Source: an uncultured Actinomycetes bacterium (GTDB lineage: Bacteria; Actinomycetota; UBA4738; HRBIN12). Taken from it: a DNA stretch of 64,000 bases. Positions 1 to 64,000 of this stretch are shown here, one piece after another. The notes beneath the pieces are model-generated. The model was not told the DNA's origin and searched no databases. It saw only the letters and a program-made list of their open reading frames with translations. The stretch spans positions 1,102,421-1,166,420 of the forward strand of contig CAVTIC010000001.1 in the NCBI GenBank assembly GCA_963734685.1, read 5' to 3'. How positions within the stretch are numbered: position 1 is the stretch's first letter; every line of letters starts with the position of its first letter. Made by a program: the position numbers and the translations under genes.

Positions 1-227
1 GCCGCGGCCTCGTCGAGCGCGTGGAACCGCCGCATCGGTTCGTGTTCCGCTGGCGACGCATCGAAGGCGCGGGGCTGCTGGGCCTGCATGCAGGGGAGCC
101 GACCCGGGTCGAGATCCTCCTCACACGGGTCGGTGACCACGCTACCCGCGTCGACATCGAGGAATCGTCGGCACCGATGCCGCTCGGCCCGGTCGCCCTG
201 GCGGCGTCGGGGAAGGGGGCGGCATGA
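1..227 (+). CDS. SRPBCC/AHSA1-like domain protein, C-terminal fragment (5' end lies outside the window)
   Basis: ORF tail '...EPPHRFVFRWRRIEG...' resembles the conserved SRPBCC (activator of Hsp90 ATPase-like) core; 4-nt ATGA overlap with the downstream ArsR gene. Confidence 0.5.
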   Translation, partial: RGLVERVEPPHRFVFRWRRIEGAGLLGLHAGEPTRVEILLTRVGDHATRVDIEESSAPMPLGPVALAASGKGAA

Positions 228-574
228 CCGGCTCCGGACACGACGACGGCAGCCATGGCGACCGCGACCGCGTCGATCTCGTCTTCTCGGCGCTCTCGGA
301 CCCGACCCGCCGAGCCGTGATCCGGTGCCTGTCCGACGACGGTCCCACCACGCTTGCCCGGCTCGCCGACGAGCTGCCCGTCACCCGCCAGGCGGTCTCG
401 AAGCACCTGGCGGCGCTCGAGCATGCAGGCCTGGTGACCACCGCGATCGCCGGTCGCAGCCGCACCTACCGACTGACCCCCGGTCCGCTCACCGAGGCGA
501 TGGGGTGGATGGTCGATGTCGGCGCCGAGTGGGACTCGCGACTCGACGCGCTCCGCCGCTACGTCGAGCGATAG
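224..574 (+). CDS. ArsR/SmtB family transcriptional regulator
   Basis: 116 aa; winged HTH stretch 'LSDPTRRAVIRCLSDDGPTTLARLADELPVTRQAVSKHLAALEHAGLV' typical of the ArsR family; SRPBCC+ArsR pairing is a common arrangement. Confidence 0.75.
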   Translation: MTGSGHDDGSHGDRDRVDLVFSALSDPTRRAVIRCLSDDGPTTLARLADELPVTRQAVSKHLAALEHAGLVTTAIAGRSRTYRLTPGPLTEAMGWMVDVGAEWDSRLDALRRYVER

Positions 575-673
575 GCCACCGACTCCCTGGCGCGCCCGAC
601 ACCCGATGCTGTCACTCCCGCGCTCAGAAGTGATGTAGGGTCCCGTTGCCGTACGACGAAACGAGGGGGAGCC

Positions 674-2136
674 ATGGGCGAGAACGTTCCGACCGCTTCC
701 GTCGGCGCTTCCGGCGCGCGCAGATCGCCCGGTCGGCCACCCACGCGGTCGTCGCGACGCAGGTCGATCGCCGTCGTGCTCGCCTCGGCGATAGTGCTCG
801 CAGCCGTGCAGGCGGTCGGCCCGATCGCATCCACGGCGGCCCCGACGCCGTCCCAACATCGTCTTGATCGTGACCGACGACATGCGCTGGGACGAGATGC
901 AGCGCATGCCGACCGTGCAGGCCGAACTGATCGGTAAGGGGGCCGGTTCCAGAAGGGGTTCGTCGTGAACTCGCTGTGCTGCCCCAGCCGCACATCGATC
1001 TTCACGGGCCGGTACTCCCACTCGACCGGTGTGTGGACGAACTCGGGCGCATTCGGAGGCTTCGCCGCGTTCAAGAAGGTCAAGGATCGACCATCGCGAC
1101 CTGGCTGGATGCCGCCGGATACCGAACGGGCCTGTTCGGCAAGGTCATGAACGGATATTCGTCGAAGCGCGCGGCCACCGTCCCTCCGGGGTGGGATCGC
1201 TGGGTCTCGATGGTCCAGCCACCCAACTACTTCAACTACAACCTCAGCGTCGACGGCCAGGTTGCCCACTACGGGTCGGCAGCCCGCCGACTACTCCACC
1301 GACGTATTGGCCGGGTACGCCCAATCATTCCTGAACGGGCTTGCGCCCGACGAGCCCTTCTTCATGGAGTTCGCACCGTACGCCCCTCACTCGCCGTTCA
1401 CGCCCGCGCCGCGGCATGCCAACAGCCTCGCCGACTACCAGCCGATCTCGCCACCGAATGCGGCCGAGGCCGACGTCTCCGACAAGCCGGCTTGGGTGCG
1501 CGCGTTGTCGGGGGGCAAGAACTGGAACAGCAAACGCAAGGCGCAGATGCAGACGCTGCTCGCGGTCGACGACGCGATCGCCAACATGATCTCCCTCCTC
1601 GGCGACGCGGGTCGGCTCTCGAACACGTTGTTCGTGTTCACAGCCGACAACAGTCTCTCGGGCGGATCCCATCGGTGGACCGCGAAGGAGACCGGATGGG
1701 ACGAGGCGCTCCACGTTCCGTACGTGGTGCGCTACGACCCCGCTCACCGGCGGCGTAGCGCACTACGCCGGACGGGCTGGTCCTGAATATCGACATCGCA
1801 CCTACGATCGCGGACCTGGCGGGCGTCGCTGCTCCAGGGGCAGACGGGGTCTCCCTCCGTCCGCTGCTGAACGGAACCGTTACGTCCGTGCGGACGGACT
1901 TCGGCATCGAGCATCTGCAGAACGGTGGCAATCCGCCGAGCTACTGCGGCGTCCGAACGACGACGCACAAGTACATCCGGTACTCGACCGGCGAGGAAGA
2001 GCTCTACGACCTCATAGCCGATCCGTTCGAGATGCAAAGCAAACACGCGGACCCGGCGTACGCGGCCATCAAGGCGTCGTTGCGCGCGCGAGCGCAAGCG
2101 CTCTGCTCGCCGACGCCGCCCGGCTACTCGTTCTGA
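674..2136 (+). pseudogene. Cys-type sulfatase (arylsulfatase / N-acetylglucosamine-6-sulfatase family) disrupted by at least 5 frameshifts
   Basis: Signal peptide (674..) followed by sulfatase motifs spread over four reading-frame segments: 'PNIVLIVTDDMRWDE' (frame 0, about 852-966), 'FVVNSLCCPSRTSIFTGRYSHSTGVWTN' (CxPxR formylglycine motif, 965..), 'STIATWLDAAGYRTGLFGKV' (976..), 'ADYSTDVLAGYAQSFL...LFVFTADNS...GWDEALHVPYVVRYDP' (1262..1786), 'LVLNIDIAPTIADLAG...YIRYSTGEEELYDLIADPFEMQS' (to 2136). Junctions near 850, 940, 1075, 1255 and 1760; three could be resolved and lie in homopolymer G/C runs. Confidence 0.7.
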
Positions 2137-2768
2137 GGGAGCGTCTCCCCCGAGCCCGGGGGCGGGGGTAGGTCGCGCGGGCCCGAGGGTCCGACCCCGC
2201 GGCGATGCCGCCACGCTCGTCGCACGCCCCAGATCAGCAGCGTGAAGAGGGCGACGACGAGTAGGAACGCCACCACGGGCACGATCACCGCGGTGAACGA
2301 GAGCAGCGTCGAGATGGAATCCTCGCCGAGCGAGAGCACCGGATTCCCGGCCCCGCCGGTGAACGCCGTCGAGGCCGGGCGGACGATCGTCCGCGCCCCG
2401 TGGGTCGCACCCGCCGCCGCCACCCCGAGCACGATCGCGAAGGCCGGGTCGACCGAGTCGTCGCCGGTGGCGGCGAGGGCGACGAGCGCGCCGGCGACCG
2501 GCGCCACCACGACGCCTATCGCGTGCAGCACGGAATCGATCGCAGGGATCTTGTCCCCGACGAAGTCCACGACGGCGATCACCGCGATCGCCAGCATGAC
2601 GCCGGGGTCGGCGAGACGGTCGTACGGCGCGTCGAGCGTGATCAGGTCGGTCCAACGTGCGAGTCCGCCCAGGATCAGCAGGGGCAGATAGGCGTTCAGG
2701 CCGGCCGCCGTCGACAGGCCCAAGGCGGTCATCAGTGAGATCACGGCGTCGGTCATGCCGGCCTCCAC
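2124..2768 (-). CDS. DUF4126-family integral membrane protein
   Basis: 214 aa, multi-TM, Gly/Ala-rich helices matching the DUF4126 pattern; immediately downstream of the PAP2 gene on the same strand. Confidence 0.55.
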   Translation of the reverse strand: MEAGMTDAVISLMTALGLSTAAGLNAYLPLLILGGLARWTDLITLDAPYDRLADPGVMLAIAVIAVVDFVGDKIPAIDSVLHAIGVVVAPVAGALVALAATGDDSVDPAFAIVLGVAAAGATHGARTIVRPASTAFTGGAGNPVLSLGEDSISTLLSFTAVIVPVVAFLLVVALFTLLIWGVRRAWRHRRGVGPSGPRDLPPPPGSGETLPQNE

Positions 2769-2935
2769 TATCGCAGGGAGAACCCGTCCGATCGCGCGGG
2801 GTCGCTGAACATGCCCAGCTCAAAGGGGGTTTCGGCTGCCCCGTGGAGGCGTCCGCCGTGCGTCGAGGAGCTGCCGGTGGACGGACCTCCGAGACCGCGC
2901 AGGTCGTGCGCGCACCGTATCCCGCGGCAGCCGCG

Positions 2936-3628
2936 TCACGATCCCGACGGGTCTCGGGGCGGCGGGCCGGGCGCGGGCGGGCGTGGGCGGATCAGCAGGT
3001 TGACGGTGCTGCCGGCGACCGCGCCGAGGGCGGCACCTCCGACGACGTCGAGGGGGAGGTGAGCTCCGACGTACATGCGACCGAAGAGCACGGCGAACCC
3101 GAGCACGAGCGCAGCGATCGCCCACCGAACCGACAGGTGGGCCGCCACGACGACGGTGAGGGCGGCGGCAACGGCCGCGTGTCCCGACGGGTAACCGAGG
3201 CTTCCCTCGCCGAACACCTCTCTGTTCTCGACACCGGTCAGCAGGGCGGCGGGTCGTCCGCGCTCCACGATGGGTTTGACCACGATGGCCAGGAGATAGA
3301 CGCCGACACCGGCGAGCAGCATCGCGATCGCCAGGCGGAACCGCCGGAACACGAGGGCGACCACGGCCAGGGCAGGGATCGTGATGAAGGTGCCGTACTG
3401 CATGACCGGCCACACCACCGTGTAGAGGCCCTGCGGCATGTCGTTGATCGCGCGGAACACGGTGACTTCGGCGTCGGAGAGCGCCGCCTCGGCAGCCAGG
3501 GTGCTCAGCGCGAGCACCGCGGTCGCGATCCCCAACACGATGAGGTCCCACTTCCTTCGGGCGATCGCCGACGCTGCGGTATCTCGCTCCGGCGCCGACC
3601 GAGGGCGAGCCGACGCTTCCTCGCTCAC
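2936..3628 (-). CDS. PAP2 superfamily phosphatase (membrane phosphatidic-acid/undecaprenyl-PP phosphatase-like)
   Basis: 230 aa, 5-6 TM; PAP2 motifs 'YPSGH' and 'GAHLPLDVVGGAALG'. Confidence 0.75.
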   Translation of the reverse strand: MSEEASARPRSAPERDTAASAIARRKWDLIVLGIATAVLALSTLAAEAALSDAEVTVFRAINDMPQGLYTVVWPVMQYGTFITIPALAVVALVFRRFRLAIAMLLAGVGVYLLAIVVKPIVERGRPAALLTGVENREVFGEGSLGYPSGHAAVAAALTVVVAAHLSVRWAIAALVLGFAVLFGRMYVGAHLPLDVVGGAALGAVAGSTVNLLIRPRPPAPGPPPRDPSGS

Positions 3629-3878
3629 GGCCTTCCCCCCTCGTCGTCGTGCAGCCCGGCCGAGTATGCGTCAGGGGCTCGCCCAGAGCCAGCCCAGCCC
3701 GGCACATCCTGGGCACACACGCGGGAGGACCACGCGCGGGCCATGGGGACGTGATGACACGTTCGTGATCCCGTTTCACCCGCTCAGGGCGTGTCTCCGT
3801 GTCAGGGCCTCGCGCTCTCCATCCCGCAGGAAGAACGGGCTAGGATTCGCCTCACCGCGGACAGGGAGGTCGCGATCG

Positions 3879-5537
3879 ATGAGCGTGGAACGACCGGCCG
3901 GCCTCGACGCACGCGATCGATCGAAGTTCCGGCGGCGACCGTCGGGTGACCCAGCGCCGTTGCCGCGCCACCTCGACCGGGGAGGCTGGGTGCTGGTCGG
4001 CGCGGGCGTGCTGCTCGTCGCGGTCAGCATCGTCGTGGGTCTGCCGTCGTTCAGCGACATGATGTTCCGCTTCGAGGGCGGCATCGGGGCCTTGGTGGGG
4101 GAGTTCCGCGTGCCCTGGCTCACCACGGTCATGCGCGGGATCGACACGATCTCCGACACCACCGTGGTGTGGGCGCTCCGAATCGCGCTGATCGTGGTCC
4201 TGGCGATCACCAAGCGGTGGTGGCACCTGCTCACCTTCATCGGTGTGCTTGTGGTCGTCGACGGCCTGTCCGCCTTGATCCTCGATGTCGTGGCTAGGGT
4301 CCGGCCCGTGAACGTCACGATCCTCACCGGGTGGCGGGGGTTCTCGTACCCCTCGATCGCGATCGTCACGCTCGCGGTGACGCTGATCCCGATGGTCTAC
4401 TCGCTCGTGCCGGGCGGGGAGGGCCGCCGGAGAGCCGGCTGGATCGTGGCGGGACTGATCGCGCTCGCGAGCGTGGCCCACGCATACCTCGGCGCGTCGC
4501 ATGCGCTCGACGTCGCGGCGGGAGCGGCGCTCGCCGCGACCGTAGCGATCCCGGCGTTCCGGTACTTCGTGCCCGAGGGGCTCGCCCCGGTGTCGTACGG
4601 AGGAGGGAACGCCGCGCACCTCGACCTCGGGGGCGAACGCGGACGGGCGATCCGCGAAGCGATCGAGGAGCAGCTCGGCTACACGGTGGAGAACGTCGCA
4701 CCCTTCGGCGAAGCGGGCTCGGGGGCATCGACCCCGATGCGGATCAAGATCGCGGAGCTCGAGGTGCCCCTGTTCGCGAAGCTGTACGCGACCCGGCACG
4801 TGCGCGCCGACCGCAACTACAAGATCGCCCGAACGGTGCTCTACGGCCACCTCGAGGACGAAACCCCGTTCGGCTCGGTACGCCGTCTGATCGAGTACGA
4901 GGACTACGCGCTGCGTCTGCTCACCGACCTCGGCGTGCCCGTCGCGGAGAACTACGGCATCGTGGAGCTCACGCCCGATCGCGAGTACATGCTGGTCACC
5001 GGCTTCTTCGAGGGGGCCTCGGAGATCGGGGACGCCGAGGTCGACGACACGGTCATCGATGAGGGGCTCCGGCTGGTCCGCACGTTCTGGGACAACGGCC
5101 TCGCGGCACGAGACGTGAAGCCCTCGAACTTCCTGGTGCAGGACGGGCATCTGCGCATGATCGATGTGTTCTTCCTGGAGGTGCGGGCCTCGTCGTGGCG
5201 GCAGGCCGTGGACCTCGCGAACATGATGCTCACGCTCGCCCTGCGCAGCGAGCCCGAGGTGATCTACGAGCACGCGCTTCGGTACTTCACCCCCGCCGAG
5301 ATCGGCGAGGCGTTCGCCGCCATCAAGGGCCTCGCGGTGCCCACCGAACTGTCGTCCGCGATCAAGAAGGACTCGCGCGACCTGGCCGCACGCTTCAAGG
5401 AGCTCGCTCCGTCCACACCCCGGATCTCGATCCAGCGGTGGAGCCTGCGCCGGGTCGGCCTCATCGCGGCCGTCCTGTTCGGCGGGCTGATTGCGCTGCT
5501 CGTGCTGATCGCCACGCTCGGGTCGGGGCTCTCGTGA
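3879..5537 (+). CDS. Membrane PAP2-like phosphatase domain fused to an eukaryotic-like (Kdo/RIO/ePK-type) kinase domain, with a C-terminal TM anchor
   Basis: Start moved to ATG 3879 (RBS AGGGAGG 8 nt upstream) because the longer ORF overlaps the divergent PAP2 gene. N-terminal ~230 aa has 6 TM plus 'SHALDVAAGAALA' (PAP2 motif 3). Soluble region has kinase signatures 'PLFAKLY' (beta3 Lys), 'ARDVKPSNFLV' (catalytic loop D-x-K-x-x-N) and 'MIDVFF' (DFG-like). Ends in a TM helix. Confidence 0.6.
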   Translation: MSVERPAGLDARDRSKFRRRPSGDPAPLPRHLDRGGWVLVGAGVLLVAVSIVVGLPSFSDMMFRFEGGIGALVGEFRVPWLTTVMRGIDTISDTTVVWALRIALIVVLAITKRWWHLLTFIGVLVVVDGLSALILDVVARVRPVNVTILTGWRGFSYPSIAIVTLAVTLIPMVYSLVPGGEGRRRAGWIVAGLIALASVAHAYLGASHALDVAAGAALAATVAIPAFRYFVPEGLAPVSYGGGNAAHLDLGGERGRAIREAIEEQLGYTVENVAPFGEAGSGASTPMRIKIAELEVPLFAKLYATRHVRADRNYKIARTVLYGHLEDETPFGSVRRLIEYEDYALRLLTDLGVPVAENYGIVELTPDREYMLVTGFFEGASEIGDAEVDDTVIDEGLRLVRTFWDNGLAARDVKPSNFLVQDGHLRMIDVFFLEVRASSWRQAVDLANMMLTLALRSEPEVIYEHALRYFTPAEIGEAFAAIKGLAVPTELSSAIKKDSRDLAARFKELAPSTPRISIQRWSLRRVGLIAAVLFGGLIALLVLIATLGSGLS

Positions 5538-6112
5538 CCCGGCCGCGCGCCCTCTTGCTGCTCGTCGCACTCTCGCTGTTGGCGCTCCCGGCCTGCGGCT
5601 CCATCGTGAGCCGTCCCGACGCGCGTCCGATGTGCTTCGATGACAACCGCGCGGTGATCCTTCTCGCACAGGCCGTGCCCGATGCGACCTGGGTGCCGTG
5701 CGTGGAGCGCCTCCCCGCCGGGTGGGACTGGGCCTCCCAGAACATCAGGAGCGGCTCGGGCGTATTCGTGCTCAGTCTGGGCACCGCGGCCGCCAGCACG
5801 GTCACCGTCACCCTGTCGCCCTCGTGCGAGACCGACGGCATGGAGCCGTTCAACGTGTCGAACACCGATGCGTCGATCTCCGGGTATCGGAAGCTGTCGA
5901 CGGATGCGGGCATCACCGGGGACTACCGCTTCGTCTTCTCCGGCGGGTGCATCACGTGGACGTTCGCGCTCGAGGCGGGCACGCCCGAAGCCATCCTCGA
6001 CGAGGTCGACAACGCGCTCGGCTTCCTGTTCCGGCCCGGCTTGGCCCACAGGCTCGAACGCGACGACGACGTGCGTCTGTGCGGCGCCGGTTCCCCCCCT
6101 TGCGAGGGGTAG
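5534..6112 (+). CDS. Putative lipoprotein (hypothetical)
   Basis: GTG start with GTGA overlap onto the upstream stop; signal peptide plus lipobox 'LALPACGS'; 192 aa, Cys-containing extracytoplasmic domain. Confidence 0.5.
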   Translation: MTRPRALLLLVALSLLALPACGSIVSRPDARPMCFDDNRAVILLAQAVPDATWVPCVERLPAGWDWASQNIRSGSGVFVLSLGTAAASTVTVTLSPSCETDGMEPFNVSNTDASISGYRKLSTDAGITGDYRFVFSGGCITWTFALEAGTPEAILDEVDNALGFLFRPGLAHRLERDDDVRLCGAGSPPCEG

Positions 6113-6122
6113 GATCGAGTGC

Positions 6123-6497
6123 TCACTCCAGGTCGCGCGAACGGGGCAGGCTCCGCGTGGGGGAGCGATAGTCGGGGTCCGAGCGCAACGTGAGGTACTC
6201 GACCGCCGCCCAGATCGTCTTCGATCGGGGATAGAACGCGAGCGGCACCAACACGAGCACGGCGACGCTGGCCAGGGTGAGGGGCAGCACCGGCACGTCG
6301 GGGACGGTCAGAACCAAGCCTATGACGAGCACCGCGATCCACATGCCGATCGCGACGATGTAGTTCAGCACCATCGCCCCGAGGTAGCCGCCCTCCTCCT
6401 TCTCGAAGCGCCACTCGCATCGGGGACACGCGCGACGCATCCGGAACCACGACGCGAACGTGTCGCGCTCGCCGCATCGCGGACATCGCCGACGCAT
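6123..6497 (-). CDS. DUF983 family protein (zinc-ribbon plus 2-TM)
   Basis: 124 aa; 'CPRCGERD...CPRCEWRF' double CxxC followed by two TM helices, matching DUF983 architecture. Confidence 0.6.
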   Translation of the reverse strand: MRRRCPRCGERDTFASWFRMRRACPRCEWRFEKEEGGYLGAMVLNYIVAIGMWIAVLVIGLVLTVPDVPVLPLTLASVAVLVLVPLAFYPRSKTIWAAVEYLTLRSDPDYRSPTRSLPRSRDLE

Positions 6498-6621
6498 CCC
6501 ACGCCCGAGGGTGGCGAGGACGCCGGCCTCGGGGTACAGCGCATCACCTCGACCGTCGAGGCTGGAGCTTCCTTCCCCTCGCGGGGTGCCGGAGCCCTCC
6601 GGCTCGAGCGAGGCGTAAGGA

Positions 6622-6984
6622 TCATCCGTCGTGGATCACCCAGAACTTCACGATGCGCTCCCGGATCACCCAGGTGCCCGCCGAGCCCTTCGGCGTCACG
6701 AGCACGTCACCCGGGCCGATCGTGAGCGTGCGGCCGCCGTCGGTCACGATGTCAGCGTCGCCCTCGAGGATCAGCGCCACCTCGTCGTAGGGACGCTCGA
6801 ACGACCACGTGTCGGGCTCGCGCTCCCAGAAGCCGGCCGAGATCGCCCCCTCGGCGGCCGAGAACACGTCGGCCTCCCGTCCACCGGAGGGGATCTCGCC
6901 GGGCGGGTCGACCAGCGGCCGCCACGTCTCGCGTTCACCCGACCGAACCACCCGGATCGCCATGTCCTGCACCACGTCGCTCAT
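6622..6984 (-). CDS. Cupin domain protein (cupin_3/DUF861-like)
   Basis: 120 aa; single cupin beta-barrel pattern 'LILEGDADIVTDGGRTLTIGPGDVLVTPKG'. Confidence 0.6.
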   Translation of the reverse strand: MSDVVQDMAIRVVRSGERETWRPLVDPPGEIPSGGREADVFSAAEGAISAGFWEREPDTWSFERPYDEVALILEGDADIVTDGGRTLTIGPGDVLVTPKGSAGTWVIRERIVKFWVIHDG

Positions 6985-7103
6985 CTGGTCGATGCCCTCC
7001 TGGGAGGCCGACTCCGGCCCTCGTCCTCGCCCGCAAGGCTACTCGCGTGTAGGACTTCCGGCGGGTCCGTCGTGACACACGCCAGGGGTATGCTTGCCCG
7101 ACC

Positions 7104-7526
7104 ATGGCGAAGAGGCAGGGCAGCCGGCCCACACGCACGCCGCTGGGGCGCAACCGACGCGCCGAGTTGAACGTGATCGACTTCACGCTCGCCAAGCGCG
7201 CCCTCTTGCGCGACGCGCAGGTGGGCGTACTGGGCATGACCGACATCTGCGACGCACACCCCGAGCTGATGCGGGCAGCGAAGCACGTGGGCGAGCCGAC
7301 GAGGCACGATTGCCCGGTCTGCGGCAAGGCGAAGCTGGTGCTGCTGGCCTACGTCTTCGGCGAGGGGTTGCGCGACCAGAACGGCCGCGTCTGGTCGATC
7401 GACACGGGTCTGCGCATGACGGCCGCTCACCCCGGTTCCAGCTGCTACGTGGTGGAGGTCTGCACCTGTTGTCAGTGGAACCACCTTCGCGAGGCGTTCA
7501 CCGCCCGCCACAGCGCCACCGGCTGA
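7104..7526 (+). CDS. DUF5318 family protein (conserved ponA1-adjacent protein, M. tuberculosis Rv0049-like)
   Basis: 140 aa with conserved Cys cluster 'HDCPVCGKAKL...CYVVEVCTCCQWNHL'; sits immediately upstream of the class A PBP as in mycobacteria. Confidence 0.6.
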   Translation: MAKRQGSRPTRTPLGRNRRAELNVIDFTLAKRALLRDAQVGVLGMTDICDAHPELMRAAKHVGEPTRHDCPVCGKAKLVLLAYVFGEGLRDQNGRVWSIDTGLRMTAAHPGSSCYVVEVCTCCQWNHLREAFTARHSATG

Positions 7527-7638
7527 GCGCGCCGATCCCCGCGAAGGCTGCGATGCAACCGTATCTCCATCGCACCGTCACACTGCCGAAGACCGCAGAC
7601 GGCATGTCGGCCGATGTCGCCCGATACAATCGAACGTC

Positions 7639-9855
7639 GTGTCGACCGAAGCCCCCACACGGCCCGAAGGGGCCAAGCACGTTCCCAAGCACGCTCCCAG
7701 CACGCGGAAGAAGGGATCCTTCCGACGATTCTGGTGGGTGTTCGTCCTCGTGCCACTGCTCGTGGTCGCGGCGCTGTTCGGATCGCTCTACGTTGCGTAC
7801 GCGCGCATCGAGCTGCCGGAGACCCTGCCGCCGATCCGCACCAGCTTCCTGTTCGACCGCAACGGCGAAGTCCTCACGTCGCTGCACGGCGCGGTCGACC
7901 GCAAGATCGTCGGGCTGAAGCAGATCTCGGACAATCTCGAGCACGCCGTGCTCGCCACCGAGGACGCCGGTTTCTACGAGCATCCCGGCATCGACGTGCG
8001 CGGCATCGTCACCGCCGCCTGGACCGACCTCGTGAAGCGCGACACCGTCGTCGGCGCCTCGACGATCACGCAGCAGCTGGTGAAGAACGTGTATGCCGGG
8101 GAGTACATCGAGCACCCGAACGGCACCCAGGAGTACATCGTGCCGCCGCGCACGATCAAGGAGAAGATCCGCGAGGCCCTGCTCGCGATCAAGGTCGAGC
8201 AGGAACTCTCGAAGGAGCAGATCCTCGCGAAGTACCTCAACACCGTGTACTTCGGCCACGGCGCATACGGGGCGGAGGCGGCTGCCCAGACCTACTTCGG
8301 CCATCCTGCGTCCGAGCTCACCGTGAACGAGTCCGCCGTGCTCGCCGCGGTGCTGCATGCACCGAGTCTCTACGACCCGATCAAGAGCAAGTTCGACAAC
8401 GAATTCCGGCGTGACTACACGCTCGACCAGATGGCGAAGTACGGCTACATACCGGGGAGCGAGGCGACGCGGCTGAAGGAGCTGCCGTGCTGCGGCATCC
8501 CGAAGTCGCAGAAGGAGGAGGGTGCGCGCATCTCGAGCCCACCCGAATGCGACTGCGAGTACTTCATCGAGTGGGCGCGCTCCGATCTGTTCCAGCTGTA
8601 CGGGAGTGCCCGCGTGTACGGCGGCGGTCTGCAGATCACCACCACCCTCGATCTCGAGCTCCAGCAGATGGCCGAGGACGCCGTCGACGCCAACCTGCCC
8701 GCGAAGAACTACCTCGGTGAGCCGAACCCCTCCGCCGCCCTCGTCACGATCGACAACGCGACCGGCGAGGTGCTCGCCATGGTCGGCGGCCGCAACTGGG
8801 AGCGCTCGAAACTGAACCTCGCGACGCTGCCGTGTGAGGGATGCGGACGCCAAGCCGGCTCCGCCTTCAAGCCGTTCACGCTGGCCGCCGCGTTGGAGCA
8901 AGGGTTCGCTCTCACAGGGAAGTATTGGTCGGGCCCGTCCACGATCACGATCCCCGACGAGCAGTGCGCGGGGCCAGACGGCCTCTGGACGCCGACGAAC
9001 GCGGGCGACAGCTCCGCGGGCACCGTCGACCTCTACGGCGCCACGCAGAACTCGGTGAACACCGTGTTCGCCCAGCTCGTCTCGGCCCTCGAAGGTGGGC
9101 CCGCCGCCGTGGTCGACATGGCCCACCGGCTCGGCATCGAGTCGGAGCTCCCCGCTGTGTGCTCGATCACCCTCGGCAGTGTGCAGATCAACCCGCTCGA
9201 GATGACGAACGCGTACGCGACGCTCGCCGACCAGGGCACGTATCACCGGGCGAACCCGCTGCTCGAAGTGAACCGTCCCAATGGGCAACCCGCCGACAAG
9301 CGGGTGTCCTCCCCGGCCAAGGAAGGCAAACTCGAACCGGCCTACGCGAACCAGGTCACCTACGCCCTGCAGGCCGTGATCCAGGGTGGCACCGGGTCGT
9401 CGGCGTCGATCTACCCGTGGCCGGCCGCCGGCAAGACCGGCAGCGCGCAGGACAACGTCGATGCCTGGTTCTGCGGTTACACGGTGCAGCTCACGACGTG
9501 CGTGTGGGTGGGCTACCCCGACCAGCAGACGCCGCTGATCAACGTCGAGGGCGTGTCCACCGTCTACGGAGGCACGATCCCGGCCGCGATCTGGCACGAC
9601 TTCATGCTGCAGGCGATGGACTACGGCCAGCAGGAATGGGACTACTCGCTCATGCAGTTCCCCGACTACGAGCTGACGGGCGAGCTGGGGCCGCCGACCG
9701 TGGTCGCCTCGCCGACCCCGCCCCCGCCGCCGTCACCGAGCGAGGACCCTTCACCGAGCGAGGAACCCTCCCCGAGCGAGGACCCGAGCCCCTCGGGCGA
9801 CCCGAGCCCCTCGGGCGATCCGAGTCCGTCGGACGATCCCTCGCCGACGCCCTGA
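7639..9855 (+). CDS. ponA1: Class A penicillin-binding protein 1A (bifunctional transglycosylase/transpeptidase)
   Basis: 738 aa; N-terminal TM; GT51 motifs 'EDAGFYEHPGIDVRGI', 'QQLVKNVY', 'KEQILAKYLNTVYFGHGAYG'; transpeptidase 'SAFKPF' and 'KTGSAQ'; Pro/Ser-rich C-terminal tail. Confidence 0.92.
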   Translation: MSTEAPTRPEGAKHVPKHAPSTRKKGSFRRFWWVFVLVPLLVVAALFGSLYVAYARIELPETLPPIRTSFLFDRNGEVLTSLHGAVDRKIVGLKQISDNLEHAVLATEDAGFYEHPGIDVRGIVTAAWTDLVKRDTVVGASTITQQLVKNVYAGEYIEHPNGTQEYIVPPRTIKEKIREALLAIKVEQELSKEQILAKYLNTVYFGHGAYGAEAAAQTYFGHPASELTVNESAVLAAVLHAPSLYDPIKSKFDNEFRRDYTLDQMAKYGYIPGSEATRLKELPCCGIPKSQKEEGARISSPPECDCEYFIEWARSDLFQLYGSARVYGGGLQITTTLDLELQQMAEDAVDANLPAKNYLGEPNPSAALVTIDNATGEVLAMVGGRNWERSKLNLATLPCEGCGRQAGSAFKPFTLAAALEQGFALTGKYWSGPSTITIPDEQCAGPDGLWTPTNAGDSSAGTVDLYGATQNSVNTVFAQLVSALEGGPAAVVDMAHRLGIESELPAVCSITLGSVQINPLEMTNAYATLADQGTYHRANPLLEVNRPNGQPADKRVSSPAKEGKLEPAYANQVTYALQAVIQGGTGSSASIYPWPAAGKTGSAQDNVDAWFCGYTVQLTTCVWVGYPDQQTPLINVEGVSTVYGGTIPAAIWHDFMLQAMDYGQQEWDYSLMQFPDYELTGELGPPTVVASPTPPPPPSPSEDPSPSEEPSPSEDPSPSGDPSPSGDPSPSDDPSPTP
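9727..9855 (+). repeat. Tandem ~18-nt coding repeat (about 6 copies) encoding (P-S-P-S-[EGD]-[DE/P]) at the 3' end of ponA1
   Basis: DNA 'ccgagcgaggacccttca ccgagcgaggaaccctcc ccgagcgaggacccgagc ccctcgggcgacccgagc ccctcgggcgatccgagt ccgtcggacgatccctcg'; protein 'PSPSEDPSPSEEPSPSEDPSPSGDPSPSGDPSPSDDPSPTP'. Confidence 0.7.
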
Positions 9856-9900
9856 GTCTCACGATCCGGCGCTCGCGTGCGGCGCCCGTGCCGACCTGAC

Positions 9901-12078
9901 CTACGAGGCCTCGTGCAGCGCCGAGCCTCGTGAGGCGGCCAGCTCGTCGAGCGGCAGTGACGCGATGATCGACGTGCCCCGCCCCGGCGAGGAACGCACG
10001 ACGAGCGAGCCGCTCGCGAGCTCGACCCGTTCCCGCATCGAGGCGAGCCCGACGCGACCGTCCCGCAGGAAGTCGCGCGCGAGTGCCGCGTCGAACCCCT
10101 GCCCGTCGTCCTCGACCTCGACACGCAGCTGCGAGTCGTTCGCCTCGACGATCACGCCGACGTGCGTCGCCTCCGAGTGCTTGGCGACGTTCGACAGCGC
10201 CTCCTGCACCACCCGGTAAGCGAGCGTCTCGAGGTCCTCGGGCAGCGGCACGTCGACCCGCCCGGAGAAGTCGGTGTCGACGCCTTGGTCGGCACCGAAC
10301 CGCACCAGCGTCTCGCGCAGGGCCGCGAGCAGGCCGCGTTCCTCGAGCACGGGTGGACGCAGCCCCGACATCAACCGGCGCAGGGCGTCGGCTTCTCCTG
10401 CGAGCTCCTCGCGGATCTTCGTGAGCACCTCGACGCCCTGGTCCACGTCGCCGGCCCTGATCATGAGCAGCGCGGCCTCGAGCGAGAGTGACGCGGCCGA
10501 GACGCCTTGGACCGGCCCGTCGTGCAGGTCGCGAGCGATGCGGTTGCGTTCGCCCTCGATCGCGGCGTTCGTGCGCCGCATCAAGCGGCTGCGGTCCTCG
10601 TCGCGGTCCTGCAGGAACTGGAACAGCGACCGGATCGTCTGGTCGGCGACCCGGGCCGCGGTCACGTCGCGCACGAGCAGCAGGGTGCGCGGCGGCCTGG
10701 TGGGCACGGCCGAGGATCGCGACTCCAGGTGTAGCACCTGTCCGTCGGTGCGGGAGATCTGCGATTGCCCGCCCTGAGGCAGCAGGGCGAAGGCTTGGTC
10801 GGCGCCGACGACCACCGAGGCCAGAGCCGTCCACGGCTGGTCCTCGATCGACCCACGGGGCAGGGTGATCATCGATGCGAAGGCCTCGTTCGCTCGCAGC
10901 ACGACCCCTCGTTCGTCGAGTTCCACGACACCGTCGACCGCTGTCTCGAACACGAGCCGAAGGTGCTCCTCGGACTGGCGGAGCGTCTCGTTCGCCTCTC
11001 GGACGCGCTCGAGCGCCTCGTCGGTCTCCTGCAGGGCGCGCTCCTTCTGCTCCAGCGCGTCGCGCGCCTCCCGATACGCCGCCGTGCTCGCGCTCTGGTT
11101 CGACAGGATCCGGGCCGCGATGCCGAGACCGAGGAGCAGGATGATGGCGGTGGACTGCTCACCATCGAGCCCGCGCTCGTCGTCGACGATCGCCACGGCC
11201 GCGAGCGCCGCGCAGGCCGTCACGACTGAGAAGCTGGTGAGTACCGGCCGGGCCCAGCGCCGGGGGGCGACGTGCGAGTCGGCCCCGTCCCCGATGTCGC
11301 CGTCGAGCAACGCCCAGGCGGCGAACGCGAGCGGTGCCAGCAGGAACGGCAGCGCGATCGATGGCATCGTGCTGTCGAACAGGCCCCTGGTCCAGTTCCA
11401 CCCGAAGGTCGCGGTCGCCGCGGCCGTGCCCGCGAAGATACCGAACAACACGAGATGGCGACGCGACGGCGCCCACAGCAGGAGCGCGCCGAATGCGGCG
11501 AGCTGGGTCGCCGTGAGCACGCTGAAGATCGCGGCCGTCATCGAGGCCTCGGGCGAGGCGTCGAAGGGCCGAACCACCATGTACATCAGCGCGGTCACCG
11601 ACGCGACGATCAGGAACACGTCGGTGCCGATCTCCAGGCCGTCGCGCTCGTCGAAGTGGTCGCGGAACTCGGCTCGCGCGAACAGCATGATCGGCGCGAG
11701 GAACAAGGCGAATGCGAGGTCGATCACCGGGGGCTCGAAGCTGCCGGTCCCCCGCACGTCGGGGACGAGCAGGAAGACCCCGTTGAGCAGTCCGATCATG
11801 AACAACGCGTACGCGAGATGTACCGTGCCCCGCCACGCATGACCGAGCCCAACGCCCCGCAGGATCATGCCGCCCGAGAGCAGGCACACGCCCGCCACCA
11901 TGGCCTCGGTCGCCTGGGTCTGCTGCTCCGATCTGGCAGGGAAGGCCAGGTAGGTGAGCACCGCGCCGAGCCCGACCACGGCGAGGAACAGCCCGGTGGC
12001 CACGCGGGCGCGTGGACGAACGGCGACGTCGCTCATGTGGGAAACATGATGCCCGCTCGGGGCACCTGACTCCATCAC
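9901..12078 (-). CDS. Membrane sensor histidine kinase (multi-TM sensor, PAS, HisKA_3, HATPase_c)
   Basis: 725 aa; about 9 N-terminal TM helices, coiled-coil, PAS-like region, H-box 'ERNRIARDLHDGPVQ' (HisKA_3), ATPase region with 'DDGQGFD' and 'GLASMRERV'. Confidence 0.85.
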   Translation of the reverse strand: MMESGAPSGHHVSHMSDVAVRPRARVATGLFLAVVGLGAVLTYLAFPARSEQQTQATEAMVAGVCLLSGGMILRGVGLGHAWRGTVHLAYALFMIGLLNGVFLLVPDVRGTGSFEPPVIDLAFALFLAPIMLFARAEFRDHFDERDGLEIGTDVFLIVASVTALMYMVVRPFDASPEASMTAAIFSVLTATQLAAFGALLLWAPSRRHLVLFGIFAGTAAATATFGWNWTRGLFDSTMPSIALPFLLAPLAFAAWALLDGDIGDGADSHVAPRRWARPVLTSFSVVTACAALAAVAIVDDERGLDGEQSTAIILLLGLGIAARILSNQSASTAAYREARDALEQKERALQETDEALERVREANETLRQSEEHLRLVFETAVDGVVELDERGVVLRANEAFASMITLPRGSIEDQPWTALASVVVGADQAFALLPQGGQSQISRTDGQVLHLESRSSAVPTRPPRTLLLVRDVTAARVADQTIRSLFQFLQDRDEDRSRLMRRTNAAIEGERNRIARDLHDGPVQGVSAASLSLEAALLMIRAGDVDQGVEVLTKIREELAGEADALRRLMSGLRPPVLEERGLLAALRETLVRFGADQGVDTDFSGRVDVPLPEDLETLAYRVVQEALSNVAKHSEATHVGVIVEANDSQLRVEVEDDGQGFDAALARDFLRDGRVGLASMRERVELASGSLVVRSSPGRGTSIIASLPLDELAASRGSALHEAS

Positions 12079-12164
12079 CCGGCTGGGGGTCCTTGGGGAC
12101 CAGATGGACTAGCCCGGAGAGGGGACGGGCGCTCGGAGCGGCGCCCCGGCGAAGGGCGGTTGCC

Positions 12165-12836
12165 CTACTCGATCAGCCGCCGGCGCAACGCCTCGGCGAC
12201 GGCCGCGGTGCGGTCGGAGGCGCCGAGCTTCTCGAAGATGTGTTCGAGGTGGGTCTTCACCGTGTCGGGCGAGATGTAGAGGCGCTCGGCGATGTCGCGG
12301 TTCGTGTGCCCGAACGCGAGCAGCTGCAGCACCTCGATCTCGCGGGCCGTGAGCGTCTCGGCCTTGCGGTCGCGTTCCTTGGCTGTCGACAGCTCCTCGG
12401 CCAGGGCGACCACCAGCTGTGGGTCGATCACCATGTTGCCTCCGGCCACCAGGCGCACCGTCTGGATCAGGTGCTCGGCGTCGCGGGCCTTCAAGACGTA
12501 CCCGCGAGCGCCGGAGCGGACGGCTTCTACGACGAACTGGCGGTCGTCGTATGCGGTGAGCATGATCACGCCGATGTCGGGCCACCTGTCGCGGATCTCC
12601 CGCGCGGCCTCGAGGCCGTCCATCTCCGGCATGCGGATGTCGATCAGCGCGATGTCGGGCGTCTCGGTCCCGATCAGGTCGAGAAGCTCCTTGCCGTCGG
12701 CCGCTTCGCCGACCACCTCGATGCCGTCGGCCATGTCGAGGTACCGTCGAAGGCCCTGTCGTACCAGCGAGTGGTCGTCCGCGATCGCAACCCTGATCGT
12801 CACGTTCCCCTCCTGAGGGCCCCCCGAGTTCCGCAC
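12165..12836 (-). CDS. NarL/LuxR-family response regulator
   Basis: REC domain 'IAIADDHSLVRQGL...DIALIDIRMPEMDG' and LuxR HTH 'LTAREIEVLQLLAFGHTNRDIAERLYISPDTVKTHLEHIFEKLG'; lies upstream of the HK on the same strand. Confidence 0.88.
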   Translation of the reverse strand: MRNSGGPQEGNVTIRVAIADDHSLVRQGLRRYLDMADGIEVVGEAADGKELLDLIGTETPDIALIDIRMPEMDGLEAAREIRDRWPDIGVIMLTAYDDRQFVVEAVRSGARGYVLKARDAEHLIQTVRLVAGGNMVIDPQLVVALAEELSTAKERDRKAETLTAREIEVLQLLAFGHTNRDIAERLYISPDTVKTHLEHIFEKLGASDRTAAVAEALRRRLIE

Positions 12837-12894
12837 ATCCTAATCGTTCGGCGGCCGACCCGATGCGAAGGCGGTGTCGGGAGGCCCGCCTGCA

Positions 12895-14070
12895 TCAGAA
12901 GACGTCCCACCAGTTCACGAACAACGCCGCCAGCAGCGCGTACGCGCCGGCGGAGACGGCGATCACCGCCGACGCCGGGAGCCTGCCTCGTGCCACCGCG
13001 CGGGCGATCACCCAGAACGCCGGGAACACCACGAGCACGAACCGCGGCATCGACAGCAGCGGCCGCACCGGCCACGGATAGAACAGAGGCACCGCGAGGC
13101 TCGCGAGCGCGTACACCGAGTACCCGGGCCGCAGCCACCGGAGCCCCGCGATCACCGCCACCAACACCACGCCCACGACGAGCGCGTCGACGAGCCAGTA
13201 GCCGCCCAGACTCCACGCGTCGCCGGTCGCGTCGATCAGGGTGCGCCACGGGACGGTCAGCTCGCGCTCCCAATTGCGCTGCGCCGCCCAGGGCGCCAGC
13301 GCGTCGTCGAAGCGCACCCGCCACCACACGAGGTACAAGGCCGGGCCGAGGCCGACCGCGAGCGCCGCGGCGAGACGAGGCGAGAGCGCCCGGCCGTCCT
13401 CGCGCCAGCGGTGCACCGCCTCGACACCGAGCGCGAGGACGAGCACGATGCCGACGCTACGCGTGCTGGCGGCGAGCGCGCCCGTGAGGGCCGCGACGCC
13501 CCATCGGTCGTGGCGCGCGAACCAGAACGTCGAGACCGCGAGCAGCAGGAACATGCTCTCCGAGTAGGGGGCCAGGAGGAAGAACGCCGTGGGGAAGATG
13601 GCCACGAGCAGCACCATGGTCCGCGCCGTCTCCCTCGTCATGCCCTCGAGGCGCGTGAGCCCGTGCAGCATCACGAGCGCGGCCGCGAAGCAGGCGTTCG
13701 AGACGATCAGCGCCGCGCCGAGCGGTCCGATGCCCGGCAGCCACGCGACGAGCTTGATCGCGAGCGGGTACAGCGGGAAGAACGCCGCGCTCCCGTCGGT
13801 CGGGTCGTAGCCCCGCGTTGCGATCGCCAGGAACCAAGCGGCGTCCTGGCGCTCGGCGGCCGTGAACAGCGCCCGCCACCCGAACTCGACGTGGGCGATC
13901 GGCCAGCCCGCGACCGCCGGCAGCCCTTCGCGGGGAGCGATCAGCGCGACCGCGACGAACCCGAGCACCGAGAACGCGATGCGCACCCCGAGGTAGGTGA
14001 TCAGCGAGTCGCGCACGCCGTCGCGCAGGCGCACCTCTGGCTGTGGTGCGTCGGCGACCTCCGTGCTCAC
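12895..14070 (-). CDS. GT-C fold integral-membrane mannosyltransferase (PIG-V/GPI-mannosyltransferase-2-like)
   Basis: Multi-TM protein with Trp/Tyr-rich loops; start set at GTG about 14070 (GTGA overlap with the upstream gene stop) instead of the ORF-track Met at 14169, which would overlap the upstream gene by about 100 nt. Confidence 0.5.
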   Translation of the reverse strand: MSTEVADAPQPEVRLRDGVRDSLITYLGVRIAFSVLGFVAVALIAPREGLPAVAGWPIAHVEFGWRALFTAAERQDAAWFLAIATRGYDPTDGSAAFFPLYPLAIKLVAWLPGIGPLGAALIVSNACFAAALVMLHGLTRLEGMTRETARTMVLLVAIFPTAFFLLAPYSESMFLLLAVSTFWFARHDRWGVAALTGALAASTRSVGIVLVLALGVEAVHRWREDGRALSPRLAAALAVGLGPALYLVWWRVRFDDALAPWAAQRNWERELTVPWRTLIDATGDAWSLGGYWLVDALVVGVVLVAVIAGLRWLRPGYSVYALASLAVPLFYPWPVRPLLSMPRFVLVVFPAFWVIARAVARGRLPASAVIAVSAGAYALLAALFVNWWDVF

Positions 14071-15344
14071 GCCGGGAGGGCCTCGGACCCGGTAGCGGTC
14101 GGCACGTGCATCGTCCGCCGTTCGATCTCGAGCGGCTCGACTTCCCGACGGATCCAGAGCACGACGCACCAGAGGAGCACTGCGGCCCGCAGCAGCAGCA
14201 TCGCCTCGAACACGTCATGGGAAGCACCCGGCGCTCCCTGCATGCGCCCGAACCAGGAGAACCGGGTCACGAACACGGCCACGTCGGCGAGTGAGAACGC
14301 CAGGAACGTCCACAGGTGTGGCAGCGCCAGGGCGAACCAGGGCAACAACCAGAGCCCGTATTGGGGCGAGTAGACCTTGTTCGAGAGCAGGAACAGGACC
14401 AGCACCGGTAGCCCCAAGGTCCACCGAGGGAAGTCGGGATGCCGCCGCGCCTTGATCGTCCACACGGCTGCGGTCACCGCGATGAACGCGAGCATGGAGA
14501 GCAGGTTGATCCTGCCGACCGGCAGACAGAAGTCCCGGTTGCGGCAGGCGATGTACCAGAGGCTGTCGTAGTCGGCCGGGCGGTCGGTGTTGAACCTGAA
14601 GAACGTGAACCAAGCGGTCGGCGCGATCACGGCGAAGGGCAGGTTGATCACGAGCCAGGTGCCGACCGCGCTCCACCCCAGCACGATCGCCCCGTCGGGC
14701 TTGCGTTCCCGCAGCCGTTGCACGAGCAGCGGCACGACGAGCAGGGCGGGATAGAGCTTCGTCGCGGCGCCCAGACCGAGCCAGATGCCGGCGGCCCGGT
14801 CGCGGCGCCTGAAGAACGCCAGGAGGCCGGCCGTCGCGAACGCCACGGCGACCAGGTCCCAGTTGATCGTGCCGTACACGAGCAACGTCGGGGCGAGCGC
14901 GAAGTAGAGGGCCCGCGACCCATTCGCGACGTAGAGCATGACCGCCGTCGCGACGGCGAACCCGGTGAGGATCAGCGCGTTGACCCAGTAGAACGGCGCG
15001 TACTCACCACCCGAGATGAAGGCGGCCAGCCGCATCACGTACATCGTGACCACCGGGTACTCGTCGCAGTTCACGTTCTCCCGGGCTTCACACGGGTCGA
15101 GGAACGGCAGCCGCGACCCACGCAGCTGCTCGGTGTCCAGCAGCGGCACCACGTCGCTGTAGCAGAGCAGCCGGTACTGAGGCAGATCGCTCCACTCCCC
15201 AGAGTCGCACGGGCCCTTCGATGCCGCGCCGATGGCCATCGTGCCGACCACGCAGGCCAGCACCACGCCGAGGCCAACGGTGGCTTTCGCGGCATGGCTC
15301 ATCGGGCCGCATCGTAGCCCTCGTCGAGCGGCGCACGCCGTCAC
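14067..15344 (-). CDS. GT87/DUF2029 family glycosyltransferase (alpha-mannosyltransferase, PimE/MptB-like)
   Basis: 425 aa, about 10 TM; 'GLGAATKLYPALLVVPLL' resembles the DUF2029 signature; tandem with a second GT-C enzyme. Confidence 0.6.
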   Translation of the reverse strand: MTACAARRGLRCGPMSHAAKATVGLGVVLACVVGTMAIGAASKGPCDSGEWSDLPQYRLLCYSDVVPLLDTEQLRGSRLPFLDPCEARENVNCDEYPVVTMYVMRLAAFISGGEYAPFYWVNALILTGFAVATAVMLYVANGSRALYFALAPTLLVYGTINWDLVAVAFATAGLLAFFRRRDRAAGIWLGLGAATKLYPALLVVPLLVQRLRERKPDGAIVLGWSAVGTWLVINLPFAVIAPTAWFTFFRFNTDRPADYDSLWYIACRNRDFCLPVGRINLLSMLAFIAVTAAVWTIKARRHPDFPRWTLGLPVLVLFLLSNKVYSPQYGLWLLPWFALALPHLWTFLAFSLADVAVFVTRFSWFGRMQGAPGASHDVFEAMLLLRAAVLLWCVVLWIRREVEPLEIERRTMHVPTATGSEALPA

Positions 15345-15424
15345 CTCGGGGTGGTTCCAGGCCGCGTTCGGCGACCGTGCTGCCCGGGTGACCGTATGAG
15401 TGTCGACTCGTAGAGTGTCCGGTC

Positions 15425-16180
15425 GTGAGGTACCGAGTGGAACAGCTCGCTGCGAGGTGCGACGTCTCGGTCGATACCGTGCGCTACTACCAGTCGCGAG
15501 GACTGTTGACGGCGCCCGTCCGGGAGGGGCGCGTGGCGTGGTACGGGCCCGAGCATGCCGAGCGCATCGCCGAGATCCGCTCGCTGCAGCGCAAGGGCCT
15601 GACCCTCGCGGCGATCAGCCGCGTGGTCTCGGGCGAGCTGGGTGCGGCGGATGCGGACCTGGCCGCAGCGGTGGCGGCGGCACGGGGCGAGGCGGGCGAC
15701 GGCAGGCGTGCCGGTGAAGGCCGAGGCGTGACGAGGCGCGATGACCCAGGGGAGCTGCTCACCCTCGACGAGTTCGCGGCGCGCAGCGGGGTGCCTGCCT
15801 CGCTGATCCAAGCGGTCGAACGCGAGGGCATCCGGCTCGGCCGTCGCGAGGAGGGCCACGCCCGCTACACGTCGGCCGACATCGAGCTGGTGCGGACCGC
15901 ACTCCGCCTGCTCGAGTTCGGGCTCCCCCTGCCCGACCTGTTGGAACTCGCTCGTGATGCCGACATCGCGATGCGCGGGCTCGCCGAGCGCGCGGTCGAC
16001 CTTTTCGACGAGCACGTGCGCAAGCCGATCCGCGACACCGCCGGCGACGACGAGCGCGCTGCCGAGCAGATGGTCGAGGCGTTCCGCGAGCTGCTGCCGG
16101 CTGTGACGACGCTCATCTCGCACCACTTCCGGCGGGTGCTGCTCGAGACCGCCGCGGAGCACATCGAGGAGCCGGCATGA
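15425..16180 (+). CDS. MerR family transcriptional regulator with tandem HTH_MerR domains
   Basis: Two MerR HTH signatures, 'VEQLAARCDVSVDTVRYYQSRGLL' and 'LTLDEFAARSGVPASLIQAVEREGI'; stop overlaps the menG start. Confidence 0.7.
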   Translation: MRYRVEQLAARCDVSVDTVRYYQSRGLLTAPVREGRVAWYGPEHAERIAEIRSLQRKGLTLAAISRVVSGELGAADADLAAAVAAARGEAGDGRRAGEGRGVTRRDDPGELLTLDEFAARSGVPASLIQAVEREGIRLGRREEGHARYTSADIELVRTALRLLEFGLPLPDLLELARDADIAMRGLAERAVDLFDEHVRKPIRDTAGDDERAAEQMVEAFRELLPAVTTLISHHFRRVLLETAAEHIEEPA

Positions 16181-16863
16181 GGACGCCGCTCCCGGAGGGG
16201 GAGGACAAGCGCCACGCCGTGCGGCGGTTGTTCGACGCGATCTCGCCCCGCTACGACCTCGTGAACCGGGTCATGACTTTCGGCATGGACGTCGGGTGGC
16301 GACGCACGGCGGTGTCGATCCTGCGCCTGCCGGGTCGGGCCCTGGTGGCCGATCTCGCCTGCGGCACAGGGGACTTCTGCCGCGAGTTGGAGCGCAACGG
16401 CTACCGAGCGGTCGGGTTCGACTTCTCTCACGGCATGCTCGTGAACGCCCGGACGGACGCGCCCCTCGTGGAAGCCGACGTCCTGCAGCTGCCGCTCGTC
16501 GACGGCTCGATCGACGGGGTCACGTGCGGGTTCGCGCTGCGCAACGTGGTCTCGCTCGCGGGGCTCTTCCGTGAGATCGGCCGGGTCGTTCGCCCAGGCG
16601 GTCGAGTCGCGTTGCTCGACGCAAGCGAGCCCGACAGCCGCGTGCTCCGCGCCGGACACGGCGTGTACTTCAACCGGGTGGTGCCGATGATCGGCGGCAC
16701 GATCTCGAGCCGGGCCGCCTACGCCTACCTCCCGAGATCGATGGCCTACCTGCCGCCTCCCGGCGAGATGGTCTCGATGCTCCGCGACGCGGGATTCCCC
16801 GACGCCGATCGACGTCAGCTCTCGAGCGGGCTCACTCAGCTCCTCGTGGGAACCCGCGGATGA
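16177..16863 (+). CDS. menG: Demethylmenaquinone methyltransferase / UbiE-MenG family
   Basis: 'AVRRLFDAISPRYDLVNRVMTFGMDVGWRR' (UbiE N-terminal motif) and SAM motif 'VADLACGTGDF'; men cluster context. Confidence 0.8.
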   Translation: MRTPLPEGEDKRHAVRRLFDAISPRYDLVNRVMTFGMDVGWRRTAVSILRLPGRALVADLACGTGDFCRELERNGYRAVGFDFSHGMLVNARTDAPLVEADVLQLPLVDGSIDGVTCGFALRNVVSLAGLFREIGRVVRPGGRVALLDASEPDSRVLRAGHGVYFNRVVPMIGGTISSRAAYAYLPRSMAYLPPPGEMVSMLRDAGFPDADRRQLSSGLTQLLVGTRG

Positions 16864-16879
16864 GCGGGGGAACCCGGGG

Positions 16880-18118
16880 GTGAGCGCCGTCGTCGGCGAG
16901 GGGGCCTCCCCGCTCGGTCCGGCATTCGACCTGCTGGCGGCCTACGATCCGGCAGCGGGGTTCTTCTTCGAACGCGACGGCCTCGGCGTGTCGGCGTCGC
17001 TCGGCCCTGGCACCGCCGTGGTCGGTCCGTCGCCGGACCTGCGGACTCTGGCCCGAGCCGCCTCCGAGGCGCTGCGAACGATGCAGGTCGCCGACGGCGG
17101 GGCCGCGCCCGTCGCGGTCGGGGCTCTGCCGTTCCACGACGAACCCGCCTCGTTGTGGGTGCCCCGGCGGACGGTGCGACGGACCGAGGACGGGGAGACC
17201 TGGTTGGTCGATCCGTTCCCTCCGAGGGGTGATGTGTCCGCGTTCCTCCCCGGACGGGTGATCGGCGAGCTGCCGCACGAAGCGTTCCGGCCCATCCAGC
17301 TCACGGAGTCCCCGTCGGGGACCCGGTACGCCGAGGTCGTCGCCGAGGCGGTCGCGCGCATCGAAGAGGGCGAGCTCCAGAAGGTTGTCCTCGCTCGGAC
17401 GCTCCGCGTCGAGGCGGGCCGCTCGCTCGATGCCCGGCGGCTGTTGCACCGGCTACGGGCCGTCGAGCCGCACTGCTTCGCGTTCGCGGCGCCCGTCGGC
17501 GCCGGCGTGCTCGTCGGTGCGAGCCCCGAATCGCTGCTCTCGCGCCGAGGGACACTCGTGCGTTCGACCCCGCTCGCCGGTACTGCCCCGCGTTCCGGCG
17601 ATCCCGACGAGGACCGTGCGAACGGCGAGGCGCTGGTGGGGTCGGCCAAGGACCGCGAGGAGCACGCGATCGTCGTCGAGGCGGTAGCCGGGGCGCTCGG
17701 TGGGCTCTGCGACGATCTGCGGTGGGACCCTGAGCCGGTGCTCGAGCCCACCGCGAACGTCTGGCACCTCGCTACGCGGTTCGAGGGTAGGCTGCGCGAT
17801 CCGCGTGTGACCGCTCTCGACCTGGTCGCGGAGCTCCACCCCACGCCGGCGGTCTGTGGCACTCCGGTCGGGGCTGCGCGGTCGGCGATCACCGAGCTCG
17901 AGCCGTTCGACAGGGGTGCCTACGCCGGTCCGGTCGGGTGGGTGGACGCCGCCGGAGACGGCGAGTGGGCGATCGCGCTCCGATGCGCGGCGCTCGAAGG
18001 CGATCACGCCACGCTGTTCGCCGGTGCCGGCATCGTGGCGGGCTCGGATCCCGCCGCCGAGCTCGACGAGACCCAACGGAAGTTCCGGGCATTCCTGGAT
18101 TCGCTGCGATGGGGCTGA
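16880..18118 (+). CDS. menF: Isochorismate synthase (menaquinone-specific)
   Basis: Chorismate-binding C-terminal domain 'TPVGAARSAITELEPFDRGAYAGPVGWVD...GAGIVAGSDPAAELDETQRKF'; about 410 aa; men cluster. Confidence 0.8.
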   Translation: MSAVVGEGASPLGPAFDLLAAYDPAAGFFFERDGLGVSASLGPGTAVVGPSPDLRTLARAASEALRTMQVADGGAAPVAVGALPFHDEPASLWVPRRTVRRTEDGETWLVDPFPPRGDVSAFLPGRVIGELPHEAFRPIQLTESPSGTRYAEVVAEAVARIEEGELQKVVLARTLRVEAGRSLDARRLLHRLRAVEPHCFAFAAPVGAGVLVGASPESLLSRRGTLVRSTPLAGTAPRSGDPDEDRANGEALVGSAKDREEHAIVVEAVAGALGGLCDDLRWDPEPVLEPTANVWHLATRFEGRLRDPRVTALDLVAELHPTPAVCGTPVGAARSAITELEPFDRGAYAGPVGWVDAAGDGEWAIALRCAALEGDHATLFAGAGIVAGSDPAAELDETQRKFRAFLDSLRWG

Positions 18119-18146
18119 CCGGCGCCGGCGCCGAGGGATGCGACGG

Positions 18147-18788
18147 CTACCCGGGAGTCGACGAGGCCGGCGGAAGGCTCGCGCGCGCGGCTCGCCGGGC
18201 GAGGCCGAGGCGGCCGAGCTCGAGCGAGGCGAGCTGCTCGTGCCGTCCGGAGTGCAGGTCGCCCCACGGGTCGGTCGTCACGGAGGACAGGCGGACGTAC
18301 GAGAAGCGGGTTGCGGCCCGCATCGCCAGGTAGCCCTCGATGCCGGGGTCGCTGCCGTCGAGGGCCTTGCCGATGCGCCGGCGCTCGCGCGCGAGCGGCG
18401 CCCTGATCACCAGCCACAGCGCGATCAGCGGCAGGCTGGGTCCGAGCGCGACGACGAGGCCGATCAACAGCGACACGTTGAAGATCGCGTCCTTGCTGGC
18501 CTCACCCTTGTCCACCGTGCCCTGTCCGATCGCGTCGATCTCGTCGGCGATCGCCTGGACGCCGCCGCCGATCAGTGGCACGTCGGCGAGCCCCTCGAGC
18601 GCACCCGCCGCGTTCGAGACGCCCTCGCCCGCACCGATCACGCCGTCGCTCAGACCGCTCAGCTCGTTCACCGTGCGCCCGAGCGTGTAGCCGACGGCGC
18701 ACCACAGCAGGAGCCAGAGCACGAGGATGACGTCGATCGTTCGGGATGTGCGGTGCGACACGGCGGCCTCCGGTCGGGGCGTGGACAA
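18147..18788 (-). CDS. Hypothetical membrane protein
   Basis: 213 aa, 2-3 TM helices, no recognisable motif; the opposite-strand ORF is Arg-rich junk, so the minus strand is preferred. Confidence 0.4.
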   Translation of the reverse strand: MSTPRPEAAVSHRTSRTIDVILVLWLLLWCAVGYTLGRTVNELSGLSDGVIGAGEGVSNAAGALEGLADVPLIGGGVQAIADEIDAIGQGTVDKGEASKDAIFNVSLLIGLVVALGPSLPLIALWLVIRAPLARERRRIGKALDGSDPGIEGYLAMRAATRFSYVRLSSVTTDPWGDLHSGRHEQLASLELGRLGLARRAARASLPPASSTPG

Positions 18789-18852
18789 CGGGCATCCTAG
18801 GCCCGGCCTCGGCCCCGCGCGAGCCCGGGGTTCGGGCCGTTGGACCCCGAGA

Positions 18853-20664
18853 TCAGGCCAGGGCGTCGGACACGGTGCTCCGGAGGGCGTCGCGATGCTT
18901 CAGTGCGACGACCGGGTCGACCGCCACCTCGATCACCTGCAGGCCGCCCGCCGCCGACGCGTGGTCGAGCGCGCGAGGGAGATCGCTCGCGCGCTCGACC
19001 AGCGTGTGAGCCGCTCCCGCGGCCCGGGTCAGGGCGCCCAGGTCGGCGCCGTGCGGGGTGACGAACAGCTCGCGATGCTCAGGCAGGTCCCGCTGTGGCA
19101 ATAGTGAGAACACCTCACCGCCGCCGTTGCGCACGACGACGAACATGCAGTCGAGTCCTCGCCGAGCGTTCCATGCGATCGCGCCGAGGTCGTGGAGGAA
19201 CGTGAGGTCGCCCAGCAGGGCGACGGTGGTCGCGGCGGACCACTCGACGGGACCGCTCCTCGGCCCGGCCGCCGAGAGGCCGAGCGCCGTCGATACCTGG
19301 CCGTCGATGCCGCTCGCGCCGCGGTTCGCGAGCACCCGGAGACCGTTGCGGGGCGCCATCGCCAGGTCGAGGTCGCGGATCGGCGTGGAGTTGCCGACGA
19401 AGAGCGTGCCGCCGTCGGGGATCGACGCCGCGACGTCGCGCGCGATCCTCGGCTCGAACGGCTCGTCGATGCCATCGAGGAACCCGTCGAGCGCCTCTCG
19501 CGCCCGCCGGTCGGCACGGCGCCACGCGTCGATCCAGTCGGCGGGAGCGGGATGGAGCCTGCGCGTCCACATCGCACCGGTCTCGTCGTCCGGGTGGTTA
19601 CCGAGCACGCCGATCGCGCCGTCCTGGTCGACGGGTCGGTCGGCGAGGGCGCGCCCCAGTGCGTCGGGGTCGACCGCGATGCGCCAGGTGGCCAGGCGCT
19701 CCGGATCAGGGTCCAAGTGCCAGCGGTCGGCCACCACCAGGCGCTCGGCCGCCGCAACGAACGACTGGGTCACCCTGGTCGTCGGAGCCGCACCGACTTG
19801 GATCACGACGTCGGGGCGGTGCTGCCGGCCCCAGGTCACGTCGCCGATCAAGGACTGACCTGCAGTGAGACACCATCCGGGCAGACGGGCGGTGGAGGTC
19901 GGTTCCGCGAGCACGGGCCAGCCGAGGGTCTCCGACCAGAACGCCGCCTCGCTCGAGACGTCGCCCGGCCACGCGCCCATCACGACGGCCCCGCGTGCCC
20001 CGGAGACGAGCGTGGCAAGGCGGTCGGCTTCCTCGACGGTGAGTTCGGCTTCGGGCCGGGTCGGCAGGTCGAGCGTCTCGCCGCTCGGAGCCGGCAGCTC
20101 GAGGTCGAGCGAGGGGCTGAGCGGTTCCTCGAACGGGCAGTTCACGTGCACCGGCCCGACGGGGTCCGCGCGCGTGGCTTCGAGAGCTTCCCGGGCGGCC
20201 TGACGCCACCACGCCTCCTGGCCCGTGGCCTCGGGTACCGGGAGATCGAGGTTCCCGCGGACGTACCCGCCGTAGAGGCCAACCTGATCGATCGTCTGGT
20301 TGGCTCCGGTGCCTCGGAGCCGTGGCGGGCGGTCGGCGGTCAGCACCACGAGCGGCACGCGAGACTGCGACGCCTCGACGATGGCCGGGAGGAACTCGGC
20401 GGCGGCGGTGCCGCTCGTGCACGCGATCGCGACCGGTCGACGCGCGGCCCGGGCCAGTCCGACCGCGAAGAAGGCACTCGATCGCTCGTCGAGGTGCACG
20501 CGCACGTCGATGTCGGGGTGTCGGGACAGGGCGAGCGCCAGCGGGGTCGAACGGGAGCCGGGAGACAGGCACGCGTCGCGGAGTCCGCCCGCCACGAGCC
20601 CATCGACGAGCGCCCAGGCGCACTCGAGGTTGAGGTCGGCGATACCCATCACACACCACGCCAC
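18853..20664 (-). CDS. menD: 2-succinyl-5-enolpyruvyl-6-hydroxy-3-cyclohexene-1-carboxylate synthase (TPP-dependent)
   Basis: N-terminal 'LVDGLVAGGLRDACLSPGSRSTPLALAL...IACTSGTAAAEFLPAIVEASQSRVPLVVLTADRPP' (TPP enzyme N-domain, MenD-like); alternative start MGIADLN at 20649 would give a 4-nt overlap with the menA stop. Confidence 0.85.
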   Translation of the reverse strand: MAWCVMGIADLNLECAWALVDGLVAGGLRDACLSPGSRSTPLALALSRHPDIDVRVHLDERSSAFFAVGLARAARRPVAIACTSGTAAAEFLPAIVEASQSRVPLVVLTADRPPRLRGTGANQTIDQVGLYGGYVRGNLDLPVPEATGQEAWWRQAAREALEATRADPVGPVHVNCPFEEPLSPSLDLELPAPSGETLDLPTRPEAELTVEEADRLATLVSGARGAVVMGAWPGDVSSEAAFWSETLGWPVLAEPTSTARLPGWCLTAGQSLIGDVTWGRQHRPDVVIQVGAAPTTRVTQSFVAAAERLVVADRWHLDPDPERLATWRIAVDPDALGRALADRPVDQDGAIGVLGNHPDDETGAMWTRRLHPAPADWIDAWRRADRRAREALDGFLDGIDEPFEPRIARDVAASIPDGGTLFVGNSTPIRDLDLAMAPRNGLRVLANRGASGIDGQVSTALGLSAAGPRSGPVEWSAATTVALLGDLTFLHDLGAIAWNARRGLDCMFVVVRNGGGEVFSLLPQRDLPEHRELFVTPHGADLGALTRAAGAAHTLVERASDLPRALDHASAAGGLQVIEVAVDPVVALKHRDALRSTVSDALA

Positions 20665-21647
20665 AGCGAGGCCGCTGCGGGCACGACGTCACCCGACGAC
20701 TGATCGACCGTCGCGAGCACGAGGCCGAGGGCCATCAACACGCCGCACGCGGCGTGTGTGGCCGCGGTGCCCGTGAGCACCGGGATCAGGTCTCGCCCGG
20801 TCGCCGACCCGACGGCGTCCATCGGCTTGATCGCGAGCACCCACGCCCCCAGCCCGAACAACGCCCACTGCGGGAGCCCGGCGCCCTCGTCGACGATGTC
20901 GACGATCACGCCCAGCACGATCGTGGCGAAGGCGGCGACGACCGAGACTCGATAGAGACGCCGGGTCGCACGATCGCCGATGCGAACCGCGAGCGTCCGT
21001 TTGCCGCTCTCCGCGTCGGTCGGGATGTCGCGAAGGTTGTTGGCCACGAGGATCGCCACGGCGAGCCATCCCATCGCCGCCCCGCCCCACCATGCCGCGG
21101 CGGGCACGGTCTCCACCATCACGAACGCGGTGCCGCAGGTCGCCATCAGCCCGAAGAAGAGGAAGACCATCAGCTCGCCGAGCCCGAGACCGGCGTAGGG
21201 CCGAGGGCCCCCGCTGTAGAGGACCGCGGCGATCAGCGCGAGCGCCCCGACGCCGAGGATCAGCATCGGCTCGGTCGCGAGTGCGAGGGCCAGGCCGGCC
21301 ACGGCGGCGACACCCAGCGCGACGAGCGCGGCCGCGAGCACGGCTCGAGGCGTCGCCGCGCCGCTGGCGGTCAGGCGCGGAGGGCCGAGCCGGTGGTGGG
21401 TGTCCACCCCCCGGACCCCGTCGAAGTAGTCGTTCGCGAGGTTCACGCCGATCTGCAGCCCGGCGGCCACGAGCACCGCTGCGACGAAGCGCCACCAGAT
21501 CACCGCGCCGGCAGCCGCGGTGCCGAGCACCACCGGAACCAGGCCCGCACCGAGCGTCCGGGGACGGGCGCCGCGCCACCAGAGGGTGAGCGCATCGGTG
21601 GTCGGCGCGGCGCTCACCTCCCCGGCGCCACCGGCATCCCCGCTCAC
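20649..21647 (-). CDS. menA: 1,4-dihydroxy-2-naphthoate polyprenyltransferase
   Basis: UbiA-family membrane prenyltransferase '[14 protein letters not shown]' (NDxxDxxxD) and '[20 protein letters not shown]'; start set at GTG 21647 directly after the menB stop, because the longer track ORF runs through menB. Confidence 0.8.
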
Positions 21648-22501
21648 GGTCGTCTGGGGAACCGGGAGAAATCGGGGGCTCGTTTCTGGGTGAAGGCGTC
21701 GCGGCCCTCCTGCGCTTCCTCGCTCATGTAGTAGAGGAGCGTCGCGTCGCCGGCGAGTTGCTGCACGCCCGCGAGCCCGTCGGTGCCGGCGTTCGATCCA
21801 GCCTTCAGCAGCCGCAGCGCGAGCGGGGAGAACGCGAGCATCTCCCGGCACCACTCGACCGTCACGCGTTCGAGGTCCTCGACCGGCACCACCGCGTTCA
21901 CGAGCCCCCACTCGAGCGCCGTTGCCGCGTCGTACTGGCGGCAGAGGAACCACACCTCCTTCGCGCGCTTCTCGCCGATCTGCCGCGCGAGCAGGTTGAT
22001 GCCGTAGCCGCCGTCGAACGAGCCGACCTTCGGGCCCGTCTGGCCGAACCGCGCGTTCTCGGCCGCGATCGTGAGGTCGCAACAGAGGTGCAGCACGTGC
22101 CCGCCGCCGATCGCGTACCCCGCGACCATCGCGACCACCGGCTTGGGCATGCGGCGGATCTGGATCTGCAGGTCGAGCACGTTGAGTCGCCCGATGCCCT
22201 GCTCGTCGACGTACCCGTCGTCGCCGCGGATCCTCTGGTCCCCACCCGAGCAGAACGCGAGCGGTCCCTGACCGGTGAGGATCACGACTCCGATCTCGGC
22301 GTCGTCGCGGGCGATCTCGAAGGCTCGGATCAACTCCGACGTCGTCAACGGGCGGAAGGCGTTGCGCACCTCGGGCCGGTCGATCGTGATCTTCGCGATG
22401 CCCTCGGCCGTCTCGTACCGGATGTCACTGAACTCGCCCCCGGGGATCCACTCGTGTGCAGGGGCGATCTCTTCGACGGTGTCGGTGGGCTGCTCGTCCA
22501 T
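21644..22501 (-). CDS. menB: 1,4-dihydroxy-2-naphthoyl-CoA synthase
   Basis: Crotonase fold '[20 protein letters not shown]', '[43 protein letters not shown]'; start ATG 22501 (MDEQPTD) found by residue count; the upstream part of the track ORF was rejected. Confidence 0.9.
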
Positions 22502-22645
22502 GTGACCGTTCACTCCGAGAGTCGTGGCTCGTGGGGTGGCGGTCAAGCCGAGCGAACCGCCCTCGCGAACCGGGAGGCTATCGGAACCACCACCGCCGAT
22601 GCTAGGTTCCCGCTCGTGGTTCGGGCGCAGCGGTTCCGGGGCGGG

Positions 22646-24172
22646 ATGCGATGGTTCACGGTCGCGGTCACGGTGCTCGCCCTCGCGTCGGCCCCGTCGC
22701 CGGCCCTCGGCGACGGGTCGGCGACCGGCGCGCCGCAGGGAGCGGGCCCCGCCACGCCGGTGCGGCTGCGCGTGATGACGTTCAACATCGAGTACGGCGG
22801 CACGATCGTCGATCTCGACAAGATCCTCGCGGCGGTCCGCCGATCCGACGCCGACATCGTTGCGTTCAACGAGGTCTACGGCAAGGCCGCGCGCCTCGGG
22901 CGCCTCACCGGCTACGAGCACGTCAGCCGCCGCCTCGACATCGTCTCCCGGTATCCGCTGGTCGATCCACCGGGGTCCGACGGCCGCTACGTCTTCGTGG
23001 AATTCGCGCCCGGGCAGGTCGTGGCGGTCACGAACGTGCACCTCGCATCAAGCGACTACGGGCCCCGCCGCCTGCTCGACGGATGGAGCCGGAGGAAGGT
23101 GCTGCGCACCGAGCGCCGGGTTCGCCTGCCCGAGATCCGGCCGTTCCTGCGTTCGATGTCGCCCCTCCTCGGCGACGGCATCCCGGCGATCGTGGTGGGC
23201 GACATGAACGCGCCGTCGCACGAGGACTACACCGAGGCGACGGTGGGGCTTCGGCCGCAGGTTCGCTTCCCGGTCCGGTGGCCGGTGAGCCTGCTGATGA
23301 ACCGCCGGGGATTCGTCGACTCCTTCCGCGCCGCACATCCCGACCCGGTCGCCGACGAGGGCCTCACGTGGCCGGCGGGGCGGCCGCGTTCCGACGTGAG
23401 TTGGAACCCCCGCCGCGACGCGCCGGAGGACCGCATCGACCAGATCTGGTCGGCGGGTCCCGTGACCGTGGCGGACAGCGTGCTGATCGGCGAGCGGGAT
23501 GGACCCGGGGTGGACATCGCGGTGCATCCGTGGGGTTCCGACCATCGGGCGGTGGTCTCGACGCTCGACGTCACGCCGGGCGTGCCGCCGGTGATGGCGG
23601 CGCCCGACCCGTTGCTCGTCGAGGTCGGGGCCACGCTCACGGTCACCTACCACGCCCCGGGCGGCGCCGGCGAGCGGCTGCGCATCGTGCCCTCGGGAGG
23701 CGACCCGACGGCCGACGCCGTCGACTCCCAAGCAACCCCGCCCGGCGCGCCGACCGACGGTTCCGTGGAGTTCCCGACCGACGCTCTCGCACCCGGCGCC
23801 TACGACGCGGTGCTGGTCGACGGCGGCGGCGCCGAGCTGGCTCGAGGACCGTTCTGGGTGCGCGACGTGGACGCGTCGCCCGTGCTCGACACGTCTCGCT
23901 GGCGGTTCGCCGCGGGCGAGCCGATCGACGTGTCGTTCACGTTCGGCCGGGCGAACCGCTTCGACTGGATCGGGCTGTACGATCGCGGCGCCGATCCGAC
24001 GATCGCCTCCTACCACACCTACGGGTACACGGGCGCCGCCGTCGAGGGGTCGGTGACCTTCGCCGGCGGGGGCGCCGCCGGCCCCTTGCCGCCGGGGCGC
24101 TACACCGCCTACTACCTGCTGACCGATGTCTACCGCGAGGTCGCCTCGGTGGACTTCGTCGTCACGGACTGA
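22646..24172 (+). CDS. Secreted endonuclease/exonuclease/phosphatase (EEP) family protein with C-terminal beta-rich domains
   Basis: Signal peptide '[22 protein letters not shown]'; EEP motifs '[12 protein letters not shown]', '[10 protein letters not shown]', '[13 protein letters not shown]', '[10 protein letters not shown]'; about 200-aa C-terminal extension. Confidence 0.65.
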
Positions 24173-24199
24173 TCGTTCCCCGGCCGGTAGCCTGCGGCC

Positions 24200-25411
24200 A
24201 TGGAGGGTCCGTTCGGCCTCGCGCGCGGCGAGCTCGTCGCCGTCGACGTGCCGCCGGGCCCTGCGTGGGTGCGGCTCGTGCGCCAGCTCTGGAGCGACCG
24301 GGTGGCGTTCCTGCCGCTCGACCATCGCCTGTCCGAACGGGAGCGGCGGACGCTCGTCGACCGCGCCCGGCCCACCGCTGTGCTCGACGCCTCCGGCTCG
24401 CTAACCGTCTTCGCAGGGGGGGCGCCGGTCGACGGCGAGGTCTCGCTCGTGATGGCGACGTCGGGCACGGACGGGATGCCGCGTCTCGTGGAGCTCTCCC
24501 GTGCGTCCGTGAGCGCGGCAGTCGAGGCGTCCCGGGACGCTCTCGCCGCCACGGGTCACGACGTGTCGGCGCCACTGATCTGTTGTCTCACCCCCGCACA
24601 CGTCGGCGGTCTGTTGGTCCTGCTCCGTGGCGAGCTCGGCGACCTCCGCGTGGTGGTGCTCGATCGGTTCGAGCCGCGTCGCCTGTTGCGGGAGGCCCCG
24701 GTGGGTGCGGGCGTCTCGCTCGTGCCGACGATGCTGCGTCGGCTCGTGCACGCCGGGGCGGACCTCGCTCGGCTCGGCACCCTGCTGGTCGGCGGCGGAG
24801 CGCTCGAAGGGGACCTCCGCGCGAGCGCCGAGGCGCTGGGGGGACGCGTCGTCTCGACCTACGGTCTGACCGAGTCGTGCGGCGGCGTCGTCTACGACGG
24901 TGTGCCGTTGCCGGGCACCCGGGTCCGCATCGCGGACACCGTCGGCAGCGGGCAGGCGGGCCGCGTCGAGCTGCACGGCCCGACGCTCATGCAGGGATAC
25001 AGAGGCGATCCCTCCGCCACGGGCGACGCTTTCGACACGCAGGGATGGCTGCGCACAGGCGATGCCGGCTCGATCGACGACGAAGGGCACCTGATCGTGC
25101 ACGGACGACTCGACGAGGCGATCCGCACGGGTGGCGAGACGGTCTGGCCTGAAGAGGTCGAACGCGCCCTCGCCGATCACCCGAAGGTGGCCGACGTCGC
25201 GGTCGCTGCGCGGACCCACCACGAGTGGGGAGAGCAAGTGGTCGCGTTCGTGGTGCCCCGCCGCATCGACGAGCCGCCGGCCCTCGAAGAGCTCCGCGAC
25301 CATGCGACCGGCTCGATCGCGCGCCACAAAGCTCCGCGGCAGCTCGTGCTCGTCGCCGAGTTGCCGAGGACGCCCGGCGGCAAGATCCGCAGAGGCGCCC
25401 TGCGCGGGTAG
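24200..25411 (+). CDS. menE: o-succinylbenzoate--CoA ligase (short AMP-binding enzyme)
   Basis: AMP-binding motifs 'LVMATSGTDGMPRLVE' (T-S-G-T-x-G-x-P-K-like), 'STYGLTESCGG', 'GWLRTGDAG', 'ELPRTPGGKIRR'; 403 aa, typical actinobacterial MenE size; men cluster. Confidence 0.75.
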   Translation: MEGPFGLARGELVAVDVPPGPAWVRLVRQLWSDRVAFLPLDHRLSERERRTLVDRARPTAVLDASGSLTVFAGGAPVDGEVSLVMATSGTDGMPRLVELSRASVSAAVEASRDALAATGHDVSAPLICCLTPAHVGGLLVLLRGELGDLRVVVLDRFEPRRLLREAPVGAGVSLVPTMLRRLVHAGADLARLGTLLVGGGALEGDLRASAEALGGRVVSTYGLTESCGGVVYDGVPLPGTRVRIADTVGSGQAGRVELHGPTLMQGYRGDPSATGDAFDTQGWLRTGDAGSIDDEGHLIVHGRLDEAIRTGGETVWPEEVERALADHPKVADVAVAARTHHEWGEQVVAFVVPRRIDEPPALEELRDHATGSIARHKAPRQLVLVAELPRTPGGKIRRGALRG

Positions 25412-25420
25412 CGAGGCCCC

Positions 25421-25963
25421 TCAGTGCCGGGTCTTGAGACCCGAGACGAGCATCTCGCAGATGTCGCCCTCGATGCCCACCCGTCGCTGACGCGTGACGT
25501 CGGTGAACAGGAACGTGCGATCGAGTGTCCCTCGACTGAGCACCGCCCCGCCGTACCAGACGAGCGAGGGGTCCTTGATGCTGGTGCCCGGTTCCAGCGC
25601 GATGCCCGAGTTGCCGAGCTGCAGCATCGTCACGGTTCCGTCGCGGTGGTGGACGATCGTCGTGAGTTCCTCGATGTCGAACGAGACCGAGAGCTTAGTC
25701 TCGAGGTTCGTGAGCACGACCGTCGAGGTGCCCGAGATCGTCTCGCTCACGACGCGTCCCGTCCCGTCGAAGCGGGTCGTCAGCGTGCGGCCTCCTCGAT
25801 CGGTCCAGTCGACCGGGAACGGGCACACGTTCTCGATGCGGAGCCCCTGCACGAGCGGGAGCGGCCCGGCCTTCGTGGCGGCGCCACCTGCCTGCGCGGG
25901 CGTGATCACGACGAGACCGACGACGACGGCGAGGACGAGCGAGAGCGAGGCGCGGCGCAACAT
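25421..25963 (-). CDS. Hypothetical secreted protein
   Basis: Start set at the internal Met giving signal peptide 'MLRRASLSLVLAVVVGLVVITPAQAGG'; 180 aa, beta-rich, no known motif. Confidence 0.45.
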   Translation of the reverse strand: MLRRASLSLVLAVVVGLVVITPAQAGGAATKAGPLPLVQGLRIENVCPFPVDWTDRGGRTLTTRFDGTGRVVSETISGTSTVVLTNLETKLSVSFDIEELTTIVHHRDGTVTMLQLGNSGIALEPGTSIKDPSLVWYGGAVLSRGTLDRTFLFTDVTRQRRVGIEGDICEMLVSGLKTRH

Positions 25964-26084
25964 CGAGTCTCCTTCGGATCCGCGATGCCGAGCGGGCGCA
26001 CGGCGGGGGGATCGCGGGGCCCTCATGTTCCCACGGAAACGCCCGGGAAGACTAGCCCCGCAGTCATATCCGCGGGAATGGAAA

Positions 26085-26155
26085 GGACCCGAGTCCGGGA
26101 GGGGTGGACTCGGGTCCTTGGCCTGTGCGGCGGGCCGCCGAGGGGGTGGCGGCCC
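26085..26155 (-). terminator. Two GC-rich hairpins downstream of the minus-strand HK-RR operon
   Basis: 'GGACCCGAGTCC-gggaggggt-GGACTCGGGTCC' (12-bp stem) and 'GCGGGCCGCC-gagggggt-GGCGGCCCGC' (10-bp stem), between the RR stop (26263) and the next gene. Confidence 0.45.
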
Positions 26156-26262
26156 GCGTTGTCTGCACCTTCCATCGGCCGCGTGGGTACTCCGGCTGCA
26201 TGCTCTCGCATCGGTAATCCCGCATACCGAGGTCTGGGTACGGAATGGGAGGCGGTCGAGGT

Positions 26263-26937
26263 TCAGACGGTGATCGCGCCGTGCTTCACGGCGAACGCCA
26301 CGGCCTCGAGCTTCGAGTGCACGCGAAGCTTCCCGAGGATGTTCCGCACGTGGGTCTGCACGGTCTGCGGGCTGATGAACAGCTTCGCGGCGATGTCGTC
26401 GTTGCGCATGCCCTCGGCGAGCAGCTGCAGGATCTCGCGCTCCCGCTCGGTCAAGTCCTCGAGCAGCATCGTGGCCTCGCGCTGGGCCTCGCGCTCCCGG
26501 GCGACCTGCGCCAGCAGCCGCGTCAGCGTGGCGGGGTCGATGAGCACCTCGCCGTCGGCTGCAGCCTTGGCAGCCGAGAGCAGCTCCTGGGCCGCCTCGT
26601 CCTTGCCGAGGAACCCCGACGCGCCCGCCTCGACGGCCTCGACCAAGAGCCGGTCGTCGTCGTGGGCGGTCATGATGACCACCTTCGTCGAGGGGGAGAC
26701 CTCCTTGATCCTGCGGGTCGCGTCGATGCCCGTCATGCCGCCGCCCTTGAACACGATGTCCATGAGCACCACGTCGGGGAGCTGCTCGCTGCAGACCTCG
26801 ATAGCGGTCTCCGGGTCGTGTGCCGGCGGGGCGATCAGTTCGAGGCCCTCGTCGAGCCCGACCACGGTCGCCAGCGCGTCGGTGAGGATCTTGTGGTCGT
26901 CGCAGATCAGCAGCGTGACCTTGGTGGCCTCACCCAT
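26263..26937 (-). CDS. NarL/LuxR-family response regulator
   Basis: REC 'LLICDDHKILTDAL...DVVLMDIVF' and LuxR HTH 'LTEREREILQLLAEGMRNDDIAAKLFISPQTVQTHVRNILGKL'; start at MGEATK found by residue count; 8-nt overlap with the upstream HK. Confidence 0.85.
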   Translation of the reverse strand: MGEATKVTLLICDDHKILTDALATVVGLDEGLELIAPPAHDPETAIEVCSEQLPDVVLMDIVFKGGGMTGIDATRRIKEVSPSTKVVIMTAHDDDRLLVEAVEAGASGFLGKDEAAQELLSAAKAAADGEVLIDPATLTRLLAQVAREREAQREATMLLEDLTEREREILQLLAEGMRNDDIAAKLFISPQTVQTHVRNILGKLRVHSKLEAVAFAVKHGAITV

Positions 26938-27643
26938 CCGCGTTCCCCCCCGCCGGCAGCCGCACGCGGAGCATGGTACCCCCGCCCGGCGCGCCCTCGA
27001 TGGATATCTCCCCTTGGTGTTCGGCAACGACGGCCCTGCAGATGAAGAGCCCGAGCCCGGTTCCCGCGACCTCCTCGTACCCTGCCGGTCTCCAGTTGGG
27101 GAACATCCCGAACAGCGCCTCGCGCCGGTCCTCGGGCACGCCCGGACCCCGATCGATTACCTCGAGCACCGCGACGTCATCTACGAGCTGGACCCTCACG
27201 GTGATCGGCTCGTCGGGTGGTGAGTACGCGTCGGCGTTGCGGACCAGCTGGCGCACGACTTGGATCAGCATCGTCCGGTCCGCGACGATGGGCACCTCGT
27301 GGAGATCGAGCTCGATCGTTCGGTCGTCGAGCGCGGCCGCCTCGATGCCTTGGCGGGCGATCGCCCCCAGCTCGGTCGGCCCGGGCGGTGCGGCGAGCCC
27401 GCCGGCCGCCAGCCGCATCGCGAGCGACGCCTGGTCGACGACGTCGAGCATGCGGTCGGACTCCTGTTCGATCAGCCCGAGGAACTCGACCTTCTCCTCG
27501 TCGCTCAGCCGGTCGAAGTGCGCGCGCGAGGTCCCCGCGATGCCCCGGATCGTGGTGATCGGGCCTCGGAGCTCGTGGGCGAGCATCGCCACGAGTTCGG
27601 CTCGCTGCGCTGCGCCGTCACCTGCGGATCGGCTGGACTCCAC
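26930..27643 (-). CDS. Soluble (TM-less) sensor histidine kinase, HisKA-type
   Basis: 237 aa, no TM helix; classic HisKA H-box 'VAMLAHELRGPITTIRG'; HATPase N, G1 and G2 boxes 'VRNADAY', 'IDRGPGV', 'GTGLGLFICR'. Confidence 0.8.
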   Translation of the reverse strand: MESSRSAGDGAAQRAELVAMLAHELRGPITTIRGIAGTSRAHFDRLSDEEKVEFLGLIEQESDRMLDVVDQASLAMRLAAGGLAAPPGPTELGAIARQGIEAAALDDRTIELDLHEVPIVADRTMLIQVVRQLVRNADAYSPPDEPITVRVQLVDDVAVLEVIDRGPGVPEDRREALFGMFPNWRPAGYEEVAGTGLGLFICRAVVAEHQGEISIEGAPGGGTMLRVRLPAGGNADG

Positions 27644-27652
27644 GGAGCGAGT

Positions 27653-28447
27653 CTAGGAGTAGGAGTGTCCCTCGTCCGGGAACGTGCCGGCTTCCACGTC
27701 GCTCGTGAAGCACGTGACCGCGTCCGTGATCGTCCCCCGCAGGTCGGCGTAGGCCTTCGCGAGCTTCGGCGGGTGCTCCGTCAGCCCGAGCAGGTCGTTG
27801 ATCACGAGCACCTGCGCGTCGGTCTTCGACCCGGCCCCGATGCCGATCGTCGGGATCTGCAGTGACGCCGTGATCTCACCGGCGAGCTCGGCAGGCATCG
27901 CCTCGAGCACGATCGAGGACGCCCCTGCCTTCTCGAGCTGCACGGCCTGTTCCAGAACCTTCTGCGCGGCTTCACCGCGGCCCTGTACCCGGTAGCCGCC
28001 CAGGCCGTACACGGCCTGCGGTGTCAGTCCGACATGCGCCATCACCGGGATGCCGATCTCGTTCAGCCTGTGCACGAGGTCGAGTTGGGGACCTTCGAGC
28101 TTCACGCAGTGGGCGCCGCCTTCCTTCACGAGCCGGCCTGCGTTGCGGACGCCGTCGTCGGTCGACGCTTGGTAGCTCATGAACGGCAGGTCGCCCACGA
28201 CCATCGCGCCTTGGGCGCCTCGGGCCACGGCTTTCACGTGGTGGAGCATCTCTTCCATCGTGACGGGCAGCTCGTTCTCGTAGCCCAGGACGTTTCGCCC
28301 CAGGGAATCGCCCACGAGCAGCACGGGCACGCCGGCTCGGTCGAGGATCTGTGCGGTGGGGTAGTCGTACGCGGTGAGCATGACCCAGCGTCGCTGCTCA
28401 CCCTTCCACGCTCTGAGGTCGTGGATCGACACGGTCCGGTCGGGCAT
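27653..28447 (-). CDS. panB: 3-methyl-2-oxobutanoate hydroxymethyltransferase
   Basis: 'MLTAYDYPTAQILDRAGVPVLLVGDSLG...GAHCVKLEG...HVGLTPQ' strongly conserved PanB motifs. Confidence 0.92.
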   Translation of the reverse strand: MPDRTVSIHDLRAWKGEQRRWVMLTAYDYPTAQILDRAGVPVLLVGDSLGRNVLGYENELPVTMEEMLHHVKAVARGAQGAMVVGDLPFMSYQASTDDGVRNAGRLVKEGGAHCVKLEGPQLDLVHRLNEIGIPVMAHVGLTPQAVYGLGGYRVQGRGEAAQKVLEQAVQLEKAGASSIVLEAMPAELAGEITASLQIPTIGIGAGSKTDAQVLVINDLLGLTEHPPKLAKAYADLRGTITDAVTCFTSDVEAGTFPDEGHSYS

Positions 28448-28638
28448 CGCTCGCGCCTCCTTCAAGTGCACGGCAGTCCTCGCAGTCTAACGGTGGGGAT
28501 GCCTCGGAGCTTCCCGATCGGCTCGGTGTCGGACCCCGGTGCTAGCGTTCGAGCCGTTCTCGTACACTGCTGGGCGACCCTCAAGTCCCTACTGCTCCCT
28601 CTCGAGAGGGGGCCGTCCAGACCAGAGGAGGTGACTGG

Positions 28639-29022
28639 TTGAGGGAGTACGAAGTCATGCTTATCCTGCCCGCCGAGGCCGACGAGAAGGTCGTCTCGAC
28701 GGCGATCGACCGCATCACCAAGGTGGTGTCCGCCCATGGTGGTGAGGTCTCCAACATCGATCGCTGGGGCCGTCGTCGGTTCGCCTTCGAGATCGACCAT
28801 GCGAACGAGGGCTACTACGCGGTGGCCTCGTTCACGGCCGAGCCTGAGTCCCAGACCGAGCTCGAGCGTGTGCTGAACCTGGCCGACGAGGTCATCCGCC
28901 ACAAGATGATCGCGTTGCCGGCCAAGGGACGCCACGCCAAGCGGGCCGAGGCCCGTGGCGCCGCGCAGCGGTCGACAGGAACCGACGAAGCATCAGCCGA
29001 AGCTTCCCCCGCCCCCGCGTGA
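28639..29022 (+). CDS. rpsF: 30S ribosomal protein S6
   Basis: TTG start; 'MREYEVMLILPAEADE...' is canonical S6; rpsF-ssb-rpsR-rplI order. Confidence 0.9.
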   Translation: MREYEVMLILPAEADEKVVSTAIDRITKVVSAHGGEVSNIDRWGRRRFAFEIDHANEGYYAVASFTAEPESQTELERVLNLADEVIRHKMIALPAKGRHAKRAEARGAAQRSTGTDEASAEASPAPA

Positions 29023-29067
29023 GCCATACGCGCGGCGGGTGCGACACCGACAAGGTGGTGACGTGAC

Positions 29068-29523
29068 ATGGCGAGCGACAACCAGGTGACCCTCGTGGGC
29101 AACCTGACCGACGACCCCGAGCTGCGGTACACGCCCAACGGGGCTGCGGTGTGCAAGTTCCGGATCGCCGTGAACCGACGCATGCCCGACGGCGCCGGTG
29201 GATGGAAGGACGGCGAAGCGTCGTACTTCACGGTCAACTGCTGGCGCAGCCTCGGCGAGAACGCGGCCGAGTCCCTCACGCGCGGCATGCGCGTGGTGGT
29301 CGCAGGCCGGCTGAACTACCGCTCCTGGGAGAACCAGGACGGCGACAAGCGCTCCGCCATCGAGATCGAGGCCGACGAGGTCGGTCCGAGCCTGCGATGG
29401 GCCACCGCGCGCGTCGAGCGCCAGTCCCGCTCGAGCAGCAACTCGTCCGGCGGCGACTGGGGCGAGCGCGTGGCCGCACCGGTGGGCGGCGGCGGCGCCG
29501 ACCAAGAGGAGACACCGCTGTAA
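29068..29523 (+). CDS. ssb: Single-stranded DNA-binding protein
   Basis: OB-fold '[32 protein letters not shown]...[10 protein letters not shown]', Gly-rich tail with an acidic C-terminus. Confidence 0.92.
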
Positions 29524-29798
29524 TGCCACCGAAGAAGAGGGAAGGCCCGAAGCGCCGTCGCGACAAGGACGACAAGGGCTGGCAGAAGAAGGGCAAGCGC
29601 AAGTTCTGCGTCTTCTGCAAGGACCGCGTCGACTACGTCGACTACAAGGACGTCGTCACGCTGCGCAAGTTCGTGAGCGAACGGGGCAAGATCCGCGCCC
29701 GTCGCGTCACGGGCAACTGCGTCCAGCACCAGCGTGACGTCGCCACGGCCGTGAAGAACGCCCGCGAGATGGCCCTGTTGCCGTATTCGAGCCGATGA
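29523..29798 (+). CDS. rpsR: 30S ribosomal protein S18
   Basis: '[64 protein letters not shown]'; TAATG overlap with ssb. Confidence 0.9.
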
Positions 29799-30250
29799 AG
29801 GTCATCCTCCAGAAGCCCGTCGACAAGCTCGGAGACCCCGGCGACGTGGTCGACGTTGCCGCCGGCTACGCGCGCAACTACCTGATCCCGCGATCGATGG
29901 CCGTCAGGGCCCACAAGGGGGCCGCGCAGCAGACCGAGAACCTGCGGCGCGCCCACGAGCGGCGCCAGTACGCCCGCAAGGGCGAGTACGAGGCGATCGC
30001 CTCACGGCTCATCTCGGGCGGACCGATCCGGGTGGCGGCTCGGGCCGGTGACGAAGGCAAGCTCTTCGGCTCCGTCACCGCCGAGCACGTCGCCGCCGCG
30101 ATCGCCGCACAACACGAAGGGGTGACGGTCGACAAGCGCGACGTGCACCTCGACGAGCCGATCCGCTCGACCGGTACGCACGAGGTGCGGGTGCACCTGT
30201 TCCACCAGGTCGACCCCGTCGTGACCCTCGAGGTCGTGCCCGAGGGCTGA
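29795..30250 (+). CDS. rplI: 50S ribosomal protein L9
   Basis: '[33 protein letters not shown]' is canonical L9. Confidence 0.92.
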
Positions 30251-30272
30251 CGGTCTGCGGATCCGAGCACCC

Positions 30273-30299
30273 GTAGGCCGGGCTTCGCGCCCGGCCTAC
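30273..30299. terminator. Bidirectional intrinsic-terminator-like hairpin between convergent rplI and the HAD gene
   Basis: Perfect 11-bp stem 'GTAGGCCGGGC-ttcgc-GCCCGGCCTAC'. Confidence 0.55.
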
Positions 30300-30946
30300 G
30301 TCGTGGTCGGGGTCATGACGGCCGCCGGTAGCCCTCCGGGCTGGCGGACCACCACGTCCGCTGGGTGATCGTCCCGCCACAAGCTTCCCCACCCGGCCCC
30401 GACGGCGAGCGCGCCCGCGGCCCGTGCAGCGAGCATGTCCTGCTCGCTGTCGCCGACGTAGGCGGCCTCGGTCGGGTCCACGCCGAGGCGATCGCAGGTC
30501 AGGGCGATGCCTGCGGGGTCCGGCTTCGCGCGGCCCGCCTCGTCGCCGCCCGTACGCACCTCGAACCGATCAAGCAGGCCGGTCCGCGCCAGCAGGAGGT
30601 CGAGGCTGGTCACGTCGGCGCCGGTGAACAGCGCGAGCCGCAGGCCTGCACCGGCCAGCGCGTCGAGGGCTTCCTCCACGCCGGGGTAGGGGCGCATCGC
30701 GCTCGCCCCTTCGTCCAATCGACGGTGGTAGGCCGCGTGCTCGGCTTCGCTTACCGGACGACCGAGCAGGTGCTCCAGCATGCGCTCGCTGGGCCCCTGA
30801 GTGAATGACTCGACGATCTCGCCGGGGGTGAACCGAGGGCCGCCGGCCTCGAGGATCGTCTCGATGAAGCTGTTCGTGACGGGCTCCATCGAATCGAACA
30901 GCGTGCCGTCCATGTCGAAGACGACGGCGTCGATGCGGCGGGCCAT
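30296..30946 (-). CDS. HAD-IA family hydrolase (phosphoglycolate-phosphatase-like)
   Basis: Motif I 'VVFDMDGTLFDS', motif III/IV 'GDSEQDMLAARAAG'. Confidence 0.7.
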   Translation of the reverse strand: MARRIDAVVFDMDGTLFDSMEPVTNSFIETILEAGGPRFTPGEIVESFTQGPSERMLEHLLGRPVSEAEHAAYHRRLDEGASAMRPYPGVEEALDALAGAGLRLALFTGADVTSLDLLLARTGLLDRFEVRTGGDEAGRAKPDPAGIALTCDRLGVDPTEAAYVGDSEQDMLAARAAGALAVGAGWGSLWRDDHPADVVVRQPGGLPAAVMTPTTT

Positions 30947-30999
30947 GGCGCGGAGTCTACGGGGGCGATAACGTCACACCCTCGATTGAATGTCAGACG

Positions 31000-31116
31000 T
31001 GTGATTCACACTCTTCCACATGGTTTTCCACATGTGGAAAGTGCAGGTCAGGGGCGGAGTGACAAGGAATCTCGCCTCACGACCTGCACACGAGCAATCC
31101 ACAGCGGTTGTCCACT
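31000..31116. promoter_or_regulatory. Low-GC patch with DnaA-box-like 9-mers, a 16-bp perfect palindrome and direct repeats in the dnaB/HAD divergent promoter region
   Basis: 'TGTGA-T-TCACA' (31000-31010); direct repeat TTCCACATG x2 (about 31014 and 31026); palindrome TTTCCACATGTGGAAA (about 31025-31040); 'cAATCCACA' (about 31094) and 'TTGTCCACt' (about 31108) against the DnaA box consensus TT(A/G)TCCACA; about 45% GC versus about 72% in flanks. Confidence 0.45.
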
Positions 31117-31199
31117 GTCGCCCCGCGGTCCGCGGGCGTAGCGTCCCCGGGTTGAAGCACGGGTCCGCCGGCGGCGTGGGCTCCGAGGGGGAGGGGTAG

Positions 31200-32570
31200 A
31201 TGGCGCGTACGGCCGACGATGTTCGACGCTTGCCCGCGGGCGAGGGACATCGTCTGCCGCCCCACAACATGGAGGCCGAGGCCTCGGTGCTCGGCGCGAT
31301 GCTCCTGTCGAACGAGGCCGTGGCCGACGTCGTCGAGATCCTCGAACCCGATGACTTCTACCGATCGGCTCACGGCCGCATCTACACTGCGCTCCGGGCG
31401 CTGTTCGCCCGCGGTGAACCGGTCGACATCATCTCGGCGGCCGCGACGCTCGAACGTGACGGGTCCCTCGACGACATCGGCGGGCGACTCTACCTGGCCG
31501 ACCTCGCCAACGAGGTACCTACCCCCGCGTCGGCCGCCTACTACGCCGAGATCGTGTCGAAGGCGGCGCTGCGTCGTCGCCTCATCTCGGCCGCCGCCGA
31601 CATCATGGAGCGCGCCTACGCCTCGACCGACGACGCCGAAGCCGTTGCCGACGACGCCGAGCAGCGCATCTACGAGGTGGCGCGGCGCGAGGACCGCGAC
31701 GAGATGGCCGTGCTACGCGATCTGGTCGACCAGGCGATGCTCGACCTCGAATCGATCCAGACCCGCGAGTCGGCCTATACCGGTCTTCCCACCGGGTTCA
31801 TCGACATCGACAACCTCACCTCGGGACTTCAGCCGGGCAACCTGATCGTGCTCGCGGCTCGGCCGGGCATCGGCAAGAGCTCCCTCGCCGTGAACATGGC
31901 GCGCAACGTCGCCGTGGCGGGCGAGTCGGTCGCGATCTTCTCGCTCGAGATGTCGCGATGGGAGATCGGCATGCGCCTGCTCTGCGCCGAAGCACGCGTT
32001 CCCTGGGATCGCATCCGCAACAAGCGCGTCGGCCCCAACGACTGGCAGGCCGTCGTGCAGGCCGCCGAGATCCTCCACGACGCACCGCTGTCGATCGTCG
32101 ACTCCGGCAATACGAACATCGTCGACATCCGGGCCAAGGCCCGGCGCATGCGCACGGGCAAACGGGGCCTCTCGCTGATCATCGTCGACTACCTCCAGCT
32201 CATGGGGCACCCGGGCATGGGCGGGCGGCGCCCCGACTCCCGTCAACAGGAGATCGCTGAGATCAGCCGGTCGCTGAAGATGCTCGCCAAGGAGCTCGAG
32301 ATCCCGGTGATCGCGATCAGTCAGCTGAACCGCAACCCGGAGGCCCGCGCCGACAAGCGTCCGCAGCTCTCCGACCTTCGCGAAAGCGGGGCGATCGAAC
32401 AGGACGCCGACATCGTGATGTTCATCCACCGCGACGACGCCGACCCCGAGAAGAAGAAGAACGCCGAACTCGTGGTCGCCAAGCACCGCAACGGCCCCAC
32501 CGACAACATCCCGCTGGGCTTCGAGCCCTCGCTCACGCAGTTCCGCAACGGAGCCCGCGGCGCGCAGTGA
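31200..32570 (+). CDS. dnaB: Replicative DNA helicase DnaB (no intein)
   Basis: 456 aa; Walker A 'ARPGIGKSSLAVNMA', 'IVDYLQLM', 'ISQLNRNPE', 'DLRESGAIEQDADIV'. Confidence 0.95.
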   Translation: MARTADDVRRLPAGEGHRLPPHNMEAEASVLGAMLLSNEAVADVVEILEPDDFYRSAHGRIYTALRALFARGEPVDIISAAATLERDGSLDDIGGRLYLADLANEVPTPASAAYYAEIVSKAALRRRLISAAADIMERAYASTDDAEAVADDAEQRIYEVARREDRDEMAVLRDLVDQAMLDLESIQTRESAYTGLPTGFIDIDNLTSGLQPGNLIVLAARPGIGKSSLAVNMARNVAVAGESVAIFSLEMSRWEIGMRLLCAEARVPWDRIRNKRVGPNDWQAVVQAAEILHDAPLSIVDSGNTNIVDIRAKARRMRTGKRGLSLIIVDYLQLMGHPGMGGRRPDSRQQEIAEISRSLKMLAKELEIPVIAISQLNRNPEARADKRPQLSDLRESGAIEQDADIVMFIHRDDADPEKKKNAELVVAKHRNGPTDNIPLGFEPSLTQFRNGARGAQ

Positions 32571-33304
32571 GCCCTTCCGGGCGGCCAGATCCCGAGACCG
32601 TCGGTGTCACGGGCGACTGGGTCCCGCCCAGCCGCAGGCGCATCCGCTCCATCGCCGGTCGGCTCGAGGAGCGGTTCGGACCGCTCGAGCCTCCGCGAGC
32701 GGTCGATCCGCTCGACGAGCTCGTGCTCACGGTGCTCTCGCAACACACGAGCGACCTGAACGCCGAACGGGCCTTCGCCGGCCTCCGCCGCGTCTTCCCC
32801 GGAGGGTGGCAAGCGATCGTCGACGCGCCGAGCAGCGAGGTGGCAGACGCGATCCGCAGCGGCGGGCTCGCGAACTCCAAGGCGCCGCGTATCCGGGCGA
32901 TCCTGGTGGAGGTGCACGAGCGCGAAGGCGCGTACGACCTCTCGCGCCTGCGTTCGCTCGGCGACGACGAGGTGCGCGGCTACCTCATCTCGCTGCCCGG
33001 TATCGGACCGAAGACGGCGGCGGTCGTCATGAGCTTCGCACTCGGGCGTGACACCATGCCGGTCGACACCCACGTGCACCGGGTCACGAAGCGGCTGGGG
33101 CTGATCCCACCGAAGGCGAGTGCCGAGCGTGCCGACCGCATCCTGCACGACCTCGTGCCCGAGGGGCTGCGCACTCCGATGCACGTGGGGTTCATCCGTC
33201 TCGGCCGCGAGATCTGCAAGGCGCCTGCTCCTCGGTGCCGGGCCTGCCCGTTGCGCGCCGGTTGCCCTTCCGCGCGACGATTCGTGCGCCCGGGGTCCCC
33301 GTGA
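32567..33304 (+). CDS. nth: Endonuclease III family DNA glycosylase (HhH-GPD with 4Fe-4S cluster)
   Basis: HhH 'LPGIGPKTAAVVM', catalytic 'VDTHVHRV', FeS cluster 'CKAPAPRCRACPLRAGC'. Confidence 0.85.
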   Translation: MSPSGRPDPETVGVTGDWVPPSRRRIRSIAGRLEERFGPLEPPRAVDPLDELVLTVLSQHTSDLNAERAFAGLRRVFPGGWQAIVDAPSSEVADAIRSGGLANSKAPRIRAILVEVHEREGAYDLSRLRSLGDDEVRGYLISLPGIGPKTAAVVMSFALGRDTMPVDTHVHRVTKRLGLIPPKASAERADRILHDLVPEGLRTPMHVGFIRLGREICKAPAPRCRACPLRAGCPSARRFVRPGSP

Positions 33305-33320
33305 GGTATGCATAGGGCCC

Positions 33321-33791
33321 GTGAGCGACGAGCCGATCAGGATCCCGGAGGCCTCCTCGGACGACGAGCTCATCCTGTTGCCCGATGCCGAGCCGTTCCC
33401 CCTGCTCGATCAGGTGCCGGCAGCGCTCCGCGGCGTGATCCTCGAAGTGGCCTGGGATCTCGACCTGCTGCGGCAGTTGGACCTTCCGGTCGACGACGTC
33501 GACCTGGCCGACCTCCGTTGGCAGCTGGAGCTCCCGTGGTGGAGCGACGACGGCCATCTCTTCGCGATCTCACCGTTGCAGGTGCGCGCTGACCCCGCCC
33601 GGTACCCCGACCACTGGCAACGCGTGCAGGACGCCGACCTCTATCGCCCGATCTACGTGATCCAGCGCCCTCGTGGTCTCGTCGTCATGGACGGGGTGCA
33701 CCGGCTCGAGAAGGCCGACGAGATGGGGTGGGACCGCATCCTGGCGCACCAGGTGCCGCTGCCGGACTTCGCGAGGGTGCTGGTTCGTTGA
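33321..33791 (+). CDS. Hypothetical protein (possible ParB/Srx-fold domain)
   Basis: GTG start after the nth stop; 156 aa acidic protein; 'VVMDGVHRLEKADEMGWDRILAH' resembles the ParB-like nuclease-domain 'DGxHR' motif (weak). Confidence 0.35.
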   Translation: MSDEPIRIPEASSDDELILLPDAEPFPLLDQVPAALRGVILEVAWDLDLLRQLDLPVDDVDLADLRWQLELPWWSDDGHLFAISPLQVRADPARYPDHWQRVQDADLYRPIYVIQRPRGLVVMDGVHRLEKADEMGWDRILAHQVPLPDFARVLVR

Positions 33792-33834
33792 GCGCGACGC
33801 GCATCCCCCGACCGAACGCGGTGCTCGCTCGCTG

Positions 33835-33905
33835 AGCGGGTGAGGGGAATCGAACCCCCGTCTCGAGCTTGGGAAGCTCACGTTCTGCCATTGAACCACA
33901 CCCGC
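33835..33905 (-). tRNA. tRNA-Gly (anticodon CCC); 3' CCA not encoded
   Basis: Reverse complement reads 'GCGGGTGTGGTTCAATGGCAGAACGTGAGCTTCCCAAGCTCGAGACGGGGGTTCGATTCCCCTCACCCGCT'. 7-bp acceptor stem GCGGGTG/CACCCGC; anticodon loop TTCCCAA; T-loop GGTTCGATTCC; closely resembles E. coli tRNA-Gly(CCC). Coordinates +/-2 nt. Confidence 0.85.
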
Positions 33906-34011
33906 GGAACCCGACCGGCAGCACCGGCGGAGGACCAGTGTAGCGAGCCACCGCAGCGAGGGGCGACCCTCCTTCCGGCGGCGCGACACGACCTGCTAGC
34001 GTCGGGCGGCG

Positions 34012-35040
34012 ATGAGCGACCCCGACCCCGATTTCTGGCCGCACACGCTCACGAGGCTGGTCCGCCACGAGGCGCTCGACGCGGACGATGCCGCCGAGGC
34101 GATGCGCCGCGTGATGGCGGGCGAAGCCAGCCCGGGACAGATCGGTGGGTTCCTCATGGCGCTCCGAACGAAGGGCGAGACCGCCGACGAGGTCGAGGGC
34201 CTCGCTCGCACGATGCTCGGTTTCGCCAACCCTGTACACCCGCCGGCCCCTGCGGTCGACATCGTGGGCACGGGAGGCGACCGAAGCGGCACGTTCAACA
34301 TCTCCACCGCCGCGGCGATCGTGGTCGCCGGCGCAGGCGTGCCCGTGGCTAAACACGGGAATCGTGCCGCATCCAGCCACTGCGGTTCGGCTGACGTGCT
34401 GGAGGCGCTCGGCGTTCGTATCGACCTCGATGCCGAGGGCGTCGAGCGTTGCCTGGGCGAAGCCGGCATCGCGTTCCTGTTCGCGCCGATGTTCCACCCG
34501 GCGATGGCGCATGCCGGTCCGGTGCGCCGTGAGCTGCGCGTGCCCACGGTCTTCAACTTCCTCGGACCGCTCACGAACCCGGCAGGGCCGTATGCGCAGG
34601 CCGTCGGGTGCTCCGATGCTCGCATGCTGCCACTGATGGCCGAGGTGCTGGCGCGGCGAGGCACCCGAGCGATGCTGTTCCGCGGCGAGGACGGGCTCGA
34701 CGAGCTCACCACCACGGGTCCCTCGACCGTCTTCGAGGTGCGCGACGGTCGGGTGATCCGAACGCGGCTCGAACCGGGCGAGCTCGGCCTGCCGAGGGCG
34801 TCGGTGGACGACCTGCAGGGCGGCGACGCGGCGGCGTCGGCCGAGATCGTGCGTGCCTTGCTCACCGGCGAGCCCGGTCCCAGACGGGACGTCGTGCTGC
34901 TGAACGCCGGTGCGGCCCTCGAGGTGGCGGGGCGGGCCGCGACCCTCGCCGAGGGCATCGAGCTCGCGGCCGAGACGATCGACTCCGGCTCGGCCGCGGC
35001 GTCACTCGAGCGGTGGGTGGCCGCCAGCCGCAGCGGGTAG
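34012..35040 (+). CDS. trpD: Anthranilate phosphoribosyltransferase
   Basis: 'DIVGTGGDRSGTFNISTAAAIVVAGAGVPVAKHGNRAASSHCGSADVLEALG' canonical TrpD motifs. Confidence 0.9.
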   Translation: MSDPDPDFWPHTLTRLVRHEALDADDAAEAMRRVMAGEASPGQIGGFLMALRTKGETADEVEGLARTMLGFANPVHPPAPAVDIVGTGGDRSGTFNISTAAAIVVAGAGVPVAKHGNRAASSHCGSADVLEALGVRIDLDAEGVERCLGEAGIAFLFAPMFHPAMAHAGPVRRELRVPTVFNFLGPLTNPAGPYAQAVGCSDARMLPLMAEVLARRGTRAMLFRGEDGLDELTTTGPSTVFEVRDGRVIRTRLEPGELGLPRASVDDLQGGDAAASAEIVRALLTGEPGPRRDVVLLNAGAALEVAGRAATLAEGIELAAETIDSGSAAASLERWVAASRSG

Positions 35041-35052
35041 CATCAGCGGCCG

Positions 35053-35619
35053 ATGATCCTGTCCGATCGCACGATCCGCGAGGAGATCGAGGCAGGTCGC
35101 ATCGTGATCGATCCGTTCGATGCCCGGTGCGTCCAGCCGTCGTCGATCGATCTTCACGTCGACTCTCAGTTCCGGGTGTTCGCGAACAACCGTTACCCCT
35201 ACATCGACGTGAAACAGGAGCAGCCCGACCTCACGGAGCTCGTCGAGACGAAGCCGGACGAGGCGTTCATCCTCCATCCGGGGGAGTTCGTGCTCGGCTC
35301 GACGCTCGAGCGGGTCGCGTTGCCCGACGACCTCGTCGCGCGGCTCGAGGGCAAGTCTTCGCTCGGTCGGCTCGGTCTGCTGATCCACTCCACGGCGGGC
35401 TACGTCGATCCCGGGTGGGACGGCTTCCTCACGTTGGAGCTGAGCAACGTCGCGAACCTTCCGATCACGCTCTACCCGGGGATGAAGATCGGTCAGATCA
35501 GCTTCTTCCGGCTCACGACCGAGGCCGAGACCCCGTACGGCGCGGCGGGAAGCAAGTACCAGGGCCAGCGAGGACCCACGCCCAGCCGGTTCTACCGAGA
35601 CTTCAGCCAAGAGAAGTAG
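35053..35619 (+). CDS. dcd: dCTP deaminase (likely bifunctional dCTP deaminase/dUTPase as in actinobacteria)
   Basis: '[19 protein letters not shown]', '[23 protein letters not shown]...LTLELSN'. Confidence 0.9.
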
Positions 35620-36291
35620 CTAGTCGTTCACCGCGAGCGCGCCGGGGATCGGCCCCACGCCCATCTGCACGGCCATCATCGCGGCCTGCGTGCGGTTCGT
35701 GACGCCGAGCTTGCGGAAGATCGCCGCCAGGTGCGCCTTCACCGTCTTCTCCGAGAGGAACAGCGACTGCGCGATCTCGCGGTTCGAGCGTCCCTCGGCG
35801 AGCTGGGCGAGGATGTCGTTCTCACGCTGGGTGAGGCTGTACTCGTTGCGCCGGCCGTCGCTCGTGCCGCCGCCCTGTTGCTCCTCGAACAGGTTCTGGA
35901 TCACCCGGGGGCTGAGCACGTTGCCGCTGCCGGTCATCGCCACGTTGATCGCCTGTGAGAGGTCCTCGGGGGTGGCGTCCTTCAGCAGGTAGCCGGAGGC
36001 GCCGTCGGCGAGCGCGCGCTTCACGTAAGGAGCGTTCTCGTAGGTGGAGAGCATGATCACCGGCGTCTCGGCCCACTCGGCCTTGATCGCTCGCAGCAGC
36101 TCGAGACCGTCGAGGTCGGGCATGCGCACGTCCACCAGCGCCAGGTCGACCTTCGTGCCTCCGTGCAGGATCTCGAGCGCGACGGCCGCGCTCTCGGCCT
36201 CGACCACGTCGGCCTCGGGGAAACCTTCCTTCACCACGTAGTGCATGCCACGGCGCACGAGCGCGTGGTCGTCCACGACCATGATCCTCAT
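35620..36291 (-). CDS. NarL/LuxR-family response regulator
   Basis: REC 'MRIMVVDDHALVRRG...LALVDVRMPDLDG' and LuxR HTH 'LTQRENDILAQLAEGRSNREIAQSLFLSEKTVKAHLAAIFRKLG'; start found by residue count; the upstream 200 aa of the track ORF were rejected. Confidence 0.85.
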   Translation of the reverse strand: MRIMVVDDHALVRRGMHYVVKEGFPEADVVEAESAAVALEILHGGTKVDLALVDVRMPDLDGLELLRAIKAEWAETPVIMLSTYENAPYVKRALADGASGYLLKDATPEDLSQAINVAMTGSGNVLSPRVIQNLFEEQQGGGTSDGRRNEYSLTQRENDILAQLAEGRSNREIAQSLFLSEKTVKAHLAAIFRKLGVTNRTQAAMMAVQMGVGPIPGALAVND

Positions 36292-36302
36292 CTGCTCTCT
36301 CC

Positions 36303-36986
36303 TTACCCTCCGACGGGGAGCACGGCGATCACGCGAACGCCGCGTCCGGGGGTGGACTCGACCTCGATCGAGCCCCCGATCTCGTGTACCCGGGTCTGCA
36401 ACAGGCGCAGCCCGAAATGTGGATCGTCGTCGGTGACCGCTGCGATACCGCGGCCCCGGTCCTCGACCTCGACCCGAAGCTCCCCGAGCCCGGCGATCAC
36501 TCGCACGGCCACGTCCTTCGACCCGGAGTGCTTGGCGGCGTTCGCGAGCGCCTCGCCCACGACCCCCTGCGCGGCATCGAGCACCGCCTCGGGCACCGCG
36601 TCGATGTCGCCCTCGATCGTGACCCGCGCCGGCAGCTTCCAACGATCGACCAGTTCGCGAACGAACGTGGCGAACGATGGATCGACGTGAAGCCTGCCCT
36701 CGTCGAGCTGGAACAAGACCTCGCGGATCTCGCTGAGATCGTGTCGGATCGAGTCCTCGATCTCCGCGAGCATCTCGACGGCCCTCGTCGGGTCGGCTTC
36801 GATGCGGTGTCGGAGCGCCTGCAACTCGAGGATCGCGCTCGTGACCGACTGTGTGAGCCCGTCGTGGATCGTCATCGCCCATCGCGTCCGCTCCTCGAGC
36901 ATCAGCGACTCGACCGAGGCCAGCACGGTCTTCGCGCTCGGATCCGCGAGTTCGGACGCCTGTGCGTGTTCCCTGGGAACGCTCAC
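36303..36986 (-). CDS. Soluble (TM-less) histidine kinase, HisKA_3 type
   Basis: 227 aa; H-box 'RTRWAMTIHDGLTQSV' (HisKA_3), HATPase 'VGEALANAAKHSGSK', 'VEDRGRGI', 'GLRLLQTRVHEIGG'; directly upstream of the RR. Confidence 0.8.
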   Translation of the reverse strand: MSVPREHAQASELADPSAKTVLASVESLMLEERTRWAMTIHDGLTQSVTSAILELQALRHRIEADPTRAVEMLAEIEDSIRHDLSEIREVLFQLDEGRLHVDPSFATFVRELVDRWKLPARVTIEGDIDAVPEAVLDAAQGVVGEALANAAKHSGSKDVAVRVIAGLGELRVEVEDRGRGIAAVTDDDPHFGLRLLQTRVHEIGGSIEVESTPGRGVRVIAVLPVGG

Positions 36987-37202
36987 TGCCGGGGTTCGTC
37001 CCTTCGGTCGGGGCCTTTGGTTCTAGTGTCGATCGGGGCCGTTCGTTCTAGTGCCTTTTCGGCATGCAAGGGCCCTGCCTTGACCGTTCGGGCGCGGAAG
37101 CACGGCGGTGGAAGCGATCCGCGGCCTTGCTCCGGGGTCCGCTGGAGAGCACCATCGGAGTCGTATGCCTCAGGATGGTTGCGCTGCAGCCCGGAAGGTC
37201 GA

Positions 37203-37256
37203 CTTGTCAATGGAATACTCAACTTCTATGGTGTGTTGAGGCTTAGGAGACTCGGG
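37203..37256 (+). promoter_or_regulatory. HAIR-like (HspR-associated inverted repeat) elements in the dnaK promoter region
   Basis: 'CTTGtcA-ATGGAAT-ACTCAAc' (consensus CTTGAGT-N7-ACTCAAG) followed by 'GTTGAGg-cttagga-gACTCgg'; local GC drop; hspR lies downstream in the operon. Confidence 0.5.
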
Positions 37257-37291
37257 AGCCCGGCTCCCCAAGATCCGCGAGACGAGAGGAG

Positions 37292-39178
<1,887 letters not shown>

Positions 39179-39802
39179 GTGACGCCGGACGATATCGAAC
39201 GGGAGCGGGAGGAGCAGCCCCGCGTCCGCATCACGGACCGACGGCGGTTCGCGAACCTGAGCGACGAGGGGGTCCCGGCCGGTGCGGCCGGGACCACCCC
39301 CGCCGATGCAGCCGTGGACGAGACCGCAGATCAGGATGCCGCGGAGGTCGCGGGCGACCTGCAGGCTGCGCAGGGCGAGGCCCAGCAGTACCTCGACCAC
39401 CTGCGGCGGCTGCAGGCGGAGTTCGACAATTACCGCAAGCGGGTCGCGAAGGAGCAGACGGAGCTCGCAGAGCTGGGCGCGATGCCCGTCGCGCGTCGGC
39501 TGCTGGAGGTGCTCGACGATTTCGAGCTCGCGCTGATGTCGGCGAACGACCAGCCGGACTTCGACCGCTTCCTGAAGGGTGTGGAGCTCGTGTACGCGAA
39601 GCTCCTCGACGCGTTGAAGGCCGAGGGGCTCGAGCGGATGCACGCCGAGGGCACGCCCTTCGATCCCGAGCGGCACGAGGCACTCATGCAGACGGGCGAC
39701 GGCGAGGGCGATCCCGTCGTCGCCGACGTGCTGCGGCCCGGCTACACCCTGAAGGGCCGCGTGCTGCGACCGGCCGGGGTGCGCGTGGAACGCAAGGACT
39801 AG
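39179..39802 (+). CDS. grpE: Nucleotide exchange factor GrpE
   Basis: '[19 protein letters not shown]' GrpE signature; directly follows dnaK. Confidence 0.9.
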
Positions 39803-39834
39803 CGGGGTACGCCCCGCGGGAAGGAAGTATCCGG

Positions 39835-40992
39835 ATGGCGGAGGAGGTTCGCCGCGAGTGGTTCGAGAAGGACTACTACGGCGTGCTGGGCGTTCCCAAG
39901 AACGCCTCGGCCTCCGAGATCAAGAAGGCCTATCGGAAGCTGGCCCAGCAGTTCCACCCCGATGCGAACCCTGGCAACGACGACGCCGAGGAACGGTTCA
40001 AGGAGATCTCGGCCGCCTACGACGTGCTCGGCGACGAGGAGAAGCGGAAGTCGTACGACCAGGTGCGCGAGATGGGCGCGTCCGGCTTCGGCGGGTTCGG
40101 GCCGGGAGGTGCCGGGGCGTCGGGGGGCGGGGGCTGGCCCGGCGGTGTGGGCGGCGCGGGCACGGTGAACGTCGAGGATCTCGGCGACATCTTCGGCGGA
40201 TTGTTCGGGGGTGCGGGGCGCGGGCGGTCGCGAACGGCATCGCGCCCCCAGCGCGGTACCGACCTCGAGACCGACGTCCGCGTCACGTTCGACCAGGCGA
40301 TGACCGGCACCACGGTACCGGTGAAGATCACCGGACCGGCCGTCTGTGAGACGTGCCACGGCTCCGGTGCGGCACCCGGCACGAGCCCGATCATCTGTCC
40401 CGAGTGCGGGGGCAGCGGCGAGATCGCCGTGAACCAGGGGTTCTTCTCGATGGCGCAGCCGTGCCGACGGTGCCGGGCGACCGGACGCATCGTGGAGACT
40501 CCATGCCCGACATGCAAAGGAGCCGGAGCGGTGCGGCGCACACGCACCTTCCAGGTGAGGATCCCGGCGGGGGTCAAGGACGGCGCGCGCATCAAGCTGG
40601 CGGACCGCGGCGAGCCGGGGCCGGCCGGTGGCAAGCCGGGTGACCTCTACGTCCGTGTGAAGGTGGCGTCGCACGACGTCTTCGGGCGCAAGGGCGACAA
40701 CCTGACGCTGACGCTCCCCGTCTCGTTCCCCGAGGCGGCGCTCGGAGCGAACGTGCAGGTGCCCACCTTGAACGGGCCGGTCACCCTCAAGGTTCCCTCG
40801 GGAACCCCGAGTGGGAAGACCTTCCGCATCAAGGGCAAAGGCGCACCGAAGGCCAAGGGAGGCCAGGGCGACTTGCTCGTGACGACGCAGGTGGACGTGC
40901 CGGGCAGGCTCTCGAAGGACCAGAAGCACCTCCTGCAGCAGTTGCGGGAGGCACAGAAGGAATCACCCCGGAAGTCGTTGGGCGTGTCGTGA
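39835..40992 (+). CDS. dnaJ: Chaperone DnaJ
   Basis: J-domain 'DYYGVLGV...[15 protein letters not shown]', G/F-rich region, four CxxCxGxG zinc-finger repeats. Confidence 0.95.
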
Positions 40993-41027
40993 CCGACCGC
41001 CGATCGAGCGGAGTGAGAGGACGAACG

Positions 41028-41420
41028 ATGGCGGAGCAGGAACGAGGCGTCGACGATCGCGCGGTGTTCATCATCAGCGTGGCGGCCGAGCTGGCGGGGG
41101 TGCACCCACAGACCCTGCGCATCTACGAGCGGAAGGGCCTGGTGCGGCCCGAGCGCACGTCCGGGAACACACGCCGGTACTCGCAGGCCGACATCGACCG
41201 GCTCCTCGCGATCCAGGAGCTGACCGACGAAGGGGTGAACCTGGCAGGGGTGAAGCGCATCATCGATCTTCGGGCCGAGGTGGAAGCGCTGCGTCACCAG
41301 GTGGAGGACCTGCGAGCCCAGTTGGCCCACCGCCGGGCGATCGCGATGCCCGGTCGGCGCTCCGGCGAGATCGTGCCGCTCCGCTCCGTGTTCGCCGCCC
41401 CGTGGGAGCATCGCTCGTGA
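41028..41420 (+). CDS. hspR: Heat-shock repressor HspR (MerR family)
   Basis: 'FIISVAAELAGVHPQTLRIYERKGLVRPERTSGNTRRYSQADIDRLLAIQEL' MerR HTH as in HspR; ATG 41028 preferred (RBS GAGAGGA upstream); alternative GTG at 40989 overlaps the dnaJ stop. Confidence 0.85.
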   Translation: MAEQERGVDDRAVFIISVAAELAGVHPQTLRIYERKGLVRPERTSGNTRRYSQADIDRLLAIQELTDEGVNLAGVKRIIDLRAEVEALRHQVEDLRAQLAHRRAIAMPGRRSGEIVPLRSVFAAPWEHRS

Positions 41421-41958
41421 CGAAGCTCGCCGGTGACCGGGTGACGCTCCGCGCCTATCGGGACGACGAGGCGGCGATCCTCGCGTCCACTTGGGCAGAC
41501 GCCGAATGGTTCGCGCCCAGGGGCACGGGGCCGCGCGAGCTCGCCGAACGGGTGCGTGAGCGCATCCGCCGATCGGGCGGGTTCGCCGACGGCGTGGTGA
41601 TCCTCGCGATCGAGGCGGACAGACGGCTCGTCGGCGAGGTGCAGGCGCGTCAGCCCGTGAACGGCCTGCCGCCGGGCGTGTTCGAGCTCGGTGTCGAGCT
41701 GTTCGAGGACGGCGACCGCGGGAGGGGCCTCGGCGCCGACGCGGTCGCCGCACTCACTCGGCACCTCTTCACGGACGAGGGGGCGCACCGCGTGCAACTC
41801 ACGACCGATGTCGACAATGCGGCGATGCGCCGGGTCGCCGAGCGCCTGGGGTTCAGGTTCGAAGGCGTGTTGCGATCGTTCATGCCGAGCGGCGATGGTC
41901 CGCGCGACTACGCGATGTACGCGATCACGAAACAGGATCACGAGGACCGGAACGACGC

Positions 41959-41968
<10 letters not shown>
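41417..41968 (+). CDS. GNAT family N-acetyltransferase (RimJ/RimL-like)
   Basis: Acetyl-CoA pocket motif '[50 protein letters not shown]'; GTG start overlaps the hspR stop (GTGA); 3' end overlaps the clpB start by 10 nt. Confidence 0.7.
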
Positions 41969-44541
<2,573 letters not shown>

Positions 44542-44597
44542 TCCGCTTCGGATCAACGGGCGTCAAGGGCGGGCGGCCGCACGCCGATTCGTCCTCC

Positions 44598-45371
44598 ATG
44601 GGTTGGTGGCTCATCGGGGCAGCGATCGTCGCGAGCGTAGTGGCGGTGTGGCGGGCACGGCGTCGCCACGGACGCGCGCGGAGCCTGATGCTGCTCTGCC
44701 GGCGCGCCGACCTGGAGTACTCGCCGATCGATCCGTTCCCCGACACCCTGTGGCTACCGTTCCGGTGGTTGGGCGAGGGTCGATGGGCTCGGAGCGAGAA
44801 CGTCGTGTGGAACCGTGCCGAGGGCGACGACGTTCGGGCCTTCGACCTCTCGGTCGAGGAGCCTCCGAGCCGCGAGGACCTGCCGGGTTCCACTCGGCGG
44901 TACAGCTGCGCGACGGTCTCGCTCGTATCCGGGTGCCCTCGGTTCGAGATCGCGCCCCGTGACCTGTTCGGCGACGCGGCCGAGGCGTTCGGTTCGTCCG
45001 ACGTCGAGTTCGAGCTCGAGGCGTTCAACCGGAGATTCCGGGTGCGTGCGGCCGATCGCCGGTTCGCGGTCGCCTTCTGCGATCAGCGGATGATGCGGGC
45101 GATGCTCGAACTCCCACCCGGCGTCACCATCGCGGTCAACGAGGATCGGATGCTGTTCCGCGCATCGATCCTGCCACCCGCCGAGGTCCTGCTGCTGTTC
45201 GAAGCTGCCCGCACGATACGGCGCCTCGTGCCGCCGGTGGTGGCGAGCCTGTATCCGCCGCGCCCTGCGAAGGGGAGACACGAGGACCGCTGGCTGCAGG
45301 GACGATGGTCCCCTGACCCGATCGGCGACGATCACGGCGGGACGGCGGCCGCTCAGGGCGGTCGCCGTTGA
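44598..45371 (+). CDS. Hypothetical membrane-anchored protein, paralog A of a tandem pair
   Basis: N-terminal TM; shares with the downstream gene 'FN/DRRF.VRAADRRFA...D.RMM..L.L.PPGV...........' and C-terminal 'VPPVVASLYP'. Confidence 0.5.
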   Translation: MGWWLIGAAIVASVVAVWRARRRHGRARSLMLLCRRADLEYSPIDPFPDTLWLPFRWLGEGRWARSENVVWNRAEGDDVRAFDLSVEEPPSREDLPGSTRRYSCATVSLVSGCPRFEIAPRDLFGDAAEAFGSSDVEFELEAFNRRFRVRAADRRFAVAFCDQRMMRAMLELPPGVTIAVNEDRMLFRASILPPAEVLLLFEAARTIRRLVPPVVASLYPPRPAKGRHEDRWLQGRWSPDPIGDDHGGTAAAQGGRR

Positions 45372-46183
45372 GGCCTGCGACCGCCCTGCGCATCGCCGTC
45401 GGCATCGGGGTCGTCTGGTCCGCAACGGTGCTGCTCCTGCTCGCCACCGGCGATCCCGATGCCCCTGGGTTGCTCAGGCAGCTGTTGGCGGTCTCGTTCA
45501 CCGTGGGCGGGATCGCGTGGGCCGGCTACCGGTATCGGATCCTTCCCCGGCGGGGATCGTTCGAGAGCCAGGCGAGGGACGCGGGCTTGCAGGCGCAGGC
45601 CGGTGATCCGCTCGGGCTCTTGCGGATGCCGTTCGCGTTGTTCCGGCGCTCGGCGTCGGCTCGTGATCTGGAGAACACCGCGTGGGGGCTCCGGAACGAC
45701 CGGGAGACCGTGGTCGCCGACTACTGGCTGGCACCCAGCTCGGACACGACACGCGACGACTACGAGCGCTTCGTGTGTGTCATCGACGAGGCCCGACCTG
45801 AGTGGCCGAACCTCTCCGTCGTGCCGACCGGCCTCGCCTCGATCCTGAAGGGTGCCGTGGGACTGGACGACGTGGACCTGGAGTCCGACCGGTTCGACCG
45901 CGCGTTCGATGTCCGCACGACCGACCGGAGGTTCGCCTCGGCGCTGCTCGACGCTCGGATGATGGAGTGGTTGCTGCTCCAGCCACCTGGTGTGGGCTTC
46001 GAAGTGGTGGGCGGGAAGCTCATGGTGTTCGGGCCCAGACCCCGGACGAGCATCGACGATCTCCCTCGGGCGCTCATGAGATTCGACGGTTTCCTCGATC
46101 AGGTTCCCCCGGTCGTTTCGTCGTTGTACCCGATCGCGGCTCGTGTTCCCGCGACGACCCCACCCGTCCGGCCGGATCTGTGA
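45368..46183 (+). CDS. Hypothetical membrane-anchored protein, paralog B of a tandem pair
   Basis: TTG start overlapping the upstream stop (TTGA); two N-terminal TM helices; 'FDRAFDVRTTDRRFASALLDARMMEWLLLQPPGVGFEVVGGKLMVF...VPPVVSSLYP' parallels paralog A. Confidence 0.5.
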   Translation: MRPATALRIAVGIGVVWSATVLLLLATGDPDAPGLLRQLLAVSFTVGGIAWAGYRYRILPRRGSFESQARDAGLQAQAGDPLGLLRMPFALFRRSASARDLENTAWGLRNDRETVVADYWLAPSSDTTRDDYERFVCVIDEARPEWPNLSVVPTGLASILKGAVGLDDVDLESDRFDRAFDVRTTDRRFASALLDARMMEWLLLQPPGVGFEVVGGKLMVFGPRPRTSIDDLPRALMRFDGFLDQVPPVVSSLYPIAARVPATTPPVRPDL

Positions 46184-46291
46184 ACGAGCGGGGCGTCGAT
46201 CCGCGACCCGGCGGAGCGCCGTAGAGCATGGGGGCCCGACCACTCATCACCGGGGTAGGCTGAGCGAACCGTCGGACCGAAGGGGAGCGTC

Positions 46292-47044
46292 GTGGGGATC
46301 TGGGTCGCCATCTTGATCGGGTTGATCGCGCTCGTGGCGATCGGCTCCATCGTCTCGTACAACCGCTTCGTCTCGCAGAAGACGCTCATCAAGGACTCAT
46401 GGGCCAACATCGACACCGAGCTGCGACGCCGGTACGACTTGATCCCGAACCTGGTCGAGACGGTCAAGGGCTACGCCTCGCACGAGAGGGAGGTGCTCGA
46501 GAACGTCACGCGCGCCCGCGCGATGGCGGCGGGTGCCACAGGGTCGCCGGCCGAACAGGCCGCGGCGGAAGCCCCGCTCGTCGCGGCGCTGCGACAGCTG
46601 ATGCTGGTCGTCGAGAACTACCCTGATCTGAAGGCGAACCAGAACTTCCTGGAACTGCAAGGTGAGCTCACCAACACCGAGGATCGCTTGCAGACGGCGC
46701 GCCGGTTCTACAACGCGAACGTGCGTGACTACAACCGCCGGGTGAAGCAGTTCCCGTCGATGGTCGTGGCCAGCATGTTCAACTTCGAGGAAGAAGAGTT
46801 CTTCGAGGTCGAGGAAGGCATCCGTGTCGGGGGCGCCCCCCAGGTGGACTTCGGCTCCCCGAAGGGCTCTGGAGCGCCGCTCGCCGGCGAGACGCCGGCG
46901 CCTGCCGCCGGGAGCGAGGCGTCCGCCGCCGCGCCGGCCGTGCAGGAACCACCCGCGGCTGCCCCCCCGACGACCCCACCCCCACCGAACGACGACATCC
47001 CCGAGCCGCCCGGACAGCCAACTCCGCCGAACCCGGCCGGCTAA
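46292..47044 (+). CDS. LemA family protein with Pro-rich C-terminal tail
   Basis: N-terminal TM plus 'SYNRFVSQKTLIKDSWANIDTELRRRYDLIPNLVETVKGYASHEREVLENVTRAR...RRFYNANVRDYNRRVKQFPS' canonical LemA; tail 'PPAAAPPTTPPPPNDDIPEPPGQPTPPNPAG'. Confidence 0.8.
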   Translation: MGIWVAILIGLIALVAIGSIVSYNRFVSQKTLIKDSWANIDTELRRRYDLIPNLVETVKGYASHEREVLENVTRARAMAAGATGSPAEQAAAEAPLVAALRQLMLVVENYPDLKANQNFLELQGELTNTEDRLQTARRFYNANVRDYNRRVKQFPSMVVASMFNFEEEEFFEVEEGIRVGGAPQVDFGSPKGSGAPLAGETPAPAAGSEASAAAPAVQEPPAAAPPTTPPPPNDDIPEPPGQPTPPNPAG

Positions 47045-48351
47045 GGCTGGGTCGTCGGCCGAGAGAAGCCTTCCTCGGCTGTCTCGCGGCGGATCGCACG
47101 GGTGAGCGCGGTCCAGACGACCGCCCATACCACGGCCATCGCGCCCACGATCAGGGCCGAGGCCCGCGCGCCGATCGAGTCCGCGATCGCGGAGGCAACC
47201 AGGCTCGAGACCGCGAGCGACAGCGTGATCATCGCGAAGTCGACCGCGAACACGCGGCCTCGGATGTGGTCGGGCACCAGCACCTGCAGGCCGAACGTCG
47301 ACAACACCCACTGCGCCCCGCCCCCCAGGTGGGCCACGAAGATCACGGCTGCCGCCACCCACAAGGCAGGCGCCAGTCCGAGCGCCATGTACGAGATGCC
47401 GAAGACGGCGAGCGCGATCCCGATCGCGCCGAAGAGGCGGCGATGTCCTTCGCCGCTGATGCGGTGGCCGAGGAACGGGCCGACGAGGGCGCCGACGCCG
47501 CGGGCGGCCATGAGCGCGCCCACGCCGATCTCGCCGCGATCGAAGACCTCGGCGCCGAAGACGGGGATCAAGGCGAGCACGCCGGCGGCGAGCCCGAACC
47601 CCGCCTTCACGCCGATCAGGGCGAGCACTCGGTGGTCGCGCCGAGAGTACTGCAGCACCTCGATCGTCGCGTCGAGCATCTTCGGATGCTCATGCCCTGG
47701 CGCTCGCGGCTCGGCGAACGGGCGGCGGATACCCCACAAGAGCAGCGCCGAGAGGCCGAACGATGCCGCGTCGACGATGAACGCGACGTCGCGTCCGAAC
47801 ACCGTGGCCACGATGCCGCCGAGCCCGGCCCCGACCGCGAGCATCGTGCCCCACAACGACCCGCTGAGGGCGTTCGCGGTCGGCAGGTCCTGCGGGTCCA
47901 CGAGGTTCGGGGTCGCCGCCGATGAGGCCGGATCGAACGGCGCGCCGAAGACCGAGAGCAGGGCGAGCAGCGGATAGGCGAGCCAGATCGTGCCCGGCCC
48001 GACCAGCAGGAACGAGGCGCAGACGACGACACGCGCGAGATCGCAGACGATCATCAGCTTCCGCCGGTCGAGGCGGTCGACCAGCACGCCGGCCGGGGGC
48101 GAGGCAAGGAAGAACGCGAGTTCCTGGGCGAGGATCGCGAGCCCGACGTCGATCGCGCGTCCCGTCGTCTCGACGATCAGCGAGGTGATCGCCACGAACA
48201 GGAACCAGTCCCCGCCGAGCGAGATCACCGAGGCGAGGAAGAGCCGGCGGAAGTCGCGGTTGCGCTGCAGCAACGAGACGCTCGCCCGCAGTCCGGTGGT
48301 GGCCTCGAGTTCCCGGGCCTGGTCGTCGGGGATCGGTTCGTGCTCGGCCAT
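47041..48351 (-). CDS. MFS transporter (EntS/YbdA-like)
   Basis: 436 aa, 12 predicted TM; motif 'GVLVDRLDRRKLMIVCD' (MFS motif A-like). Confidence 0.8.
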   Translation of the reverse strand: MAEHEPIPDDQARELEATTGLRASVSLLQRNRDFRRLFLASVISLGGDWFLFVAITSLIVETTGRAIDVGLAILAQELAFFLASPPAGVLVDRLDRRKLMIVCDLARVVVCASFLLVGPGTIWLAYPLLALLSVFGAPFDPASSAATPNLVDPQDLPTANALSGSLWGTMLAVGAGLGGIVATVFGRDVAFIVDAASFGLSALLLWGIRRPFAEPRAPGHEHPKMLDATIEVLQYSRRDHRVLALIGVKAGFGLAAGVLALIPVFGAEVFDRGEIGVGALMAARGVGALVGPFLGHRISGEGHRRLFGAIGIALAVFGISYMALGLAPALWVAAAVIFVAHLGGGAQWVLSTFGLQVLVPDHIRGRVFAVDFAMITLSLAVSSLVASAIADSIGARASALIVGAMAVVWAVVWTALTRAIRRETAEEGFSRPTTQP

Positions 48352-48397
48352 GTCGGTCCGTCAGACTACCGATGCCCCGATCGGTGAGGAGACGGAG

Positions 48398-49042
48398 ATG
48401 CTCGAGCACGTCACGTGGTTCCGACAGGCGGCGTTGCGATGGCAGGACGACGAGCGAACGATCTACGTCGATCCCTGGGGCACCGGCGACGACTCACCTC
48501 CGGCGGACATGATCTTCATCACCCACGCCCACTTCGACCACTTCCGGCCCGACGAGATCGAGCGGCTCCGTCGGGACGGCACGGCGCTCGTCGCGCCGCA
48601 CGACGTCGCCCGAGAGCTCTCGGGCGACGTCACCCCCGTGCGCCCCGGGGAGTCGCACGAGGTGGCCGGTGTCCGGTTCGCAACCGTGCCCGCGTACAAC
48701 ACCCGAGAGGAAGCATCGGAGTTCCACCCGCGCGCCAACGACTGGGTCGGCTACGTGATCGAGCTCGGCGGCACGACGTACTACCACGCGGGCGACACCG
48801 ACCACGCGCCGGAGCTCGACGACGTGCGGGCCGACGTCGCGTTCCTCCCGATCGGAGGGCGTTTCACGATGGACTGGCGAGCCGCCGCGGGGCTGGCGAA
48901 GACGATCGAGCCGTCGGTGGCGGTGCCGATCCACTTCGGCTTCGTGATCTGCTCACCCTCGGACGGCATTCGCTTCCGCGACGCCGCGGCTCCCGTGCCG
49001 GTGGAGCTGCTGGCGCCGGTCGACGACTTCGAGCAAGAGTGA
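48398..49042 (+). CDS. MBL-fold metallo-hydrolase
   Basis: 'MIFITHAHFDHF' (HxHxDH) and 'YYHAGDTDH'; ATG 48398 selected within the longer track ORF. Confidence 0.65.
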   Translation: MLEHVTWFRQAALRWQDDERTIYVDPWGTGDDSPPADMIFITHAHFDHFRPDEIERLRRDGTALVAPHDVARELSGDVTPVRPGESHEVAGVRFATVPAYNTREEASEFHPRANDWVGYVIELGGTTYYHAGDTDHAPELDDVRADVAFLPIGGRFTMDWRAAAGLAKTIEPSVAVPIHFGFVICSPSDGIRFRDAAAPVPVELLAPVDDFEQE

Positions 49043-49108
49043 CCCAGCGTCGGGCATCGATACGATGCGGGTATCAGGCGATCGATCGACAGAGACGAGG
49101 AGACGACG

Positions 49109-50014
49109 ATGACGCTCGGCTACGGGGGGAAGCTCTTCATCCTGGCGTTCGACCACCGCGGGTCGTTCCAGAAGAAGTTCTTCGGCGTCGAGGGGGCGGC
49201 CAGCCCCGAGGAGGCCGAACGCATCATCGACGCGAAGCGCGTGATCTTCGAGGGCATGCAACGTGCCCTCGCCGAAGGGCTCGACGCATCGACCGCGGGG
49301 GTGCTCGTCGACGAGCAGTTCGGCACGCAGGTCGCGATGGACGCGAAGCAGGCGGGCATGGTGCTCGCGATGCCGGCCGAGAAGTCGGGCCAGGACGAGT
49401 TCGACTTCGAGTACGGATCGGAGTTCACGGCGCACATCGAGTCGTTCGACCCGACCTTCACCAAGGTGCTCGTGCGGTACAACCCCCAGGGCGACGGTGG
49501 GGTGAACGCTCGGCAGTCGGTGCGGCTCAAGGAGCTGTCTGACTGGCTGCACCACACCGGGCGGCGGTTCCTGTTCGAGTTGCTCGTGCCGGCCGAGCCC
49601 CATCAGCTGGAGTCGGTGGGGAACGACGGTCTCCGCTACGACCGCGAGGTCCGCCCCCACTTGATGAAGGTCGCGATCGCCGAGCTCCAAGAGACGGGCA
49701 TCGAGGCGGACATCTGGAAGATCGAAGGCATCGACGACCCGGCGATGTGCGCCGAGATCGCCGAGCAGTGCCGCATCGGCGGGCGTGACGGTGTCGGGTG
49801 CGTCGTGCTCGGCCGCGGCGCCGACGATGCGGCGGTGGACGCGTGGCTGCGCGCGGCACGGCAGGTCCCGGGGTACCAGGGGTTCGCGATCGGCCGATCG
49901 ATCTGGTGGAACCCGCTGAAGTTCTTCGTCGACGGCGCGTTGCCGCGCGATGAGGCGGTCGTGCAGATCGCGAACAACTACCGGCGCTTCGTCGCGGTGT
50001 ACGAGGAGGGGTGA
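49109..50014 (+). CDS. DUF2090 domain protein (IolC C-terminal-like, class I aldolase fold)
   Basis: 301 aa; 'LFILAFDHRGSF', 'VLVRYNPQGD', 'RFLFELLVP', 'ADIWKIEGID' resemble the DUF2090 module found fused to IolC kinases. Confidence 0.55.
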   Translation: MTLGYGGKLFILAFDHRGSFQKKFFGVEGAASPEEAERIIDAKRVIFEGMQRALAEGLDASTAGVLVDEQFGTQVAMDAKQAGMVLAMPAEKSGQDEFDFEYGSEFTAHIESFDPTFTKVLVRYNPQGDGGVNARQSVRLKELSDWLHHTGRRFLFELLVPAEPHQLESVGNDGLRYDREVRPHLMKVAIAELQETGIEADIWKIEGIDDPAMCAEIAEQCRIGGRDGVGCVVLGRGADDAAVDAWLRAARQVPGYQGFAIGRSIWWNPLKFFVDGALPRDEAVVQIANNYRRFVAVYEEG

Positions 50015-50020
50015 CCGACG

Positions 50021-50224
50021 ATGGCGGTGATCAAGACGATCGACCTCGTGGGCGTCTCCGGCGAGTCGTGGCGGGCGGCCGCGCAGGAGGCCCTCGCGGA
50101 GGCGTCGAAGACGATCCGTGGCATCGAGGGCATGGACATCCTCGAGACCTCGGCCCGGGTGGAGAGCGGACAGATCACCGAATACCAGACGCACGTGCGC
50201 ATCCGATTCCGCATCGAGCAGTAA
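50021..50224 (+). CDS. Dodecin family flavin-binding protein
   Basis: 67 aa; 'VIKTIDLVGVSGESWRAAAQEALAEASKTIRGIEGMDILETSARVESGQITEYQTHVRIRFRIE' matches the dodecin beta-alpha-beta-beta pattern and size. Confidence 0.7.
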   Translation: MAVIKTIDLVGVSGESWRAAAQEALAEASKTIRGIEGMDILETSARVESGQITEYQTHVRIRFRIEQ

Positions 50225-50251
50225 CGGGGAAGGATCGCCGGATCGGGCGCG

Positions 50252-51061
50252 CTAGCCCTCCAGCAGCAGACCCCGGCGTCTGCGCACCCGGCGGTCGAGC
50301 CGGTTGAAGACCAGATACTCGACGAGCACGCCGATGACGACGATCACCGCGACCACGGCGGCGAGCGCCGCCACGTCGTCGGCATCCCGCGCGAGCAGGT
50401 GTCCGAGCCCGACGGCTCCGACGGCCGCGATGATGAGCTCGGCGGCCATCAGGGCCTTCCACGCGAATCCCCAGGCCTGTTGGAGGCCTGCGATGAACCC
50501 CGGCAGCGCGGCGGGCAGGATCACCTCGCGGTAGAGGGTCCAGCCGGTCGCGCCGAGCGTGCGGCCCGCCCGGCGGAGGATCGGCGGCACCTGTCGCATC
50601 GCCGACATGGTCCCGAGGGTCACCGACGGGAACGAGCCGACGATCGTCACGAAGACGACCGCGCGCTCGGTAGCCCCGAACCAGATCACGGCGATCGGCA
50701 CCCACGCGACGAACGGCACGATCTGCAGGGCGACGACGATCGGGCGGAGCGACCGGCGCGCGAACTCGTTCAGCGCGAACCCTACGCCGAGCAGGGTGCC
50801 GATCGCGACGGCGAGCGCGAAGGAGACGACGAGTCGGATCAGGGTCTTCAGCGTGGCTTCGGGGATCGTGCCGTCGGCCATGCCGTCGAGGAACGCCCGC
50901 CAGGTATCGAGAGGCGAGGGCACGCCGGCGCTCGATGTGACCGCGGCCACGAGCGCCCACACAGCGATCAGCCCGATGATGCCTGCGAGCGGCGGGCCGA
51001 TCTCGTGCGCGACGCGGCTCGTCGTGGAGGCGGGCACGTCGGTCGTGGTCGCCGCGCTCAT
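50252..51061 (-). CDS. ABC transporter permease, NitT/TauT family (SsuC/TauC-like)
   Basis: 269 aa, 6 TM; EAA-like loop 'ILRRAGRTLGATGWTLYREVILPAALPG'; start ATG 51061 found by residue count. Confidence 0.8.
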   Translation of the reverse strand: MSAATTTDVPASTTSRVAHEIGPPLAGIIGLIAVWALVAAVTSSAGVPSPLDTWRAFLDGMADGTIPEATLKTLIRLVVSFALAVAIGTLLGVGFALNEFARRSLRPIVVALQIVPFVAWVPIAVIWFGATERAVVFVTIVGSFPSVTLGTMSAMRQVPPILRRAGRTLGATGWTLYREVILPAALPGFIAGLQQAWGFAWKALMAAELIIAAVGAVGLGHLLARDADDVAALAAVVAVIVVIGVLVEYLVFNRLDRRVRRRRGLLLEG

Positions 51062-51900
51062 CGGTCGCTCCCTTCTGCCCTCGCGCGACCGACTTCGCGC
51101 ATGAGCAGCTCGTGCACATCGGAGACGACGCGCGCCACGAGGACGTCGTCGAGCTGACGGGGTCGTGGCGCGCCGATGCGCACTTCCTCGAGCAGCCGGC
51201 CGGGCGCGGCCGACATCACCAGCACGCGATCGGCCAGCAACGCGGCCTCGCGCACGTTGTGCGTGACGAAGACGAAGGTCTTTCGCCCCCCTCGTTCGAG
51301 CCACACCCGCTGCACCTCGTCCTGCAGCAGCTCGCGCGCCTGCGCGTCGAGCGCCCCGAACGGCTCGTCGCCGAGCAGCACGTCGGGCTCGGTGGCCAAG
51401 GCCCGGGCCAGCTGGGCACGCTGGCGCATCCCCGCCGACAGCTCGTGCGGCTGCACGTCGGCCGATCGTTCCAACCCGACGTTGGCGAGCCATCGACGGG
51501 CCAGGTCGCGGCGCCGGTCTGCGGGGGTGCCGGTGAGCTTCAGGGCCAGCTCCACGTTGCCCGCCACCGACAACCACGGGAACAGGGCCGGTTCCTGGAA
51601 GAGCACGGCGCGGTCGGGTCCGGGGGCGGTGATCGGCCGCCCCTCGAGGAAGGCCGTGCCCGAGGTCGGCACGTCGAGGCCCGCGAGGACGTTCAGGATC
51701 GAGGTCTTGCCGCACCCCGACGGGCCCAACAGGCAGACGAACTCACCGACGCCGACGTCGAAAGACACGTGGTCGACCGCGGTGACCAGGGCCCCGCTGG
51801 TGGCGCGTCGGGTCTTCACCAGGTCGCGCACCGACAGCTTCGGCGGTCCCCCCTCGGGTAGGGGCGCCGGGCGCACCTCGCTCGTCACCAGGTCGCTCAT
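51058..51900 (-). CDS. ABC transporter ATP-binding protein, NitT/TauT family (SsuB/TauB-like)
   Basis: Walker A 'GPSGCGKTS', signature 'LSAGMRQRAQLARAL', Walker B 'LLGDEPFGALD'. Confidence 0.85.
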   Translation of the reverse strand: MSDLVTSEVRPAPLPEGGPPKLSVRDLVKTRRATSGALVTAVDHVSFDVGVGEFVCLLGPSGCGKTSILNVLAGLDVPTSGTAFLEGRPITAPGPDRAVLFQEPALFPWLSVAGNVELALKLTGTPADRRRDLARRWLANVGLERSADVQPHELSAGMRQRAQLARALATEPDVLLGDEPFGALDAQARELLQDEVQRVWLERGGRKTFVFVTHNVREAALLADRVLVMSAAPGRLLEEVRIGAPRPRQLDDVLVARVVSDVHELLMREVGRARAEGSDR

Positions 51901-51910
51901 GCTCGCGTCC

Positions 51911-52120
51911 TCATCGGAGCCGGAACTTCTCGGCCATCTCGATCTGCACGACCTTCCCGTCCTGGATCACCAACACCACCGTGCCGTAGTTGATGCGCCG
52001 CACGATGTCGGCGACCCTCGCGAGCACGAGGCGCTCCTCCTCGGAGAGCGAGAGTGCCTCGAGCTGCTCATCGGCGGTGGCCCCGGCGGGGTTCGTCTCG
52101 GTCGTGGGTTCGTCGGTCAC
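51911..52120 (-). CDS. DUF2292 (YezD-like) small protein, copy 1
   Basis: 69 aa; 'INYGTVVLVIQDGKVVQIEMAEKFRL' matches the YezD/DUF2292 core. Confidence 0.6.
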   Translation of the reverse strand: MTDEPTTETNPAGATADEQLEALSLSEEERLVLARVADIVRRINYGTVVLVIQDGKVVQIEMAEKFRLR

Positions 52121-52159
52121 GGTCGGAGTCTACGCCGGGCCTTTCCGCCGGCCCGGCGC

Positions 52160-53431
52160 TCACGTGGCGTAGAAGAAGCCGGTCGCCAGGAGCGCGATCG
52201 GCACGAGGAACAGGGTGCCCACGAACAGCGCAAGGCGTCGGTTGCTCACCACCAGGTAGTCGTCGAGACGCAGCACGGACCGCTGCACGGGCTTGTAGAC
52301 GAAGGCCAGGATGAACAGCGACACGATCGTGACGCCGATCGCCTCGGCGAGCACGACCTGCGCGGCGTCTGGGGTCGGTTGCAGCATCGCGACGACGAGC
52401 GTGTCGGCGAGCGTCGTGATGTTGGCACCCATGATGTAGGGGAGCGCTTCCTCGCGCTTCACGAGGCCCTTCGCGGCCAGCGGCACCAACACCGTGAGCG
52501 CCACCGACACCGACAGCGTCAACGTGGCGACGATGCAGCCGAGGAAGAACATCGTCCAGGGGTGCTTCAGCCACGCGGCGCGCTTGCTCGCCGTCGCGTC
52601 GCTGCTGACCTGCGGCAAGACGCGGTCGATCAGGTTGAACGACACGAGGATCGCGCCGAGGCCGATCAGGAACAACGACCAGCCCGGGACGCGCGCCGCC
52701 GTGAAGTCGACGATCGGGCCCCAGAGCTTGCCGAGCACCGCGTCGAGCTTCCCCGACGCGTGGAGGTCGAAGCCGTCGAGCCAGCCGGCGCGGATGATCG
52801 CGTAGCCGATCAGCATGCCGGGCAGGTAGACGATCGCCGTCATCGTCATCGCCTGGATGCCGATGCCGATCGAGGCGCTCCGCCCACCGTTCGTCGAACC
52901 GTTCGAACCGTTGCTCACCCCGGACGCGATCTGCGCCTTGGCCTGCTTCGTCGCGTACAGGAACCCGGTGAGCAGCACGATGAACGAGGCGCCCAGGCGG
53001 GAGCCCGAGAGCATCGTGAACGCCTGCAGCTTCGTGAGGGTGCCGGCGCCGAACAGGCTGATCGCGGTTGCGGCGACCGGCGATCCGGAGAGCACGAAGT
53101 ACGCGCCGAGCCACCCGGCGCCCAGCGTTGAGATGCCGTTGGCGAACGGGAACTGGCCCTCGATCTGGGGGCCGACGGCGGCGGCACCCTCCTTCATCAG
53201 CTGCACCGCGAGGATGAACATGAACATCGCCGGCACGAAGAGCAGCAGCTTCGTCGCGATGTCCCACCGCGAGCGCGGTGCCTCGAACGGCCCCCAGTCG
53301 ATCAGGTGGCGCGCCTGGTTCGCCTCGACGGGCACACAGAACTCGCCGTCGATCTCGACCAACTTCGCTTCCTGCTCGAGGTCGCGTTCGGACTCCTTCG
53401 ACCGCTTCGCCATCGTTCGGGCTCTCTCCAT
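52160..53431 (-). CDS. Na/Pi-cotransporter II-related family membrane permease (putative)
   Basis: 423 aa, about 10 TM; 'IMGANITTLADTLVVAML' resembles the PF02690 'GANIGTT' repeat motif; first-repeat 'SGSPVAATAISLFGAG'; true substrate unknown (sulfur-compound context). Confidence 0.45.
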   Translation of the reverse strand: MERARTMAKRSKESERDLEQEAKLVEIDGEFCVPVEANQARHLIDWGPFEAPRSRWDIATKLLLFVPAMFMFILAVQLMKEGAAAVGPQIEGQFPFANGISTLGAGWLGAYFVLSGSPVAATAISLFGAGTLTKLQAFTMLSGSRLGASFIVLLTGFLYATKQAKAQIASGVSNGSNGSTNGGRSASIGIGIQAMTMTAIVYLPGMLIGYAIIRAGWLDGFDLHASGKLDAVLGKLWGPIVDFTAARVPGWSLFLIGLGAILVSFNLIDRVLPQVSSDATASKRAAWLKHPWTMFFLGCIVATLTLSVSVALTVLVPLAAKGLVKREEALPYIMGANITTLADTLVVAMLQPTPDAAQVVLAEAIGVTIVSLFILAFVYKPVQRSVLRLDDYLVVSNRRLALFVGTLFLVPIALLATGFFYAT

Positions 53432-53818
53432 GAAACGGAAACGGCCGCAACGCCGGGTGGGGAGGTGGTTCCCCCTGTGCGTTGCGGCCTCCGGTCTTTC
53501 CGGTCAGCTGCGAGGGGAAGCGTACCCTCGACGTCCGGGGAGGGTCAACGGCCATCGGCCCTATCCCGCCTCGGCCGCATGTTGCATTCTCGTTGCGAGG
53601 AGGCGGGTGCTGCGCCGTTCTCCTTGACACTCCCGGTTCCAGCCGGTACTTCTGTCCGCGTCGCGCCGACCGGAACACCCGGAGGCGCTGCACTCGAAAG
53701 GCCGGTCGGGATCGCCATCGCGACACCCACCGCGCGAATCCTTTCGGTTGACCGGACCACCGGAGGCCGAGCACCCAGAGGCCACCGGCATATGGCCGGT
53801 CCATCGAAAGGAGCTCGG
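53432..53818. promoter_or_regulatory. 387-nt divergent intergenic region with a strong hairpin plus T-tract in the minus-strand leader, and a ~260-nt plus-strand leader before sbp
   Basis: 'GGCCGCAACGC-(25 nt)-GCGTTGCGGCC' (11-bp stem) at about 53443-53490; on the minus strand it is followed by GTTTCCGTTTC and sits 11 nt before the permease start codon. Confidence 0.35.
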
Positions 53819-54910
53819 ATGTTCATCCACCCCCGGCGAGGCACTCGCGCCTCCGCCCGATGGGCGCGTTCCGTCGCGCTCGCGCTCGTTCCCGTCGCGA
53901 TCTTCGCCGCCTGCTCGTCTGACGCAGGCGGCGGCGAGAACGCGACCTCGGCGGGCGAATGCACGCCTGCCGAGACGCCCGTGATCAACTTCGCCGCGTA
54001 CAGCACGCCGCGTGAGGCCTACGGCAAGATCATCCCGGCCTTCGTGTCGAAGTGGAAGGAAGAGCACGACGACCAGAACGTGATCTTCCAGGAGTCCTAC
54101 GCAGGCTCGACGACGCAGGCAGCGAACATCGTCGCCGGCTACCAAGCCGATGTGGTCGCGCTGTCGCTCGCCCCCGACGTGGACGAGATCGCCGACGCGG
54201 GACTGATCACGCACGACTGGACCGACTCGGCCGATGACGGCATGGTCTCGACCTCGGTCGTCGTCTTCGACGTGCGCCCGGGCAACCCTCTCGGCATCGC
54301 CGACTGGAACGACGTCGCTGCCGAGGGCGTCGAGATCCTCACGCCCGACCCGGCGTCGAGCGGTGGTGCGCGCTGGAACCTGGTTTCACTGTGGGGTGCC
54401 GCGCTTCGAGGCTACGCGGGCGTGACGAAGGACGACACGGCCGGCGCGACGACGCTGATGCAGAACGTGCTCGGCAACGTGATCGTCTTCGACAAGAACG
54501 CCCGTGACTCGATCCAGAACTTCGAGGCCGGCAACGGTGACGTGGCGATCACGTACGAGAACGAGGTGCTCACCGCGCAGGAAGCGGGCCTCGAGGACGA
54601 GGCCGTGTACCCGCCGTCGACGGTGCTGATCGAGAACCCGGTCGCGGTCGTGGACCAGTGGGTCGACGAGCACTGCGTTCGCGAGGTGGCCGAGGCGTTC
54701 GTGGAGTACCTGCACTCCCCGGAGGCCAAGGAGATCTACACCGACACCGGATTCCTGCGCTCGACCGACAAGAAGCAGGCGCAGAAGGGCGGCGGTCAGT
54801 TCCCGCCGATCGAGGACCTGTTCACGGTCGACGAGATCGGCGGCTGGGACGCCTTGAACGAAGAGCTCTTCAGCGACAGCGGCATCGTCACCCAGGCGAT
54901 CGCCGGCTGA
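53819..54910 (+). CDS. sbp: Sulfate/thiosulfate ABC transporter substrate-binding lipoprotein
   Basis: RBS AAAGGAG; signal plus lipobox 'AIFAACSS'; about 340-aa mature protein, the size of Sbp/CysP; followed by cysT, cysW and cysA. Confidence 0.8.
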   Translation: MFIHPRRGTRASARWARSVALALVPVAIFAACSSDAGGGENATSAGECTPAETPVINFAAYSTPREAYGKIIPAFVSKWKEEHDDQNVIFQESYAGSTTQAANIVAGYQADVVALSLAPDVDEIADAGLITHDWTDSADDGMVSTSVVVFDVRPGNPLGIADWNDVAAEGVEILTPDPASSGGARWNLVSLWGAALRGYAGVTKDDTAGATTLMQNVLGNVIVFDKNARDSIQNFEAGNGDVAITYENEVLTAQEAGLEDEAVYPPSTVLIENPVAVVDQWVDEHCVREVAEAFVEYLHSPEAKEIYTDTGFLRSTDKKQAQKGGGQFPPIEDLFTVDEIGGWDALNEELFSDSGIVTQAIAG

Positions 54911-54948
54911 CCGAGACGGTCCACACAGGAAAGGACCACGAGACGACG

Positions 54949-55812
54949 ATGAGCAGCGCCGCGCAGGTCACGCTCGAACGCAGTCGGACCCGGCTCTCTC
55001 CGCGGTCAGCTGCACGGCTGCGACGGTTCACCCTGCGCGGCGTTGCCATCGTCTACCTGGGTGCGATGGTGGCGTTGCCGGTGGCGGCGGTGATCACGAA
55101 GGGCTTCAGCGAAGGCCTCGAGGGGCTGCGCACCGCGCTCGCCGTACCGGGCGCGATCGCCGCGATCCGGCTCACCCTCATCACGTCGTCGCTCGCGGCG
55201 GCGATCAGCGCGGTGATGGGCACGATGCTGGCGTACGCCCTCGTGCGGTTCTCGTTCCCGGGGCGGCGCTTCCTCTCGGCGGTCGTCGACCTGCCGCTCG
55301 CGATCCCCACCCTCGTCACCGGTGTGATGTTGGTGGCGCTCTACGGCCCCAGCTCGCCGATCGGCGGCTTCCTCGACCGACTCGGCATCCAGGTGATCTT
55401 CACCCCGATCGCGATCCTGCTGGCGTTGCTCGTCGTGACGCTTCCGCTGGTCGTGCGCAGCGTACAGCCCGTGTTGCAGGAGCTCGACGCGTCGGAGGAG
55501 GAAGCCGCGGCCACGCTCGGCGCCGGTGGATGGACCACGTTTCGAAAGATCGTGCTGCCGGCGATCCGCCCGGCGATCGTGGGGGGCACGCTGCTGACCT
55601 TCGCGCGGTGCCTGGGCGAGTTCGGCAGCGTCGTGCTCGTCGCCGGCAACCGCGCGGGAGAGACCCTCACTGCCCCCGTCTTCATCTTCCAGCTCGCGAA
55701 CCAGTTCCGGCCCATCGAGGCCGCGGCGGTCGCGACGTTGTTGTTCGCCCTCTCATTCGTGCTCGTGCTGGTGACCGCTCGCCTGCTGCGACGGAAGGAG
55801 GCCGACGCATGA
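54949..55812 (+). CDS. cysT: Sulfate ABC transporter permease CysT
   Basis: 6 TM; EAA loop 'EEAAATLGAGGWTTFRKIVLPAIRPA'. Confidence 0.85.
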   Translation: MSSAAQVTLERSRTRLSPRSAARLRRFTLRGVAIVYLGAMVALPVAAVITKGFSEGLEGLRTALAVPGAIAAIRLTLITSSLAAAISAVMGTMLAYALVRFSFPGRRFLSAVVDLPLAIPTLVTGVMLVALYGPSSPIGGFLDRLGIQVIFTPIAILLALLVVTLPLVVRSVQPVLQELDASEEEAAATLGAGGWTTFRKIVLPAIRPAIVGGTLLTFARCLGEFGSVVLVAGNRAGETLTAPVFIFQLANQFRPIEAAAVATLLFALSFVLVLVTARLLRRKEADA

Positions 55813-56672
55813 AGACCCCCTCTCACGCCCCCGTCGGCTCCCTTCCCGGCGACGGTCGCCGGCGCCTCGTGCGCGGCGGGATCGTGACGGCGTGCATCCT
55901 GTACGTCGGCGTCCTGCTGCTGCTGCCCCTCGTGGGCATCGTGTACACGGCCCTGGAACCGGGCCTCGCGACGGTGCTCGAGACCTTCCGCCGGCCCGAC
56001 GTGCGGCACGCGTTCGTCCTCACGGGCGTGATCACGGTGATCACGCTCGTCGTGACGACGTTCTTCGGCATCATCACCGCGTGGGTGCTCGTGCGTCAGC
56101 GACGCTTCCTCGGCAAGCAGTTCCTGAACGCCTTGGTCGATCTCCCCTTCGCGCTCTCGCCGGTCACCGTGGGCCTCGCCTGCGTGATCCTGTTCGGGCT
56201 CGGCGGGTGGCTGGAGCCGTTCGTCCAAGCGAGAGGCATCCAGATCATCTTCGCGGTGCCCTCGATGGTGCTCGTCACGATCTTCATCTGCATCCCGTTC
56301 ACGATCCGCGAGGTCGTGCCCGTGCTCGAGGAGATCGGCAAGGACGAGGAGGATGCCGCGCGGACGCTCGGCGCCTCGATCATGCAGACGTGGCGGAAGG
56401 TGACCCTGCCCAACATCCGGTGGGGCATCCTGTACGGCGTCGCACTCACCACCGCGCGCTCGATCGGCGAGATCGGCGCCGTGCTCATCGTGAGCGGCCT
56501 GATCAAGGGCAAGACCGAGACAGCCACCTTGTTCATCTTCACGGCGATCGAAGAACGCCAGACGTCTGAGGCATACATCGTGGCCCTCACCCTGGCCGCC
56601 GTGTCGATCGTGCTGCTCGTCGCGATCGAGTCGGCCCGTCATCGCATCGAAGGAAGGAAGGTACGCACATGA
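55809..56672 (+). CDS. cysW: Sulfate ABC transporter permease CysW
   Basis: ATGA overlap with cysT; EAA loop 'EEDAARTLGASIMQTWRKVTLPNIRWG'. Confidence 0.85.
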   Translation: MKTPSHAPVGSLPGDGRRRLVRGGIVTACILYVGVLLLLPLVGIVYTALEPGLATVLETFRRPDVRHAFVLTGVITVITLVVTTFFGIITAWVLVRQRRFLGKQFLNALVDLPFALSPVTVGLACVILFGLGGWLEPFVQARGIQIIFAVPSMVLVTIFICIPFTIREVVPVLEEIGKDEEDAARTLGASIMQTWRKVTLPNIRWGILYGVALTTARSIGEIGAVLIVSGLIKGKTETATLFIFTAIEERQTSEAYIVALTLAAVSIVLLVAIESARHRIEGRKVRT

Positions 56673-57760
56673 GCACGCCGATCGTGGTGGAGCAGCTCAC
56701 CAAACGGTTCGGCTCGTTCGAGGCCGTGAGCGAGGTGTCGTTCACGGCTCCCGGGGGTGCGATCACCGCGCTGCTCGGACCGTCGGGATCGGGCAAGAGC
56801 ACCGTCCTGCGGATGATCGCGGGACTGGAGAATCCCAACGAGGGACGCATCTGGATGGGTGACATGGAGCTCACGCCCAAGAGCGTGCAGGAGCGCCGCG
56901 TCGGGTTCGTCTTCCAGCACTACGCGCTGTTCCGCCATATGACAGTCGCCGACAACGTGGAGTTCGGCCTCGCCGTGCGCAAGCGGCCGAAGGCCGACCG
57001 GAAGGCCAGGGTCGACGAGCTGCTCGAGCTCGTGCAACTCACGCACTTCGCGAAGCGCTACCCCGACCAGCTCTCCGGCGGTCAGCGCCAGCGGGTCGCG
57101 CTCGCACGCGCGCTGGCTCCCCGGCCCGACGTGCTCCTGCTCGATGAGCCGTTCGGTGCGCTCGACGCGAAGGTGCGCCAGGATCTTCGGCAGTGGCTGG
57201 ACGAGCTCCACCGCGAGCTCGGGGTCACGAGCCTGCTCGTGACACACGACCAGGAGGAAGCACTCGAGCTCGCGAACCAGGTCGTGGTGATGCACGAGGG
57301 ACGCGTGCAGCAGGTCGGGTCGCCCACCGAGATCTACGACGACCCGCAGACGCCGTTCGTGGCCGGCTTCGTCGGTTCGGCGAACGTGCTCCACGGCGTG
57401 GTCGAGGATGGCCACGTGCACCTCGGCGCGTTCCGGGTGCCGGGCGCCGAGCACCTCGCCGAGGGCTCGGCGGCGACGGCCTTCGTCCGCCCGCACGACG
57501 TGCGTGTCACGCCCAAGGGCACGAACGGCCATGGCCGCGACGGTGCGCCGCTCGCGATCGGTCGTGTGGAGCGGATCTCGTCGCTCGGGTGGCTGGCGCG
57601 GCTCACGATCCGTCTCGACGGCGACGGGAACCACACCCTGGTGGCGCATGTGCCCCAGACCGAGCTGGCCGGCGCGACGGTAGGCGACCTCGTGAGTGTC
57701 GACCTGCTCAACCCGAAGGCGTTCGATCAGGCGGAGGTCGGGGTCGTCCCCGAGGAGTGA
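56669..57760 (+). CDS. cysA: Sulfate ABC transporter ATP-binding protein CysA (with C-terminal TOBE domain)
   Basis: Walker A 'GPSGSGKST', 'LSGGQRQRVALARAL', 'LLLDEPFGALD', plus about 120-aa C-terminal TOBE-like domain. Confidence 0.88.
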   Translation: MSTPIVVEQLTKRFGSFEAVSEVSFTAPGGAITALLGPSGSGKSTVLRMIAGLENPNEGRIWMGDMELTPKSVQERRVGFVFQHYALFRHMTVADNVEFGLAVRKRPKADRKARVDELLELVQLTHFAKRYPDQLSGGQRQRVALARALAPRPDVLLLDEPFGALDAKVRQDLRQWLDELHRELGVTSLLVTHDQEEALELANQVVVMHEGRVQQVGSPTEIYDDPQTPFVAGFVGSANVLHGVVEDGHVHLGAFRVPGAEHLAEGSAATAFVRPHDVRVTPKGTNGHGRDGAPLAIGRVERISSLGWLARLTIRLDGDGNHTLVAHVPQTELAGATVGDLVSVDLLNPKAFDQAEVGVVPEE

Positions 57761-57762
57761 CC

Positions 57763-57981
57763 GTGTCCCCTCTGCGAGCCGTGGACGACGGCGAGGGTCC
57801 GCTCGGGCGGGACATCCCGGCCGAGGTGCTCCGGTTCGCCGCGATGCCGGCCGAGCAACGGCGGCTGTTGCTGCACGTGCACGACCTGCTCGGCGGGATC
57901 GCCTACGGCACCGTCGTGCTCGTGCTGCAGGACGGGAAGGTGATCCAGGTCGAGACCTCGGAGAAGATCCGCCTCAAGTAG
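57763..57981 (+). CDS. DUF2292 (YezD-like) small protein, copy 2
   Basis: GTG start 3 nt after the cysA stop; 'IAYGTVVLVLQDGKVIQVETSEKIRLK' is paralogous to copy 1 (51911..52120). Confidence 0.6.
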   Translation: MSPLRAVDDGEGPLGRDIPAEVLRFAAMPAEQRRLLLHVHDLLGGIAYGTVVLVLQDGKVIQVETSEKIRLK

Positions 57982-58081
57982 CGCGGCGGCGAGTCACGAC
58001 GCGATACGCGTGTAATCGGAGCGCCCAGCGTTCCTGCCACTCCGCGCGGTCGGCGGAGGCCCGGAAGTGGGTCGCCGTCGT

Positions 58082-58312
58082 TCAGTGACCGCAGGCGCAG
58101 CCGCCGCCGCAGCAACCGCCCTCCGCAGACGGGGCCGGGCCGCCGAAGCCGGTCGGCGCCGTGGCGCCGGTCGCGAAGACGGAGAAGAGGCGACGTACCC
58201 GGCCGCCGCCGCACGACGGACACGCGAGCGCGGTGTCGACCGCAGCGCCCATCGGGCGGCGCTGCTCGAATCGATGCTCGCAGCCGAGGCAGACGTACTC
58301 GTAGGTGGCCAC
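58082..58312 (-). CDS. FmdB family zinc-ribbon protein with Gly/Cys-rich C-terminal tail
   Basis: 'MATYEYVCLGCEHRFE...CPSCGGGRVRRLFS' FmdB CxxC...CxxC; tail '...EGGCCGGGCACGH'. Confidence 0.65.
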   Translation of the reverse strand: MATYEYVCLGCEHRFEQRRPMGAAVDTALACPSCGGGRVRRLFSVFATGATAPTGFGGPAPSAEGGCCGGGCACGH

Positions 58313-58339
58313 GGGGGGAGGATACCCGCAGCGTGGCCG

Positions 58340-59116
58340 TCAGGCGAGACCGGCCGGGTGCGAACTGGTGCGCCCTGCCATCCGATGGCCGACGGCCGCC
58401 GCCGCCTCCATCACGCGGCGTCCGAGCCCGGGCAGGTCGCGCGCCGGGACCCGGTAGCCGGGACCCGAGACGCTGACCGCGGCGACCGCCTGCCCGTCCA
58501 CCAGGACCGGCGCAGCGATCGTGACGAGACCCTCCTCGAGCTCGCCGTTACTCGACGCGTAGCCACGGCGTCGGACGTCGTCGAGCACGACTCGCAAGGC
58601 ATGCGGGTCGGTGATCGTGCGTTCGGTGAGCGGCTCGAGCCATCGGCGCAGCATGGCCTGGCGTGCTCGGGGGTCGCCCCAGGCGAGCAGCACCTTCCCG
58701 CTGGAGCTTGCGTGCGCCGGGCTGCGGCGCCCGACCCAGCTCGCCATGACCACCGTCTGCGCAGGCGTCACCTGGTCGACGTAGACCACGTGGAAGCGGT
58801 CGAGGATCGCGAGGTTCGCGGTCTCCGACGTCGCGGTCGACAGCTGCTCGAGCTCCGGCCGGGCGTGGCTGACGACGGGCAGGCGAGCCACCGCGGTCGC
58901 AGCGAGTCCGACCATGCGGGTGCCGAGTCGGTAACGCTGGGAGAGCGGGTCGCGTTCGACGATGCCGTTCGTGGCGAGCGTGCCCAACAAGCGGGAGGCC
59001 GTCGACCGGTGCACGTCGAGCTCGCGAGCGATCTCCGAGACCCCGAGACCGTCGGGGGCACCGCCCAGGGCGTCGAGCACCAGCACGACACGTTCGGCGC
59101 CGTCGGTGACCCGCAT
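58340..59116 (-). CDS. IclR family transcriptional regulator
   Basis: HTH 'LGVSEIARELDVHRSTASRLLGTLATNGIVE' plus IclR effector domain; start at internal Met (MRVTDGAE) found by residue count. Confidence 0.8.
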   Translation of the reverse strand: MRVTDGAERVVLVLDALGGAPDGLGVSEIARELDVHRSTASRLLGTLATNGIVERDPLSQRYRLGTRMVGLAATAVARLPVVSHARPELEQLSTATSETANLAILDRFHVVYVDQVTPAQTVVMASWVGRRSPAHASSSGKVLLAWGDPRARQAMLRRWLEPLTERTITDPHALRVVLDDVRRRGYASSNGELEEGLVTIAAPVLVDGQAVAAVSVSGPGYRVPARDLPGLGRRVMEAAAAVGHRMAGRTSSHPAGLA

Positions 59117-59226
59117 GTCGACCACCGTAGCCGATGTTGCCGCCACGGCACGCCTTGCCTTGTGCGGCTCCTCATTCGCCCGTAGCGTCCGCGCCGACCG
59201 CCTGGGCACAGAAGGAGGCACCGCGT

Positions 59227-60189
59227 GTGACCGATGGCAACCCCTTCGACGTCGAGGGCCCGTGGTTGAAGAGCGCGTTCCATACGCACACCGCTCGCTC
59301 CGACGGCGAGCTCGACCCGGCCGCCCACGTGCGCCACCACGAGTGGGCCGGCTTCGACGTCTGCACGATCACCGACCACTGGACCCTCACGCTCGAGCCA
59401 TCGACGAAGCACTGCCTCGTGATCACCGGAGCGGAGCTCGCCGCCGATCCGTACGGCGACGCGTTCACCGACAGCGAGATCCTCGCGGTCGGCATCTCGG
59501 AGATCCCCGAGGATCCCGGCGGCGACCGATCGAAGTGGGGTCCGATCGACGCATACCACTACAAGACGTTCCCGAACCTGTCGGCCGCGGCCCGGTGCAT
59601 CGCCGAGCAGGGCGGAGTCTCGTTCATCGCGCATCCGTACTGGAGCGGCATGCCTCTGGAGACCCTGCTCGCGGTCGAGGGTGCGCACGGGCTCGAGCTG
59701 TTCAATTCGAGCTCCGAGCGCGAGAACCTGCGGGGCGACTCGAGCTACGTGTGGGATCAGTGCCTGGAACGTGGGCAACGTCTGTGGGGGTTCGCAACGG
59801 ACGACTGCCACTACCCGGGGTTCGACATCAACGACGCGTGGACGATGGTGCGAGCGGCCGAGCGCACGGAGGAAGCGGTGCTCGAAGCCCTGCGTCGCGG
59901 GCACTTCTACGCCACGAGCGGACCGGCCTTGCTCGACGTGGCGGTCGACGGCGACTCCACCGAGGTGCGCTGCAGCCCGGCGCGCACCGTCGTGATGATG
60001 TCGCGCTACGAGACGGGCTGGGGGGTACGTGCCGACGTCCGCAACCGGCAGGAGGACGCGCGGGTACTCGAGCGCGACGGGCGCGGCCTCGTGGTGCGAG
60101 CGCGGTTCGAACCCCCGATGGAGCTGCCCTACCGGCGGATCGTGGTCGAAGACGAGCGGGGACGCCGGGCATGGTCGAACCCGATCTGA
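59227..60189 (+). CDS. PHP-domain phosphoesterase (polymerase/histidinol-phosphatase fold)
   Basis: RBS GAAGGAGG then GTG; PHP metal ligands 'FHTHTARSDG', 'ITDHW', 'FIAHPY', 'FATDDCHYPG'. Confidence 0.7.
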   Translation: MTDGNPFDVEGPWLKSAFHTHTARSDGELDPAAHVRHHEWAGFDVCTITDHWTLTLEPSTKHCLVITGAELAADPYGDAFTDSEILAVGISEIPEDPGGDRSKWGPIDAYHYKTFPNLSAAARCIAEQGGVSFIAHPYWSGMPLETLLAVEGAHGLELFNSSSERENLRGDSSYVWDQCLERGQRLWGFATDDCHYPGFDINDAWTMVRAAERTEEAVLEALRRGHFYATSGPALLDVAVDGDSTEVRCSPARTVVMMSRYETGWGVRADVRNRQEDARVLERDGRGLVVRARFEPPMELPYRRIVVEDERGRRAWSNPI

Positions 60190-60953
60190 GGGCCGATCTG
60201 GCCTTCGCGCACGAGCTCGCCGACGCCGCGGCCGAGGTGACGCTGTCCTGGTTCGGCCACCGCCTGCCGGTCGAGCTGAAGGACGACGAGACGCCGGTGA
60301 CCGAGGTCGACCGGCATGCGGAACAGGCGATCAGGGCGGCGATCGCTTCGCGGTTCCCGCGCGACGGCGTGCTCGGGGAAGAGGAAGGTCTGCACGAGGG
60401 TGCGAACGGGCGGCGGTGGCTGGTCGATCCCGTCGACGGCACGAAGCTCTTCGCGGAGGGCATCCCCCTCTGGACGACGCTGATCGCGCTCGAGATCGAC
60501 GGCACGCCCGTGGTCGGCGTGGCCGACGCCCCTGCGATCGGCGATCGATATCACGCGACGAAGGGTGGTGGTGCCTGGCGGGGTGAGCGTCACCTCCGCG
60601 TCTCCGACGTCGGGTCGCTCGCCGCGTCCTTCGTGGCGCACTCGGCCGTGGAGGAGTGGGTCGCCGCCGGTCGCGGCGAGGCGCTGGTCCGTGTGGCGGG
60701 GCGTGCTCGGCGCACGAGAGGCCTGAGTGATGCCTGGGCGCATCTGCTCGTGGCGCAGGGGTCGGTGGAGGCGCTGCTCGAGCACGAGCCGTGCCAGCCG
60801 TGGGACTGGGCGGCCTCGGGTTTGATCGTCGAGGAGGCGGGAGGCCGCCTCTCGACCTTGGCGGGCGAAGCGGTGACGCCCGGCTGTGACCTGCTCGTCA
60901 GCAACGGTGCGGTCCACCGTGAAGTGGTCGACGTCCTGGCGGCCGCATCATGA
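60171..60953 (+). CDS. Inositol-monophosphatase family protein (IMPase/HisN-like)
   Basis: 'PVTEVDRHAEQAI', 'GEEEG', 'WLVDPVDGTKLFAEGIPLWTTLIAL' (IMPase motifs DPxDGT and WD-like); overlaps the PHP gene by 19 nt. Confidence 0.75.
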   Translation: MVEPDLRADLAFAHELADAAAEVTLSWFGHRLPVELKDDETPVTEVDRHAEQAIRAAIASRFPRDGVLGEEEGLHEGANGRRWLVDPVDGTKLFAEGIPLWTTLIALEIDGTPVVGVADAPAIGDRYHATKGGGAWRGERHLRVSDVGSLAASFVAHSAVEEWVAAGRGEALVRVAGRARRTRGLSDAWAHLLVAQGSVEALLEHEPCQPWDWAASGLIVEEAGGRLSTLAGEAVTPGCDLLVSNGAVHREVVDVLAAAS

Positions 60954-61096
60954 ATGCACTGGGGATGTTGCCGTTACGGTGCCGGCCGTTTCGTCGCACG
61001 GTGCGGAACGGTATCGGTTGGCGCAGCGCGGTCGGTGAGCGGCTCCGCAGGTGTGTGGCGCAGCACCCGGGTACGCGCGATGAGAGGATCGCAGGC

Positions 61097-62923
61097 ATGA
61101 TCAGGCCAGACGTCGAAGGGCAGGCCCGGCGACGTCATCGGGCGCACCGCTGGACCGCGATGCCCGCGGCAGTGCTGGCGGCAGCTCTCCTCATCGTGCC
61201 GTCGGCGGTCGCCCAGACGCCCAGCGCGGACGACGAGCTCGTGCTGCGAGTCGGGCTCGTCTCCGATCTCATCACCGACAACCCGTTCGCGATCTCCGCT
61301 GGCTCCGACTACACGGTGGCGACGACGCAGTACGACATGCTGCTGGAGTTCGACAACGCGGACCTCTCGCCCGCGCCGGGTCTGGCCACGGGCTGCGATC
61401 CCAACGCCGACTCGACTGAGTGGACCTGCACGCTGCGCGAGGGCCTGACCTGGAGCGACGGCTCGCCCCTGACCTCGCGTGACGTCGCGTTCACCTATCG
61501 ATTCATCGTGGACAACAACATCCCCCAGTACGAGAGCTACTTCCCGTACGACCCGACGTTCGAGACCCCCGATGACCGAACCCTGATCTGGAATTCCGAG
61601 AAACCGACATTCGCCCCCGACATGCCGCCGTGGGTCTACATCGTGCCGGAGAAGGTGTGGGCGCCCTACGACGGCAAGCCACTGCGCGAGATCCGAGCCG
61701 TGAAGAACACGCCGTCGATCGGCAGCGGCCCGTTCACCCTCACGGACTGGAACCCCGGTCAGGGTTTCACCATGGAGCGCAACGAGCACTTCTGGGGCCC
61801 GGAGCCGGAGATCGATCGGATCGAGTTCCGTCTCTATTCGAACCAGGAGGCGATGATCCAGGCGCTCCGCAACGGCGAGGTCGACATCGTCGATGGGTTG
61901 AAGCCGCAGCTGGTGTCGTCGATCGAAGGGATCGACGACGTCACGGTGCAACGCGTGGTGTCGGACTGGTGGCTGAACCTGGCGTTCAACTTCGGCGGAC
62001 AGGGGCCGGAGGCCGACCCGCTTCCCGCGCTCCACGACCTCACCGTTCGACAGGCGATCACGATGTCGATCGACAAGGATGCGATCGCCGAGAAGGTCTA
62101 CCAGGGCACCGCGACGCCCGGAGACACGATCATCCGCCCTGCGTCGGCCTACTGGCACCTCGACATCCCCGCGGACGAGGAGCTCGCGTTCGACCCCGCG
62201 GCTGCCAACGCCATGCTCGACGATGCCGGCTACGCCGACTCCGACGGTGACGGCGTGCGTGAGGACCCGGATACCGGCGAGCCGCTCGAACTGCTGATCC
62301 CCGCCTCGCAGGACACGACCGGCGCCGTCGAGACCGGCGAGTTGCTCGTGGGGTTCCTCGGTGCGATCGGCATCGACGTCGAACTGCGGCCCGTCTCCGA
62401 CGCGAAGATGAACGACTACTGGGGAGCGGGCACGTTCGACGCCTACATCTGGTATTGGAGCGGTGACCCCGATCCCAACTACCAGCTCTTCGTCTTCACG
62501 TCCGATCAGTGTGGTGCATGGAGCGACGGCTGCTGGAACGACCCAGTCTTCGACTCGCTCTACGAGCGCCAGGGTGAGGTATACGATCGAGAGGCGCGTC
62601 GGGAGATCGTGTACGAGGCACAGCGTCGCGTCTACGAGCAAGCGCCTGGCGTCGTGCTCGCCTACCCAGGGTGGCTCCAGGCCTATCGCAGCGACCGGTT
62701 CACCGGTTGGGTGCCGAGCCCGGGTCCGGACGGGTACCTGATCCCCGGCTACACGTACGACTCGTTCGTGCAGCTACGGCCTGTTGATGGGGCCGCGGGC
62801 GGATCGTCGGGCGGCACGACGGGTCCTTCGGGCTTCGCGTGGCTCTTCGCGACCGCCGCAGCGACCGCCCTCATCGTCGGGACGAGCCGCCGGAACCGCC
62901 GGCGCGAACTCGAAGAAGCGTAG
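61097..62923 (+). CDS. ABC transporter substrate-binding protein, family 5 (oligopeptide/dipeptide/nickel type) with C-terminal TM anchor
   Basis: Signal peptide 'MPAAVLAAALLIVPSAVAQ'; about 560-aa SBP_bac_5-like body; C-terminal 'GFAWLFATAAATALIVGTSRRNRRRE' hydrophobic anchor plus positive stop-transfer. Confidence 0.78.
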   Translation: MIRPDVEGQARRRHRAHRWTAMPAAVLAAALLIVPSAVAQTPSADDELVLRVGLVSDLITDNPFAISAGSDYTVATTQYDMLLEFDNADLSPAPGLATGCDPNADSTEWTCTLREGLTWSDGSPLTSRDVAFTYRFIVDNNIPQYESYFPYDPTFETPDDRTLIWNSEKPTFAPDMPPWVYIVPEKVWAPYDGKPLREIRAVKNTPSIGSGPFTLTDWNPGQGFTMERNEHFWGPEPEIDRIEFRLYSNQEAMIQALRNGEVDIVDGLKPQLVSSIEGIDDVTVQRVVSDWWLNLAFNFGGQGPEADPLPALHDLTVRQAITMSIDKDAIAEKVYQGTATPGDTIIRPASAYWHLDIPADEELAFDPAAANAMLDDAGYADSDGDGVREDPDTGEPLELLIPASQDTTGAVETGELLVGFLGAIGIDVELRPVSDAKMNDYWGAGTFDAYIWYWSGDPDPNYQLFVFTSDQCGAWSDGCWNDPVFDSLYERQGEVYDREARREIVYEAQRRVYEQAPGVVLAYPGWLQAYRSDRFTGWVPSPGPDGYLIPGYTYDSFVQLRPVDGAAGGSSGGTTGPSGFAWLFATAAATALIVGTSRRNRRRELEEA

Positions 62924-62947
62924 CGGCGGGTCGAGCGGAGCGGGCGG

Positions 62948-63913
62948 GTGGGCGCCAGGCGGTACGTGTTCCGCAAGTCGATCCAAGCCCTGGTCACGCT
63001 GGCGTTCGTGCTCACGTTCAACTTCTTCCTCTTCCGGGTCTTGCCGGGCGACCCGATCGGCCTGCTCGCTCGGAGCCAGAAGCTGACCGAGCAGGACGTC
63101 GCGGAGCTGCAGTCGCAGCTCGGCCTCGATCAGCCGATGGGGACCCAGTACGTCACCTACGTCCGGCAGACCCTGACGGGGAACCTGGGCGTCTCGTTGC
63201 GCTCGGCTCGCGAGGTGACCGCGACGATCTGGTCACGCATCGGCCCCACCCTCCTGCTCGTCGGGCTGGGCACGCTCTTCTCGACCGTGATCGGCATCTG
63301 GATCGGCATCAAGGGTGGGTGGCGCCGCGGCAGCAGGTTCGACACGTCCACGCTGTACGGCTCACTCGCGCTGTACTCCACACCGGAGGGCTGGCTCGGC
63401 ATGCTGCTGTTGCTGGTCTTGTCCGGCATGCTCGGGTGGTTCCCGGCCGGCGGGTTCGAGACCGGGGGCGAGACCGGCGTCGCTCGATTCGTCGACGTGC
63501 TCAACCATCTGTTCCTGCCCGTGCTCACGCTGACGCTGGGCTATCTGGGTCAGTACGCCATCATCATGCGCTCGTCGATGATCGACGTCACGAACGAGGA
63601 CTACGTCACGAGTGCGCGAGCCAAGGGCGTGCCCGAGCACATGGTCCGGCGCAGCCACGTCGTGCCGAACGCGTTCCTGCCGACGTTCACGCTGATCTTC
63701 CTCAACTTCGGCTTCGTGCTGGGCGGGGCGATCGTGGTCGAGGCGGTGTTCTCGTGGCCGGGGCTCGGCCTGCTCACCTACGAGGCGATCAACCAGCTCG
63801 ACTACCCGGTGATCCAGGGGGTCTTCCTGCTCTCGAGCGCCGCGGTGATCGTGTTCAACCTGATGGCCGACGTCACCTACAGCTACCTCGACCCGAGGGT
63901 GCGGGAGGCCTGA
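62948..63913 (+). CDS. ABC transporter permease (DppB/OppB-like)
   Basis: 6 TM, BPD_transp_1 EAA loop 'TSARAKGVPEHMVRRSHVVPNAFLP'; N-terminal 'IQALVTLAFVLTFNFFLFRVLPGDP'. Confidence 0.85.
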   Translation: MGARRYVFRKSIQALVTLAFVLTFNFFLFRVLPGDPIGLLARSQKLTEQDVAELQSQLGLDQPMGTQYVTYVRQTLTGNLGVSLRSAREVTATIWSRIGPTLLLVGLGTLFSTVIGIWIGIKGGWRRGSRFDTSTLYGSLALYSTPEGWLGMLLLLVLSGMLGWFPAGGFETGGETGVARFVDVLNHLFLPVLTLTLGYLGQYAIIMRSSMIDVTNEDYVTSARAKGVPEHMVRRSHVVPNAFLPTFTLIFLNFGFVLGGAIVVEAVFSWPGLGLLTYEAINQLDYPVIQGVFLLSSAAVIVFNLMADVTYSYLDPRVREA

Positions 63914-63915
63914 CA

Positions 63916-64000
63916 TGGCCACGACCGAGCCCGCTGGGGAGCTGCGATCACCACGTGCGTTGGTCTGGCAACGACGGCGTGCCACCGCGGCCGGGCACTG
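63916..64000 (+). CDS. ABC transporter permease (DppC/OppC-like), 5' fragment (continues beyond the window)
   Basis: ATG 3 nt after the previous stop; position is consistent with the second permease of an Opp/Dpp operon. Confidence 0.5.

Follow-up and report, generated by a model that had tools for sequence, protein, structure and literature searches.

A pseudo-PAP2 domain fused to a protein-kinase-like domain: an undescribed family of actinobacteria that resembles a cell-envelope sensor more than a lipid-modifying enzyme

Introduction

PknB/StkP-type transmembrane (TM) kinases possess a cytoplasmic kinase domain with an HRDxKxxN loop and the Lys/Glu/Asp set, a single TM segment and an extracytoplasmic sensor, and the known Ser/Thr receptor kinases sense via soluble domains such as PASTA. 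With regard to PAP2-like proteins, the eukaryotic PLPPR/PRG proteins are pseudo-enzymes comparable in principle to the membrane domain described below. A C-terminal TM helix is the commonest layout of bacterial Ser/Thr kinases, among which PknK-type kinases offer a precedent for proteins with several further domains (bSTK atlas); the text of this atlas, which covers 42 families, makes no mention of PAP2, RIO or Bud32. In Mycobacterium tuberculosis, MviN is composed of MurJ, a pseudokinase, a TM helix and an ectodomain (PMC12599244). Finally, the Segetibacter SEAE1 protein-kinase-like gene lies beside a PAP2 gene and a gene for a secreted protein of unknown function, and the authors read this set as a lipid module (bioRxiv 10.64898/2026.09.18.752743).

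The protein analysed here is encoded in a 64-kb window, a term that refers to the whole stretch of DNA under study, and joins a six-TM PAP2-like domain to a kinase-like domain followed by a seventh TM helix (Table 1). It shares with PknB/StkP-type kinases the layout and catalytic residues given above, the extracytoplasmic sensor being part of the same polypeptide in long relatives, but differs from them by the six-TM domain N-terminal of the kinase and by a sensor that is not PASTA. The order of parts in the family matches that of MviN, also an actinobacterial envelope protein: a membrane domain with several passes comes first, then a kinase-like domain in the cytoplasm, a single TM helix and a domain outside; however, MviN has an active membrane domain and a dead kinase, whereas the fusion has a dead membrane domain and a kinase that looks live, and homology between the two does not extend beyond the kinase superfamily. 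In contrast, SEAE1 belongs to a PIK-like kinase family, is lineage-restricted within Bacteroidota, lacks a pseudo-PAP2 domain, and its genes are neighbours that are not fused. The original prediction did not recognise the PAP2–kinase architecture as a characterised one, and literature searches yielded no description of such a fusion family, the Lipocone paper and the SEAE1 preprint treating other families; neither Pfam nor NCBIfam has a model for it. Together with a partner lipoprotein, the fusion represents a large actinobacterial family that has gone undescribed and whose features suit a sensor of the cell envelope better than an enzyme of lipid phosphorylation and dephosphorylation. Relatives occur in no fewer than 195 species genomes of GTDB, and the culturable Blastococcus sp. 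KM273128 (NZ_SSXA01000013.1) is one of the carriers.

The PAP2–Kinase Locus

Table 1. Features of the locus, with positions in the window.
Feature	Position	Strand	Remarks
Canonical PAP2, putative lipid-phosphate phosphatase	2936..3628	-	230 aa; Pfam PAP2 E=4e-16
Divergent intergenic region	3629..3878		250 bp; presumed promoters of both genes
Fusion protein	3879..5537	+	552 aa; cytoplasmic tail, pseudo-PAP2 (6 TM), atypical kinase, TM7
Conserved N-terminal motif RRRPSGDPAPLPR	3930..3968	+	residues 18-30; cytoplasmic
Six-TM domain of PAP2 fold, catalytic residues lost (pseudo-phosphatase)	3978..4568	+	remnant pocket toward outer leaflet
Protein-kinase-like domain	4632..5405	+	residues 252-509; cytoplasmic; K301 4779-4781, D412 5112-5114, D429 5163-5165
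Juxtamembrane segment and C-terminal TM helix (TM7)	5445..5531	+	8-aa external tail remains
Partner lipoprotein	5534..6112	+	192 aa; lipobox LPAC plus six other Cys; corresponds to the ectodomain, here split off

The fusion gene is real, since 3808 homologues were recovered at E ≤ 1e-3 among 8000 candidates scored. It is preceded by a Shine-Dalgarno sequence (GGGAGG) 9 nt upstream of the ATG at 3879. As originally predicted, it is transcribed divergently from a canonical PAP2 gene, and the ORFs match the description given of them; no sigma-70 consensus site was found in the region between the two genes. Hydropathy and an AF2 model bear out the succession of a six-TM PAP2-like domain, a soluble module and a final TM helix, and the motifs FAKLY, ARDVKPSN and IDVFF lie where they had been placed. 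The window protein gave no significant Pfam or NCBIfam match, so that its domain assignment rests on homologues and structure. The nearest contig, JGI 3300047519, shares 96.5% DNA identity over the fusion gene, and its PAP2 is 96% identical to that of the window over 182 aligned residues. The canonical PAP2 is the sole one in the window, which likewise holds no second copy of the fusion or the partner; its translation may begin at the GTG at 3628 or further inside the frame. The only RNA feature in the window, one tRNA, is far from the locus.

The charge distribution of the fusion protein follows the positive-inside pattern. TM7, an AF2 helix at residues 523-551 with a hydropathy peak at 526-544, runs straight into an ectodomain in long relatives. 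As this ectodomain is homologous to a lipoprotein, the kinase can only lie in the cytoplasm, and the loops with the PAP2 motifs outside. The remnant PAP2 pocket thus faces outward. With the kinase and the remnant site on opposite sides of the membrane, a shared substrate cycle is impossible without flipping, which argues against the lipid head-group cycle proposed originally.

The cytoplasmic tail that precedes the first helix carries a motif in which R19, R20, P21, S/T22, G23, E24, P26, L28 and P29 are each at least 90% conserved. It is located in a low-confidence part of the AF2 model (pLDDT <50), and is kept at an internal position in the relatives P0279 and P0299; a possible role is that of a phospho-acceptor or docking site. 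Several relatives harbour further domains at their N-terminus, namely REC and LuxR HTH domains (P0274 and P0299) or a STAND NTPase with TPR (P0259, P0261, P0264 and P0374). Together with the ectodomain fusions, these point to signalling, against a role in lipid metabolism.

A PAP2 Domain Without Its Catalytic Residues

The canonical PAP2 possesses three complete motifs in its ORF translation (KPIVERGRP, YPSGH and GRMYVGAHLPLD), and among solved structures LpxE 6ebu is the closest in sequence (E=3e-10); judged from these motifs, the protein is apparently an active lipid-phosphate phosphatase. Its link to the fusion, suggested by the divergent arrangement in the window, is borne out among relatives: a similar canonical PAP2 is encoded within 6 kb of the fusion gene in 28 of the 45 loci with full flanks, and within 1.5 kb the density of PAP2 matches is about 6 times that between 1.5 and 6 kb. 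Furthermore, in P0279 the canonical PAP2 is joined N-terminally, which places all four parts on one polypeptide. The possibility that the fused domain is a recent duplicate of its neighbour was ruled out, as their BLASTP similarity is not significant (E=11).

The fused domain has the six-helix fold of the PAP2 superfamily (PF01569). The window protein has no PAP2 match at E ≤ 0.1, and among ten homologues, eight score 26.8-35.2 bits (cutoff 27.2), one 16.1, and one has no match. The catalytic motifs of the superfamily, C1 KxxxxxxRP, C2 PSGH and C3 SRxxxxxHxxxD, are not preserved. The C1 Lys, the C2 His and the C3 nucleophile His at its canonical position are each found in none of 121 relatives, and in the window protein the C1 Lys is replaced by Leu, PSGH by PSIA, and the C3 His is displaced by one position (AHAYLGASHALD). 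The fused domain is thus a pseudo-enzyme, unlike B. subtilis PgpB/YodM, E. coli PgpB and LpxE. The phosphatase motif originally reported in it does exist as a remnant, but its catalytic residues are gone, and this family-wide loss makes a phosphorylation-dephosphorylation cycle on one polypeptide unlikely. The proteins of the family are annotated as "phosphatase PAP2 family protein", yet the canonical phosphatase residues have disappeared, and the annotation is corrected here.

Other positions are well kept. R140, R142, P143, S156, P158 and S159 are near-invariant in the 121 relatives, and position 201 is Arg in 103 of them, the window clade having H201 in place of this C3 Arg. The cytoplasmic loops are also conserved (RWRH at 113-116 and R183). 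As the phosphate-binding Arg and Ser residues are retained at the outer-leaflet face, the domain probably binds a lipid phosphate or pyrophosphate that it does not hydrolyse.

The Kinase Domain

A kinase module with a catalytic Lys/Asp arrangement had been predicted downstream of the sixth helix, and both its protein-kinase-like fold and its key residues are confirmed: K301, E341, D412, K414, N417 and D429 are invariant in 121/121 relatives. They constitute the catalytic set of Hanks-type kinases (PF00069), that is, the beta3 Lys, the alphaC Glu, the HRDxKxxN loop and the DFG Asp. The catalytic loop consensus of the family, HRDVKPxN, is of the ePK Ser/Thr type; the window clade alone has ARD for HRD (His to Ala), and DFG is replaced by DVF. 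In other respects, the domain departs from Hanks-type kinases. The Pkinase match covers the catalytic-loop region only, the window protein reaching 13.2 bits and nine matching homologues 16.6-27.6 bits, all below the gathering cutoff of 31.7; there is no activation segment with an APE motif, about 10 residues separating D429 from the next helix in the AF2 model; and an extra helix is inserted between beta3 and alphaC.

The best Foldseek match of the domain is Bud32 (3en9_B, 2e-6), and its structural neighbours include RIO1/2/3, Bud32, APH, the choline kinase LicA and WaaP. The window protein has no match to RIO (PF01163), its loop (H/A)RDVKPxN and its IDVFF differing from the HxDLSxxN and IDxxQ of RIO proteins; some homologues reach 25-27 bits on Pfam RIO1 (GA 22), over positions 43-148 of the 187 of the model only. 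The HGDLTTSN signature loop of Bud32 differs as well, no Kae1/TsaD-like gene occurs among the conserved neighbours, and unlike RIO and Bud32 the fusion is embedded in the membrane and has no ribosome or KEOPS (Kae1) context. For Kdo/WaaP (PF06293), the Pfam score is not above gathering. Searched alone, the domain retrieves 1013 clusters at 50% identity, and is best regarded as an unclassified protein-kinase-like domain. The domain would phosphorylate proteins under the reading proposed below, a point on which its fold by itself is silent.

The Partner Lipoprotein and the Gene Neighbourhood

The gene downstream of the fusion overlaps it by 4 nt (start-stop GTGA) and codes for a protein whose N-terminus, VTRPRALLLLVALSLLALPAC followed by GS, is a signal peptide with a lipobox Cys; lipoboxes are also present in many orthologues. 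This partner is found in 67 of 76 loci, and in about 10% of the relatives it is joined after the last TM helix. The layout is thus that of receptor-type kinases, with an ectodomain after TM7 in long relatives and a translationally coupled lipoprotein in the window. The partner displays a Mog1/PsbP/LpqN-like fold, common to LpqN, Mtc28, RseB/MucB and the PknH sensor, which are actinobacterial envelope lipid-binding or sensor proteins; the likeness to Mog1/PsbP/LpqN/Mtc28/DcrB-like proteins is in fold, without sequence similarity. It has no Pfam match, and the profile built from the loci has no PDB match at E ≤ 1. This profile gives 357 matches, all of them unnamed and free of Pfam domains, against only 2 in a single-sequence search. 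With its motifs AQAVPSAT..PC and GGCVTY and its own conserved Cys pattern, the partner represents an unnamed domain family.

The original prediction listed DUF4126, a lipoprotein and DUF983 as neighbours; all three are present, but conservation as a partner is confined to the lipoprotein. DUF4126, DUF983, the cupin, DUF5318, PBP1 and the sulfatase-like gene had no tblastn match in 80 related loci and are therefore placed outside the system, and ArsR matched in 2 of the 80. Clustering all ORFs by single linkage joined overlapping frames and did not serve to identify the core genes; the secondary ORF clusters (truB, rpsO, pnp, infB and rbfA) reflect clade-specific synteny only. Lipid-related genes found beside relatives include PAP2, LPG_synthase_TM, MBOAT and GDSL. 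The surroundings yielded neither a conserved cytoplasmic substrate nor an FHA protein or a PP2C phosphatase.

Possible Function

We tentatively propose, with slightly less than an even chance of being right, that the fusion is a signalling kinase of the receptor type that senses lipids through its pseudo-phosphatase domain. The three genes from 2936 to 6112 would form one envelope module around an atypical receptor-type Ser/Thr kinase, in which the first six helices would bind a lipid phosphate or pyrophosphate at the outer-leaflet face, while the lipoprotein, on the same outer face, would most likely complete the sensor. The state of the external ligand would alter the geometry of TM6 and TM7 and hence the activity of the kinase held between them on the cytoplasmic side with its complete catalytic set. 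Its targets could be the RRRP(S/T)G tail of the fusion itself as well as regulators of the REC-LuxR and STAND-TPR types, fused at the same N-terminus in relatives, and the neighbouring PAP2 would be the enzyme whose substrate pool or activity is monitored or controlled. Points against this proposal are that the nearest structural neighbours include small-molecule kinases and the ATPase-like RIO and Bud32, that the activation segment and APE are missing, that the window clade has ARD and H201, that the lipid-gene neighbours fit a metabolic role equally well, and that the neighbourhood offers no conserved substrate, FHA protein or PP2C phosphatase. A more specific version, in which the pocket and the lipoprotein would be the receptor for an outer-leaflet polyprenyl (pyro)phosphate carrier or another PAP2 substrate and would control the adjacent PAP2, is decidedly unlikely as it stands.

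An unlikely alternative is that of a membrane-tethered kinase of a lipid or glycolipid (polyprenol, diacylglycerol or a glycolipid head group), with the pseudo-PAP2 as a lipid-binding scaffold and the active PAP2 removing the phosphate outside, which amounts to the originally proposed cycle spread over two proteins and two leaflets. The TM6 and TM7 tether would put the active site at the membrane, and the proximity to APH, LicA, WaaP and the RIO1/Kdo Pfam families, the tight linkage and the one fusion with an active PAP2, and the lipid-related neighbours of relatives all agree with it, as does the PAP2-plus-PKL lipid module proposed for the unrelated SEAE1 family (bioRxiv 10.64898/2026.09.18.752743). 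However, the pocket and the kinase occupy opposite leaflets, an enzyme of the cytoplasmic face has no need of an extracytoplasmic lipoprotein or ectodomain, and the REC-LuxR and STAND-TPR fusions and the basic N-terminal motif with its Ser/Thr are hard to explain. The loop also speaks against it, since APH and choline kinase carry HxDxxxxN and the family has HRDxKxxN with an invariant Lys414.

RIO1/2/3 and Bud32, the closest structural relatives of the kinase domain, act mainly as ATPases or switches, and the fusion might similarly regulate or power a membrane module, for example by gating the PAP2 or moving polyprenyl phosphate from one leaflet to the other, without a separate phosphorylated substrate. 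The lack of an activation loop, the rigid placement of the kinase between two TM helices in the AF2 model and the conserved RWRH and R183 loops, which could couple to it, would suit such a switch; it is nevertheless very unlikely, given that the RIO and Bud32 loops are absent, the PAP2 fold shows no evident transporter-like cavity, and the REC and STAND fusions favour signalling. Finally, a bifunctional enzyme, as originally assumed, whose divergent PAP2 would still hydrolyse or transfer phosphate, for example via His208, Ser/Asp207 and Asp211, is highly improbable: although S207-H208-x-x-D211 is kept in 19-20 of 20 window-clade sequences and R140, R142 and S159 are conserved, the three canonical catalytic positions are lost family-wide, and with Ala at position 208 in 33/121 relatives, so that His208 is not a conserved substitute nucleophile, and Ser or Ala at 211 in 45/121, no alternative catalytic set is conserved throughout the family.

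Concluding Remarks

Little is known of how lipid-linked envelope intermediates, such as polyprenyl phosphates and phospholipid phosphates, are monitored in Gram-positive and actinobacterial cells, and the fusion family is a candidate membrane-embedded lipid-phosphate sensor wired to a kinase. Should the more specific, decidedly unlikely version of the receptor-kinase proposal be correct, it would be the first receptor kinase in which an inactivated version of an enzyme detects that enzyme's substrate, and carrier-lipid recycling or envelope lipid homeostasis would be tied to cytoplasmic Ser/Thr phosphorylation, for example that of the RRRP(S/T)G tail or of LuxR-type regulators.

Organisation of the gene pair

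The fusion and the canonical PAP2 protein are encoded by divergent genes. The latter carries all three catalytic motifs complete (C1, KPIVERGRP; C2, YPSGH; C3, GRMYVGAHLPLD), and by sequence its nearest solved structure is LpxE. The fusion's ATG is preceded at 9 nt by the Shine-Dalgarno sequence GGGAGG; an alternative longer ORF from 3438, running into the divergent PAP2 gene, is unsupported. The kinase hallmarks of the original prediction (FAKLY, ARDVKPSN and IDVFF) lie at the expected codons, and the six transmembrane (TM) helices, soluble module and last TM helix that it had described are borne out by hydropathy as well as by the AlphaFold model (mean pLDDT 79.8).

Features of the locus and its surroundings (window positions unless fusion residues are indicated)
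Feature	Position	Strand	Remarks
Canonical PAP2 gene	2936..3628	-	230 aa; Pfam PAP2, E=4e-16
Fusion gene	3879..5537	+	552 aa; divergent from canonical PAP2
RRRP(S/T)GEPPPLPR	3930..3968, fusion residues 18-30	+	basic, Pro-rich, strongly conserved, before TM1
Six TM helices	fusion residues 34-230		hydropathy and AlphaFold model
Disordered linker	fusion, between TM block and soluble domain		hydropathy and AlphaFold model
Soluble domain	fusion residues 252-509		hydropathy and AlphaFold model
FAKLY	4773-4787	+	codons located in fusion gene
ARDVKPSN...IDVFF	within 5103-5177	+	codons located in fusion gene
Final TM helix (TM7)	fusion residues 523-551		hydropathy and AlphaFold model
Partner lipoprotein gene	5534..6112	+	192 aa
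Sulfatase-like gene (PF00884)	674..2136	+	split over several reading frames
DUF5318 gene, then class A PBP-like ORF	7104..9855	+	ORF of 738 aa; C-terminal Pro/Ser/Asp/Glu-rich repeat PSPSEDPSPSEEPSPSEDPSPSGDPSPSGDPSPSDDPSPTP
725-aa ORF	9901..12078	-	multi-TM N-terminus; putative HisKA_3-type sensor histidine kinase C-terminus (translation, by eye)
tRNA-Gly(CCC)	33834..33905	-	sole RNA gene in the 64-kb window (ARAGORN, Rfam)

The fused PAP2 domain

This domain had been credited with a phosphatase motif and activity, a view that the alignment of the query with its 120 best homologues (48-99% identity) contradicts. The C1 Lys and the C2 His (consensus SMPSRP, PSIA in the window) are absent from all 121 sequences, and the site of the C3 nucleophile His is occupied by Asp, Glu or Ser in every one. 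A His one position further on was rejected as a conserved stand-in, since only 75 of the 121 sequences carry it and 33 have Ala there. The phosphate-binding residues R140, R142, P143, S156, P158 and S159 vary little or not at all; residue 201 is Arg in 103/121 and His in the window. Judged from its sequence, the fused domain is a predicted pseudo-phosphatase, and the retention of binding residues with loss of catalytic ones would be the pattern of a ligand-binding pseudo-enzyme. Sequence comparison rejected its origin as a recent copy of the neighbouring canonical PAP2.

The kinase-like domain and its variant architectures

Foldseek matched the soluble domain best to a Kae1-Bud32 fusion (3en9_B, 2e-6), followed by many eukaryotic-type protein kinases (ePKs), which bears out the expected kinase fold; at the sequence level, the match to ePKs and Bud32 is confined to the catalytic-loop region. 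On the homologues, Pfam RIO1 scored 25-27 bits over part of the model only, and Pkinase and Kdo scored under threshold. Membership in RIO, Bud32, Kdo or Hanks Pkinase as defined was rejected, so that the domain forms a separate protein-kinase-like family with its catalytic residues intact: K301, E341, D412, K414, N417 and D429 are invariant (121/121), and conservation extends to the glycine-rich loop (G277, G280, G282). Across the family, the catalytic loop has the consensus HRDVKPxN, the His being replaced by Ala only in the window's own clade (19/20 sequences).

With the kinase part as query, an exhaustive search returned 1013 clusters (50% identity) at E<=1e-3, 294 of them at E<=1e-30. Among these relatives, P0279 (924 aa) combines, in order, a canonical PAP2 with intact motifs, the RRRPSG motif, the pseudo-PAP2, the kinase, a TM helix and an ectodomain, while P0362 is a standalone kinase plus TM form. 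At the cytoplasmic N-terminus, four proteins of ~1370-1400 aa (P0259, P0261, P0264, P0374) have gained a STAND NTPase with TPRs, and P0274 and P0299 a receiver domain, accompanied in P0299 by a LuxR HTH. Such architectures point to signalling. The N-terminal motif, kept internally in P0279 and P0299 despite the upstream domains, bears S/T22 in all sequences retaining this end but one, which has Arg; it is a plausible candidate (auto)phospho-acceptor or docking site, and may have its counterpart in an invariant acidic loop of the kinase domain, YGxLEDExPF (residues 322-331).

The partner lipoprotein and membrane topology

The GTG start of the partner gene overlaps the fusion's TGA stop (GTGA, 5534..5537), which implies translational coupling; the identical 4-nt overlap recurs among the gene calls of three related loci (L081, L083, L086). 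Of the 80 related loci taken from GTDB species genomes, 76 have enough downstream DNA; in 67 of these, a partner homologue immediately follows the fusion on the same strand. Of the neighbours originally named, the lipoprotein is thus a conserved partner, whereas DUF4126 and DUF983 are not conserved, and neither are cupin, DUF5318 and PBP1. A profile search with the partner gave 357 relatives, all labelled 'hypothetical' and none with a Pfam domain. Its fold neighbours are Tsi3 (8.9), Mtc28 (8.5), LpqN (8.4), RseB (7.4), PsbP (7.3), MucB (7.2), Apa and DcrB (6.9 each) and the PknH sensor (5.4); the fold is recurrent among actinobacterial envelope lipid-binding and sensor proteins.

The positive-inside pattern assigns the N-terminal tail (9 K/R), the KRWWH and GGEGRRR loops and the 298-residue kinase segment to the cytoplasm, and the remnant C1, C2 and C3 loops to the outside. 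Independent proof comes from 10 of the 120 homologues (724-760 aa), in which TM7 runs on into a ~165-aa domain homologous to the partner lipoprotein (33-37% identity, E 1e-21 to 1e-26 in nine; 27%, E 4e-15 in P0072). Lipoproteins are extracytoplasmic. Because TM7 leads into such a domain, the predicted topology must be that of a cytoplasmic kinase and an external PAP2 pocket, which rules out a kinase/phosphatase cycle at one site.

Genomic context and distribution

A PAP2 resembling that of the window occurs within 6 kb of the fusion in 28 of the 45 full-flank loci (41/80 overall), with matches ~6x denser at <=1.5 kb than at 1.5-6 kb. The commonest placement is downstream on the same strand; the window's divergent-upstream arrangement is found in 7 loci. 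Within the window's clade, a divergent/adjacent PAP2 is present in L081, L083, L084 and L086 and absent from L085; the 64-kb window has no second PAP2. A PF03706 gene (LPG_synthase_TM, flippase-like) adjoins the PAP2 upstream of the fusion in L081 (3287-4429), L083 (3146-4246) and L084 (1627-2727), and MBOAT and GDSL/DUF459 genes lie downstream in L085; the window has none of these neighbours.

Most relatives fall in Actinomycetota, the groups represented including Acidimicrobiia, Geodermatophilaceae (with the cultured Blastococcus sp. KM273128), Frankiaceae, Streptosporangiaceae and Nanopelagicales; a small number of MAGs placed in other phyla also have the fusion, and certain genomes encode two paralogues. 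In GTDB, the best match reaches 52% identity, and the fusion gene shares 96.5% DNA identity with the JGI metagenome contig L086. Window positions 3701-5917 likewise share 96.5% with L086 (4 gaps), as against just 87.7% with 108 gaps for positions 1-3705. The sulfatase-like gene is intact in L086 (481 aa); the broken window copy is a pseudogene with frameshifts or else reflects indel errors.

Proposed function

Our best reading, advanced tentatively, is a receptor-type atypical Ser/Thr kinase, whose sensor would comprise the dead-PAP2 pocket on the outer face and the Mog1/LpqN-like lipoprotein, and would report lipid phosphate/pyrophosphate, or the partner PAP2, to the cytoplasm. The HRDxK loop of ePK type, the fusions of signalling type, the ectodomain and the conserved S/T motif speak for it. 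A lipid or glycolipid kinase tethered to the membrane and partnering the active PAP2 seems rather doubtful, yet draws support from APH, choline kinase and WaaP among the structural neighbours of the kinase domain and from lipid-related neighbouring genes (LPG_synthase_TM, MBOAT, GDSL) in relatives. An ATPase switch in the style of RIO/Bud32 is unlikely, and non-canonical residual phosphatase activity in the fused PAP2 domain highly improbable.

In layout, the fusion resembles Hanks kinases of the kinase-TM-sensor type and parallels M. tuberculosis MviN, in which a kinase-like domain follows a polytopic one and precedes a TM helix and an ectodomain (PMC12599244). Compared with MviN, however, the logic is inverted, the membrane enzyme of the fusion being dead and its kinase apparently live. 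A PAP2-plus-kinase lipid module has been proposed in Segetibacter (bioRxiv 10.64898/2026.09.18.752743), but the kinase is unrelated and the genes are unfused. The 42-family atlas of bacterial STKs makes no reference in its text to PAP2, RIO or Bud32, and our literature search found no description of a pseudo-PAP2-kinase fusion family, in line with the initial impression of an uncharacterised architecture; databases list the family as 'phosphatase PAP2 family protein' or 'phospholipid phosphatase/Bud32'. What we rate as new here is a previously undescribed pseudo-phosphatase sensor on a receptor-like bacterial kinase, together with an unnamed partner domain.

Follow-up and report, generated by a model that had tools for sequence, protein, structure and literature searches.

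In a 64,000-nt stretch of DNA from an uncultured Actinomycetes bacterium (the window), a block of ~160 bp just upstream of dnaB, the gene for the replicative DNA helicase, carries six DnaA-box-like 9-mers interleaved with promoter-like signals. The 9-mers are clustered far beyond chance, and the block is kept upstream of dnaB in 82 distinct sequences. Judging from these sequence features, we consider that DnaA probably binds the element and gates dnaB transcription (probability about 0.6). The arrangement points to a link between helicase expression and the initiator DnaA in an uncultured lineage of soil actinobacteria.

Anatomy of the dnaB upstream region

The element lies in an intergenic gap of 253 bp between a HAD hydrolase gene (30296–30946, minus strand) and dnaB. 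A first-pass annotation had given a GC content of ~72% for the genome, in place of which we measured 69.6% for the window. It had also described a low-GC island upstream of dnaB, and this island is present at the position given. The trough of ~90 bp is real, but the single figure of ~45% GC gives way to 49.5% over 30980–31070 and 42.6% over 30985–31045. On either side of the site, dnaB and the highly expressed operon rpsF-ssb-rpsR-rplI point in the same direction. The features of the region are as follows.

30988–31147, plus strand: candidate control element conserved upstream of dnaB, ~160 bp, 82 distinct sequences
30991–30998, plus strand: TGTCAGAC, half of putative promoter P1 (RecA-NDp-like) that resembles a "−26 element"; TGTC in 82/82, next base A or G in 82/82
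31002–31010, plus strand: box 0, TGATTCACA, weak DnaA-box-like site, profile T-k-a-T-[T/C]-C-A-C-A
31007–31012, plus strand: CACACT, hexamer resembling a −10 element, assigned to putative P1; it overlaps both box 0 and box 1
31012–31020, plus strand: box 1, TCTTCCACA, family consensus TTGTCCACA, ≤1 mismatch to TTNTCCACA in 82/82
31024–31032, plus strand: box 2, TTTTCCACA, profile t-T-n-T-C-C-A-C-A, position 3 free
31033–31041, minus strand: box 3, CTTTCCACA, abutting box 2; the arm that completes the 16-bp palindrome
31043–31087, no strand: middle block with three motifs invariant in the DnaB-derived set, GC[A/T]GGTCA (31043–50), GGAGTGACA (31056–64) and [G/C]ACCTGC (31081–87)
31095–31103, plus strand: box 4, CAATCCACA, CAATCC.C invariant in the DnaB-derived set
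31108–31116, plus strand: box 5, TTGTCCACT, 4 bp after box 4, profile T-T-n-T-C-C-A-C-T
31136–31144, plus strand: GCG-TAGCGT, with a hexamer resembling a −10 element (TAnnnT), assigned to a putative proximal promoter, P2; the ATG follows ~55 nt later
31185–31196, plus strand: purine-rich ribosome-binding region GAGGGGGAGGGG, read directly from the sequence
31200–32570, plus strand: dnaB, replicative DNA helicase, 456 aa (Pfam DnaB_C 2.6e-98, DnaB 4.7e-34), the gene that the element would serve

All the motifs quoted in the first-pass annotation were found where it had placed them: TGTGATTCACA (TGTGA-T-TCACA) at 31000–31010, the direct repeat TTCCACATG at 31014 and 31026 (start-to-start distance, 12 nt), the perfect 16-bp palindrome TTTCCACATGTGGAAA at 31025–31040, box 4 as listed above, and TTGTCCAC at 31108–31115. 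The accompanying statement that all of them are one mismatch from TT(A/G)TCCACA holds for TTTTCCACA and TTGTCCACT, but two mismatches separate TCTTCCACA, CAATCCACA, TGATTCACA and, on the reverse strand, CTTTCCACA from this consensus. Boxes 1 and 2 form a tandem double box, box 0 lies 1 bp upstream of box 1, and boxes 4 and 5 form a second tandem pair ~65 bp downstream. In vivo, E. coli DnaA needs co-oriented boxes that are 2 or 3 bp apart, and widening a 3-bp gap by one base weakens binding (PMC11317965). The gap between boxes 1 and 2 was 3 bp in 70 of the 82 sequences and 2 bp in 12; that between boxes 4 and 5, at 4 bp, falls outside this rule.

When matches to TTNTCCACA with ≤1 mismatch were counted, the window contained 16; with 12 ± 3 expected, the motif is not in excess overall. 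Four of the 16 are clustered within 105 bp at the dnaB upstream site, and the maximum in any 105-bp span of the Markov-1 simulations (n = 300) was two. The comparison of DnaA-box scores with the background, which had been proposed as a check, thus gave a local density far above background. The sole exact TTNTCCACA in the 64 kb begins at 31024, and apart from 31012–31032 the window has no tandem double box (gap 2–3 bp, ≤3 mismatches in total).

Conservation of the element and its linkage to dnaB

Per-column counts were made over the 82 distinct sequences. A metagenome pattern search contributed 76 loci, in which GGTCA, GTGACA, ACCTGC and CAATCC are invariant by construction, so our claims on these motifs rest on 13 DnaB-derived loci. 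A DnaB protein scan of genome contigs yielded, among the matches listed, distant loci (≤48% identity), which were used only as an outgroup. The DnaB proteins encoded beside the ~160-bp block were 72–97% identical to that of the window, and homologues of 72–95% identity came from Actinomycetota MAGs. Conservation upstream of orthologous dnaB genes had also been proposed as a check, and the block was strongly kept in every relative examined. Its orientation relative to dnaB was fixed in the 82 sequences, and the distance from the block to the dnaB start was 129–167 nt in every locus with enough downstream DNA except one (L114). In a pattern-independent set of nine sequences found via DnaB, there were 69 invariant columns within 30991–31146 and none further upstream. 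The flanks of the block vary, as does the gene between rplI and dnaB, and no conserved regulator gene adjoining the element was seen in the neighborhoods of the relatives compared.

The substitution pattern across the boxes is that of a DnaA-box profile, with T2, T4 and CCACA kept and position 3 free. In boxes 2 and 5, the information content was 1.8–2.0 bits at T2 and T4 and 0.05–0.25 bits at position 3. Box 1 was a perfect TTGTCCACA in 32/82 sequences and box 2 a perfect TT[AG]TCCACA in 26/82; in box 5, T1, T2 and T9 were invariant, T4 was present in 81/82, and position 3 was free. Box 0 was of the TCCACA type in 21/82 and had 0–1 mismatch to TTNTCCACA in 18/82. Box 3 was the least conserved (≤1 mismatch in 38/82) and was lost in one subclade, and box 4 (CAATCCACA) invariably lacked T1 and T2. 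Bases outside the 9-mers were also fixed: TG followed box 1 in 82/82 sequences and box 2 in ~70/82, which known DnaA recognition does not predict. In one subclade, TCCCCA occurred jointly in boxes 1, 2 and 4; position 7 of a DnaA box is normally a strongly read base.

The first-pass annotation had emphasized palindromes and had offered, as an alternative, that the palindrome is an operator for another regulator. Among the relatives, TGTGA-T-TCACA is variable or lost in its left half, as is the 16-mer in its reverse arm, and the six 9-mers are conserved instead. Dimer operators are rejected on the same grounds, and the idea of a palindromic operator is therefore unsupported.

Promoter-like motifs interleaved with the boxes were also conserved. 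The spacer from TGTCAGAC to CACAnT is exactly 8 nt and matches the mycobacterial RecA-NDp/PafBC arrangement tTGTCRgtg-8nt-TAnnnT, as does the invariant TGTCR (PMC5656591). Positions 1–4 (CACA) and 6 (T) of the hexamer were invariant (82/82); A2 and T6 agree with TAnnnT, but all 82 sequences begin with C in place of T. The element further differs from RecA-NDp promoters in that "gtg" is only loosely kept (in ~50%) and the putative promoter is overlapped by DnaA-box-like sites. TGTCR-N11-[T/C]AnnnT occurs twice in the 64 kb, the other occurrence being a similar, conserved site upstream of rpsF-ssb. In putative P2, T31139, A31140 and T31144 were invariant (82/82), and C31137 and G31138 were present in 81/82; TAGCGT recurs as the −10 hexamer both in the promoter-like site of rpsF and in the RecA-NDp site upstream of Nocardioides dnaB. 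Box 5 would overlap the −35 region of P2. A consensus sigma-70 scan of the dnaB upstream region found no −35/−10 pair, so both putative promoters are proposed from conservation only. A Pfam scan covered 16 ORFs of the window, and PafBC was not among them. In M. tuberculosis, dnaB is damage-inducible and partly PafBC-dependent (PMC8151990). The motifs of the middle block form an imperfect inverted repeat, in which all changes were one-sided and disruptive, without covariation; this third of the conserved block (31043–31087) is not accounted for by DnaA.

In more distant relatives, good tandem pairs were found upstream of dnaB in four loci (L001, L002, L062 and L069), in Nocardioidaceae (L026 and L029) and in Ktedonobacterales (L056). 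A Corynebacterium MAG has, at homologous positions between rplI and dnaB, a perfect TTATCCACA-ggg-TTATCCACA, and its ACCTGC-N6-TTATCCACA-ggg-TTATCCACA aligns with ACCTGC-N7-box4-N4-box5 of the window. Box 4 aligns with TTATCCACA in this MAG and with CCGCCCACA in Nocardioidaceae, and box 5 with TTATCCACA in the loci of both groups. The Corynebacterium pair is inverted and lies 2.2 kb from dnaB with another gene between, which fits a promoter-proximal role poorly. Upstream of Nocardioides dnaB, GAAAGTGCAGGTCAG recurs, and a canonical copy of the RecA-NDp motif is present as a perfect TTGTCGGTG-N8-TAGCGT (consensus from PMC5656591). An nhmmer search of the block against the distant loci gave no full-length match and one weak match, which corresponds to the box 4–5 module (L004). 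Conservation, local density, the box-type substitution pattern and the distant relatives all argue for the proposal of the first-pass annotation that a cluster of putative DnaA boxes lies upstream of dnaB.

Proposed mechanism and competing explanations

We infer that DnaA is the protein that binds these candidate sites, and that its cooperative binding to the tandem pairs would gate the access of RNA polymerase. The −10 and the predicted start site of putative P1 (TGTCR-N11-CACAnT, RecA-NDp/PafBC type) would lie inside boxes 0–1, and the −35 region of putative P2 (−10 TAGCGT) under box 5. Because the boxes cover core promoter positions, repression would be the more likely direction of control. 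The outcome would be a coupling of the helicase supply to the DnaA status of the cell, and, as a side effect, some DnaA may be held away from the origin by the site. In known DnaA-box-controlled promoters (E. coli dnaA, nrdAB, purH and other paired-box ChIP-seq targets, and the B. subtilis DnaA regulon), TTNTCCACA-type 9-mers likewise form a co-oriented pair 2–3 bp apart, as they do here over the putative core promoter of a replication gene (PMC11317965). The element differs from these promoters in that its putative target is the replicative helicase, it has six sites instead of one pair, bases beyond the 9-mer are fixed, and TCCCCA is tolerated.

The TCC[A/C]CA repeats could instead be operators of a different transcription factor, such as a response regulator binding direct repeats at 10–12 bp, with a convergent likeness to DnaA boxes. 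We regard this as possible but unlikely. The invariant TG after boxes 1 and 2, which extends the motif to TCCACATG, the missing TT of box 4 and the joint TCCCCA of boxes 1, 2 and 4 in one subclade, which looks like co-evolution between a dedicated factor and its sites, all favor it, and the box spacings of 10, 12 and 13 bp would suit tandem winged-helix binding. However, the conserved T-T-n-T that precedes CCAC, its third position entirely free, is the signature of a DnaA box, boxes 1–2 are separated by the 2–3 bp that DnaA needs, TTGTCCACA and TTATCCACA consensus sites stand at homologous positions in distant lineages, and no regulator gene is conserved beside the element. Specific candidates also fitted poorly. 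The parS consensus is GTTTCACGTGAAAC, relative to which the 16-mer has an extra base per half, with an unconserved reverse arm; the motifs likewise misfit the consensus sequences of NrdR and LexA boxes. MtrA recognizes GTnAC in 11-bp repeats, which the TCCACA boxes do not fit (PMC6265350). In M. tuberculosis, the same gene in the same phylum is under dedicated transcriptional control by the activators WhiA and WhiB2, which lends the idea of another factor some weight, and the invariant GTGACA resembles part of the WhiA motif GACAC(GCC); the element, however, has GTGACA[A/G] and never GACAC(GCC), and is therefore not a canonical WhiA site (PMC13473873).

It is also conceivable, although improbable in our judgment, that the cluster serves chiefly to control DnaA on the chromosome, as a sink like datA or Streptomyces D78 or as a DARS-like reactivation site, and lies in the rplI–dnaB interval by chance, with transcriptional control of dnaB secondary or absent. 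Outside oriC, DnaA-box clusters that influence initiation have been described in E. coli (datA), in B. subtilis (oriC-proximal) and in Streptomyces (D78 of S. coelicolor), and the dnaB element, as a cluster outside oriC, could titrate DnaA in the same way (PMC3479198). It is probably located within tens of kilobases of the origin. The inverted Corynebacterium double box, separated from dnaB by a gene, suggests a role independent of orientation and distance. In the 82 sequences, by contrast, orientation and distance to dnaB are fixed and promoter-like hexamers are interleaved with the boxes, so that the element is integrated into a putative promoter, unlike those clusters. As for DARS, the core of E. 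coli DARS1 (MG1655) reads TTATCCACT-5bp-TGTGGATAA-3bp-TGTGTATTA, with box I opposite boxes II and III, and box 3 on the minus strand followed by boxes 2 and 1 on the plus strand has this topology, including the 3-bp gap at the II–III equivalent; DARS1 is itself intergenic, directly upstream of the repair gene uvrB, and the element too precedes a gene of DNA metabolism (PMC5742627). However, the convergent boxes abut, with a gap of 0 bp against the 5 bp between I and II, the box spacing is identical in DARS1 and DARS2 (PMC5742627), and the inverted box 3 has the weakest conservation of the six and is missing from one subclade. A further difference from DARS1/DARS2 is that no IHF or Fis sites are present in the element.

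A structured 5′ leader or small RNA, with hairpins at 31014–31039 and 31041–31089 acting on the stability or translation of dnaB mRNA, is highly improbable. The two hairpins are strong in the window sequence (z = −3.2 versus shuffles), and the whole block would be transcribed if P1 were active, but an Rfam search gave no match even at E ≤ 1, and conservation tracks the 9-mer boxes instead of the helices. Changes in the stems were one-sided and disrupted pairing. Hairpin A had 24 A·G mismatches versus nine compensated pairs. The mismatches of hairpin B were T·T (14 sequences) and C·C (21 and nine sequences), and its inner stem was paired in only 45–60% of the sequences, barely above slid controls (0.64 versus 0.52–0.56). 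Among the aligned relatives, neither covariation in either hairpin nor codon periodicity was seen. A 59-codon ORF from the ATG at 31020 to a TAG just before the dnaB ATG was also rejected, its third codon positions being the most conserved and its codon 13 a stop in 11 of the distinct sequences checked. The pattern points to selection on the block at the DNA level.

There is almost no likelihood that the cluster is oriC, or part of a bipartite origin, placed beside dnaB instead of dnaA. Six DnaA-box-like sites in a low-GC island, a cumulative GC skew that is lowest and flat over ~12–38 kb, the site included, and a window without dnaA would suit an origin. Yet there is no sharp turn of the skew at 31 kb, no AT-rich unwinding element or DnaA-trio array lies beside the boxes (31041–31199 is 70% GC), and the rpsF-ssb-rpsR-rplI operon and dnaB do not diverge from the site. 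The block is, moreover, short, and its distance from dnaB is constant and of the size expected for a promoter. The six-frame translation of the window contained no DnaA signature; with no dnaA within 31 kb on either side, the cluster lies outside a dnaA-linked origin.

Implications for the control of dnaB

DnaA doubles as a transcription factor, and to our knowledge the replicative helicase gene is no textbook target of it. The control of actinobacterial dnaB has been addressed only recently (WhiA/WhiB2 and PafBC). A conserved array of DnaA boxes over the dnaB promoters would constitute direct feedback between the initiation potential and the helicase supply, and this DnaA feedback may be layered on a DNA-damage-responsive promoter. 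A bolder and quite doubtful extension is that the rplI–dnaB interval of Actinomycetota, and possibly of some Chloroflexota, is an ancient, dedicated DnaA-control locus, a functional analogue of DARS/datA that joins boxes in a two-plus-one topology to a promoter of the DNA-damage type, in which the same DNA would set helicase expression and tune the pool of active DnaA. If true, no element of this kind would have been defined earlier outside Proteobacteria, Firmicutes and Streptomyces, and its conservation would be phylum-wide. Because a cultured Nocardioides strain has similar pairs upstream of dnaB, and the Corynebacterium MAG has one in its rplI–dnaB interval, the idea of a DnaA feedback on dnaB is directly testable in cultured relatives. 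The element is also a well-delimited candidate for a site of the datA/DARS type in a phylum in which the control of initiation is poorly understood.

Position and clustering of the DnaA-box-like motifs

The site lies in a 253-bp gap between a HAD hydrolase gene (30296-30946, minus strand) and dnaB (31200-32570), the product of which matched the Pfam families DnaB_C (2.6e-98) and DnaB (4.7e-34). The gene order is panB (minus), rpsF-ssb-rpsR-rplI, HAD (minus), dnaB, and an HhH-GPD glycosylase gene, followed by a tRNA (minus), a trpD-like gene, dcd, a two-component pair, and dnaK-grpE...clpB. The glycosylase gene begins with a GTG at 32567, so that its start and the dnaB stop share 4 nt (32567-32570), and this pairing was kept in all relatives examined. 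The GC content is 69.6% for the window as a whole, 49.5% at 30980-31070, and 42.6% at 30985-31045. All motifs quoted from this island in the first-pass annotation were found in place, including CAATCCACA, listed below as box 4. Its description of them as all one mismatch from the consensus overstated the match: four of the six differ from TT[AG]TCCACA at two positions.

Other motifs quoted in the first-pass annotation
31000-31010: TGTGATTCACA
31014 and 31026: TTCCACATG
31025-31040: 16-bp palindrome
31108-31115: TTGTCCAC

With one mismatch or fewer, TTNTCCACA occurred 16 times in the window (12 ± 3 expected), i.e., there was no enrichment overall; four of these matches are packed into 105 bp upstream of dnaB, and the maximum in Markov-1 simulations (n = 300) was two per 105 bp. 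The sole exact match in the 64 kb is at 31024, and 31012-31032 is the sole tandem double box within the window. The clustering of DnaA-box-like 9-mers upstream of dnaB is real. Two TTGTCCAC[C/G] sites 270 bp apart, at 18508-18516 (plus) and 18780-18788 (minus), fall within a predicted coding region (18147-18899, minus) and are probably chance matches.

Conservation of the block upstream of dnaB

The DnaB homologues with 72-95% identity all came from uncultured Actinomycetota, mostly from soil metagenomes, and their dnaB loci (L081-L092) constitute the DnaB-derived set. The synteny rpsF-ssb-rpsR-rplI ... dnaB-glycosylase is retained in these loci, and across them and the window the rplI-dnaB gap holds no gene, HAD, an ankyrin-repeat protein, MFS plus an ArsR-type regulator, or APH plus an unknown gene. 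The gap is thus a hot spot for gene insertion, and the inserted genes (30296-30946 in the window) are always upstream of the conserved element. One homologue, P0083 (614 aa), carries an intein domain (PF14890); an intein is also present in mycobacterial DnaB. Although the gene between rplI and dnaB differs, the block at ~30988-31147 is conserved upstream of orthologous dnaB, with 69 invariant columns inside it and none upstream in the DnaB-derived loci. A metagenome scan with a pattern built from four invariant motifs of the block yielded 76 loci; dnaB started 129-167 nt downstream of the motif in all loci with sufficient downstream DNA except L114, and no match adjoined any other gene. Combining both sets gave 82 distinct 190-nt sequences, in which the pattern positions of the metagenome loci are invariant by construction and the boxes are unconstrained except for the first six bases of box 4. 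Six 9-mers make up the conserved units.

Boxes 0-5, with counts among the 82 sequences
Box 0, 31002-31010, plus: TGATTCACA; weak, TCCACA-type in 21/82
Box 1, 31012-31020, plus: TCTTCCACA; consensus TTGTCCACA, perfect in 32/82, ≤ 1 mismatch in 82/82
Box 2, 31024-31032, plus: TTTTCCACA; t-T-n-T-C-C-A-C-A, perfect TT[AG]TCCACA in 26/82
Box 3, 31033-31041, minus: CTTTCCACA; least conserved box
Box 4, 31095-31103, plus: CAATCCACA; CAATCC.C invariant in the DnaB-derived set
Box 5, 31108-31116, plus: TTGTCCACT; profile T-T-n-T-C-C-A-C-T

In boxes 2 and 5, T2 and T4 carry 1.8-2.0 bits and position 3 only 0.05-0.25 bits; judged from these profiles, this is a DnaA-box signature, unlike that of a simple TCCACA reader. 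Boxes 1 and 2 point the same way and are separated by 3 bp in 70 of the 82 sequences and by 2 bp in the other 12. In vivo, E. coli DnaA binds almost only such pairs with a 2- or 3-bp gap, and binding is weaker when the gap is one base longer (PMC11317965). The TT is invariably missing from box 4. In one subclade (L088, L100, L101, L114, L152, L156, L164, and L165), TCCACA became TCCCCA jointly in boxes 1, 2, and 4 (equivalents of 31018, 31030, and 31101) and box 5 retains CCAC; the specificity of the binding protein could be relaxed or altered there. TG is fixed behind box 1 (82/82) and nearly so behind box 2 (T in 69/82, G in 73/82), so that CATG is present twice (31019-31022 and 31031-31034), possibly as a methylation or start-site signal. 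The middle motifs GC[A/T]GGTCA, GGAGTGACA, and [G/C]ACCTGC are invariant and fit none of the models considered.

Promoter-like elements and box arrays in distant relatives

The putative promoter P1 consists of TGTC and R (each 82/82), 3 nt, an exact 8-nt spacer, and CACAnT, with C, A, C, A, and T invariant. Apart from the initial C of its hexamer, it agrees with tTGTCRgtg-8nt-TAnnnT, the RecA-NDp/PafBC consensus of mycobacteria (PMC5656591). A relaxed pattern occurred twice in the window, at P1 and at 28527 (TGTCGGAC-cccggtgc-TAGCGT), ~90 nt upstream of rpsF-ssb, where it is conserved in relatives. The ~100-nt leader after the latter motif (cgtacactgctgggcgaccctca...gggggccgtccagaccagaggaggtg; 28527-28638) is highly conserved in L081, L082, L083, L088, and L089, and an Rfam search of it returned no family, only chance-level hits. 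In Nocardioides marmorisolisilvae (L026, ~2790-2815), a perfect canonical RecA-NDp motif, TTGTCGGTG-ggggcacc-TAGCGT, is placed between the DnaA-box array and dnaB; L002 has a similar motif, TTGTCGGTG-gttggcac-TACACA. The dnaB gene of M. tuberculosis is damage-inducible and partly PafBC-dependent (PMC8151990). The second putative promoter, P2, is GCG-TAGCGT (31136-31144; T, A, and final T invariant), ~55 nt before the ATG. The P1 -10 element and predicted start (~31019) fall inside boxes 0-1, and box 5 covers ~-43 to -35 relative to P2. Because a simple sigma-70 consensus scan of the region found no promoter, both P1 and P2 are treated as putative. In Gaiellaceae (L028 and L034), an SOS-box-like palindrome (GAACATGTGTTC / GAACATATGTTC; GAAC-N4-GTTC) ~150-200 nt upstream of dnaB suggests LexA control of the gene.

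Among the matches listed, four distant loci (≤ 48% DnaB identity) carry good tandem pairs that precede dnaB and share its orientation.

Tandem pairs in distant dnaB loci
L001: TTATTCACA-gac-TTATCCACA
L002: TTATCCACA-tgc-TTGTCCACC
L062: TCATCCACA-cg-TCGTCCACA
L069: TTGTCCACA-ag-TAATTCACA

Tandem pairs in the opposite orientation precede dnaB in Ktedonobacterales (L056). Related arrays were found in Nocardioidaceae (L026 and L029), and the 15-mer GAAAGTGCAGGTCAG is common to the window and Nocardioides. A Corynebacterium MAG (L004) has ACCTGC-N6-TTATCCACA-ggg-TTATCCACA between rplI and dnaB, which aligns with ACCTGC-N7-box4-N4-box5 of the window; this module is inverted relative to that of the window, and another gene separates it from dnaB. 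The perfect DnaA boxes of the L004 cluster (560-780) are flanked by rplI and a GH15-like gene and lie 2.2 kb before dnaB, and the strand opposite the TTATCCACA pair carries TTTATCCACA twice. Since box pairs recur in L004, Nocardioidaceae, and other distant Actinobacteria, sequence comparison indicates that the rplI-dnaB interval has long carried DnaA-box pairs in Actinobacteria.

Alternative readings and proposed role

The first-pass annotation had offered, as an alternative, that the palindrome is an operator of another regulator. This is unsupported, as it is not the palindromes that are conserved: in the family, TGTGA-T-TCACA varies in or loses its left arm, and the 16-mer its reverse arm. 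The motifs of MtrA (GTnAC; PMC6265350), WhiA (GACAC; PMC13473873), and parS do not fit the boxes. The window sequence at the block folds into two hairpins (z = -3.2); a structured RNA was rejected, as stem changes are one-sided and disruptive across the family and the inner stem is paired in 45-60% of sequences, and an Rfam search of the block gave no hit. A small ORF from 31020 was also rejected, showing no codon periodicity and being disrupted in 11 sequences.

It is unlikely that the site is oriC, because dnaA is absent from the window (six-frame translation contained no DnaA signature), an AT-rich unwinding element is missing at the site, and transcription of dnaB and of the rpsF operon is co-directional across it. 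Cumulative GC skew had a broad minimum (~12-38 kb) and made no sharp turn at 31 kb. The site also resembles E. coli DARS1, with its core TTATCCACT-5-TGTGGATAA-3-TGTGTATTA (PMC5742627): on the minus strand, boxes 3, 2, and 1 have the same one-opposite-two topology and a II-III gap of 3 bp. However, the I-II gap is 0 bp in the window and conservation of box 3 is poor; the site therefore does not qualify as a DARS member. A DnaA-sink or DARS-like role for the cluster is a secondary possibility.

The main reading of the first-pass annotation, a DnaA-box cluster at the dnaB promoter, was upheld by its own tests. With a probability of about 0.6, we consider the block to be a composite dnaB control region, in which DnaA would occupy paired boxes overlapping two putative promoters, one of the DNA-damage type, and its occupancy would gate expression of the helicase. 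The phylum-wide recurrence and the testability in cultured relatives add somewhat to the interest of the finding.
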